This document shows positions 1 through 64,000 of a stretch of 64,000 bases of DNA, piece after piece. The DNA comes from Paramecium tetraurelia (lineage: Eukaryota), in the NCBI GenBank assembly GCA_000165425.1, contig CT868047.1:124001-188000 (forward strand). The letters run 5' to 3'. The notes beneath the pieces were generated by a model. It worked only from the letters and a program-made list of their open reading frames with translations, made no database searches and had not been told where the DNA came from. A program made the translations under genes and the position numbers. Each line of letters opens with the position of its first letter. Positions within the stretch are counted from its first letter, which is position 1.

Positions 1-381
1 AAGTTAAAGATTTTCAGTACTCAATTTACCATATCTAGCTTCATATGAATCAATAATTTTGATGTTTTCCTTCTTTCTTAAATTCGGAGATTAATCCTAC
101 TTTCTTGCAGGAGAAAAAATTCTATCAGCTTATTTTATATAAGTATATATACTCAAATTATAGGATTTCTCTAAATGCTAAGAGGATCTCAAGTGAAAAT
201 TCTGAGAATCCTATCTCCTCAGTTAGTTTTTGGGATTCTCCATAACACTTAATTATTAAACAGCCTCATCGTTTCTGACTTATTTTGCCACTTATTAGCT
301 TGGAATAGGATTGTTATCTTGCTCTTTTTGTCTTTTTGGTGTATTGGAAGTTCGCTATCGTTTATGTGACGATCTGTTCAT
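1..381 (-). CDS. Hypothetical protein, probably continuing off the window start
   Basis: ATG at 381: MNRSSHKRQRTSNTPKRQKEQDNNPIP... is open under the ciliate code, with a GT-AG intron near 129-152. The 3' end was not resolved. Confidence 0.55.
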
Positions 382-495
382 TTAACAGAAATATGATTAT
401 AATAAATTTATAAATAGTGCAAAGTGGAATTCTTATAATAAAAAATGTAGGTAAGAATACGTAATGTTAATTATTTATAATTTCAATAGAGTAAA

Positions 496-2138
496 TCATT
501 TTTTCATTGTTTTGCTTTTTGGTTTTATTTTTTAGACATATAACTATTAAACTGAGACTTAGGTTTTTTTCTAAGAACTGGCACTCTTCTGAGCACTAGT
601 AATTCTTTGAGTTTCAATGTTAGATTGTGTTTTTTGTTTTGAATTGATTTTTGGACTTTCAAGCATGGCCTTATACTGTTAGAATGGAGTCTTAATATTT
701 AAATTATTCATATTAAGTTGATTGATATTGATGTTGATATTAGCTGACAGAGGAACAGATGATTGGGATGTATAGATTTTGAAGAGTTTTTCAGAAGATT
801 TGGTATGTGTTAATGACTACTTGGCATCTTATCCCATATTAGTGTGCATTTTCATAGAGAGGTGCTTCTAATGCTTATTAGGAGAGTTTATCTCTGTATA
901 ATGAGTTTATGTCTGACTTTTCTTATGAGTAGGAATTACTAAATTGGGACTATTGCTTTATTTCAATGGTTATTATGATTATATTAATTTTAATTGCTCT
1001 GAAGATATGCTTCTAGTACTAGTGATGTAATGAATGCTGTTTTGTTTAGATTGATAATTCGATATGTGATTAGCTTTTCCTGATTATTTGGAACTGAATA
1101 GACATGGATTTGCGTGATTAACAGTTAAAATCTGTTATTTTAAGAACTTTTGTAAATCCGTATCTCCATTGCTGCTATTGATAAGTTTATTGGAAGAAAC
1201 TAAGGACTTTTGGGAAGTATCTTTACTTAAGGTCTTGAAATGTCCTTTTTGTTGAGGAGACTTTTAGACTGGCCTTTTACTTATTCCTGCAGCATAGATA
1301 TTTTATTTGTCCTTATAAAATTGAGTATTTTTGGATATTAGTTATTTAAGTAATTTCAAGTTAGGGGGATACTAAGATTTCTATTGCTATTATTGAGTCA
1401 TAGTCATCCATGTTGCATCAATATTCTAATATGAGGGGAGATATATTTACAATAATTTCATCACTAGCCTTAGACTTTAAGATCTCTCTTAACACTGAAA
1501 GACTTGACACTTGAGTCTACTGGGTTATGCTATTTAATACTTTGATGTCTTCTTTGAGCTTCTCATATTCTAATTATTTTGATGTGATTACATGTGCAAT
1601 TACTAGCATCTTCCACTGGAATACCAAGCATGAATTTTATCTTCCTATACTCTATCTATCTAATGGTTTAATCTAAAAATAATGTACTTCTTTTTCTCAT
1701 AAAAATAGATTGCCAAATCAGACACTCTTGGCATGAACATTCTTGGAATATCTTTGTGATACTTGTAGTATTCTAACAATTACTCAAACTTCATAGGTTG
1801 ATCATTTTGTGGGTAAAATCTATGAAGCAACATTAATTATCCTGTATATACCTTTTTAGAAATTCATCATAATCTTCAAGAGTCAATCTATCTTTGAATT
1901 TAATAACCCATGATATTGGCTTTGTTGAAAATAAATCCTCGTATTTTCTTCCATTCCATTGCGATTATGAGTATTTCGTGTACAAAGCCTAAATGCCATT
2001 TTGATTATCACTTACTCTATTGAGGAGCGGGGCAAAATTTATTTTATCAGTTGTTACTCTACCGTATTTCTAACAAAATAGACAATCCTCCTCCTATGTG
2101 TATTTCTTCAATTTTATTAGAGCATCGCCCTTTTTCAT
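496..2138 (-). CDS. Hypothetical protein (LLEYYKYHKDIPRMF motif, low-complexity S/T/K/Q tail)
   Basis: MKKGDALIKLKKYTQEEDCLFC... with short GT-AG introns; ends ...PKSKTMKK-TGA at 496. Confidence 0.7.
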
Positions 2139-2429
2139 AACTGAATATAAATAATATTATGTATAAAAATATCAATAGCAAAAACAAATTCAAAGCTAGA
2201 AATGATGATTAAAATAGAATTAGCGTACCATTAAAATATATTATATATTTCATATGAATAACCACATCAAGTAGACACAAAATTATAATCTCGAAGGAAA
2301 ATTAACTTCTTTATATTGATTTAGCTAAAAATAAGTTCGGATAATTTTTCATTAAATATAATTATATTTTTGATTATGTTAGAATCAATAATTGAATTTA
2401 TTAAAGTATTAATTGATATTTGATAATTT

Positions 2430-4672
2430 TCATTTTTATATTAGTGAAATGATGTAGCTTATGTTGTACTCTGGGTAAAAATAGGCATATTCTTTCACAC
2501 AGTCAAAATCATCAACACTTAAGAGTTCTTGAAATTTATATTGGGAAGAGTTTAAAGGGATACTTTTAAAATCCGGTTGTATTATTTATGCAATTTGCTA
2601 ACTACTAGTGTAGATAGATGGTTATAGTTGTATGTTTTTATGACTACTCCTTAATTATTCATATAATTTATCGGTAATGTATTCTACATATCCATCCTTT
2701 TAAATTGTAGGAATTTATATATTTCCTTTGCTAGTTAAAATAATGTTTTTCTCAGTAACCCTTTGACTTCCACTTCCTTCATCAGCATATACTTCAAACT
2801 CATCTTTACTATCACTTGAACTGCTATCACTCTAATCAATGGTTGCACTATCATTTTGCTTGCAAAGTCTCTTAAATATATCAAAATGAAATTTTACATA
2901 GGTTTTATAAGCTCTTTAACTTTTACTCTGGAATCTTTTTTTTAAATGACTTCTAACATTATTCTCATTTTAGATAGCAAAGTTCATTTACACTTTTATA
3001 ACTGAGCATCTTCTTTCTTAATGATACCCATTACAAATCCAACATCTATATTCTATCAGATTTGTTTCACCTTCGAAAATGATTTTATGTTTTATTAGAT
3101 GAAAGGATTCCTAAAATATTTAATTAGTTTACAAAATCCTAACTTAAAGTAAGACTTTATGAAAAATCTTCAGAACTTATATATAATAATAAAAAGTGAT
3201 CATCCAATTCTAATTCAACATCGGATATATTCCTCTGAAAACAATTTATCAATCCAAATTAGAATTATTTTGAATCGATTTCTTTTTGGCCTTTAAATTA
3301 GTTTCCTAATCTGAGGTACCCCTTTCCTTCCAAAATCAAATATAATCCATATCTATCTAATTTTATTTTTTCCTTGCACTTTCTTATTGATTTTAGTTTT
3401 TACGATAAATTTGTTGTAAATTATTTTGAAAAAATATTAAGAACTTTTAAATTGTCCTTTAAAATGGATTAATAAATTTTTTTAATAATTTCTTATTAAG
3501 CCAACTTATATTTATAATAAAAATTACCTATTTTTATGTCAATTCTTTATTCGAGATTTATTGATATAATTTTAATTTTTTTAATAATTATCCCTTATGG
3601 TTCCAAAAGTAATATTGTAACACATACACATCAAATTATATTTAATTTTCAATGTAACCATTATTTGATCTTATTTGAATTAAAACATCAATTGTATATA
3701 ACATCAGAAGCAATGCAATTATTTAATTAATTATTACTTCAAAATTCAAGGTTGATTCCTAGACTTGGTAATTTGCTTGGAAAGTTATAAAATTTATGTT
3801 GATTATTAAGGAATCCTTATATTTTTATAAATAATCTCCACTTTCTGTTGACTGTTCAAAAAAACATGAGAATAAGTGCAAGAAGTAAATATAATAAATA
3901 ATGGCTTTGGAAATTGCGAGAGTTTTATAGAACTTTTCTAATAAATAATTTTTATAGCATACTTCTTTTAATAATTAGCAAAATAGTAAATATTTCTATC
4001 CTCTAAAACCCCATGAAGAAGTAATAAAATGATATTAATAAAAGAATTTGACTCACATTTTCTATAATGTATATTAATAAAATGGATATGACTGTTAAAT
4101 TCTTCAAAGTAATTTAATTTAATAAACTAAACTTTTATTCATTATGTGTGTTTGAGGTTTTGAGTATTTGTATATATGAATAAAGATTTTAAATAAAGAT
4201 AAAGAGTAAATGAAAAAATACTAGAAAGTAAAGTGTATTGCTAATATTTTGATACTCCTCTCTGAGTTAAAGATAAGGAATGTAAATTCCGCAAAAAAGG
4301 TTAAATATGGTGTTCAAAAAATCAATCGAATATTTCATAAAGAGCAGTATTTAAATAAGAACAGAAAACTATGATAATTTTTTTCTTATTTATTTTTTCC
4401 TGGAATGTGGTATGCATTAAGTTGACTCCGAAGTTTCCACCCATTTCTCACAATTCTCAACCAAGAATTGATTTATTTAATCTTGCTTAGTTTCTTTTAA
4501 GTTATCATATGATATGATTGAATTTACTAAGAAAAAGCTTTCACTAAAAGAAGGAGGATTCAAGCATTCCTCAGGGTTGCTCTTTGGTGAGTTTTTTATT
4601 ATTTTCTTAAACTCAAGTTTGTGCAATACTAACAATAAATAAATTGCTACCATCTTCTTTGTTAGAATTCAT
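2430..4672 (-). CDS. Divergent cyclic-nucleotide-binding-domain (KCNH/CNG-like) ion channel-like protein
   Basis: ATG at 4672 with 22-25 nt introns and several hydrophobic helices. S5-like YFLHLFSCFF; CNBD-like FSKQFTTNLSQKLK...RYGLYLILEGKG...FGLINCF; CWICNGYH...C motif; C-terminal DFDCVKEYAYFYPEYNI motif that I recall from ciliate CNBD channels. TGA at 2430. Confidence 0.6.
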
Positions 4673-5099
4673 ATTAAAAACTTAGATAATGAATATAATT
4701 TCAAATACTAATTAATGTAAGATGAAAAATACAAAGCAATAGCATTGAGGATTGCTTAATTCTTTTCATATACCCAAAAATAAGTCTGAAAGATTAGCAA
4801 TTATAATGTAATTGATGATAATTTAAAGTATAAATTCAGTAACTTAGAAACCATCCGCTGAACAAAATACAATAACTCAAAATGAGAATAAATATTTATT
4901 GGAAAATGATAAAATAAATGATATTTGAATAAAATCTGATTCAATATTTTTATCAACACTTATTTGAGATTTCGAATAACAATACAAATGGTGAAATATT
5001 TACAAAAAATTATTTAAAAAGTTAAAAAAAAAAAATCAGAAATAGTATTCTTTCATTCAGAAACATGAATCAAAATTAAATATTAAAAAAAATCTTCAT

Positions 5100-5858
5100 A
5101 TATTGCAAAAATTATTATGGGATTATAATAATTTATACTTAATGATTACATTAGGTCCTTCTTTTCTAACTATTTTTGTAATCTTTCATACATCTGGAAC
5201 TAGGTATTGGAATATAAAAAGACTTTTATTAAAAACTTTTGGCTTCTGGTCCGATTGCATATAAACCTTTATTTAGCTCATTAATCTTTGATTTTCTAAA
5301 GAATATCTAAACTTCCCTCTTATTTTTTCTTTTTTATAATTTTATTAAACTTATATCTTCTTCTAGTAAATTATTTCTTTCTAAAAATCTTAATTTATTA
5401 TTATTTTACTTAAGTATTTCCATTTCACTTGATATTCAATTACTTAAATGGTTAAATATTTCCTCCTACTAAATATATTATATTTTTCTTATAAATATAC
5501 GGTTCAATTCGATTTCGAATATATTATTTCTAATTATCTAATCTTCGCATTTGGACATGTGATTACTTACAAATTTCTATCAGTTTCATGATATAAGAAG
5601 GTAGCTTTAATCTTCAAATTCATATATAATCTTTTCTGTTTTATATTTTGTATACTCAACATGAGTGTATATGAGAACTTCTCTTTTATCTCGATTTAAA
5701 TATTCTAATTATTCAATTCTAAATTAAATTATTAATTTAATACTTTCCATAAACCTAGCATTTTCTTCAGTTGTAATTTCTAGATGAATTATAGGTCTCC
5801 TTCCTGTTCCCTATTTTAATAGTTTATTTTTGACTGCTTCTGTTGATCTACGATTCAT
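5100..5858 (-). CDS. Hypothetical protein (boundaries approximate)
   Basis: ATG at 5858: MNRRSTEAVKNKLLKQGTGRRPIIHLEITTEENA, then a GT-AG intron. The 3' end was not resolved. Confidence 0.4.
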
Positions 5859-6259
5859 TTTATTTCACTTTCCATAGATGAAAAAGATTATTTTCAAATC
5901 TTGATGAAGAGGAAAGTGAATGGTCAAATAGCCGCTTGTAGTTTTTGATGTATTAAGATATCAGGAGTATAGGCTGCAGTACAAACAAATTCTTCAAATA
6001 ATAAGGAATAATAAATATTACTTAAATTGTTGTCAGTAAGAAGTATTTATTAATTGTTGACCCCCAACTTTTACTTCTAAAAATTGAAGGATTAATTCTG
6101 ACAATACAATCAATAGATTGTCTAAACACTTGGCTTACAAAATTAAGAGATTACATAAATTATTATTATTTTGCTATAATATTAGAGGAGTGAAAATAGA
6201 GTATATGCAACTTATAAAATTATTTGATATATTAAAAACAATAGATAGTCTTAGTGCAA

Positions 6260-6811
6260 TCATTTTCTTAGATTCTGTAAATATAGCTATTTTTGTTTAA
6301 GTGCTCCGTATCCAGCTTATATAAAAGTATTTGAATTCTGGACTGGATTAACGTTCTTCAAATATCTTGAATAATTTTGAGTTTTAATCATTTGCTAACT
6401 CTGGCCTATTAGCGAACTTGCCATGTTATTAATTCCTTTATTCATTATTGGCACATGTGAATGAGTCATTGAATGTTTCTCACCCTCCAAAACCTTTTTT
6501 GGAATTGCAACAATTTCATACTCATCTAAATTCAATTTTTGGAAGTCCTTTCTAAATTTATAAGATGGATATTCAGATCTGGTTGAAGGTGTTAAATCAA
6601 CATCAGTCTCTGATTATAACACCTTCTGAGCATTTCTTTAGAACTTCTGATAATAGTACGATGGAGGATTTTAATTAGCATTCATGTTTGTTGTGATGAT
6701 TTGCGGTTCACTATTCTTATTGATTGGTTTTGATGTATTTGATACAATTCCTATAACACCATTTTTATCCATAGTAGAAGTTCTCCCTTAGAATCGGGTT
6801 TTAAAATCCAT
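6260..6811 (-). CDS. Hypothetical protein, 183 aa, intronless
   Basis: MDFKTRFQGRTSTMDKNGVIGIVS...KQLYLQNLRK-TGA; 552 nt open frame under the ciliate code. Confidence 0.7.
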
Positions 6812-7264
6812 TCACTTTTTATTATATTAATTATACGTCAGTCAATTAGTTTCAATTTTCATAACTTCACTGACAGTTCTTATTCCACCTTTTCAATTCA
6901 TTTCGTAATTATTCCCATGCCTGTTTAAGACTTATGATTTAAAATATTCGTCTGAATTTAAGTAAAAAATTGGAAACGCATACGATTTTAGTTATCTCTC
7001 AATAGGCTATATGACATTGAAGGAGTTCAAAAATTACAAGGAGTCTAAAATATACATTGTATAGTAATAATAAATCAATTCAGATTAAGGAAACCAATAG
7101 AGATAAATATACTAATTTTCTGGTGAATAAAACAACTATTGAATAGATCTGGAGAGACTCAGATGAAATAAATACATCTAACGATATTTAAAAATAGTAA
7201 ATATGAATTTAATATGGAGTTAGTTAAAAACTAAGAAATAAAGAAAAAATGAGTTATAATTCAA

Positions 7265-8862
7265 TCACATTGTATTTTCTACTTCTTCATCACATTCTTT
7301 CATTCCCAAAAGATCAAGAGTTGAAATAAGTTAATTTTATCTATTGTTTGAACCAGTTTCTTGAATGCTGTCTGTTAAATTGATATCTATACTGCATTCT
7401 ACCTTCCCACCAATCTAGTTTACAAATTATTAAAGTGGATTTCTCCTCTTTTCCTCAATTTATATATAGTTTCCTGTATTGCCTAGATCGACGCTGGATT
7501 ATATATTACAAAGATCTCCAAAACAATCTTATACCTAATTTTCAGCAGATACTTATTATATAGGTAAATATTTACATATACTCTACGAAGACCCTATCCC
7601 TAAATTGCATTTTCCATTACTATTGTTTGCTTCAATTTAGTTATTACCAGAACTATTACCAAGAGAATTGATTAATTATATTAGACCTGGATAATTTTCT
7701 CCATTCCTCTTTTAGACTACATGAATATTACCAAGTTCGTATATTAAATCTTCAATTACTATGTCTTAATATTCTAATCCAAGATGCAAAGTTTTTAATG
7801 CTCGATGCAAATTCTATTTTTAATTAATAGATAAACTGGTCTATAATGATTTGCACTTATTTGCTAATCCTTCATCTTCTTCAATTATCTTTGTTGACGA
7901 AAGCATTGCAATAGTAGTATATATTTGATTTTTTTCTATAAAAGGATGAGCTAATGCCTCCATTGGAGTAATTCTTTTTTTTGGATCAGCTGACAAAAGT
8001 CTAGATAATAGATTTTAAGCACTAAGGGATTCTTCCTTAACTCTGTTCTTGAAATTCCATTATTCAGGCTTCTTTAACAAATCAATTTAGTCATTAATAG
8101 AATTCGAATGTAAAGGCAATTCACCTGTCATACATTAAAACATAATGACTCCTACGCTCCATACGTCTACTTCTTTAGAGTAATGTGGCTAATGGTAAAT
8201 TTCAGGTGCGCAGTAATATATGTTGCCTGTTTTAGTGAGCATTTCAAGGTGCTAACTTTTTTATATAAACCTTCTTGAAACACCGAAATCAAGCAATTTT
8301 AATTCACAATCGCCCTCAATATTGACCAAAATATTATCCGGCTTTATATCTCTGTGGCTTATTCCTTTATTATGGATGTGTTGGATTGCAGTCAATAACT
8401 GTTTGATGACTTATCTAGTTTCTTCTTCTCTTAAAATTTTCCTCTATACTAATATTGATTCCAAAGTAGGATAAGGACAATATTCCATAACCAAACACGC
8501 ACTGCAATACTTTTCATTTATAAACAATTCTATCTCCTAAATTATGTTTTGATGTCGCAAACAACGAGCATTATAAAATGTTCTCTTAACATTATTATAT
8601 ATTTCCTCATTATTCATTCTCGTTACTTTTACTGCATATAATTCATTAGTTTCTTTTCTCCTTGCCAATTTTACTACTGCATGTGCTCCCTATCCTACAA
8701 ATCACTAAAATTCTTACCCAGCACTTACAATGCCTCATATCTATCTTCAAATTTTATAGCATCATCAACCACACTCAAACTAATTATTTCTGGCTTCTCT
8801 TCGTCTTCACCAAATTCTATTTTGCATTTCAGTCTCTCTTTTAAAGATTTATCTTACAACAT
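7265..8862 (-). CDS. Ser/Thr protein kinase (CAMK-like)
   Basis: GQGAHAVVK glycine loop (after a 23-nt intron), YAVK, HRDIKPDN, DFG, YCAPE, DVWSVG; TGA at 7265. Confidence 0.9.
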
Positions 8863-9507
8863 AATAATTATATAAATTTATGATAAAAATACTTGTAATA
8901 TCATATCTCATTCAATTAAGACAATTTTTTATTAAATTATACTGATTCAATTTCGTGTTGATTGCTTAAGATAATATTTCAATTATTATCACTTTAATTT
9001 ATTTTTAGATCAATTTTATTTCATAATTCTACTATGTAAAATTCTTATCATCCTAACAATCATTTAACTATTAACATGCATACTATAGACAAATTGATAG
9101 ATTCATCCCTTTCTAAATTTGAATTTTGTTTTTTAAATTATTATAACCGCTTTAAACAAAAATTAATTTATGTTCCCTTTAATAAATTGAAAATCCCAAT
9201 GAATTGCTGGGATCAAGCTATTACAATTAAAATGACTTATTAAAATTCTATTAATATCTTCATTACTTAAAATCTCTTCAGCAATATTATAATAATGTCT
9301 TTCCAAAGTATCTAATTTTTTGATACTTCTTAATTTACAATATATGTACTTGGCAATTATCATTATGCTAATTTAATTATTTTTCGAATTCCATAAGACG
9401 ATTAATAAATTTAAAAGATTTAATTTTTTCCTTTAATATCCAAGAAATAATAATAATATCTAAAGGCTATTTTTATACTTAATTAGCCCTTAATAAAATT
9501 ATTATAT

Positions 9508-9620
9508 TATATCAGATCTATTTTTATTTTTATATTTTGTTTTTAAAACTCTTCAATTAATTATAAATTATTTTAATCATGTTAATGCTAAATCAATTCT
9601 TCTACTACTTTTAGTGTATA
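9508..9620. mobile_element. IES-like (internal eliminated sequence) TA-bounded segment, 111 bp
   Basis: Present in copy 1 and absent in copy 2, which keeps a single TA (15190-15191). Ends are TATATCAG and (reverse complement) TATACACT; about 16% GC by hand count. Confidence 0.7.
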
Positions 9621-10018
9621 TGTATACAACTAGTGTTTGCCAAAAATTATATACTGTCAAATATATTTTTAATTTATTATATTCTTAATTCATTTGGTGA
9701 GTTTTTCTCGAAAAAATTATATTCACAATATTTCAGCCAATCAGAATCAAAATTACAAATGTCTCAAAGATTCTTTCATTCAATTCTTATGCTAAACAAT
9801 TAATTCTTGTGTTAACCAATTCATTCAATGTTTACTTATTTGTAATCCTAAAATATCTGAAAAATTAATCTTAATTAGAGAATAAAAGCTATTAAATTAT
9901 TATATTTGAATACTAATTTTTTTCAATAAAAATGAATTTTTGACCATTAATTACTAATGAAGAAGTTTGGAATCATTAACATTACTTATAAGTATATATT
10001 AATTTAATTTAATTCCTT

Positions 10019-10577
10019 TCAAAATTAAATACAAAAATTTTAATTTAAATTTTCATTTTCCTTTTTTTTTTCATTTTTTTTTTCATTTTTTTTTTCATGC
10101 AATAAGAGTCTATATGGTCTCACATCTTCTGAATTATTAACAACGAAAAATTGTTTTGATTTCATCATTTTACTTTATTTAATTTTCTTGGGATTTACTC
10201 TTGACATAAAAATAGGTGCAAATTATTTTTCACCAACCTAAGTGTATTTAGCATATTAATTATCAATACAGACCTTAATATCATTTGAAAAATAAATTCC
10301 TTTTCCAACTTTAACTTTCTCTCCAAGCTCATTAATACATTCATCATTTTAATGATGTTATTTCTCACCACTTATTAAATTGTTTTTTATAATTGAATTA
10401 ACAGCACCTTAATTGGTACCATGATACATAATTCTCCATTCTTTTGGATTACCATCCATTTTTAACCAATCATTTCCATGTTCTTTTACCTACTTTTCTA
10501 CATTTAACCCAAATCCATAGCAACCTATTGGAAAATAATAATCATATCTATGATAAGGAGGCCCTCTCTATTTTTTT
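10019..10577 (-). CDS. Duplicated 3' end of the ADP-ribosyltransferase gene (5' part lost in the gap)
   Basis: Matches 15590-16148: YHGT...GIYFS...DVRPYRLLL...FCIQF-TGA. Confidence 0.75.
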
Positions 10578-10727
10578 NNNNNNNNNNNNNNNNNNNNNNN
10601 NNNNNNNNNNNNNNNNNNNNNNNNNNNNNNNNNNNNNNNNNNNNNNNNNNNNNNNNNNNNNNNNNNNNNNNNNNNNNNNNNNNNNNNNNNNNNNNNNNNN
10701 NNNNNNNNNNNNNNNNNNNNNNNNNNN
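10578..10727. other. Assembly gap (150 N)
   Basis: Run of N. Open reading frames run into it from both sides. Confidence 1.
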
Positions 10728-12202
10728 TTTTCAGTTAAATATTTCCTTTACAACTAATTAGCACTGACTATAATTTTTCTTAAGTAGGATTAGAGCTTTT
10801 CGCTAGAGGAGATAGTTATCATTTTTTCCATATTTTACAACATTTCTAAAGGTTCAACTAAATTTGCTCTTGGACCTCCATCCATTTTGTCAGGCAATAG
10901 AGCTTTAGATTTACTAGTCCAATCACTATATATTTATAGTATTTTCTTAAACAAGTTCAAATACATATCCTTATATTGTTCGTAATCTTAATCAGGTGCA
11001 TCTTATTTATTAGAGGATGATTTAAAATCCATATCGTATTGATGTTTGCTAACTTATTGTTTGATTTCTAAATCCTTTTGTAGATGCAAAAGTTATTTTT
11101 CAAGTTAAATGTTGTCGAGCTCTAAATCTGACACTCTTTTGGTGAGAATCAAGTTTTAATTCTCAAAATAATCATATTTATCTATGAATTTTTCAGCTTA
11201 AAAGTTTTCGAACCTCTTAGTCATAATGTTGAATTAAGGAATGAACTTTTCAATTTCAACTGTGCTCCTCTTGAGTTCGTCTAATTATTATTTGGGAAGC
11301 TTGATTTCTTTGAGAAGTTGAATATTCTTAAAATTCAGACTTTCCATTCGAACTCTACAATTCAAAGATCTTCCCCTTAGCCATTTCTAATTAATCCACA
11401 AGTTCTTAGCTAATTATAGATAATAGGGTACTTTTCTCTTGTAAATTTATCGATGTAGATGAGCATTTATTGTGTAACTTACTCTAATTAGAGCCTTGGA
11501 TTCGCTCAAGACTTTTTCTTTGGCAAGATTATTGATCATCGTATAAAGAGAGTTCTCTGCCTTTTATTTGATTTCCAGAATGGCTCTTCTTCTTGGATTC
11601 ATTTTAGCCATTTCTGAGGTGCTTTTGACCAAGTTTTCAATGGTTTTTTTGGGTTGGAAACTCTGAGTCTTGATTTACAGTTTTTTCTTGAGACTGCTTG
11701 AAGTATGCTTTTGCGTATTCAATGCTGACTTAGTTTACAAATATATATTACAGAAACTTAAAGTTTAAATTCTTCATCAATGGGTCCTGGTTTGGTGTAA
11801 ATATAATTTCCGAAAGCATCAAAAACAATTCTATGAAAGTTTTTTTTGAATTGCTCATATTCATCCTGATTAATTTACACTTCCTTTTCGAAATAGTCCT
11901 CTGGTGGATCAATTTCAGCCTATTCTTTTGTAACCCTCAAATTGCACGATACATTTTCAGATCTTGCTCCTACATTGACTTTCTTCTCTTGCAACTTGAG
12001 CAAACTCCTTGGTGTGAGACTTGTAGCGGCAGTATATTTGTTGATTAATAGTTATTGATCTTGATCATCATTTGGAATAGATAGTCTAAGATGCAATATT
12101 TATTTACTGAAATTGAGGTCTTCGAGGGCTTGTCACAGCTGTTTATGGTCTTGTGCGAGCTGAACTTAAGAAAGAGCTCTTAGGACTTGTGTGAACAGAC
12201 AT
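10728..12202 (-). CDS. Hypothetical coiled-coil protein, 3' end lost in the gap
   Basis: MSVHTSPKSSFLSSARTRPQTAVTSPRRPQ... with short introns; the frame is still open (...QRKYLTE) at the gap. Confidence 0.75.
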
Positions 12203-12400
12203 TTTAATAATAGTTATATTAATAAATGAAGATTTTGTCATACTAGTTGAGTGGAGTATTGTTGGAAATCATTAGAAATTAAGGAGAAAATCAAAGTATT
12301 GTAAAAGGGAAGTTATGTATTCCCATTATGTTTAATTAATTTGGTGAATTTATATACGTTTTTAACAAAAATGAAGTGATAAAGTTATTTATAAATTGCA

Positions 12401-13588
12401 ATGTCTTAACACAAAATCTTTGCTAAATAGGATGTAAGGAAGCTCTACTTAGATGAACAAGGGAATGTTGATTTTAATAAGATATAGGCCAGATGGGATG
12501 AGTTGAAGAATATAAAGGTGAGCTTAGCCAACAAACATTATACTCAAGCAGTAGTTGAGAAGGTGAAAACAATGTCTGCTGAAGACTAATAACGATTCTT
12601 AGATATAGTGATAGCCGGTCTAACAAATGATGATAGCTAAGTTGGTATATCAGCCACAAGACCAGAGGATTATGATGTTTTTCTGTTTTATCTAGAACCA
12701 ATAATCAGAGAATATCATAAGATCGAAGGGGAGACGAAGCAAGAACATGATTGGAATATCCCAGTTGGTGAATATGTATTAACAAAGATTGATCCTGCAT
12801 TGGAGAAGGTTTCAATGAGAGCCAGAGTGGCCAGAAATGTTGTTGGTTACAATTTACCATCATCAATGGATAAGGATGAGAGGATCAAATTTGAGAATCA
12901 AATGGTAACTGTGTTTGAAAACTTTGGAATTCCAGGAAATTATTACAGTCTAACACCAGGTCATAAGAATTTTATATCAGATCAAAAGGCTGATGAGTTA
13001 AGGAAAAGGCATTTCTTATTTATAGATATGACAAGTGACAATCATTTAATGTCGAATGGTGTAGCATCAGATTGGCCATTTGGAAGAGGAATCTGGATAA
13101 GTTAAGATGAGAGTAAAATGGTTTGGGTAGGAGAAGAAGATTAATTAAGAATTATTTCAATTGTCTAAGGAAATGATTTAGGCAAGGTTGATTAATCCCT
13201 TCATGAATTATTAAATGGTATTGAAAAGAGTGGTCTCAAATTTGCTGAGCATCCAGTCTATGGTATCATAACAACATGTCCAACCAATATGGGAACTGGA
13301 AAAAGATAATCTATCTTGGGCAAATTCCCAAATCTTAGTAAAGCTGGAACAGACGAAGCCAATTTGAAAGATAAAGCAAAATCAATTGGATTATAAGCAA
13401 GAGGAATCGGTGGTGAGCACTCATCTGTGGATCAAGAAGGAACTGCTGACATTTCCCCATCAGCAAGATTTGGTGTCACAGAAGCTATTGTAACCAAGAG
13501 GTTATTTGAAGGATTAATTGTGCTCTATTAAATAGAAAAAACAACAGTTCCAGAAAAGGCTAGAAATAATTGTTGCACAATATTTTGA
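12401..13588 (+). CDS. Arginine kinase (phosphagen kinase) with C-terminal CaaX-like CCTIF
   Basis: Intronless, 395 aa: SMRARVARN, DWPFGRGI, WVGEEDQLRIIS, TCPTNMGTG, RGIGGEH; ends NNCCTIF-TGA. Confidence 0.93.
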
Positions 13589-13711
13589 ATATCTTAATAC
13601 AAAAATATCAAATATTTATTTCAATGTTGTTCTAATTAAACTCAAATTTAATAGCAAATATGATCAATTTAAATATAAATAATTAATTTTATTGATAATT
13701 TTAACAATAAA

Positions 13712-14940
13712 TCATCTCAATTTACTTATTTTCCATTAGAATATAGAATTGTCTTCTCCGCCAATACTAAACAAGTAATGATCTTCCATTGACCAAGCAA
13801 TGTTGGTAATATGAGATGAATGTCCTTTTCCTAAGATGTATGCTGATTCTTTCTTAACGCAAGGATATCTATATTATTACATTTAGCATATACCTAAATA
13901 CTTTGATTTATGAGTTATCATCACCAGTTGCAATCAAATGATAATTATCAGGGGGTTTATCCTTTTCATTATATGTCTTATTTGATCTGACAGCAGCATT
14001 GATATCACTGCCATCTTAGATATCTGGCCATATTCCTTAAACTGGCCATCCGTATGGTGTAGTCCAAGTCAACCATTTCTCATCTCTTAATTAATTTGCT
14101 CCATTTGGCAATTATTTACCAGTTTGAAGTTCCCAAAACAATAGTTCATATCTGAATAACATAAGTATTAATTAGATACCCTCCGCAATTGCTATGAAGA
14201 TGATTTCCATCTATGGAGAAATCAATATGAGTAATGTAGCTTGAATGTTTCTTGAGTGGTTTGTAACGTTGTTTCATATCTGGGAAACTGTAGATATATA
14301 TGGAATTATCATGAGATCCAATTGCAATCCAAGATTGATCATGACTGAATTTGATATCACTAATCCACTCTTTGGCTAATCTATTAACATATTTTTATTT
14401 GAATTCTTTATCATATATCTTAAGTTAATTACTTATAAAATACCCTAAATGTTCCATCCTTAAATCCTACGCATATTGAAATACCATCCAAAGAAACAGC
14501 TATACATCTACCTTTTGTATTATCAGGCAATTCACCAACTTCATCTTGTTTGATTTCTGCTCCATTAACATCAAGATTGGTTTTGATGCAATTGAGCATT
14601 TTCTTTTGACTGATAGACCAAGATCTTAGAGTTCCATCATCTCCACAAGTATAGTATTGATCAGAATCTTGTGGATTAATAGCCAAACCCCAAATTTCAT
14701 TCAAAGATCGCTTATTTGGAGAACAATGAGATTTCATTAAGGTTTTAGAAACAGCAAATTTGGAGTTAATATTGATTTTGGCATCTTTAGTAACTAATTC
14801 AACAATATCTCCAGCATTAGTTGATATAAGTAAAGTCTTCTAATCATACCCTAACGATATGGACTTGACTTCTAATCCCAATGAATTGCTGGGATCAAGC
14901 TATTACAATTAAAATGACTTATTAAAATTCTATTAATATC
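13712..14940 (-). CDS. EML (echinoderm microtubule-associated protein-like) WD40 protein, C-terminal part only (5'-truncated)
   Basis: EIWGLA, TCGDDGTLRSW, IGSHDN, HSSYITHIDFS, GWPVQGIWP, ATGDD, GHSSHITN, SIGGEDNSIFQW; three introns. The frame hits TGA near 14942 with no N-terminal propeller upstream. Confidence 0.85.
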
Positions 14941-16148
14941 TTCATTACTTAAAATCTCTTCAGCAATATTATAATAATGTCTTTCCAAAGTATCTAATTT
15001 TTTGATACTTCTTAATTTACAATATATGTACTTGGCAATTATCATTATGCTAATTTAATTATTTTTCGAATTCCATAAGACGATTAATAAATTTAAAAGA
15101 TTTAATTTTTTCCTTTAATATCCAAGAAATAATAATAATATCTAAAGGCTATTTTTATACTTAATTAGCCCTTAATAAAATTATTATATTATGTATACAA
15201 CTAGTGTTTGCCAAAAATTATATACTGTCAAATATATTTTTAATTTATTATATTCTTAATTCATTTGGTGAGTTTTTCTCGAAAAAATTATATTCACAAT
15301 ATTTCAGCCAATCAGAATCAAAATTACAAATGTCTCAAAGATTCTTTCATTCAATTCTTATGCTAAACAATTAATTCTTGTGTTAACCAATTCATTCAAT
15401 GTTTACTTATTTGTAATCCTAAAATATCTGAAAAATTAATCTTAATTAGAGAATAAAAGCTATTAAATTATTATATTTGAATACTAATTTTTTTCAATAA
15501 AAATGAATTTTTGACCATTAATTACTAATGAAGAAGTTTGGAATCATTAACATTACTTATAAGTATATATTAATTTAATTTAATTCCTTTCAAAATTAAA
15601 TACAAAAATTTTAATTTAAATTTTCATTTTCCTTTTTTTTTTCATTTTTTTTTTCATTTTTTTTTTCATGCAATAAGAGTCTATATGGTCTCACATCTTC
15701 TGAATTATTAACAACGAAAAATTGTTTTGATTTCATCATTTTACTTTATTTAATTTTCTTGGGATTTACTCTTGACATAAAAATAGGTGCAAATTATTTT
15801 TCACCAACCTAAGTGTATTTAGCATATTAATTATCAATACAGACCTTAATATCATTTGAAAAATAAATTCCTTTTCCAACTTTAACTTTCTCTCCAAGCT
15901 CATTAATACATTCATCATTTTAATGATGTTATTTCTCACCACTTATTAAATTGTTTTTTATAATTGAATTAACAGCACCTTAATTGGTACCATGATACAT
16001 AATTCTCCATTCTTTTGGATTACCATCCATTTTTAACCAATCATTTCCATGTTCTTTTACCTACTTTTCTACATTTAACCCAAATCCATAGCAACCTATT
16101 GGAAAATAATAATCATATCTATGATAAGGAGGCCCTCTCTATTTTTTT
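14874..16148. repeat. Direct duplicate copy 2 (lacks the 111-bp segment)
   Basis: Matches 9192-10577, including the (T10CA)3 run. Confidence 0.95.
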
Positions 16149-17268
16149 TCATGAAAATTATCCCAGCTCATATTGTGTGAAGGATTCAAATCATCAAAAG
16201 AAAGAGTGACTCCTTTTGATTAGCTATTTGCTTGATGAAAGTATTCTACGTAATCTACATTTCCATTACAATACTCATATAAGAATTTCTTTGCTTCTGG
16301 ATTTTAAAACTATTATGAAATCCATTTCCTACTAGCTCTTATAATATTAAAGCAAATTTTCAAACTACCCTTTGATACTCCTAAAATTTCAATTTAATCA
16401 GTTGAAATATTGAGTGAACTTGATAGCTTTTACTTAAATTCTAATAAATGTTATTACAATAATTGGTTGTCATTCACAATTTTATCATAATCAAGATTTG
16501 TATTTCTTACTTTTAAACAATATTAATCTTAGCCATAATATTCAATTATTGAATCAAATCCAAAGGAATATTATTTACTTGTTGCTAATAATTCTCGATT
16601 TTGATCTCTCAATAATGATTCTTTTAAAACAAAAAGTGCCAATTCAGGATTTGAGACTTCAATATTCTATTTCACATGAGGAATTGATTTAGTTTTGCCA
16701 TAATCTTTTAATTTTGTAATTAGTTATTATTAATATTAATGTTTAAGGTATTATTTTTAATTATTTGTAAGATTCTTATTATTATCTAATTATTTAAGTT
16801 CTTTATTTAATATATCAATTTATTCCTCAATTGATTTTGAACGAATTTCTTATTATATATATATTTATTAACAAACTAATAATAAGTCTTAATTAAAAAT
16901 TTCCTTTTTCTCAAATTAATCTTTCAGTTCGGTTACAACTTTTTCTTATTTAATTAAAGTTGATTAACTTGTTGTTTATAAGTCTTATTAAAGCATTCGC
17001 TTCAATTCAAATACACATTTTTCATTATCTCCTAAAATCCTGTTTAATGTCGTTCCATCTATGCTTATATTTTTATTAAAAGTGGGCAAGAAAAATTGAT
17101 AATCCTTGCTATTTCCTTACATGCTAACATTAATTAAAGTTCTGAATACTTTAGAAATTTTATTGTTAACAATTCAAAAAGGTCTAAAGTAGAGGTAGTT
17201 TTTGCTAAAGAAGCTTAAGATTTGACCTCAAAGCAATAAATGTCGATTTCATAATATTCTGGCAGCAT
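15590..17268 (-). CDS. PARP-like ADP-ribosyltransferase (Gig2/NEURL4-like) with possible N-terminal ubiquitin-like domain and C-terminal CaaX-like CIQF
   Basis: ATG at 17268, one 26-nt intron, ~550 aa. RGPPYHRYDYYFPIGCYGFGLNV, WRIMYHGT, VGKGIYFS, FMSRVNP, QFFVVNNSEDVRPYRLLL, EKKNEKKNEKKKE...FCIQF-TGA. Confidence 0.8.
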
Positions 17269-17450
17269 CAAATTGTATTAAATTATTAATATTTAAACAA
17301 AATATGAATAGGCCTTATTTATTGTTTTAATTTTATAAATAAACTAGTGTTTCTAAAAATAATATATTAAATCTGTCTAATTAAATGGAGCAGCATTAAT
17401 TAGATGCTTATTCATAAATGAATTTTTTATTTTGTATAAAATCCAATCTA

Positions 17451-19363
17451 TCATACACAAATAAAAGAATGTGAATTAATCGCTGAAATTTCAGCTTGAT
17501 TCTATTCTCTTTAAATAGTCTTGATCCACAAACCGCATTCTTCCTTGGTTTTAGTTTTAAATTTATAAATTTTGGAATCTTCTAACTAGATCTTAAAATT
17601 CGCAGGTTTCTATGATTAGGAATGACTTCATCCATATTTTGAAGGATGATTTGTTTTATGCCTCTCTTGAATTGGAATTGATATACCAATACATAAACCC
17701 TTTCTAATTCTAATATATCTATAATCCCAGGCTTTCGATTATGGTTCCTTCTTATATAGATAGCCTTCATCTACAAATTCTTCCTTTTCAATTAAGTTTC
17801 GTTATTATTATTTCTAGGGTATCTATAATTATAATATATATGTTTACATATTGAATTTCTTGATCATTAAAATCTAATTTAATATCTGCTCCTCTGATCA
17901 CTTATTCTTACCATTAACCAGTTTCTTATTGATCATCCTCTTAGCCTAAAAAGTCCATAATTCTAACACTTTCATCCTCTATAGGTAGTGTTTTATTGAT
18001 ATCCTCAATTAGAGTATTGCAAATTTCGATAGTGTCTTTCTTTTACTATTTATCCAATTCTATTCTTAGGGTCATAATAGATATGATTGTTTTCTCTGAA
18101 AATGCTCTACAAAAATACTATCGTAAACTTTTACAAGGATCCAGAATACTCAGAGATTCTTCATTTAAAAATGATTCTGTATTATTTGTGGAATTTTCAA
18201 ATACTTCCTTAATTGTGAATTTAAATTTAATTTCTAAATCAACTAACTATTCTTCTTTATCATATCATCAAATGGTTTCATAGTTGCTTAAAATTACTCT
18301 CAAAAATGAATTTTTCTAATTCTTAGAATAGAATATCTTTGTCAGTATCTAATTTTCTGATGAATTCATTAAGTAAAGTAGTAGAGAATAATGGAATCAG
18401 TAAGTTGTTTCCAGATTTTCCTACTAAATCTGTCATGAAATTGTGATAAGGTTTCAGTGGCTGGCTCAATTATGGATTTAACAGTATCTATAATTTTGAT
18501 TTGGAGATAAGGTTTTTAAAATGAGTGCCTATCCGACTGAAATAGAATACGAATATTCCTTCCTTACAATTACTGGCAATCTAATCAAAATTCTTGGTGA
18601 TTTTCTGTGGTATTATCATGCAAAGCCAAAGTGTTTTACATATGGCCACTTATTTAGGAACAGAGAGTTTGTGTTCATCAATGATTTCTTGAATCCCACC
18701 TTAATATTATTATAGGATAACTTTGCCAAACCTCCGAATCTGGGTATTGTTTCTTTACATGAACATAATTTATATGCCATATCAAAGCCTTCTTTTACGA
18801 TTTTAAACAGATCAACAGAAGTCTAAGTAATTAATTGTTCTTATTCATTCTAGAATGGCTCTTAAATGCTATGAGTTGTAATTCCGGAGACTATTTATGA
18901 TATTACCTTTAATTACTTATATTTTCATGTAAGACTAATCCCACAACTTTGTAATTCTACTACAATTTTTTCATGATAAATATTGCATTGATTCCAACAT
19001 ATCTTATCACAGATGGGTCAATTAATTAAAAAACTTATTCAGATCTGCATCCTCTTCTGTCAAGATGGCTGCCATGTCTGATTCTAAATTCTATTGAATC
19101 TTTTCTCTCCTAGCTAGTAATTGAGTTTCTTCTTCATAAAACTTGATTAATGGGTCAATGTTCTTTTTTATTTTAATTTTTAATGGGTTATTGATTGCCT
19201 TAGTTGTTCTGATAAATTTACTTAGAGCAGATTGCCACTTTCTACATTCCAATTCTGAATCAGCTATGAGATGATATAATCTATCTCCCATATTCAATTT
19301 GAAGGTGTATCCACTTTCTTTTGATTTGGACATATTTTTAAGGCAGATCTCTTTTTTTGATAA
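17451..19363 (-). pseudogene. Decayed PH / Sec6-like / PH domain gene
   Basis: Half PH domain (FKLNMGDRLYHLIADSELECRKWQSAL), in-frame TGA at 19007-19009, several frameshifts, Sec6-like ITQTSVDLFKIVKE, and a frameshifted C-terminal PH (EGYLYKK...WDYRYIRI...KTKEECGLWIKTI). Confidence 0.75.
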
Positions 19364-19452
19364 TCATTAGACATTCATATTAGAATAATAATTAAATCAT
19401 TCGGAGTAGATCACATTGCTATGGAGTCGTAAATGAGTGTAATGAGAGAGAG

Positions 19453-19494
19453 TGCTATCATAATAATGCTAATCATAATAATGCTATCATAATA
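19453..19494. repeat. Short tandem repeat (tgct[a]atcataataa) x3
   Basis: Three 13-15 nt units between the pseudogene 5' end and the BEACH gene ATG. Confidence 0.85.
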
Positions 19495-19521
19495 TTAACC
19501 AATTATTTTAATTAATTTAAA

Positions 19522-21889
19522 ATGTTCCCCTCCCTCAACTCAATCAAGAAGCCGAAGAAGAGTTTCAATCTGCTGCATCTTGAGACACAAGAGTAATATT
19601 TCCTCTCCCTCAAAGTGGCACTAATACCCAGTACAAGAAGTGATGAGTAACATATTTGTATATATCGATTCCAAAATCAGAATTCGAGGCAATTTGCATC
19701 TATGTTCTCGTTCCTTGGTTTTCGAGCCCAAATCCTCGTAGTTGCCCCTCATGAAAATGAAGTACAGCAATGGACTCTTTATGAAAGTCCTCAAAAATTT
19801 CGAACCCAAATCACTTGGTCATCTGCTCAGTATTCGTTGGGGTCATCAATTAATGCAGGAGGAGATCGATCAACTCGATTTAGCATCAGTCTTGAACTAA
19901 TAGAAGGGAGAATAAGTTTCTACTATTATTGATTACTAAATTAGAAATCGAATGAACTCTTAGAAAAGCTTTACAATAGATAACGCAAGAACATCATATA
20001 ATTAGCATGCAACTGCTTCTTCATCAAGGTCGATAAACTCTTTATCGTCAATCGCAATCCCATCAGTCCCTACATCACCGAAACTGTAATAATCCCTAAT
20101 TCTCTGTCTAGTGCGATGACAACATTGTGTTCACCATATCCAAATCTAATTCTAAGCAGACCCTCATTCGATTTCTTAAATTATACCAAGGAATTAATCA
20201 AGCCGAGGACGAGTTCACCTTCATCAATCAAACAATCCAACAAACCTTAAATGACAGTCTACTTGAACATAAACAAAATGTAGGATCTGAAGGCCACAAA
20301 ATAGAATTTATTCATAAAGGTACACGCTCTTCTCTATTATGAATAGCCAGACTCATTAAACCTGAAGGAGTGATCTTTGGGTTGTTTAGCATTCAAAAAG
20401 AAGAGATACTCCAATTCATTCCATTAATCAATTCACCCAAAGGCAAAATCATGTAATTCATGTTCACTGACATCAAATACTTCATCAAATACAGATATAT
20501 GTTCAAAAACAACGGAATCGAATTCTGGATGTACAACAAAAAGAGATCCTATCTCTTTGTCTTTGATGACCAAAACACCTAAGAATCTGTCTTTAAATAC
20601 TTCCAGAAGAAGGCAACAAAACGTTGTCTAACCGCTTTGACCAAAGAAAAAGTAGCTGAAGAATGGACAAGTGGTAATATGACTAATTTTGATTATTTGA
20701 TGGCCTTGAATACTCTGGCCAACAGAAGCTTTAACGATCTCTCCGCCTACCCTGTATTCCCATGGATCATTGCTGAATATAATGAGAAAGAATTCAGTGT
20801 CAACTCCCCGGCATTTTTCAGAGATCTATCTAAACCCATGGGGGCCCTCAATAAACATAGACTCTAAAAATATAAAGTAATCTCATTGTCATACTCATGT
20901 AGGCATTCTATAAAGATCAATTAAAAGATAAGAAATAGGATCCTAAACCTTATTTATACCCCACTCATTATTCCAGTCCTGGAACAGTCGTCTATTATAT
21001 GATCAGGAAAATTCCGGAATTCGTTATTAAATTATAAAATGGTGTCTTCGGACCAACAGACAGAATATTCAGAGGCATTGATTCCACTTGGTTTACTACT
21101 CTCAATCTTCATGCTGATTCCAAAGAACTCATACCAGAGTATTTAACCACTTTATACATTAGATTCTACGGATTAGATAGTGACTTTCTAGTTAATTGTG
21201 ATAAATTAGAATTGGGCATAACCTAAGATGGAGAAGTGATTGATGATGCAGTCATACCAGCTTGGGCTGACAATGCAGTAGATTTCTTAGCCAAAATGAG
21301 GATTGCTTTGGAAAGTCCATATGTTTAGGCTAACCTACCTCAATGGATTGATTTGATTTTTGGAAATAAATCCTCTGGAAACGAAGCACTTTTAAATGAC
21401 AACTTATTCTACCCTTACACTTATGCAGAAAATGTCAATTGGGATAAATGCAAAACTGATATTGAAAGGCAAGCTCTAGAAATCTAAGTTACTGAATTTG
21501 GTCAAGTACCCTTACAATTATTCTAAACAGCACATCCTTAAAGGAAGTTGAAAATTCAAGGAAATTTGAAATAATTAGAAGATGAAAAGAGGGAACTCAA
21601 ATTAATAAATTAGAATTTATAAAATAAAATTCAAAAATTAACCCAGTAGATCTAATAAAGTTAAGATAAAGAATTAGTTACATAACTGCAAACTCAATTG
21701 GCTGCACTTTAATGGGAAAACGAGAAACTCAAATTCAATCTTGAAACCTTTAAATAAGAAGTGATGGCAAGCAAAGAAGTTATACAAACATTTAATTCAC
21801 AATTTGATTAGGAAGAATTTGATAAAAATGGTTTCGACTTTTTAAATGACGATAGCCTCTTGGACAGTTCAAAAAAAGCCAATTAATGA
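19522..21889 (+). CDS. FAN/NSMAF-like BEACH-domain protein (no WD40 tail)
   Basis: FNLLHLETQEQYF and IRGNLHLCSRSLVFEP (FAN-type N-terminus); MTNFDYLMALNTLANRSFNDLSAYPVFPWII, YPTHYSSP, KELIPE, WIDLIFG, EFGQVPLQLF; coiled-coil tail. Confidence 0.9.
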
Positions 21890-22011
21890 ATGATTCTAAT
21901 ATAGATATAAATTATTAGTTTTTTTACTTTGTCATATTGTTTTTTTGAAGTTTTTCTAATTCTTGAATTACTTTTTAATCACTTTACATAGACTAAGTTT
22001 TAATTCTCTAT

Positions 22012-22983
22012 ATGTTTGGAGATACCCTCATTTTCATAGAAGTTGAAAAGTAGGTGATGAAATATTTTGGTATTAGATATCGATAGAAAAAATTTATGAA
22101 ATTTAATTCAAATAAATATCATTCTAATTAGACTATTTAGTAAACTAAATATCGACATCTATTTTTATGAATTAAGTAAATAAATAAAATTTATATATTA
22201 TATATTTTTGTAAAAAGTTGAACACCTATTATAAATATTGGAGAGTAAAAAGATTTATCTATTGAAAGGTCATAATGTTAGTAATAATTGAATTGAGAAT
22301 AGCTAGTAAATTTAGAAAAATATTATTATAAATAGGCAGGATCACAGCGAATTAATTTAGATTTGATTCTTTGAAATTCAATCAAAATCAATTGGACATT
22401 AATAAAGATCAGTAATATAAGAGCGATATTATATTTTAGTAGGATAACATCTAAGATAAAAAACTAAATATTTTGAGAAAATATAATTAATTGAAAGATT
22501 TAATAAATAAATTGAGTCCTTAGAGAGTTTAAAAATAATTATGAAAATTAGAATATAGATAGATTGATAGATATATAATATATATGAGATTACTATAATT
22601 TAACTAAATATGTTAAAGGAAAGAAATAATAGAAAAATTTAGTCAATAATAAAGTGGATAAAGATATTAAGAATGAAAATAAAATAAGAACAAAAAAGTT
22701 GGATTAGAAGATCAAATGAATACTAAGTACATAATTTATCATTGAGAGTATAACAAAATCTAAACTATAATATAAGAATGGAGTATGAATTGATTTAATA
22801 TTAGTATAAAAATACATATGTTGAAAACTGCATTTAGATGGATTATTGATTCAAATATACATATTTAAAGAAAAGAAGAGAGAACAATAGCAGAGAGGCT
22901 CTGATGTTCAAGGAGAGTAAGGTTAATCGTTATAGGTCGTCTTTTAGAGAAGAAAATTAATGATGGAAGATTTTGCTTTTGAT
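22012..22983 (+). CDS. Possible hypothetical gene or gene remnant (structure unresolved)
   Basis: Purine-rich, coding-like stretches and candidate introns, but no single clean gene model. Confidence 0.25.
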
Positions 22984-23021
22984 ATTGAAATATCAACTGA
23001 AATAAAATTAATTAAAGTTAA

Positions 23022-23582
23022 ATGGGTTCTTGTTGTCAAGCCAGTCAAGTAGCTCGGGATTAGTATGTGTTTCCAGATGGAGGAGTGTATACAGGAGAGT
23101 TGAAAGATGGAATACCAGTATGATTGATGATCATCTTTAGCATGGTGTTGGAGCAATATCCTTTGATAATGGATAATCCTTTGAAGGGCATTTCGAGAAT
23201 GGAGTGAAAAGTGGCAAGGGAGTTTATAGATGGAATGACAATTCTTATTATGATGGGGAATTTCTGAACGATGCATTTAATGGTTACGGCGAGTTTTATT
23301 GGAGCAATGGCAAATGGTACAAAGGATAGTGGGTGGAAGGGAATATGCAAGGAGAAGGACAATTCTTTTCTGATGGTAAGACTTACAAGGGTGAGATATT
23401 TAATTTTAATTTAAGGTGAATTTGAAAATGATAAGAGGAATGGAAAGGGAGAGCAAATTTGGCCCAATAGACAAAAATACAATGGAGAATGGAAAAACAA
23501 TAAGATGCATGGAAAAGGACAACTGACAGAGCCAAATGGGAGAGTAATCGAAGGGGAATGGGTAAAGGGAAAAAAGAAATGA
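23022..23582 (+). CDS. Small MORN-repeat protein, N-terminal MGSCC (predicted myristoylation/palmitoylation)
   Basis: YTGELKDGIPHGVG, YDGEFLNDAFNGYG, YKGQWVEGNMQGEG and further repeats; two introns. Confidence 0.9.
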
Positions 23583-23619
23583 TTATATCGTATATTTAAT
23601 TTTTATAACATATTGTGCT

Positions 23620-24704
23620 ATGGGTAGTGTTTGTCAGCTAATAAATAGAACTTAAGGAGGGACTATGTGCATTTAATATACAGAGTAAAACCCCGACTAT
23701 GAAATCTAAGGTCCTCTAGCAGAAGTGAAGGTTATGAGCGCAACTAAAATCTAGGCTTGTTATCGACGCTATTAAGCAAGAAAACAAGTAAATAAAAAAT
23801 TCTATGATTACAGGAAAAAGAAATCGAAGAGTCTTAAGCTCCTCTGAAACACATAGCAGTCCCAACTGAGTAAGTTCCTGAGATTGTGCATCAAGTTGTT
23901 TCAAAAGTGCTTCTTCAATTAGGTCCTTTCGATTATTCTAAGTGTTCTACTTTGATTGCGGCTAAATTTCTTTCCGCTTATTAATTTCTTAGCAACGGAG
24001 GGATCTATATAGGGTAATGGAAAAACCACAAAAGAAACGGTAGAGGAAAATACATGTTTCCTGATGGTTCCCTGTATGAGGGTTTTTGGGTCGATGATAA
24101 AGCCAATGGATATGGAAGACTCATAGTTACTAGTGGAGAATATTATATTGGAGAGTGGAAGAATGATAGGAATGATGGGTATGGAGTTTATGTACATGCT
24201 GATAAGTCAAGATATGAAGGGTTTTGGAAGGATGATAATAAACATGGGGAAGGAACTGAAACATGGGAAGGAACTGAAACATGGGAAGATAAACCAGCTG
24301 TTTTTAAAGGCAACTATAACATGGGTCTAAAGGAAGGATTTGGAATCTATAAGTGGGCTGATGGATCAATTTATGAAGGAGATTTTAAGAACAACCAATT
24401 TTAAGGGAAGGGAACTTACATTTGGCCTGATGGCAGCAAGTAAGAGGGATTATGGGAGAATAACAAGATGAATGGCGAAGGGGTGATGACTTGGGAAGAT
24501 GGCAGAAAATATATAGGTATCTTTTCTTTTTGATTAGGGGGATTTAAGGATAATGATAAGGATGGTTATGGAGAATTATATTGGGCTGATGGCAGGATTT
24601 ATAAGGGATAGTGGTAAAATGGGTTGTAGCATGGAGAGGGAATCTACATTGATAAAAATGGGAAATAAATCAAAGGAGTGTGGTTTGAGGGACACAGGAA
24701 GTGA
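23620..24704 (+). CDS. MORN-repeat protein with IQ motif, N-terminal MGSVC
   Basis: ATKIQACYRRYQARK (IQ motif) and about nine YxGxWxxxxxxGxG repeats; TGA at 24702. Confidence 0.9.
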
Positions 24705-24759
24705 TTTAATATTGCAATTACGTAATCATTCTTAAGTCCTCCTGATTTAATATATATAA

Positions 24760-25734
24760 ATGAAAATTGAATAATAAGATTTAAGATTTCGCGACTCTAA
24801 CAATTTCCAAAGTATTCCCTAACTGTAAGTATGCATAGAGCAAAATCATTTAGATTCTGGTTTTAGGTGATGGATCAACTGGCAAAACTTCGCTCCTCAA
24901 TATACTAACATAAAGAAAATACCCAATAAAAATCAAATCGGACTAATCTAAGATCCCAATTAAAACTCAAGGATGTGATATCAAAATTGCAATGAGGAAT
25001 TATTCCAATAAAAAGGTTCTCCTTAAAATGATCGATCTTTCTGGAGATAAGTCATAGAGGCAATATCTGGATGTTTACATCTCCAGACTCAAACTGGACG
25101 CAATAATCTTCTGTTTCGATGTCACCAATCTTAAAACATTGGACCATTTGGGAAAATGGATTAAGAGACTCACTGTAAAGGATGCCATCGATCAGGAAAT
25201 GGAGGAATTCCTAGATACCGATAGAAGCGATTTTTCTCTTGGAAGCACTACAGCTGTTTCTGATGGATAAGACTCTCTATTGAATTACCATAATTACAAC
25301 GGAATTCCAATGAAAAGGATCCTTCAGACACCATTTATATTTATTGGTTGTAAGATCGATCTGATTCCTTCTGATAATCACATCCCATTGAGACAATAAG
25401 TTTAGAAGAGAGTAATTATGTATTGAATAATAATTAGATTCAATAATTCTACAAACGATCCAACACAGTGATTTTATTAAGTACAATAAACCCTTCCGTA
25501 TATTCTGATCAATTTAATCTATTAGAAAATTATATAACTAGAATATATCAATGGGATATGATTGAGGACTTCTTTATTTAGGATCAGATTCAATCAAAAA
25601 GAATACCAATAGATGAGTCCTTTTGGAAGGAGACAATTTAAATAAAATTGCAAAATAAATTACAATATTTGTATGTGTTTGTAAAGCATTTTTGTTAGAA
25701 ATTACTTTTTAAAAAGATGAAAAGAGATGATTGA
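24760..25734 (+). CDS. RABL3: Rab-like 3 (RABL3-like) small GTPase
   Basis: After a 25-nt intron: ILVLGDGSTGKTSLL, TQGCDI, IDLSG, FDVTNLKTLDHLGKW, GCKID. Confidence 0.75.
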
Positions 25735-25967
25735 TTTGTGTATAAAAATATCGAAAATAATAGCATCATTCTATATTTCCAAGATTAGCATAATGATAAT
25801 CAAGCTCTTTTTGGTAACACATATTATTATATATTAATAATTTTACTAACTGAACAATTATATTTGAGGAGACAAATTAACAACACTAAAGAAAGTCATT
25901 TTAGTTTGAATTTCTTCAAATGATACAATTCTTATACAATCATATAATATATAATTACCAAACTAAA

Positions 25968-27566
25968 ATGTAAGACGATCGAGTTTTGGAGCGCAGTCCA
26001 TAAGATACATTGCGAATCCCGCCGAGATTATCGATGATGGAGAAGAAATGCAGTGGTCGTTTCACGTTTGTGAAGACCCAAGCTGAGGAACAGAAAGAAG
26101 TAGTTTAAAACAATATGAATCGAATAAAGTAGCAATTCAGATGTAAAGATCAAAAATTAAGAATAGGTTAACTCAACCACATAATAAACAAGCCAACTTA
26201 ACCTCTCTAGATGAGAGAAGAACAATTGTTGGAGTTGGGTAGGAAATTGGATATTGAAATAACATCAAGTGATGTTGAAAACATTGTACCGAATACAAAA
26301 GAGTTTTTTGAAGAATATGAGATGCATGAAAGATTAGGTGAAGGTTGTTTAGGGTTGGTTAAGAGAGTAGTATTAAAGAGAACAGGACAGGAATTCGCAG
26401 TAAAAATTGTGGCTACCTAAGATGATGAGATTATAAGGAATGTAAGTGATATTTGAAAATGCTTAGATGATTCACGAGTTTAAGAGATTAATCAAATTAT
26501 CACATGCCAATATAGTTAAAGCTTACAAAATGTATTTGGACTTTGATAATGGATTCTAATCTGAGAGTCAGGCCTATGTGATATTGGAACTCATAAAGGG
26601 GAAGGAAATGTTCGAAGTAATAAATGAGGCAGGACATTATAGTGAGAATGATGCAAAAGAATTATTCAAATAGTTGCTTAGTGCAATTGAATATATGCAT
26701 AGAAATGGCATATGTCATAGAGACTTGAAACCTAACAACATTCTCTGTCTCTCCGGTATTGTAGTAGCTTATACTAAAAATAGATCGGAAACTGATAAAA
26801 GTCACAGATTTCAATGTTAGTAAATTCAGTGATTCTTACAAAGAATTTGGCAATTTGTAGGATACTGAAAAAATTGAAATGTGGACTTATACAGGAACTG
26901 TGGCATTTTCAGCCCCCGAAATATTCACAGGTGAAGGATACAAGTACAATATTCATTGTTATTATTATAGTCAAATGGTAGACATGTGGAGTGCAGGATG
27001 TATTTTGTATTCGATGTTGTCTGGTCAATTGCCATTCAATGCAGATTAGTACATTTTAATTAGATATTCTAAGTTTGAATGATCTAATCGAGTCTATCAA
27101 ATTAGCCAAATATGAGTTCCCTGAAGAAATCTTCCAAGAAGTCTCGAGTGAAGCCAAGGATCTAATCCAGTAGTTGCTTCAAAAAGACCCAGGTCTCAGA
27201 CCCCATCCTGATGAGGCTCTCAATCATCCTTGGTTCGCAGAGAGCATTGTTATACGAAAAAGCTTAAGACACCTGACAATAAATAAGAACATATCTCATC
27301 TTTCTTCTAGGAACTCGAACAAACTAAGATAAAGGACCATCCTTTTATAGAGAGGCTATTATGGAGGTTCAAGTGATGGAGATGAAGGATGTACTACTGT
27401 ACAGGAGATGAAAGTTAAGGGGGCTGCTCGAAAAAGTCTGTTTAATACTGCATTGGCACCAATGGAGTTGTTATCAGACAATAAATGCTTGAAGGTGTAG
27501 AATGCAGTACTTCGCAAGTCAAATACAACTCATATACATGATTTTACATAAAATGATGAATAGTGA
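25968..27566 (+). CDS. Ser/Thr protein kinase (CAMK-like)
   Basis: LGEGCLGLVK, FAVK, HRDLKPNN, DFN in place of DFG, GTVAFSAPE, DMWSAG; four short introns. Confidence 0.9.
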
Positions 27567-27682
27567 TATATATAAATTAATTATATAAATAGTTTTGGTT
27601 ATCCAAAAATATCTTATTTTAATCATTTTGCTATTTTTAAGTGAACACATTATTTCTTTCAAATCATTAATTAAATTTAGCA

Positions 27683-28076
27683 ATGCAAAATAAATCAGTC
27701 TTCGATAAATTAGGAGGATAAGCCAACGTTGATGCTGCAGTTGTCAAGTTTTATGAAAAAGTTCTCTCAGATCCCTCTGTTAGTCACTATTTCAAAAACA
27801 CAGACATGAAGAAATAAACTGAAATGCAATAGAAGTTCCTTGGTATGGCTTTCGGAGGACCAAATCATTACACTGGAAGAGTAATCAATTCACATTTATA
27901 TAATCTAGGATATGAAAGCAGGTCATGCTGGACTTGGAATTACCACCGCAGCATTTGATACTATCGTTAAACATCTTGGAAACACTTTGAAAGAGATGGG
28001 TGTACCTGCTGAAGTCATTGCTGAAGCTGCAGCTGTTGCTGAAACCACAAGAGCAGACATTGTTGAAATCAAATGA
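27683..28076 (+). CDS. Truncated (2/2, group I) haemoglobin
   Basis: [14 protein letters not shown] (B10 Tyr), [10 protein letters not shown] (E7 Gln), [17 protein letters not shown] (F8 His); 28-nt intron at 27881-27908. Confidence 0.95.
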
Positions 28077-29506
28077 TTTAATCACATTACATATTTGCAT
28101 CCTTATCAATATTATCAACCATTCAAATATTCAAGCACAGAAATTCATTGCAACATCTATGCATGATATCCAAAGATGATAACTTGTTCATACAATCAAA
28201 TTATTAAACATTATCAGATATGGTATTAATTTGTATGGTATCTATGACACCTTGCTTTCAATGTAGGATATCGTTGTCTTATTATACCTTTATAAGTGTT
28301 TGAAAAAGTACGAATCCTTAATCACTTATATAATAATGTCAGATAAATTTGTCAATATCAAATTATACCAAAAGAATGTAGATATAAAACACATAAAACT
28401 AAGAAAGCATAAATTAAAGAGATATTCAAATCTGAGAGTGTGTTATATCTGACTATATACATGGGATAAACAAATAGAAACAAAAATAATTATTCATAAT
28501 AAGAGGTGATGATAATTTATACTGCAATGATTAATTCATATTCTACTAATAGATTTGGTGACATTGACCATATGGAAGTCATTTATAATTGACTTTACAT
28601 ATCTATATTTAATAAATGATATTAAAAAATATATATTTATAAATGATATTAAAAATATATATATTTTATAATATAAATTCTTATATCTGCAAAAGTAGCT
28701 TTACAAACATGGCTGCTTATATGAACCTACATGTAAATTGATTATTCAATCAATTTATAGTATAAAGTAACCAAATTAGTAAACGCAATAATTCTAATTG
28801 ATTTTGGGAAACTAGTATACTAAATTGGTTGCCATTGAATATGAATGAATGCTTATAGATATTCATAATCCTTATAATTTACTAATTAAAATTATTAAAT
28901 GATTGTTTTTATAGCGCACATAATTTTTGATAAACTATCTAACTAACTATCAATAAATCCAAATATCTATATCTATTGAATTCCCTATCCATAATCAATC
29001 CTAGTTCCAGTAGGACTGCAAAGGAATTAAATTAGCAAGTCTCAAATTTTTGTTTTATTCATATGCAAAAAAAATAGTTCATGGGATAAGTACTTCTAGA
29101 CCTTAGAATTGGATTTCACAAATGCTAAATCTGCTTAATTTGTCTTAAACTTAAAGTTTCCACCTTGATATTGCAAATCAAATTAGTGTTGTTGTAAGGT
29201 TAAATTATTTTTCCCTTACACTTAGATTATGCAAAGGAAAAGGTAATCAAAATTGGGTTAAGAATGTCTTTAATGGTTTGGTAAGAATACACTCACATGT
29301 GCATGTTGGGAATACTGAAATAGGAGAGGTATGTAAATATCCTATAGGAATGCAGTTTTTATTCTTAAAGGAGCAAAAGGTGGGGATGGAAAGAATTTGG
29401 ATGGGTTTATAATAAAAGTAATTGGACACGTTTCGGGATGGTAATTCTATAAGGAGGATGTTGAATGAAGGAATGTATTTATAATTGTTTGTGTGAACAT
29501 AAATAC

Positions 29507-30002
29507 TCAATATCCGGAATCAGCAAGGTACTTTGCCATATCAAGGACACGTTTGTTGCAATCGCTAGCATTCTAAGGTGCTCCATTTTCAGCATTGATG
29601 GTTTGGGAGAATGAAGCAAAGACAACAGCTGAATTGGTCCAAGCAACACAAGCTCCACCTTTATTCTATGATAATGAATGTTTGATATACCTTCTTTAAG
29701 TACCAGCTCTTGTTTTCTCCATCAAATTATATTGTGTAATACTTTTGGTTGTTGATTCTAACTCCAGCTGGATTTCCTGTCTCTCCTTTGTGAGCGAGAG
29801 CATGAATAAAAGCAGCCTTTTCATCATAAGCAACTTTGGTTGTGATGTCTGGATTTTTCTCATCTGGCACTTCGGCTTAATAAGATGGGAGGGCGGCAAC
29901 TCCGAAATTGCTAGCCCAGATGTTTCCATCTGTTCCAATGATGGCAGCATATTCAAGCGCGCCATTGGCTGTCAAGTTAGTCACATAAGCATCCCAAGAC
30001 AT
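29507..30002 (-). CDS. Profilin
   Basis: MSWDAYV, AAIIGTDGNIWA, GVRINNQKY, GGACVAWT, MAKYLADSGY-TGA; one 25-nt intron. Confidence 0.93.
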
Positions 30003-30440
30003 TGTATGTTAATATAATTATTAAAAAACATATCTTCGTGTAATGCAGCATATATAATGAATTTAATTTAAGATACTAATACTTATGTAATTATGTAATA
30101 TTCTCGATTATAGGGATATATTAATATGCCATCCATTACATAACTCCGTTGATTTCCTATTGTGCATTCAATCTCCTAACTTGTTTGAAACTCCAAAGAT
30201 TCCAAATATAGTGTCTCTCCAAAATGCAGCAATCTATTCAAATTTAAATGTTCTCCCCAGTTGGAATGCTCATTTTGACGATATTGTTGTTCGGGATGAG
30301 AATGCAGAAAATATATAATAAATATATGATTATAATATTATATCCATATATATGTGAATTCCTAATATACATTTATACTCCACTTAGTTAAGAAGATAAT
30401 TTATTTAAGAAATATTTAATAAACTTTATTTCTTATTGAA

Positions 30441-30713
30441 ATGGTATGACAGTATGCTCATAATCTAGCCATCAGCCTAAACCATGAAATTGAGAAATAA
30501 AATTAATAGAAACAATGTCCACAAATAAGGCAAGGTACCAAAGTCTCTGATGGTAAATGTTTGCATTAACTCAGAAAACTGAGGAAGCTGCAGCCATGGG
30601 TCCTATTCTCCTAGGAGTGTTTCTTTTTGTGGTTGTTGGATCAGGTATGCCATAACTATAATGTAGCGATCTTCTAAATTTTGAATGTCTTATCTAATGG
30701 TAATGAGGTGTGA
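30441..30713 (+). CDS. SERP1: Stress-associated ER protein (SERP1/RAMP4 family)
   Basis: NVHKQGKVPKSL...MGPILLGVFLFVVVGSAIFQIL; up to three 22-25 nt introns (alternative start at 30484). Confidence 0.88.
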
Positions 30714-30787
30714 TTTCGCGAGTGATAATATAAATTGTTTATTTATAAATTAACAAACAAACAATAGAACCCATAGAAATGTATATA

Positions 30788-31240
30788 TGATCCCCATCCA
30801 AGTATACATGAAGACACAGTAACACCATTAGATCAATTGTCTACATTTCATAATGGAATCTTCTAGTAGAATTGAAAAGAGATTAACAAGTAGAACAAGT
30901 GTAAATCACAATTAATTCTCGTTTGAAATTGATAGATATAGAAATGATATGTTAAGAAATATTAGCGTGAATAATAGTTCACTCTAAATATAATAATTAG
31001 AAAAAGTATTTAGAAGAACACTATAAAATCAAAATTCTGTTTATATCAAAGGATAAGTATTTGCTATTTGACCCACAATATGAAATAGTATAGACATCTG
31101 AAACAATTCACTCAAATAATATTTATTAAACCTTTAGTCTTTATTACTATAAAGCTTAAGATCAAATATATACCTATGTAGGATCAATTAACTAAGATAG
31201 TAACATAAGTCCAGTCAGTTGAGGAAGCAGAAGGATGATG
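30788..31240 (+). CDS. Hypothetical protein
   Basis: Open frame with candidate GT-AG introns; no recognisable motif. Confidence 0.35.
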
Positions 31241-31394
31241 TTGATTATTAATTCTAAAAATATAAAGTTAGAGTGATTATTTAAGAATAATCTTTTGTGC
31301 ATCATCCAATATAAAATGAAGATCAATATTGGATGCAAGATATTCTCTGTAGTTTTGGGATGTATAATAAATAATTATATAATTACGAAAATAT

Positions 31395-32586
31395 ATGCTT
31401 TCCGATCAAATTAAATAGGTGTTGTCAACAAGCTCTTCATCTTTTCTCGCCCCTAGGTTCTCTCGAAAAACTACGCTACTTAAGAAGAAGAACAAAGCTC
31501 TTTCGTCTTGCAGTATTGAAGACATCGCTACGTACACTTAATAAAAAAGCTCGCAACAGCCTTCATCCAAGTAACAAATAGTGAGATCGGAATCATAACA
31601 CAATCCATTAACTCCAGTGGCAACTCCTCAATAGAGCAATTCAGTGAGTTGTCAAACCAACACATCTCTATTCGATGAACAACTCCCTGACATTCCTGCA
31701 TCTGATCCAATTTGGCTTGAGATTATCCCACAGGAGGTGTTGCAGGGAGCATCAGTAGAATAACTTCTCGAAGACAACAAAGATTACTTCTATTATTTAT
31801 TGGGATTGTATCTACAGGAATAAATGCATGGAGATTTTAACATGAACAAATTTATGTTGCCAACCAAATGGTAGAGTCAATATGGACGCGATTTTCCACT
31901 CAAGTTGAAAGAAAGATAAGAAATTATCAAAAACACTGTCTATGATGATTATAAGTCTCCTTAAACTTCAGAGTTTTCAAAGACCAGCTATAAAAGTCAC
32001 TTCTCAGCATACCCACCAAAAGATTACAATCCCAAGTTAGAAAGGAGAAAATACGAGAAAAGTGAATTACAATTCGCTACTTTGACAACTTATAAAGTAT
32101 CATAAATTCCCTAATAGGCCAATCATTTTGATTTCCAAACCAATTTCAAACCTGAAAAAGTAACCGCATCTAAACATTTGACAACAGGAGGTCTCTCACT
32201 CTCCAGTTAGTCTCTTTATAAAACAGAATATTAATGGCCTCAACCAATAGAATAACCCACCAATTGTAAAAACATTTATTCAAAATTGTAAAACATTCTC
32301 ATTATTCTAAATAAGAAATCCAATTCAATCTTCTGGAATCTTCTTCGATAAACAACGAGATGTCTACAGTTAATTCCCTGTTGATCCAATTTGTAAATAG
32401 ACTCCCTATTCACAAACTCCAACCTATTAGAAATAGTATGTCTCAACAACTAAAAAGTATTATGTGTTATCATTATAAACTAGTGATTTCTAAGGATCAA
32501 GACTCGGGGAAGTTACTCAAATGAAAAACTGGAGACAAAGTGTCATTAGGAGAATGAATTAATTGAGAAAACAATCGCAAATATGA
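31395..32586 (+). CDS. Hypothetical protein
   Basis: MLSDQIKQVLSTSSSSFLAPRFSRK... with introns; ends RMNQLRKQSQI-TGA. Confidence 0.65.
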
Positions 32587-32596
32587 TCTTTAATTG

Positions 32597-33164
32597 TCAA
32601 TATTCATCTAATTTCTTATGAACTTTTGAGAAGGCTGTGCTAGTGTTCAGTCCATCAAACTTGAAGGTGTCTCCCAAGAAGGCCTAAGTGAATCGAGCAT
32701 CTCTAGGATAGTATTTCTCAATCAACTCAAACGAGGTTGGATTCAACTGTCCATATTACATATTAGATGTTTCATAGATTGGTAGTCCTTTTCTCAATCA
32801 TGAACTCATACCGACATTGATTCCCTAAGGAGGAGCCTTGTACTCCTACTCGGTGACATGAAACTTCTTTGAAGGCACCTTATTATCTAATTTCCTGCGT
32901 TGTTTTTCTTCCTCAGAAATAGGTTGAGATAGTTCAAGGCCAATTGTTTGTGCAACCAGTTTATTTTTGAGTAGTTTCTCAGCTCTTCTAAAGTCCTAAG
33001 CTTGTAAATAATGGAATGATCACCTGCATTTGACGTACAATTTCAGCGTAGGTAGGCACAGGACATGATGTCATATCCACCTATTGTTATCCATTGTGTA
33101 ATAGCCAACCATCACCATATGATTAGTTATTAGTAATGTAATGAGCTGATTGATTTTTATTCAT
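32597..33164 (-). CDS. PIERCE/DUF4490-like axonemal microtubule inner protein
   Basis: PIYETSNMQYG...KYYPRDARFTQAF...FDGLNT...SKVH; two introns. Confidence 0.7.
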
Positions 33165-33171
33165 TTTATTA

Positions 33172-34605
33172 ATGAAACATCATGCCAAATTATTAATCCT
33201 ATGTCCATTTAATTCTATTGGATATTAGCTATTGGATCAGAAAATAGAGGAATACCTCAAAACCAACCAAGAAGAAATAGTTCTCTACTTGGTAGGAACC
33301 CCAATCACATATCTTAAAGTCTATGAACAGATTTTATTTCATCTTTATGGGAGAACACAACATTATCCTACTAAATTCAATGTGATTTTCGATCTATTCA
33401 ACAAGGAATTCAGAAACAAATACCAATTCGATTTGGTAATCAATTTGGGCACTCATTTAGAAGGCGATTTCAATCTACATTTTAAACTCAATCATGAAAT
33501 TTAAAAAATCCACTTTTCTTAAGAGGGCCATAAAGTAAATCAATATAAAAGAGGTGCTAATGGTGGTACTTTTGATCATTTGCATATTGGACACAAAGTG
33601 CTTCTAAGTCTGAGTTTGTTAGCAGTCAGTGAGCATTTGACCATAGGAATAACTGGTGAAATGTTATAACAAAAGAAGAAATTGAAAGGTTTCCTCTAAT
33701 CCTACAACACTCGTCTCAGATGTGTCTAAGAGTTTTGCTCTATGTTCAGACCTGATATCGATTTGTATTTCTCTGAATTAACTGAACCTGCAGGTCCAAC
33801 AAGAAATGGACAATACGAAATATTGATTACCACAAAAGAGTGTCAAAATTCCTTAGAGTACATAAATAATCTGAGGAAGCAAGAGAATCTGAATGAATTG
33901 GAAGGATACATAATTGGTATGATTGAAAATGAGAATGTTTAAGGAGAGGCTAAAATATCATCAACTTAATATAGAGAATAAATTTCAGAAAGGAATAGAT
34001 TAACCGAATATGAGTATTTGGAACTCAAGACAGAATGGCTGTCAATAAGTGACAATGCATATTGGTTTGAATCTATTCTAGTGGATTATTATTCGTAACC
34101 CTAGAGACACTATCACACTTTAAGACACATCTACGATATGTTAAGATAATTAAAAGGAACCAAGAACATAAGGAATGTTAAATTGGCAACATTCTTCCAT
34201 GATGCAATATACTACCCTAAAATTCACGATAATGAAGAGAAGAGTTGCTTGTTGTTTTAATAGTTTGCCAAGGAATGCAAGATTGATTCAGAGGTAGTCT
34301 CAATTTTCATTTTGTAAACTAAGAGTCATCAAACTGATGTGCCATTCCTACCAGAGGACGATTTGTCAGATCTGATGATATTTTTAGATGCTGATATGTC
34401 AATCTTAGAATCTGATGCTTATCCTATTTATGCTCAAGATATAAGAAAGGAGTATTCGCATTTCCCAGATAAGGAGTACAAAACTGGTAGGATTGCTGTG
34501 TTGTAGAAGTTCCTGGAGTCTAAGATATATAATTTGAGGAGTGAAGAGAAGGCAAGAAAAAATATTTAAGAGGAGATTGAAATATTATAAAATTGGGTAG
34601 TGTGA
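33172..34605 (+). CDS. Phosphopantetheine adenylyltransferase-like (HxGH nucleotidyltransferase) fused to an HD-superfamily phosphohydrolase
   Basis: Intronless, 477 aa. GGTFDHLHIGHKVLL, IGIT, QSYNTR, ELTEPAGPT, KISST; then RHYHTLRHI, FFHDAIY, NEEKS, FLDADMSIL, IRKEYS, GRIAVL. Confidence 0.85.
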
Positions 34606-34632
34606 CAATGAATTAATATCATTTATTAAAAA

Positions 34633-35979
34633 ATGATTAAATTTTAAAAATTAGATCAGCCATTAGCCAGTCTAGAAACAGTTAAAGTCACATCTCCTTA
34701 GAATAATCGATTTTTTATTGTCCATCCATCGCCAATCGAAATCTAGACTCAAACTCAAAATTTCTTTTGTGGATCCTCAGAATTGCTAAGATAAATACCT
34801 CCTCATGATAAAGGACCTAAACTTGATTCTAAAGGGTAGATCATAAGACACACATTAGTTGGTTCTGTCCAACAATTTACGCTTGAAAAATAAAGAAGAC
34901 AAAGCACAGGCAAGAAACCTTAAGTCAAGTTGTAAACCTAACTACAACCTGAAATCGAGGTTCCACCTATGATTAATAATAGTTACACAAAATGTAAATT
35001 TATACTCAATATTCTTAAGTAACTGAATTTATGTCAAGTAAGGATCTTGTCAAAAAATCCCCAAACAAAGTCAAATCTAAAGAATACCAACTGATCTAAT
35101 TAAATGAGGAATAAGTACAGTAAGAAATAGTTGATGTTGAGAGAAGAGTAAAAATCAATTAAGCTGAAGTAAGACATGCCCCATGATTTAAGACTGCCAA
35201 ATTGAATCAAGAAATCAAATAGCAGCTCAATAAAGGAGATCAACTTAAAATGGATGCATTTATTAGGGCCATGACAAATTATGAAAACACTCAAACTGAT
35301 TGGGAATAAACTAAAATTAAGGTGAGCTCTAGAATCTCCAGAAAAACTGGCTAATCCATGAATGACAAGATTGAATAATTCAGAGTCAAATAAGAAGTTA
35401 AGTAATTGCTTGATCATATCACGCCCATTGATTAAAAATTAGGCAATGATTATTGGGTAATTTATTGTCTCTATACAGAAATAAGGATTAAGGTCGCAAG
35501 AATCAACTCTAAAAAGAAGGAACCCCTACAAGTACATAGACAAATTAGAAGAGGATCCCAATTATCAAATTGACAAAAAGCCTCCGGTTATAGAGATCAT
35601 CAGAAACTAGAACTCGAGTGCCAAAGGATTTAGACCTTATTCATCATTCACCTCTCGCTTTTATTTGGATAGAAAGTTGAAAGAGAATGAAGAACTTGTT
35701 AAGAAACTCATCCCTTAAAATTTAGATGAGATTGATCAACTTTCATTAACTGGATAGAATGTGATGAAATAAGAAATCAACTCTGTCAGAAATCCAAGGG
35801 ATAGTTTTGTGAAAATCACAGGCTCTTTAGCAAATAGTTAAGGAGGCTTTAAAACATATTTTAAGAAAGTACCAATAAAATAAGAACATCAACAACCTGA
35901 TGAAGTGATAGTTTAAAATTATGATAAGAAGAAAATGTTAAATACAGGATAATTCGGAAGTTTGAAAGGATATTTTTGA
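34633..35979 (+). CDS. Hypothetical protein (GQIIRHTLVGSVQQF motif)
   Basis: Long open frame under the ciliate code with short introns; TGA at 35977. Confidence 0.7.
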
Positions 35980-36097
35980 ATAAATTTTTATCATAAGTTT
36001 CAAGCTTTGACTATTTCTTTTTATATTATATATTATTTTGATAACTGCACTTTGTTAATTGTGATGAGATTAATTATATAATAAATAATATAACTAA

Positions 36098-38893
36098 TCA
36101 TTTTTAAGATTATGAACTTAAAATAAATCTTATAATCATTTATTTTGAATCTTTTAAAAACTTCTAAATAATTAATTATTGTTATTGTCAACAGTTGCAT
36201 CAAACTAAAATATAATATAAATAGAATAGGATCCCTCTTATCTTCAACAATTTTACAGTTTTTTTTGGATTTTACTTCAATAGTTCACCCTATAGATTGT
36301 TGAACCCTTCTCTAGCTTTATTGAATTAATTATATAGATCTGAGCATTATTATTGAATTTTCTACTTCTCCTTTTAAAGTTCTGAAATCTTTATTTGTTA
36401 TCATTATAAACTAATCAAATCCCTTGATCTCTTTGTTCCTATATATCAGACTTGAATATGCAACTTGTTCCTTTTTGTTTTCCCCATTAAAAATTCTAAA
36501 ACTCCTTGGTGATTTTAGACAAATTTAAACTACAAGAATTGATTCTGAAAAGCTTCCTTATCCTCCTATCATTACTTAATCTAGTCATCAATGAATACTT
36601 AACAAAATCTTTGTTTAGTTATTATATTAATAATTATATTATAAATTCTCAATTTTGAAGCCTATTAGTAAGATTAATCTCAGATAATACCTAGTATTGT
36701 TTAATAACACTTGAATTATTAACAACTGATTCAATCTGTTAACCATATAGTTCCAATCTATTTTGATAATTTTATAACTGTACTTTTTATTTAATTCTGA
36801 ATTTAAAGTTTGCTGTGTTTACAGCTCACTCTTCAATTAAACTAATTCTGATTTCAAAGTATTTTCTTTTTAACTTAGCTTCTTCTTTGTGTTTGCTAAT
36901 TCTTCATTCTAACTAATTTGCAATGACTAAACTTCTTGTTCAGTCTTATGCTTTTCCTCTTCCAATAAATTCGAAAGTGTATTAGTGGTATCCTATAATT
37001 CACTCTATAATTTGTGAAGATTCAATTCCTTTGCCTAAATCTAAATTCTCAACTATTCAATTGTCTAATCCTTCTCTCTGCTTTGATTCGATAGATTTTT
37101 TATCTATCTTTCTGCATTCATTTTTTCTCTCTACAAAGTCGATTAAAGAGATATTAATTTTTACTCTTACTCTGCATTAAGCTCTTTTTCTAATGCTATT
37201 TACTCTTCTAATTCCTCTATATATTTTTAGGTTTAAACCTTGATCTATTCATTCTCATTAGTCACTTAATTCAACTTATTCTAAACTCTAAATAATAATA
37301 ATACTTATGATTAATTATTCAATTGCTTAAACTAAGTTAAAGTTGTCTCATATTATCTCTCTTTCAATTCTATTATTTGATTTAAACTTTAAATTTATTA
37401 AGACAATTAATTCATTAAAGCTGATTATTGTTGGTTATAATTGATCAACTCTTACTTTTATTATTCATAATCTCTGTAGTTTTTCTGGATTTAACCTTAA
37501 TATTCTTCTGATTACTATAAAATCTATTGAAAATTCATAAAAATATAATACATCTTTTTTTAGATTATTTATTATGCTTTATGCTTTTTCTTGATCCTTT
37601 TGGTTGTTCTAAAGAAGTTGTTAACTATATTTTTATAACTCATTTAACTGATTTTATTATTCCAATAATTAATTCTTCTAATGATTGATTTAACCTTCTA
37701 GGATTTTAATTTAATTATTAAAATCACTCTTCTACTTCTCCATATTTCTGTCATGTGAATTACTTAAATGCCTCTCAGCATTCTGCTAATCTTCTAAATT
37801 CTTCTATTCATTTCTAACCATTTTCTATTCCAAAATCTCAAATTAACTTCTTATTGTCTAAGTTTCCTCTTCAAAATTAGCTCTCATCCTCTTATTCTAC
37901 AACAATAAGGTTTCTATCTCAGTATTCTTGATATCCAATAGACCCTTTAATTTCTCAATTTCTGAATCCATGATCTCTTATTGCGTTAAATACTATTTTT
38001 TTAGATTCTCTATTTATCCCTAATAAATAATATCCTATTTCTGTCTCAAACTGTTCACATCCAAAGAAAATTCTGTCTCTTAATCCTACAATCTATTTCT
38101 TAAAATATCATTCTCCTTTAGTAGCTAACTCTCAAAGTATTCCTTCTCCTACAAAATTTGATTAAATTTTAATTCCAAACCATCCATCTCTTTATCCCTC
38201 ATATCTGCATACTCTCTTAACTTTCTTACTTAGTTCTACAAAAGATCTATTTATGTCAGATAACTATGTTTTTGCTATTCACTTTAAACTAAAAATCTTT
38301 ATGAAATAATGATACTTGAAAAAGTGGTCTTAGTGGCTTCTACTTCTTATGATCTCTCTTTTTCTAATAAATTGTTTCTCTCCTCTAATATCTTTAATTC
38401 ATTGCTTAACTTTTTCAAATCCAACTCATATTGTGCTTTTACTAAGATTTTTATTAAATAAGTGCATACATTATACTGCGCTATTCAGTTATTGCTCATA
38501 CTTGGATTTCCACAATTCGCATTCAGTCTTTTTTTAAGCATAACCTTTTTGAAGCTTATCCACATCTTGATTAAGCATTTGATTCTAATGTAAAATGTAT
38601 TCGGTCTTATCATCTAACGTTCCTTGTTTACTCGTTCTTATCATCATAGCATCCAATTCATTTTTCAGTTATCTAGAATAAATTTCAAGGTCTGCACTTC
38701 TGTTCTTGTAATACTCCAATTCTTCATTAAATATTTGCGGATCCGTATTTTACCTATTCTCTTTGATACTTTTAGCAGTGAAAGAGTTTCTGACAGAACC
38801 ATTTGTATCTATATATTAAGGATATTGCTTTTTGTATTATGGACTTTGTGTGTATAGCTTATCTGATTTCATATGAGGCGATGAATTTAACAT
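36098..38893 (-). CDS. Large Q/E/K-rich coiled-coil protein
   Basis: MLNSSPHMKSDKLYTQSP...; heptad-like composition over ~2.8 kb. Stop position approximate. Confidence 0.7.
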
Positions 38894-39334
38894 ATTTGAA
38901 TTCGTTAAAATAAATAAAAATTAACATCTTCACATTTCATAATTAACTAAACTATTTTCAATTAACTAAAATTATTTTGATGTTCTATCATCAAAACTCC
39001 ATTGTTTTACATTTGAATTTCAATTTACTTTCATTAGAGTTAATAATTTAATAAAATATTCTTCATTTAGAAATTTTACATTCCTAAGTAAAGTGAAGAT
39101 CTCTGAAATTATCAATTATAGTAACCAGCTAGAGTCTAAATTTGAACTTAATTCTTAGATTATAAACTTTCTTATACTGTTATATCTTACCTTAAGGTTT
39201 AATTATTTTTGTTTTAGAATATGATGCAATATAAATCTTTGTATATTTTTTGTTAATTTTAGTATGAAAAATACTAATTATAGATGCTTAATAAAAATTT
39301 GCTAAATATATTGAAATTATTTATTATCAATTTC

Positions 39335-39901
39335 TCATGATTTTTGTATTCTTACTGGGAGAAGAAGAGTACGTTGTTCAAATTAAACTTCTGGAGAGAT
39401 TTCATAATCTCCTAGATCTATTTATGATCTAAATAATAAAAAATAAGTAAATATATAGGAAAAATTGTTAGCATTATTTCTTGTTTTGATTATTGAAATC
39501 TTTGAAATGTGTTTAATGATAATAAAATTTCAATCCTGTATTATTTTTTTGCACTTTTAAACTTTTTTATGGACCTTTCTTTTTCTTCTATGAATTTCTT
39601 TCTCATTATATGGAGCTGGTATAGGTTTGAGGATAGTCCTTCTCTTTTTAACAATTTTCTTCACTTTAATCCTCTAATCGTCGTGCTGTTCAACCATTTC
39701 ACCATCCTATATTTTTTGTTAATGTTCAACTAAATCATCTTGATCTTATTATAATAGTCGGGTTTAATACTAATTTTATGTAAATATCGTTTAATGGATA
39801 AGCTACTTCTTCTGATATCGTTATCTTATATTTTGCTCTAAAGATTATCCTTAACAGTTTATGATGATGAACATAATCAGAAAAACGATAAAATGTTTCA
39901 T
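39335..39901 (-). CDS. Hypothetical protein with signal peptide
   Basis: MKHFIVFLIMFIIINCQG followed by a basic region. Confidence 0.55.
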
Positions 39902-41077
39902 GAAATAAATTAATTAAATCTCAAATTATGGATCATATTTCATCTCTGATTTTGAAATTCGTTAACTCACAAGTTTAATTTTGAATAGCCTAAAGTGTGC
40001 ACTGATGAAATTTATTGATTGTGCAAAACGACTTTATTTAGTAATTTGACCACTACTTAACTAAAAGGGTTAAAATATAGATAAGTTATGTTTAAGATTT
40101 AAATCTAATTTAATGTTGGACAAATATAGTTTATATCAACAAATGATTAATTAAATAAATGAATCTCTGAGAAATCGAAGGTTAAATAGAATGTTTTGTC
40201 TCATGTGATCAAATGCTTCAGCCTTTTAAGTTAATGTTCTAATCTTTGATTCTTTTAAATATTATATTAATAAAGATGTCATAATTCAATTAGCAATATT
40301 TTTATTTGATTTCAGATATATTTTTGCCATATAATGTTTGGTTATTGAGAGTAATCAAATAATTATTGAAATTTTTGGTTAATTAATGAGGTCATCATTG
40401 AGAAAAGAACATCATTAGATAGAATTTATTAATCATCTAACTATCATATAAATAAAGATGAAATCTCTCAGTAAATTAGAAAAACAACTAATATTTAATA
40501 AATACTTCATAATACTCATACTTAAATACTAATTATTCAATATAATAAATCAAAGAATTTTTAAATGATAATAGTGTTTATTTATATTAATTGATTGACT
40601 ATGTGATTATCACAAAAAATTTATCTTAAAATCACAGAGATAATATTTAAAAAATATAAATGTATCATTTAAATCAACATTTAATTAGACAAAATATTTA
40701 AACTGTTGAATCTAGGACTATTAAATTCTCAGTCAGCATTAAAATAGTCTTAAATTATCTTAAAAATCTTTCATCAATTAGAAGTATCATAATTTTTACA
40801 CCAATTTAACCCTAAGAATTATCACCTGAGACTAGTAATAATTGATTACATAAACATTTTGTGAATAAATCTATACTGAAATAGAGAATATATGTTAAAG
40901 ATAAGAATAAATAATTGTGCGAAACATGCTTGGATATTGGATAATGATTAATCACAATATAAATAATACTAAATTCCAAGGTTTATCTCAATATTTCAAT
41001 AAAATAAAGTAAATAATAATGAACATTAGGAAATATTGACTTTAACTCTTGATAATATGTATTATTATATATATAGA

Positions 41078-42304
41078 TCAATTATTCTCTTACTTTTTCA
41101 TTTTATTTTAATTATTTTTCTTTAAATTTATCTCCAATTAGACCAAAGGGGAATCACTTCCCTCCTGATTTTTCTCTAATTTTACTTTTTTTTGTTTTTA
41201 ACTGCTTTTGTTCAAATTGTAAAGGGATTCTTAGCCTTGTTCTTGTGAAGCTTAAATTTAAGCATCTGTTTTATTTAGACAATGCTCACACTTGCATAGA
41301 TCATTGCATTTCAAGTTCTGACTGTAACATTCACAATATTTTTTTTTGCATCCAGATTTTTTACAATTACATCCCTTGTGTACGACACTGGAGTTGTCTT
41401 TACTTGGTTCTTTTATGGGTTTATCTTAGATGAAATTGAATATACCTTATTAAACGAATTGTGGAGCTCCTTTTGTGGTAAAACATTAAGCAAATGCATC
41501 TGAATTTCTTAACAAGGCTTCTTCGATAGCTTTTGATCGTTCTTGAGGGTTATCTATTCTGTTTTTACATTCTTGGCAATTACAACTCTATGAACAAACC
41601 TTTTTGTAAATAATAAGGAAATCATATCATACCCCATTGTTGGCAAAGCATTCGCAATATAGTTTGAGACATTTACTTTTTTTACAGTTGCACTAAAAAT
41701 CAGAAACTTTTTGATATTAGACTAATTGATAGACTTTACTTTGAAGTTCCTTAGAAACTGTATTCTGACATTGTAAACCATCATACATAGGAGGATAGTA
41801 ACAATAAGGTGGCATCATTTATTACGGAGGTCTAGGTTGATACCATTGTTGAACCATAAACTGTTGTCCAGAGGGGTATTTCATCATCATAGGTTAGGGT
41901 GGGTATTTCATTGGATAGAAGCCGAAGGGGTAGGGATTTCGATGTGGATCATCATCCATTTGATCAAAATGGGGAACTTCACCTAATGAATATTTTAGAA
42001 ATGCTTAGCTACTTTGACCCTTTTTGTCGCTATTGAGATATTTCTAAGGATCATAGTCATTGAAGCCTGATTAAAATGCCGTAATACCTTTGTTTTCTAG
42101 ATCGAAGTGAGGAGGAATATGGGGAAATAATTATGAATACTGCATAGGAGTAAATCGTGGCGATGGATTCATAGGCCAATCATCTGGATATTCTTGAATT
42201 TTCTTATTATTCTCTTATTTCCTGTGGGGCTCATTTGAATTCTCCCTTCAAATAAATTAATTCAATGTCCAATACCTATTATTATCCTCCGAATATGCAC
42301 ACAT
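41078..42304 (-). CDS. Tesmin/TSO1-like CXC (CRC) domain protein
   Basis: [16 protein letters not shown]...CNCQECKN, linker RNSDAF, second [16 protein letters not shown]...CKCEHCLN. Confidence 0.93.
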
Positions 42305-43122
42305 AAATTAATTTATTTAATCACTCAAGATATTCAAATTAATGATTAATTAAAACTGCTTGATCCCATCAGAATAGATAATCAACTTGCCATCCATCTG
42401 GGCTAAGAAAAGGTCTGAGTAGATGACATTTAGATTTTTGTGACCAATTCAAGAATGGATATATTTAGTTTAATTATTGATATTACACAACCAATAGATG
42501 ATAATTTAATACCTTGTAGAGAGAAATTCAATCATTTATTTAAAATTACAAGTAAAGTTACTACTTTTAAATTACAAATTCTAACTTTATCTCTTTTAAT
42601 CAGCTAATAGAATAAATCAATCATTAATAATCTAAATTTTTATCGAGTTTAATTATTTTGAATGAACTTTTCAAATTTAATTCAAATGATAACAATTTTA
42701 TTACCATTTTTAATATTAACTATTTTAAGTATAAATTGTTTAATATTTTAAATCGAATATTTGTAAAAAATTTTAAATTTCCTATTTTGAATTTTTATAA
42801 TTAAATTAGAAACTTAAATAGTAATTATATAATTGAATAGAATTACTCATTCAAATAAGAATATATTAATAATACAAATCATTAGAATTCTTTAAGAATG
42901 CTCAAATCTAATTTTAGGTTCATTTGAATTACTATAAACATTTAATGTATAATCAAATTTTGATATATTATTTCTTTTCTTAAATTCTATCCTAATTTTA
43001 AAAATTAATAAAATTTATGTGCATGAATAAATCATATATGTTATCATAATATAAATATCTAAAATATAGAGTGATGATCACATAAATTTAGAAGCTATTT
43101 ATATTGAATTAATAATTTGATA

Positions 43123-46100
43123 TCACCAATCATCTTTCTGCATAAGATTTCCTTCATTTTCATCCTTTAATTCTAGAATTCTCACAACAGGTACGACGAA
43201 AGATTCGATTACAGGTAATATTTCTGAAAATGAGTATTATAATAATCTTACATTCTTCAGTTAAAGTATTATAATTGTCAGGTAGATTAGATTATCTCCA
43301 TTTTTAATACTATGAGATCTAATCGTCATATTCAAAGCATGCTTTGATCAAGTATTTTAACTAAGCTTCTGACAATATAATCTTTTATTTAGGCAACTAG
43401 CCTTTGTATAGAACTGATTTTTCCTAATTCTGCTCAATTGATTGTAATGGTAAAATAGTACCATCACATTAATTATCAGGTATAATCTTAAAAGAACGCT
43501 AAGAAAAGCTATCGTCCTTTTCTCTATTCTAAATTCTAGATTATAATTTCCTAAGTTTAAATTTGAGTTCTTCAATCCTTGTATTACTTTCTAAGTTGAA
43601 ATAACTTAATTTTTATTTCGATAAATGCTTTCCTTCTTCTATTTGCTACATTAATCTAGTGTATTTTAAATAAATGTATTCTGACTATTGTATTAAGTTT
43701 GTATAAATACTATGATTTATTTAGAAGAATTTCTTTGGTCAAAATAACTGTGTTATTTCTTGGGTTTCAATTATTCTTAATATTTTTCAATTAGATCTCT
43801 AAAATAATTCAATTTTATACTCTTCATTGAACTCCCTATCTTTGATTGGCTTGTGTAAATGAAAGATGCGATAAATAAGAAAACAATGAAATATTAGTCT
43901 AACATTATAAGACCAATGAATAAAGAATTTGAAAGCTAGGTTTTCAAAGATCATGTCAGTCAATTCTTTCTTAAGGTCCACTATATTTTAAAATTGTAAA
44001 ATACCTGGAAATAATAAATAATTGGTGTAGATCAACTCTAAACATTTTGCTATGATTAAAGCATGTTCACTTTGAGATAGAATAATTCTGATTCCTTTTA
44101 AAAAGTATTTTTGATCTAAAAACGACGGCATACTTAAATTAAATTGACTTATTTTTTAAAAGCATTTATTTAAAAGATCTAAACAATGAACTACATTGTC
44201 AGAATTATATAAACTAACCTTATTGAATAAGATGACAATTATGGTATTTAATAAATTTGTATTTCTGAGTAAATAACATAAAGCAATTTTTAAAGCTTCT
44301 GGATAATTGCATATTTCTCTTGATTTTAATTCTAAAAAAAATGCCTTAACAAGTTAAAAGTATCCCGGTAATTAATGATACGGAACATTTTTACTGTTAA
44401 CTATGTAGGTATTTAGTAAATCACACCATTCTTTGAGAAATAAAAAGAAAGCAATTCCTCTTTTACCTAATCGTTTTTGCCACAATGTTTAATTAATAGT
44501 TTCATTCATTTTATGATTATTGGCATAATATTTTGGATCTTTCATAAGATATTCATAGAAGTGCTTATTCCAATCAAAAATATCATTAAATTCTAAATTA
44601 GAAATCCCCCCACTTGATTTAGTTAGAGATCTCCACTCTGGTATTTGTTCATCCTCAGCTCTTTAAACACTGGTGATTATTTTATTTCTGAATTCTGGTA
44701 CTCTGAAATAAGCATTAGCAAAAAAGTTCTCAACAAAAGATCTTTCATTTTGTGCCAATGACTTTTACTTTAGTTTCTCCAAAATAGTGGATAGCCCTTT
44801 TTATAAAAAGACTTGATAGCTCAATCCGATGTCCATCTTAAACCTAAATAGTTTTTCATCAGTTTTTTGTGTTTGATCTGAAAATCCCAATTAAGACAGA
44901 CTGAGTTCTCCTCTATTCATTAGTAGTTTAAGTATAGCATAATATTATTCTCGTAATTGTTCCTATTGTTAATCTGCTGTTTCTAATAGTCTTATTGCGA
45001 GATCAATCAATAGTTTTTAAGAATTAAAGAGATCCTATTAAGTTTTATATTCAAAACAAACCATAGATTGTTTATGGCTCAACTTTAAATTTTCAACGAT
45101 CTGATTGATGTAATCATTTTATTATGTAATTAAATTCTAATCAGGTTCTGACTATAATAATTTTAATAATTGAAATACTTTGCTTAAGATAATATACTGC
45201 AAGTCTAATAAACCTTATCCAGCTGAGCTCAACTGTTAAATTTCCTTTATACTGGCTTTAGCTTAATTGATCACTCTGGTTCCTTAGGATACTCCCTTAT
45301 CAGTTCTAACTCCCACAATTTGCTATTTCAAATGAAATGGCAGGATGATTTCTAAATGATAATTTAGCATTCCTTCTTATACCCCATGGTTCCAAACTCT
45401 TCTGTTATTTTGTTTCCAGTCTATTTTATATGATTTTATTCCTTTTTCAATGATCTAAATATTGTATCATTTAATAAGTACGCATTCGGTTTTTTAGGTT
45501 AAAGCATAATTTAAATTTACATATGCCTCACATTCTATTTCTTTTTTACCATCCTTAATGATATGCCATAAGGATATTTAAATCGAAGAGGAAGTAATTT
45601 CGATTAAAGGTACTTCTACTTCCATTTCTACTTTAGAATCATTCCATACTATTTATTTATTTGATTATAGTGATTGTGGTTTGTGTAATAACTAATTTTA
45701 AAATGCAGGTGAATATTCTGAATGAAATTATAATTATGATGTCAGCATCCTTAATTAGAAACAATATTCATTGTGACTTAAAGGTTCCTTCAAGTTGAAA
45801 TCAATTAACTTTGGAATAAATCTGACAACTAGAATTTGAGCCATTTTGAAATCCAAACTCACTTTTCCGTGTTTTCTTGATCCTGCTTAAGAAAATTCAT
45901 AATCAATATGAAATGGACCTGTGGCTATTTGATATAGATTCATTTTAAATGCTGATATCTATTCTCCGTTTTCATTTTGTATTTCGACTACAACAAATTT
46001 TTATTTTAATTACTCCTCTGTTGTTTATAATTAAAATTTATGAATGTATTTAAACTAAAAATATTATCATTAAATTACATAAAATTACCCTTAGTTTTCT

Positions 46101-46317
46101 TTCTCGACTTCAGTTTCAAATGTAGAAAAGTGTGATATTATCATTACTACTTTGCAACTTTACTTATCATAATTACTAAACTTTATACAATATCGTCCAT
46201 TTTCACTTTAATGTTTTCGATAATTACATCAAATCCAAGTTAACCCCTAGTTAACAAAGGAATACTATCAATATCTGTTAATAAATTTTCTCTCTATTTA
46301 CTAGAGCAGATACCCAT
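43123..46317 (-). CDS. Large protein, DUF1765-like C-terminal region, possible C2-like N-terminal domains, N-terminal MGICSS
   Basis: FFANAYFRVPEFR, FDWNKHFY, WQKRLGKRGIAFF, FIHWSYNVRLIFHCFLIYRI; ends QKDDW-TGA. Confidence 0.65.
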
Positions 46318-48046
46318 CCAAACAAATTTATATTTAAGTTATTTAAAATAAACAATTCATTTAGAATTAGATAAAAATAAGATTAATCATTTTTCAAAAT
46401 ACCTTAAGAAATGCTTTACTTAGATATATCACACTATTAACAATGATATTTGTATGAATTAATATTATTTATATCACAATCTCCCATATATCCATAAGCC
46501 ACATAAACCACGACAGTAAGACTAACAAAACAAAAATTGAATTATACAACTATATATCATTCAAACAACCAAAGATGTTAACAAATAAATAGGAATAGAT
46601 ATTAGAAAATTCATTTTTAGAAGAATTAAAAAACAACAAATCTGGCTTACAAATTAACCAATCCAAGGTAAAAGTGAGAAATTCAAAATCATTGGGTAAA
46701 ATATGAAGAGCAATCAGCACATCTGAGAATAATGAAACTGAATACCATTAATAAATAGCCTAAAGAAACATTTTATATATTCAATTTGTCACCTTTTTTC
46801 TTATTTATTCAATCAATTTATTGTATAGGTTGAAGGTATGTTGCTTATTTCAACTAGCATTAGACAAAAAACATCATAGTATCAAACTGATTCTTCATCC
46901 ATTTCAAGTGGATGAATACTCATTTCAGGTTAACATTCTCTTCTAAAGTAATTTAGATTTCAAATTACATATATATATAATTGATTAACAATTTCAAAAG
47001 GCTTAAATAAATTTATTATATTATTTATTTGTTTTGTAACATTATTTATTAACAAATAAAACAAAAATTTGAGATCAAACTCATTATATATATATTTAAT
47101 TATGATCATTTGATATATGATTAATTGATCAAAATACATACTTCTATCGAAATTCTTTTTCAAATAATTTAAGGCAAATCCTAATTCCACATCTCAAGAT
47201 ATACAGTACAGTATTAATAGTTTAAGCAACTTCATTTTTATGATTAGATAGAGTGATTTACTTATAAATTTAGTTAGTATTAAGATTTGATAAGCTATAA
47301 CTCTGATTTTACTTTTCAAAAAGAAAATAAGTAAACCATCTTCATTCATGTATAGTGGTTGATTTTCTTTATGTTTAATCCTTAAAAATTAGAATTATCC
47401 AAAATATGAGAATTCAAAGGTATTGCAATTAAAAAGAGTTACAACTATTCCTAAAATTAATTCAGCTTTTTAATTGGTTTCATGTTAAACTCCATTTACT
47501 CTTATTTAGTTATTCCTCTATTTATTGTATTGGGTAATTATGCTAAAATAATAAGAATTTTTATTTCTTAACAGTAAAATAACAAAACTGCTAATAAAGT
47601 TAAGAAAATAGAGCCAATAATATTTAAAGAATGTTTTGGACATCATTATTTTTATCATCTTATAAGAACAATATAATTTGTTATTTGAAAATCATTTACA
47701 CTAATTTTTGACACTGAAAGTTGTAACAATTAAATTATATATCTGATACTAGGCATAATTATTAGAATTCTTTTGTTATAAAAGGCAATGATGATTGTAT
47801 TTATTATTACTTGAGGTTTCAATACAAAATTAGGTGATATATTATTGACAGGAATAATCAAAAATAATTATTTAAAATCAATTTATCGTTTTATTTAGCT
47901 ATTTTTGGGAATGGATATTTAAAAAAAATAGTTTTCTTTGAAATTAGAAAATGGATTAAATAAAAGGAAATTAGAAAATTGGGTTGTAGATAGTTTAGAG
48001 TGGTTTGAATGAAAAATGAATAGATTTATAATAATAATAGTTTTGA

Positions 48047-48947
48047 TCAAGCTGGGATTATGATTGGATTAACATCGACCAGTTCATAATCATATCTAAT
48101 TTGATCATATTTTTATTTTTCAACAATCAATCTGCAATTGAAGAGACTCTTAGTTCTTTCGCATTTTCTCTTAGTTGAATCCATTTCAATGTTTTTGAGT
48201 TGTTCTTTGGTGGTTTTTCCAGTGATAATGAGAAAGATATGAAATACAAGTAAACCAAAGACTAGCAGTATGCATATTCCAAAGGGAACCATCAAAATAA
48301 TGATCAGAATTTGCTGAACTTTTTCATCGTTTGTTGCAATGAGGATAACGAAACATAAAAACTCAATTCCAAATGAGATGGCTGCCATAGTAAGGGTGGA
48401 TATGAAGGATATGAAGTAAGCATAATTACGTTTGCCAATGCAATTGTTAACAAAGGGACAATGATGATCAAATACATCCACACAATTATCACATTCTGCA
48501 CAATGATTAGAACGAGGAGGTTTCTTAATCATACAAGTAATACAGATTCTAATGTTATAATTACTATTATCAGCTTCGGTTGGTATTAAATGCAGAAGAT
48601 TCTCGTCTTTCATTTTTTCAATGATGTCTTTTCTAGGTATAATACCCTAAGTTAATAGATATAGTGATTGTTACTGGATCAGTGAATTAAGTTAGAAACA
48701 GGAATAGCACACAGCTGAAATACATGACATACGAGATGATTGGGAGAGAGGGATGTAAGACAATCCAAATCTGGGGTGAGATGTAGACAATAAATGGGGC
48801 ACCAATCAACAGGATTAATATCCATGTAATTAAATTCGTTGTGTGATCTGCGCTCGGTCCTGTCATTAAGCGACCTCGACAAAGGAATCTATTATTCGAC
48901 GGCCATAGTTAGTATAAGTGCACTAGTTATTATTTGTTTTAATTCAT
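48047..48947 (-). CDS. DHHC palmitoyltransferase (Erf2/ZDHHC9-like)
   Basis: [69 protein letters not shown]. Confidence 0.95.
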
Positions 48948-48985
48948 TAAGGAAATTAAGTATTTTAAATTGCAATTTAAGATTA

Positions 48986-50241
48986 TCAATGCATTTTCTA
49001 TTTCGGAGAGAAGGGTCTATTATATTCCTAAAGTTTCCTATCTGAGTTCTTTACAGACAAAGGCTCTCGTATCTCATGTGGGCCTGACTTTATTGAAGAC
49101 TATTTCATGAGAGGCTTCTCTTCAACTATCGCATTTAGCACAGAAGCCTTGATCTGAATGGAATGGGGAGGCATAATCTAATTGAAATGAGGAAAGAATC
49201 TATTGAATTTGTAGAAACTCAGCATCTTGGTTTACAATGATTGACACTAATTTTGTAGTTTATTTTACTTCCTTATACAACTCCAACAGTTGTTATTTGT
49301 TCCCTATCAAACTTGGGTTCTTTTCGATAAGATACTTTACGTCTTTGAGTATGAAAATATAAATGTCCTGAATGTCAAAATAGAGGAACTTAACTAAATG
49401 TGCCATCACCGGATTGGTTTCATGATCTTAACTTATTCTTTCTATCAAATGTTACATACTCATTCCGATGTAGCATTAATTCGACAACGTAAAGTAGATC
49501 ATTAGATCTTCTTAAGGTTTATTGAATTCTTCATTTATCAAAGTGGTTTGAGCAGCCAATTTATATATATAACAGTAATAAGATTGGCATAATTATCCAT
49601 ACACGTTCTCTGAGTCATCTTTGCTCTTGATATTTATTATTAAACGAGTATTGATAATCATTTTTGAGAATTCAGCCCTTGCTACTTAAGAACTGATGAT
49701 AATATGAACTAATAAGAGCATTTTTAACTTTATGAAGAAATTTTTCTCCTATTATAAGTACTCTCCTACTACTACTAATAATTATTTTAAAAACTAAGAC
49801 TAAATGGTAATCTATTAATTTACTTTTGATTGATCATTGGCAAAAAAGTGTTTTAATCTCTTGCTTATTTCTGCTTATTATGTAAATTGAGTGTCATTGC
49901 TGTTTAATTTTAAATCTTTTAGAGCAGCCAAAATTGGATTATTTGCTTGTCCAGCAGAATTATCATTTATCAATTGTTTTAATTTTGTAATCATATGATT
50001 ATTTATATTTTCTGTTAAAGAAAATTTATATAATCGATGGGCAAACAGCATCTATCATTCATTAATTATGATTTAAAGTATTCATCATCTTATCTGAAGG
50101 ATAATATCATTCATCCAACTTATTTTTATGAACATTCCATTATGGAATATAAAATCCTACAGAGATACTCTAGTTACTTAGAATCCAAATTATTTGTCTT
50201 ATGAATATCTAGGATTTTGATCTTTGATCATTTGAGTTCAT
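48986..50241 (-). CDS. Hypothetical helical protein (start approximate)
   Basis: Open frames joined by short introns; ends RPFSPKQKMH-TGA. Confidence 0.5.
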
Positions 50242-50843
50242 TTTAATTGCAATTCCTTAGAATTCGATGACTTAACCAAATTATATATATAATAAATTTA
50301 TTAGTATCCAAATGATTAAATTTGTATATACATATCCTATCATTGTATTATTGATAGTGTTATTATCTTGTATTAAATGATACAATGTTAGAATGAATCT
50401 AAATCTGTATTAAATTAATTAAATAAAGATCAAATTTCAAGTTTTCAATTTTCATTTAGTTCTATCGACTTATGTTTTAATAAAGTTGTTACCTTACACA
50501 TTATAAGAAATTTAAATATTCCAAAGAATTCTAATAAACTATAAGAGTCTTATCTTTGCAAAATTTTACTAATATTAAAAAGCTAAAAGAAATCTTCATT
50601 ATTAGAGTAGTCAAAAAGAAGATATATTCTTATAAATAAGATTGATATTAATTCTTTCAAAATTGGATTAATAGCTTAAATTAGATACATAATTTTATTA
50701 CTAAATTACAAGGCAAATATTCTAATTAGAAAATATGGGAAAAAGATATGAAATATTTATATGAATATAAAGAATATCGATTGATTAATTTTAATATGGC
50801 ATTAAGCCTTAATGAAAAAAGGATATAAAACTAATAATTACTT

Positions 50844-53234
50844 TCATATTTATCCAAAGTTATGAGTAATATTAAACTGGTCGTTTTCTTAGAATTCTAG
50901 TTCTTCAATATAAAATTATTGACTCTAAAACTGTTACTAGAGTTGATCATTATAATTAATGAGATCTTGCAGTTTTTTTGCTAATATATTAATTTGTTCT
51001 TGAAACTAATCGATATTGATCTTGAATTACATGGCCTACTCAATCTTCTTGTTTTGTAGTTACTTGTATAATATTCAATCGAATACTTCTAGCTGCTATT
51101 CCATAATATTGCTTTTTCGAATTGCTTCCTAAAGTGTGTATTACATTGTATCTCTTTATTAGATTAGTTCTGAGATTTAATTTTGAAGTTCTTTCAAGGA
51201 GGAACTTTGACAAAATGAATTGCCAGGGATTCTTGTAAGATTCTCTTTGCTCGAATGAATAATAAGTTTCTAGCGATCATTGACTTATCCATATAGTTAT
51301 TTTTCATCAAATCGTTGTGGCACATTTAACTATGATCTGTTGGGAGTTGAATCGAGGCAAAATGATCTCACATTTGTTGGAGTGATGGCCAAACGAGTTC
51401 TTGGTATTTAAGCTTAAATAAACATTTCTCTTTTTATTAAAATAACAGTCACTAAATTAAATATATGATCATTCTTATTCATCCTTTATTTCTATCAATC
51501 TATTTTATTATCTATCTTGCAATGATTAGTTGTAATTTTCTCTGCTATTCTTGAATTTGTAGGTTGTACTCAAATCCTAGTAGGTAGATTTGGTCTTCCT
51601 AGACAAATAGTCAGCTGTTGAAGGCATCTCGATTGAATATTTTATCGGGGTTATTGATTTACAATTATTCAATCTGAGATTCACATACTTTTAAATTGTA
51701 TTTTGCTTTGGAGTTGGTGTCTGTGTAGGTGCTTCTTTCATTTTGAAGATCTTCACAGACTTAACCTATTTGAATAATTGAGTTGAGTTCAAGAATTGGT
51801 TAAGATTTTATTCTTTCCTTTGAAATTGCTTAGATCTCACTCTCGGAATACTAGTCTTCTCCTTGGAGGTAACTTCTTGCATAGCCATTTTCTCTTGATT
51901 TTCAACTACAAATATGGCATTACTATATACCCATAACGAAGTAACAATCTAAACAAACAGCGATGGTTTTGTACTTAAATCCTTGAGACTACTTGAACTC
52001 TTGGTAGTTTTGAATGTTTATTTGTTCGTGTAATTTCTAGAAAGTCATTGGGATTTAAGAAATGGTATTGACATAGGCAACCTTCTCTTGGTTGGCTCCG
52101 CTAAGTTTGACTTGCTTGGCTGATTTCTTGATTTCAAGAGGCCACTTTTCAACAGGAAGTGGATTTTCAGGTAAATCAATTAGGAAGTGATACGGAACTT
52201 CGATAAAGTTGGATCCCTTTTCCAATTAGCCACATCGAATGCACTTGTGTTCTCTATTCAATTATAGAGGTCTGGAATTATAGACAGACATCAGATTATC
52301 GATTGATTTTGGAATCTTGGTCAGTAGAAGATAATAATACTTTGATTTGAGATTGGGTGTAGAGATCTTTAGGTAGATTTTTGAGATGTTTGTCATCTTC
52401 AAATTTGAGATTGCCACAAAAAAGGAACCAACATCTGGCTTTCTTGTCTACTTTGAAATAGAAAGTGCCTTGTGAGATATTCAATTTTCCATAGGAGATG
52501 GCATCTAGATGGGAGATCATTTTATCTATTTGTTCAGAGATTCTCTGGGATTAGAAATCTTTGACTTAAGCTTGAATGAACTATGAAGAAGATGATGATA
52601 CTTGCTTCGCTGAAATATTCAGGTCCTTCAAAAGTGCAATGTCTTTCATAGATGTTCATGGACTTGTTGGTGAATGATTTCTTGCACACTCTTTTGGTGA
52701 AGAGAGTGACTGATTTACTCCAGAAGGCTTGGATTTGGGCTATGAAATAATGGATTGCTTATTTACAATTGCGATCGTCTGCTGGTTCAATGAATTGTTA
52801 GAGAATGCCAAAAGGTAATTCGAAGTGCCCATCCATAAATTTATTGAATCCTTCAACATCAAAGTATATCACTTGGATTTGGCCACTGATTTGAAACTTT
52901 TCTGGAGGGTAATTGAGATCTAAGTTATCACTTGCAAATTAGTAGGGAACAACGCATACATAAAATGTAAAAGATATGCTACAACACCGCCTCTGCCCAC
53001 TTGCTAATTCCAAGTTTGCTTGATATTTTGTTTGGTAACATTCTTCCTCATCTTCTTTTTGATTTCCCCAGTTTCTTTATCTGTATAATACCAATAGATG
53101 GGCATAGAACGAATAAGAATGACAGTGTCAGGAATGAGAATGGCAGGAGGATTAGCAGTTTCCGATTTCACCCACAGGTATTAATAGATTTTGTCATACA
53201 AAATATGCTCTTACATACTCTCACTGCTAAACAT
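50844..53234 (-). CDS. Uncharacterised protein (IPDTV / PIYWYY / GILQQFIEP / TFEGPEY motifs)
   Basis: MFSSESMQEHILYDKIYQYLW...; globular-looking N-terminal half, several introns, TGA at 50844. Confidence 0.75.
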
Positions 53235-53382
53235 TTTAAATAATTTTAATATATATTTTATTACATTAATGATTATTATGATAACTAACACTCATTTCTG
53301 ATGGATAATAATAATGAGGAATTTATTAATAAAATGAATATATCAACTAAAATTTTAGCCATCCCACTTTAATAATATTTTT

Positions 53383-54859
<1,477 letters not shown>

Positions 54860-54951
54860 TCTATATATGTATATTTTTAAGATAAATTGCTTTGTTTATT
54901 TTGGAATCCAAGGTTGTCAAATTTTATTCTAAAGATTATAAATATAAATAT

Positions 54952-55266
54952 ATGAATAGATTTAAATCTTAATCTAAATTACCACCCAAGTTGAGAACAC
55001 AACCTATTGATCCTCGGGTATCATATTATGAAATCAAATTACAAGAACTGAGTTCAGAACCTTCTCAAAAATACAAAATGCAATAAAGTATATCGCTCAC
55101 TCATGAAGGTTTTGTTCGTCAACGGAAAACCATTAGTGATTATAATAAACTCCCCACTCCATTACCTAAAATCTAGAATACTCGAAAATATAATGAAGAA
55201 TATAGAAATATATTTAGTTAAAGGAATCTAACCAGACTAGTTGGTGGACTACAATAATTGTTGTGA
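54952..55266 (+). CDS. Small hypothetical protein
   Basis: MNRFKSQSKLPPKLRTQP...GGLQQLL-TGA. Confidence 0.5.
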
Positions 55267-56597
55267 TTGCTTATTAAAATTAATGATAAGAATTTTCATC
55301 TCTTTCCACCCCAAGTTATTCAAAATTAAACATGCTTATATATCTTGATTCTCAACCAGATATCTAATCTAGTTAAACATCTGTCAACCTATAAAATATT
55401 AATAATGATAGTTCAAAAATACCATTCAATTAAACTGAATTCATATAGCCAGCAATCTTCAATTGTTCTCACCTAGATCTTCGGTATCAATATACAAAAC
55501 CAACGAGACATACAATTTAAGAACACATTTGAGTAGCAATTACTGATGATTTGGATCCTCAAAATTGAGTCTAATTGCTAGATAAAAAATGTGTTTTATG
55601 AAGAATTTAATTAAATGAGAATGAAATAATATGTTAGTTATGGCAAGTAACTAAGATTTTAAACAAATCATATCAAAAATTCTGCTTAATAATAAGCAAT
55701 TACTTCTAAAAGGATTTAGTCTGTTTTGTAGATTATGAATCTATGAATTTATGATTTTTGGAATTAAAAATGGGATTTAAATCCATTATACGATAGTATA
55801 TATAGATTAAATCTATCAATTAGAAGTTTAATTTTTCTTTAGGAAGAATTCTTTCTATATATACTACATTGTATTGATGAGTGGATTCAAATTATAAGAT
55901 ATACTTAATAAATTTTCATTCTTTTTACTTCTTCTTAACATATAAATCTATAAAACATACTAAATTACTATTAATAGGTTTCAATTAACAATTTTACTAC
56001 TTATTGAATAATCTTTAAAGTAAAATAAAAAGCATTGAGTTATCTCTCATTTGTTCATTCTCATATAGTAATGAAATTGTTATATAAGTAATTTAATTCC
56101 TCATTTTTTATCAAAATCACATACATTGTTAAATAATTGATATAATTTAAAACAATCAATAGAGTTAAAAACAGCATTGCTAATTTTTATTGTATACATC
56201 AAAATAAACCTATCTATGGAGTATAACAATACGTTCATAAATGGTTCATCTTAAGATTATATTAATTCTAAATTATTTTTTATTAATATTCAAATTAACT
56301 GGTCTAATTTACTTATAATATTTATTATTTTGCATTCTCTCATACAATAAGAGTTCCTTTTATTCCTTAATTATAATCATAAATAAGTTTGATAACCTTT
56401 GAATATTAATTCTAATAAATATATTCAAATATACATATAACTCATAAAATAGAGAAATGAAGAATATAATTATATTAGAATTACTTATCATTTCTAAGTG
56501 CTAGATATAACTACAAATATGATTGAACTAAAATAAGAACTTAAACATAATAATAGCATTTAATAAATAGATTGAAACTTATCATTATTAACTAAAC

Positions 56598-57008
56598 TCA
56601 AGCAAAGTATAATTAAGTTGTTGTAAAACACTAGTCCATATTACCAATTCTTTTGATAGGCACTCTTTATTTATTAAGACTACTGCAAGTATGTTTTGGA
56701 GTATATGATTTATTCGAAGGTGATCGGCTGCTACTGTTATGAAATCCTGTTTGATCTCTTGTTATGCGAAATGAATGTTATGTGGTGACAGTTCTTGGTC
56801 TTGAAGTATTCTCTGTTTCTACTTTGTTGGTGTATATTGATCTCAGAATTTTATTAAGCGCTCTGTTATTCATAACAGCTTAATCGCACAACTCTGTTAA
56901 TTAAATCATATCATTCAATTCTTCTTCTTGTTTCCTTAATTTGTATAAGGTTTTGGCTAAGTTTTGAGTTGAAGATGCATAGATGGGTTTCAATTTATTG
57001 GATTTCAT
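56598..57008 (-). CDS. Small hypothetical protein, 136 aa
   Basis: MKSNKLKPIYASSTQNLAKTLYKLRKQ...; 411 nt open frame. Confidence 0.6.
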
Positions 57009-57178
57009 AATATGGAATTATTATAATGTATAAATGATTTAATCAATTATTTCAATTACTTAAAATAAATGAATCAATGAAATTCTAAGTATAATTTTTA
57101 GTTGTTTAAGACTTTCAAGACCAATGAACAAAAAGAATAAAACATATCATATCCCAAAAGTTATTAATTTATTAGAAA

Positions 57179-58468
57179 TCAAAAGTCCAATTCCTATTTA
57201 CTCTTTAATTATTCCACTTGGTCTGGATCTAACCATTAAGTTCTTTTGCCATCAGCCCAAATACCATATTTTGGTGGTTGATTAGGTAAGTAATAAGCCC
57301 CATAACCTTATTACTTGCCTTCAACCCAATTTCCTATGTATCTCCTTCCGTCTGGCCAGAGGAACTGACCTCTTCCATGTTTCAAATCGTCTTAGTAATT
57401 CTTAAATTATATTAATTGGTTACTCCAATAAATTAACGACCATCACTCCACTTAATTTCTCCAACTCCATTCATCTTATTCTATTTCCAGTTTCCCTTAT
57501 ACACTCTTCCATCCGACCATTCATAAACCCCATAACCATGGATTTCATTATTGGCAAAAAACCCTGTGTATTTGGATCCATCAGCAAAGTACAGTATTCC
57601 ATGGCCTTCTTTTCTGCCTTCTTGATATTCTCCTTCGTACCTAGCTCCATCAGGCCAAGTTTCAATTCCCTTTCCTGATTATTTATCATTGAACCACTTA
57701 TAAATAATATCATAATCATACTTAACCCTCATATCTAGCACCATTAACATGTTAATAAACTCCTACTCCATGAGCTTTATCATCGAGCCATTCTCCTTCA
57801 TAAACATCACCATCTGCATGAATCAATTTTCCTTTTCCACAGCACCTTCCTTCAACCCATTATCCTTCATAAATTGAACCATCCGGCCATATTTGCTTTC
57901 CTTGGCCATCGCGTTTTCCTTTTAACCATTCGCCTTCATAGACTGCTCCTTTGTCAAGTGTTTTTGCGGCTAATTTGATACGAACATCACTCAAGGTATC
58001 ATCTTATTCAGCTTTTTACACTTTTTGATTAAATTCCAAGTTTTTATTTTTTTTTTTTTAAAAAACTGAATTTTTGTTAGGCTTTTCTTGGAGATCATAT
58101 TTGGTGATGGGGCCATCATCTTCAAAATGTTTTAGTTTTGAGTTAGGAGTAGGAGTTTATTTATCAGTTTAATTAGATGCTGATTCTTTTTTTTATTTAT
58201 TTTTCTCATTTTCATTTTGGGACACTTTAGCATTATTTAGAATTTAATCTTCTTTGTTTTTGAGTTTTTTTTTCTCCAATTCTTATTGTTCATGCATGCG
58301 ATCTTCTTCAAATTTATCTCGTTGTTTTTAGATAGAATGATGAGAGAGTTTACCTTTGGAGTCTTCCATATCAGGATTGCCTTCATCCACATTTATCTCA
58401 CTTTTCTAATGAGTTCGTAAACCATATTCCTGGTCTTTGTTGCAACAATTTGTTTAGCAAGTACCCAT
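57179..58468 (-). CDS. MORN-repeat protein, N-terminal MGTCQTNCC
   Basis: Multiple YxGxWxxxxxxGxG repeats, two introns, TGA at 57179. Confidence 0.9.
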
Positions 58469-58484
58469 AAAATTATATATATAA

Positions 58485-58814
58485 TCAATTCAAAATTTTA
58501 ATTGTTTTACTTTTCTGAACATATACGAACTTTTCATCTTTGGAGAGATTACGCCACATGTGTTTGAGTGTTTCTAATCTCTCCTTGAAGCCATATTCAG
58601 GATGTTATTTTTTAACTTCCACAATATGATCAAGTTTGAACAATTTGAAAGCACTCTTGTTTTTTTGGTCTTTGGGAGTGAAATGCAAGGGAGGCAGTTC
58701 TTCAGGATTGAGACTATTTAGATGAAGATTCAATTACATTTGTTGGTTCTCAGCCCATAATTACCAATCCTTCATAGTTTTTTCACAATCTTGAAAGTGT
58801 TTGGTTTAGTTCAT
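58485..58814 (-). CDS. Small HMG-box protein
   Basis: KNKSAFKLFKLDHIVEVKKQHPEYGFKERLETLKHMWRNLSKDEKFVYVQK; one 24-nt intron. Confidence 0.8.
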
Positions 58815-58820
58815 TAATTT

Positions 58821-60773
58821 ATGTAATAGTTATTTTGGAAGAAAATTGAAATTGACAGCAGTATGTGATTAATTCAAATTTATAGAGAAACATGGTCGTC
58901 CACCAAAGTTAGAGGAGTGTGTTAATTTGGTGTATTTGATTGATCAGAATCGATATTTATACTTTGGAGGCAAGAATCCATTCAATATTAAGGATTTGTA
59001 ATAGGAAGGTATGCAATAGAATTTACTTGGTAGAGAAGTAGCCATCTCCTCCAAAAAGTGATGGAATATCATTTAAAATAGGGGCACCAAAGTAGACAAG
59101 AGTGAGTAGTCCATTTAGTAATCAAGAATGCTAAGATTATGTATACATTTTGGACCCAGCGACATATTCTTGGAGTATCAAGAAATGCACAGGTAAACCT
59201 CCTACTAGAAGAACAAGCGCATAAGTTTGGTATGAAGCACCTTTGTTGTATGTGTATGGAGGGATCACATATGAGAATAAAACTGTTAGTGATTTGTACA
59301 TATTGAATACAGAGAAGTTTGTGTGGAAACGATTCTTTTATTTGGAAGGTCCTCCAGGCAGATTGCATTTTGGATTCTCAACTTAAGGAATGAAGAAATA
59401 TTTAATGGGTGGAGCAAGTATGCCAGAAAATTTATTGATGGATGATGTATGGTAATTGTCTGTAAGCAATATTGGTAAATAAATTAGTTTGAAAATGTGG
59501 CATGGGAAACTCAATCACTGGAGTTACCAGGAATTACTTGGGAGAAACTTCCGTTTGATGATATGCCAGCTATCAAGGCACACACTATGATATAAGTATC
59601 AGATAAAGAATTGTTGGTCTATGGAGGATTTAATAAACAAAAATAATGTTAGGATCGTTGTCTTTTATTGGATATCGAGACTTATGATATAAGTTAATTA
59701 GAATTGAAAGGGTAATCACCTGGTTAGAGAGCATTTCATGTAAAATATGATAATATTTTAAGGAACTATTGGTTGTTAAGGAGAACTTGTTGTGTTTGTA
59801 TGGAGGATACAATGTGAATGAGAATTAGTTAAAGAATTCAGATCCTTTGAATGACTTATATCTATTGAATTTGAATGAAGGGTATTGGTCGAAACCCATA
59901 GCTGGTGGCTACATTCCAATTCCTAGATTTGGTTATGTGATGTCATGCAATTAAAATGAAGTACATGGAGAAATCATGTTGTTAGGAGGCAGATTGAATG
60001 ATGGGACTGTTGATTAAAGTATTTATGTTTTGCATGAATTGGACATGGAGGCAAGAGAGGCTTGGGATGAGAAAGATGAGAAGGAGAAGAATAAATATGA
60101 TACATATAGAGAATTAAAGAAGGAGAGTAAAAATGTTACTGTTCCTACCATGACATTAGTATTTGATGAAGCTGAAAAAATCATATTGGAATAGAAAAGA
60201 ACCATTGGTGAAAAGGAAAAGGATTTGAAATAATTGTAATAGAACTCGCATTAACTTGAAGAAAGAGCTGAGAAATTGTAAGAGTAAATCGATATTGGAA
60301 AATTGAAGATGGATTAAGATCTCGAAAATACAAGAATTGAAATCACTGAACTCAATCAGAAAGCCGATCAAAGTCTTTCAACTATCGATAAGATAATGTA
60401 ATTATTGGCTTTTGAAAGGAAAAAAAGAAAATTAGTATACAGAAAAGCTCTGGCTTTGGAAGATCTTTATAGAAAGACTTCCTTATACATATTTGAGATG
60501 GACAAAGTGTTTGTTAAGGGATAGAGTGAGAATCTTTTGGAAACATCAATAAATGAAGACATCCTGAATCTTATTGATTAGAGAAAACAAGAATATAAAA
60601 ACATTCTCATATCTTTTCATAAATCCTTTGAAGAGAGATACAAATAAGAAATGCAAGTAAGACAACAAATCAGAAGCAACAAAGACATTCTGAAATAGTT
60701 CCATAACATCAACGAAGTGTACAAAAAGACTTTGCTCAAAGAAGACAGAGAATACTTAGACAAGAAAATATGA
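58821..60773 (+). CDS. Kelch-repeat protein with C-terminal coiled coil
   Basis: Repeated YFGG/MYGG/LMGG/LLGG motifs with PxxR.H-like motifs; E/K/Q-rich tail. Confidence 0.85.
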
Positions 60774-60796
60774 TTTTTCATAATCTAATTCATATA

Positions 60797-62690
60797 TCAT
60801 TGTTAAGTTCTTATTCCATCTTATATGTTAAGCATAATCCCATTTTCTAGACCAATGCCAAGTAATTTCCTACATCCTATTCTTCATAAACTGCACAACA
60901 TGATGATGCTGATTACTCCACCAATAATTGAGGAGGTTTTGTCTCTGTAAAATCATACAAACCCACTTATTCCACTTATTTCTACTATATTTAATATCAT
61001 AACAATACTACATCAATATATGAAATCACCAAGATAGGCCATGTCTTTATGATCGACAACATGCAAATTTAACCAAACGAAACATCCTTAAATAATAGTA
61101 ACTCTCCTTCTCCTTTTTTATCATAAATCTTTATTTTATCTGCCAAACCCACAAATAATTTGGATTCATTAGTCAATATTTTATTCACTGTCTATTCCAA
61201 TCCTTCCATTTTGGTTAAATCTCCTGTAGTCTAATTCCAAATTTGAATTTAGTTGTTTCCCCCAATAAACAAGCATTTCCAATCGACATGAAATGCAGTT
61301 GCAGGTTCTTGCAACTATATCCTTTTCAACTCCTTCATTGTTTTCAAACACCAAACCTTTGCTATCATTTCTTGTCCTATACTGTATAATTATTCCTCCA
61401 CTGGACTAACCTAAATTGACAGTATTCCAGGCTTATCAATACTATGACTCCTACTCAAGCCTTCTTTAATTTTGATATTCCTTTCTCCTTCTGTTATTAA
61501 TTTAAAGATATTCCCTTTTTTGCTGGCTAGGTAAATATATCCAAGTTATTCATACGTATTGAAATATGCTAAATCTGTAAATTCTGCATCATTCTATATA
61601 GTAACAATCCCTTGAAGATTTTAATCCTTGCTGGAAATATCAAACATAGAAAACTTAGATCCAACTATCCCACAAATGATATATTAATTCATATAGAGCA
61701 TTTTAGTAAAATTTAATCCTCCAAGCATAAGTTGGAATTTCTTCTCTTCAGAAAATATCAGTGTCGTCTCTTTTTCTTATTAAATATCATTTTAAGGAGG
61801 TACTACAGGTTATCTCTAAATAAATACCTATTTAGTGTGGCATGTTGGAAATAAAAGTATTAGTATTTGATAATTTCTATTATTGTGGCATACCATCATC
61901 CATAATCTACATTAAAGATAGAACTTATTATTCATTAAATAAGGGTTAGACCTTATTAAAATGTTAAGTATCATTCTCTGATTCTATGAGATCTTTTGGG
62001 AATATGCTTGAAATACTCTTTTATAGAGTGTCATGCAATTGTTGAAATAATTTGGTAAATTTTCTAGTTGCACTTTAAAATTGCTAAACATCAATTTTCA
62101 TATTAGTAATTGATTCATCTGATAAGGACAATTATTGGGAAGGATCAATTTTCTTGATTGTGAATGAGAACAAGTCAGAATTTGGCATAAAGGATTCAAT
62201 TTGAGAGAGGAGACTGATAAAATTTTTATGAGATGGTTCTGATTCAAATTGCTATAAGATGAAACAGTAATTTAATAGTGAAGAACCAGAATGAGTCATC
62301 TAATGAAGGGACTACTTTGCACTAAATAAATTTGAAATGTACTTACTGTTGAATTGCTTATTTGATTTGATAGAACGTATTATAAAAGAATTTCTGAGAT
62401 TCAATTAGTGTTGCTTCGATTGAATCAAGATGAAGACTCAGTCTAAATGAAGAAGTGATTCAATACTCTAAATTCTATTATTTCAAAGTTTCTAAATTCT
62501 TGGTATCAATTTGATCTTTATACATCTTTATGAATCTGTTTAATGGAATTCTTTTGCAACTCTAATGATCTTATTAGCAATATGAACATAGCAATCGTCG
62601 ATTTTTGCATTCATGATCTATACAAACAATATTCAGAAACTCAGATTCATGTTCTGCTAATTCACAGGATGAATAATTATGGGGTTTCAT
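60797..62690 (-). CDS. Cys/His zinc-finger (B-box-like) plus WD40-like protein
   Basis: CELAEH...VCIDHECKNRRLLCSYC...H at the N-terminus; AKVWC and IQIWN WD-like repeats. Confidence 0.7.
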
Positions 62691-62754
62691 TTTAATTAAT
62701 AATAACTTTAAAGTAATGAAAATAATGAAAATGATAGATTTATATAAATGTTTA

Positions 62755-63771
62755 TCAAGCTTTTGTCTCAATTCTTTTCTTCCTCTATTAATTAGCATAA
62801 TATATATTGTTTTTAAACTTCTGTTTTAGAAAATTGATATCGTTTGCATTAGTATAATTTCGAGCTGAAGAGACCAATTTAATTTCAGGAAGAGGAGGAC
62901 AAACTACTTTTGGAGATATTTGTTTCCTCAAAGGAGAATTACTGTGCAATTGTCCATTCATCTCAGTCAGACTTTGACAAGACATGTAACTTAAGAAAGG
63001 ATTGCTATTTGTCAATTCTTTAGACTATAAAGTTTTCTCTGTTTTTTCATTAACATAACTCTAGATTGAAGCAAAGGGTTTTTTAGATTTTCGAGATATA
63101 TTTAAAACTACTTTAGGTTATTCAGGTTCGATGACCGATTATCTAATCTTCGTTTTTTTCACTTCCTATGATTACAGGAGAACAGGTTCTTCGATTGGTT
63201 ATTGGGATTATTAAAGCATTAATAATTAAATCTCGCTGTTCCTTTGATTATTAATACTGTTCTGATTCCCAATATTACGAAGTGTTGTTTAATGTTTAAT
63301 TAAGATACTCGACATGCGCTTAAAAAGAGTTTTCTTTCTCTCCTTTGTTTTCTGAATCTCAAGCAATAATATTTACTATTGCTAGACACAAGTCTTGGGA
63401 TATAAGCAATTAAGATGCATCTAATAACACAATTATTAAACTTCATTACTTGCTTCTCTGATAATGGTTCAATCCCACTCTTGCGTCGCTGTTATTTCCT
63501 ACTATGGTGAACAACTTTGAGATCGAAGCTTTTACTTACTCTATTTTATTCATTCTCCTGAGTCCGTATTCTTAGGCTTCTTAAGATTCTCATCCGACTG
63601 ATTGGTGACTCACTTTTGGGAATAGAACCAAAGTGACAATGCTAACTGTTACTTGACAGCAGATCGATTACTAAATCATTTAATTTTTGTACTTTTGGTT
63701 GCATAGTTTTTGGAAAGGGTTTTATTTAAGGTTCTCTTGCTTCTACATTGGGTTTATTTTGAAGATTCCAT
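62755..63771 (-). CDS. Hypothetical basic protein
   Basis: MESSKQTQCRSKRTLNK... with introns; ends RIETKA-TGA. Confidence 0.6.
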
Positions 63772-64000
63772 TATCAAATTACTTAAAATTATAAATGTTT
63801 GAATTAAGCAATCATTATATTGCTATAAGTTATTGATTCCATCTATTATTATTAGTTGATATATATAATAATTGAATCTTCTCTATTAGTAAGAATTATA
63901 TGTAGAATTCATGAGTTGTTAAACACAGAGATTTTGGTTGAAATCCCACTCTGAAAAAGACACAATATCTGCATTTCAAATGGTTAGGATAATTAGCTTA

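Follow-up and report, generated by a model that had tools for sequence, protein, structure and literature searches.

The 64,000-nucleotide stretch of DNA analyzed here (the window) comes from the macronuclear (MAC) reference of Paramecium tetraurelia, where it is part of a scaffold of 224,907 bp; its G+C content is 28.6%. Within it, one stretch, hereafter B, is written twice, as copy 1 at 9192-10577 and as copy 2 at 14874-16148. The left neighbor of copy 1 is referred to as flank A, the left neighbor of copy 2 as piece X, and the forms of B with and without a 111-bp segment as +111 and -111, respectively. The features of the locus are as follows.

7265-9191, minus strand: flank A, a protein kinase gene (open reading frame 7265-8701, first exon to ~8860) and its upstream DNA
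9192-9507: left part of B in copy 1 (B-left), 100% identical to 14874-15189
9192-9205: the 14-nt word AATCCCAATGAATT that opens B, which encodes NSLG on the minus strand
9508-9620: the 111-bp segment with both TAs (9508-9509 and 9619-9620), intergenic, 16% G+C
9621-10577, minus strand: right part of B in copy 1 (B-right), intergenic DNA and the 3' 186 codons of a PARP-like gene (10019-10577), cut by the gap
10578-10727: scaffold gap of 150 N, the sole gap of the window
10728-14873: piece X, 4.1 kb, which starts at the gap and holds the next three genes
10728 to ~12100, minus strand: coiled-coil gene of X, cut by the gap
12401-13588, plus strand: arginine kinase gene of X
13715-14873, minus strand: 3' part of an EML-like gene of X
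14873-14874: X-B junction, where the EML homology ends within coding sequence
14874-16148: copy 2 of B, without the 111 bp, which runs unbroken into the rest of the PARP-like gene
15590-17173, minus strand: PARP-like gene, an open frame of 527 codons, whole in copy 2 only

The kinase of flank A was clearly recognized by Pfam (Pkinase, E 1.2e-59). The match of the PARP-like gene to the Pfam PARP family was weak (E 1.8e-4, 21.5 bits, below the cut-off of 26.7), and it sits in the C-terminal third of the protein, as a match to the catalytic domain. The PARP-like protein ends in a lysine/glutamate-rich tail, which is encoded by a 12-nt tandem repeat (10056-10098 in copy 1). In piece X, the coiled-coil gene (10728-11773, minus strand) runs into the gap and lacks its 3' end, so that both ends of X cut genes. 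The arginine kinase gene between them is intron-less and encodes 395 residues with the C-terminal sequence CCTIF; its product clusters at 90% or above with a P. tetraurelia arginine kinase of known structure (PDB 7EWS), and the same cluster contains the ohnologue GSPATT00012910001 from another scaffold. The Rfam search gave no matches in 8500-17500, and the tRNA search gave no genes in the same interval.

In the self-comparison of the window, 9192-9510 matched 14874-15192 over 319 bp, and 9619-10577 matched 15190-16148 over 959 bp, both without a mismatch. The two blocks are collinear, and the start-to-start spacing of the copies falls from 5682 to 5571 across the indel, which corresponds to exactly 111 extra bases in copy 1. 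The copies are thus identical at 1278 of 1278 shared bases, and differ only in the one TA-bounded 111-bp segment that copy 1 alone contains. Copy 1 reads ATTATAT-TA (9508-9509)-TATCAG...TTAGTGTA-TA (9619-9620)-TGTATAC, and copy 2 reads ATTATAT-TA-TGTATAC, with the TA at 15190-15191. The segment therefore has a TA on both sides and leaves a single TA in the short form; the direct repeat at its boundaries is 3 bp, TAT (15190-15192 in copy 2), rather than TA alone. The left neighbors of the copies, up to 9191 and up to 14873, have unrelated sequences, and copy 1 ends on the base before the run of N. The open reading frames across the indel all start downstream of it, and so carry no information about the indel.

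The letters of the two copies quoted in the original prediction were correct when the window was re-read, and the alignment bore out its statements that 111 bp were lost precisely with one TA left behind, apart from the longer TAT repeat, and that no further difference separates the copies. The segment is, as described there, very AT-rich, with a G+C content of 16% as compared to ~20% in its flanks. The gap at the end of copy 1, the unbranched +111 contigs, and the gene-breaking X-B join, all of which are described below, had been missed.

The two ends of the 111-bp segment differ in their agreement with the IES consensus TAYAGYNR. The left end, TATATCAG, matches at 7 of 8 positions, a score reached or exceeded by just 6% of the window's 6705 TAs, whereas the right end, TATACACT, matches at 5 of 8, which is the commonest score; about two thirds of the TAs in the window score at least 5. 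The G at position 5 is absent from both ends. The ends read TATAT and TATAC, with a pyrimidine at position 5, and without the R of the TATNR logo. When a 111-bp deletion was placed at random, it was bounded by TA on both sides at 1.1% of the positions in the window, and at 1.8% of those in this intergenic stretch. Among 3-bp microhomologies at a spacing of 111 bp, however, 24-26% contain a TA. The TA footprint therefore exceeds chance as compared to random breakage, but does not discriminate against microhomology-mediated deletion. The footprint had been presented as established evidence of PiggyMac-dependent IES excision; a deletion at the 3-bp TAT microhomology fits the letters equally well, and the -111 form is seen only beside the join that breaks a gene.

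Sequence data from public runs were used to see which form of the locus is represented in reads. Of the 24 runs listed (13 studies), 20 contain 0.98 of the 215 words sampled from 8600-10577; the words that touch the 111 bp make up ~7% of the 215 by our arithmetic, so that these 20 runs must hold most of them. The Logan contigs of four runs (X3, X9, X13, and X16, from four studies) were aligned to 8600-10577. In each of the four, a single contig (14097, 14097, 7992, and 3143 nt, respectively) spans 8600-10026 with no differences or gaps, bridging the left flank A, the A-B junction, and both ends of the 111-bp segment. In the bins 9062-9523 and 9590-9655, the depth came from this spanning contig alone in all four runs. 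Among the contig pieces listed for the four runs, no second contig, of either the X-B or the -111 type, was present on B-left or on the flanks of the indel, and neither a joint for the -111 form nor a loose end at 9192 was found. The contigs over B-right (10099-10316 and 10291-10526) had 0.8-1.3 times the depth of the A contig, as compared to the approximately twofold depth expected of a two-copy sequence, although contig depth is a rough measure that does not give copy number.

These results indicate that A-B(+111) is present and unbranched in the contigs; the absence of -111 or X-B molecules does not follow, because Logan contigs drop rare variants. Three of these runs are flagged as possible sources of the reference DNA, and may thus depend on it, and the run records do not state the nucleus of origin. 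The contig assemblies amount to 74-105 Mb, and the smallest (74 Mb), which is near the 72 Mb of the reference, is also +111. Flank A is therefore the native left neighbor of B, and the native sequence represented in the read sets is A-B(+111)-R, that is, the kinase gene, ~1.1 kb of intergenic DNA with the 111 bp, and the PARP-like gene. All four read sets include the 111 bp in the macronuclear sequence assembled from them, so these bases are macronucleus-destined DNA, a part of the normal macronuclear sequence, and not a conventional IES.

A part of the 111-bp segment, which overlaps a TATTTT tandem array (9519-9545), has a look-alike of at least 95% elsewhere in the genome. The bin 9524-9589, within the segment, received extra depth from another contig in all four runs, and in X13 such a contig matches up to 9577 and then diverges.

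The segment shares with canonical PiggyMac-dependent IESs the TA boundaries, a low G+C content, a length below 150 bp, and one end that partly matches TAYAGYNR. Unlike these IESs, which are by definition eliminated from the macronucleus, it is retained, at the contig level, in all four sets, and also in the reference contig that keeps the native context. The original prediction had nevertheless taken the excision footprint as established; this is not supported, with the 111 bp present in four of four contig sets and with ends as weak as these. A related reading is that of a variably excised IES, or of a frequently excised cryptic one, in which a sizeable share of the A-B molecules in the macronucleus would be without the 111 bp, and the assembler would have split the two forms. 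The TA at both ends, the single TA left, the 16% G+C, and the 7/8 left end are consistent with this, and excision errors of such a type are documented in the relevant passages of PMC3464196 and PMC4132734; moreover, contig assemblies pop minority bubbles, so that a minority -111 form would not show. On the other hand, +111 was found in all four contig sets, the smallest included; the contig of the reference that keeps the native context, A-B, is +111, and -111 is limited to the contig with the aberrant X-B join. The right end has the commonest TA score of the window, both ends lack a G at position 5 as well as the R of TATNR, and the length of 111 bp departs widely from the dominant peak of cryptic TA-indels at 26-30 nt, as far as PMC4132734 describes them. 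We consider a variably excised IES decidedly unlikely.

The X-B junction was analyzed through the EML-like gene at the right end of X. This gene corresponds to XP_001434149 (GSPATT00035882001), a macronuclear P. tetraurelia model of 405 residues, which spans 13715-15076 on the minus strand and draws its residues 1-44 from copy 2 of B, by way of the exons 15076-15032 and 14993-14949 and the start (first 44 nt) of the exon 14917-14444. The homology of the model to its family starts at approximately residue 42-45, i.e., at 14873. Its sole cluster mate, the P. octaurelia orthologue CAD8156719 (1208 residues), has ~392 extra N-terminal residues, comprising the first propeller, ahead of the sequence NSLGLEVKS, and reads ...CMRNSLGLEVKS at the break point. 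In a tblastn search with five relatives (CAD8156719 and four proteins of 559-663 residues), EML-like coding sequence was found in the window only at 13715-14917, and sequence coding for the EML N-terminal part was not found elsewhere in the window. In all four of the longer relatives checked, the match started at residue 205-338 of the relative. Consistently, Pfam recognized the second EML propeller as whole (PF23414, 312.6 bits), whereas the first gave 28.9 bits, below the cut-off of 88.2.

Because the homology stops at the X-B junction and the N-terminal residues of CAD8156719 have no counterpart in the window, the X-B join appears to cut the EML-like gene in the middle of its coding sequence. 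Predicted EML-like proteins of 374-389 residues that start near the same point occur in distant relatives, so that the truncation is read mainly from the one P. octaurelia orthologue. Among P. tetraurelia proteins, no close match to the missing N-terminal half was found, the best having 50% identity in the size range of 215-686 residues and 40% in that of 687-2000 residues, which hints that this half may be missing from the reference. CAD8156719 itself contains an exact internal repeat (residues 384-568 and 835-1019, offset by 451 residues). This repeat could be a genuine tandem duplication, or that assembly could be redundant as well.

The 14-nt word AATCCCAATGAATT has just two occurrences in the window, at 9192 and at 14874, and on its minus strand gives the NSLG that precedes LEVKS. 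If the P. tetraurelia gene uses the same NSLG codons, the X-B join would sit on ~14 nt of microhomology. An origin of the join by TA-to-TA excision was considered and rejected, as the native A-B letters at 9191-9192 are AA rather than TA. A native position of X between A and B was also rejected, since the contigs join A directly to B and the X-B join would still break the EML-like gene. None of the six table-11 open reading frames that cross the A-B or the X-B junction had an exact match in the protein collection.

Gene positions in P. octaurelia were compared through gene models guessed as intron-less, two of nine of which were present in the protein collection, neither of them being one of the three A-side guesses or the PARP-like guess. 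The orthologues of the arginine kinase and of the EML-like gene of X, CAD8156717 and CAD8156719, are near-neighbors by accession number on a scaffold of 624,492 bp, and the gene at 33172-34602, which lies 17 kb to the right, has its orthologue, CAD8207526, on another scaffold (301,188 bp). These positions fit a foreign origin of X, on a one-sided comparison that covers two genes of X and this gene to the right.

Taken together, the end of copy 1 at the gap, the 100% identity of the copies, the single-copy contigs, and the broken EML-like gene argue that the duplication is a redundancy of the assembly and not real. Copy 1 has the marks of a redundant contig end: it is identical to a nearby stretch and stops at a gap, the other junction, X-B, is not a native gene arrangement, and the read sets show, at the contig level, one copy with one left junction. 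Passages of Arnaiz 2012 (PMC3464196) describe partially redundant scaffolds that arose from assembly errors in the P. tetraurelia MAC reference. The present case resembles those described there, in that an identical sequence stands twice, once at a contig end or gap, and reads show one; it differs from them in that it lies inside one chromosome-size scaffold rather than in a small extra scaffold, and in that the second copy is attached to a foreign piece of 4.1 kb.

A true duplication in which only one copy is excised had been offered as one of the explanations. Such a recent segmental duplication in the sequenced strain, with a second B-R next to X that alone loses the 111 bp, would account for the contiguity of both junctions in the scaffold, and recent segmental duplications exist in the P. 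tetraurelia genome according to a passage of Arnaiz 2012 (PMC3464196). We regard it as highly improbable, as copy 1 stops at the gap with just the 3' part of the PARP-like gene, the identity is 100% over 1278 bp, the contigs are unbranched through 9192 and over the whole of 8600-10026, B-right has approximately the depth of the flank (~1x) in four of four runs, and the X-B join destroys the EML-like gene.

We therefore conclude that the two copies are most probably one P. tetraurelia locus written twice around an assembly gap, and that the -111 form comes from an aberrant molecule. The -111 form is known only beside the X-B join. In such a molecule, X would have been fused to B, with the 111 bp missing 319 bp further on, and the assembler would have followed the path from X into B-R. 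The normal +111 reads, not mergeable with that path, would have been left as a redundant end of the contig before the gap; this end reaches 959 bp beyond the indel, by our estimate roughly the length of one Sanger read. The scaffolder would then have set the two contigs side by side with a gap between them. The original prediction had also inferred that the same locus was captured in two forms, a "cryptic TA-indel captured as two haplotypes"; this part of it stands, whereas the retained or variably excised IES proposed along with it is unlikely. Both phenomena involved, redundant scaffolds and low-frequency TA-indels, are already documented, and neither is new.

The aberrant molecule might have been a real product of the developing macronucleus of the sequenced culture. 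In that case, off-target PiggyMac cuts at weak TA ends would have removed the 111 bp, the end of the broken EML-like gene from another chromosome would have been captured via the 14-nt microhomology, and X-B(-111) would have been amplified into the reference. A somatic mis-rearrangement of this kind fits a single molecule with two junctions at a distance of 319 bp, of which one is bounded by TA, and assemblers do not usually build a join from a single read. Cryptic excision that is reduced by PGM knockdown is known, as stated in a passage of PMC4132734. Conversely, precise IES-type repair leaves a TA at the join, whereas A-B has AA at 9191-9192 and X-B sits on the 14-nt microhomology instead; nothing of the kind is seen in the contigs of the four later read sets, and a chimeric or recombined clone explains the same letters. 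A somatic mis-rearrangement is thus unlikely. If it were true, the locus would provide a natural example of excision errors that seed inter-chromosomal joins in the ciliate soma.

Within the assembly-redundancy reading, the loss of the 111 bp can be explained in two ways. Tentatively, the most likely is that it was a second microhomology step, at TAT, of the same rearrangement that produced the X-B join; it could have occurred in the cell or in the clone, through template switching or recombination. Alternatively, the PiggyMac excision machinery may have made a low-frequency "cryptic" TA-indel independently of that rearrangement. According to the part of PMC3464196 that summarizes Duret et al. 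2008, the P. tetraurelia Sanger reads revealed 739 residual and 1090 low-frequency TA-indels, the latter being excised MAC-destined DNA; Swart 2014 (PMC4132734), in a passage on cryptic TA-indels, reports ends with a weak TATNR logo, lengths that peak at 26-30 nt, and fewer events after PGM knockdown. The molecule with the -111 form, however, has a further microhomology junction, one without TA, at a distance of only 319 bp. With low-frequency TA-indels occurring in roughly one per thousand reads, by our rough estimate, an independent coincidence of the two would be unlikely, unless -111 is common at this site. This leads us to lean toward a single complex, microhomology-mediated event, and to consider the independent TA-indel somewhat doubtful and the less likely of the two.

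The segment was also compared with the low-frequency TA-indels. As in that class, the major MAC form contains the TA-bounded 111 bp and the minor one lacks them, with one TA left, and the segment lies in AT-rich, non-coding DNA. Unlike the typical members, it is 111 bp long, outside the dominant 26-30 nt, its ends (TATAT/TATAC) are without the R of TATNR, and the molecule with the -111 form has, in cis, a second junction that is not at a TA. The major +111 form is seen in the contigs, which drop rare variants, and the minor -111 form only in the reference contig with the X-B join. The segment may thus belong formally to the low-frequency (cryptic) TA-indel class, and may work like one; it would then be at most one more case beside the ~1090 already catalogued.

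The value of these results lies mainly in curation, as the scaffold carries a false duplication of 1.3 kb and a misplaced piece of 4.1 kb. The model GSPATT00035882001 is a chimera, whose first 44 residues come from unrelated intergenic DNA and whose true N-terminal half is missing, and at 10019-10577 the PARP-like copy is a phantom. Read mapping, IES calling, and scans for "IES-plus/IES-minus" pairs are all misled by redundancy of this kind.

The last 80 bases before the gap (10497-10577) belong to a conserved part of the PARP-like gene, on which many short contigs pile up, some with one or two differing letters; in X3, their depth was 860 as compared to 92. This multi-copy family stretch may have helped to end the contig of copy 1.
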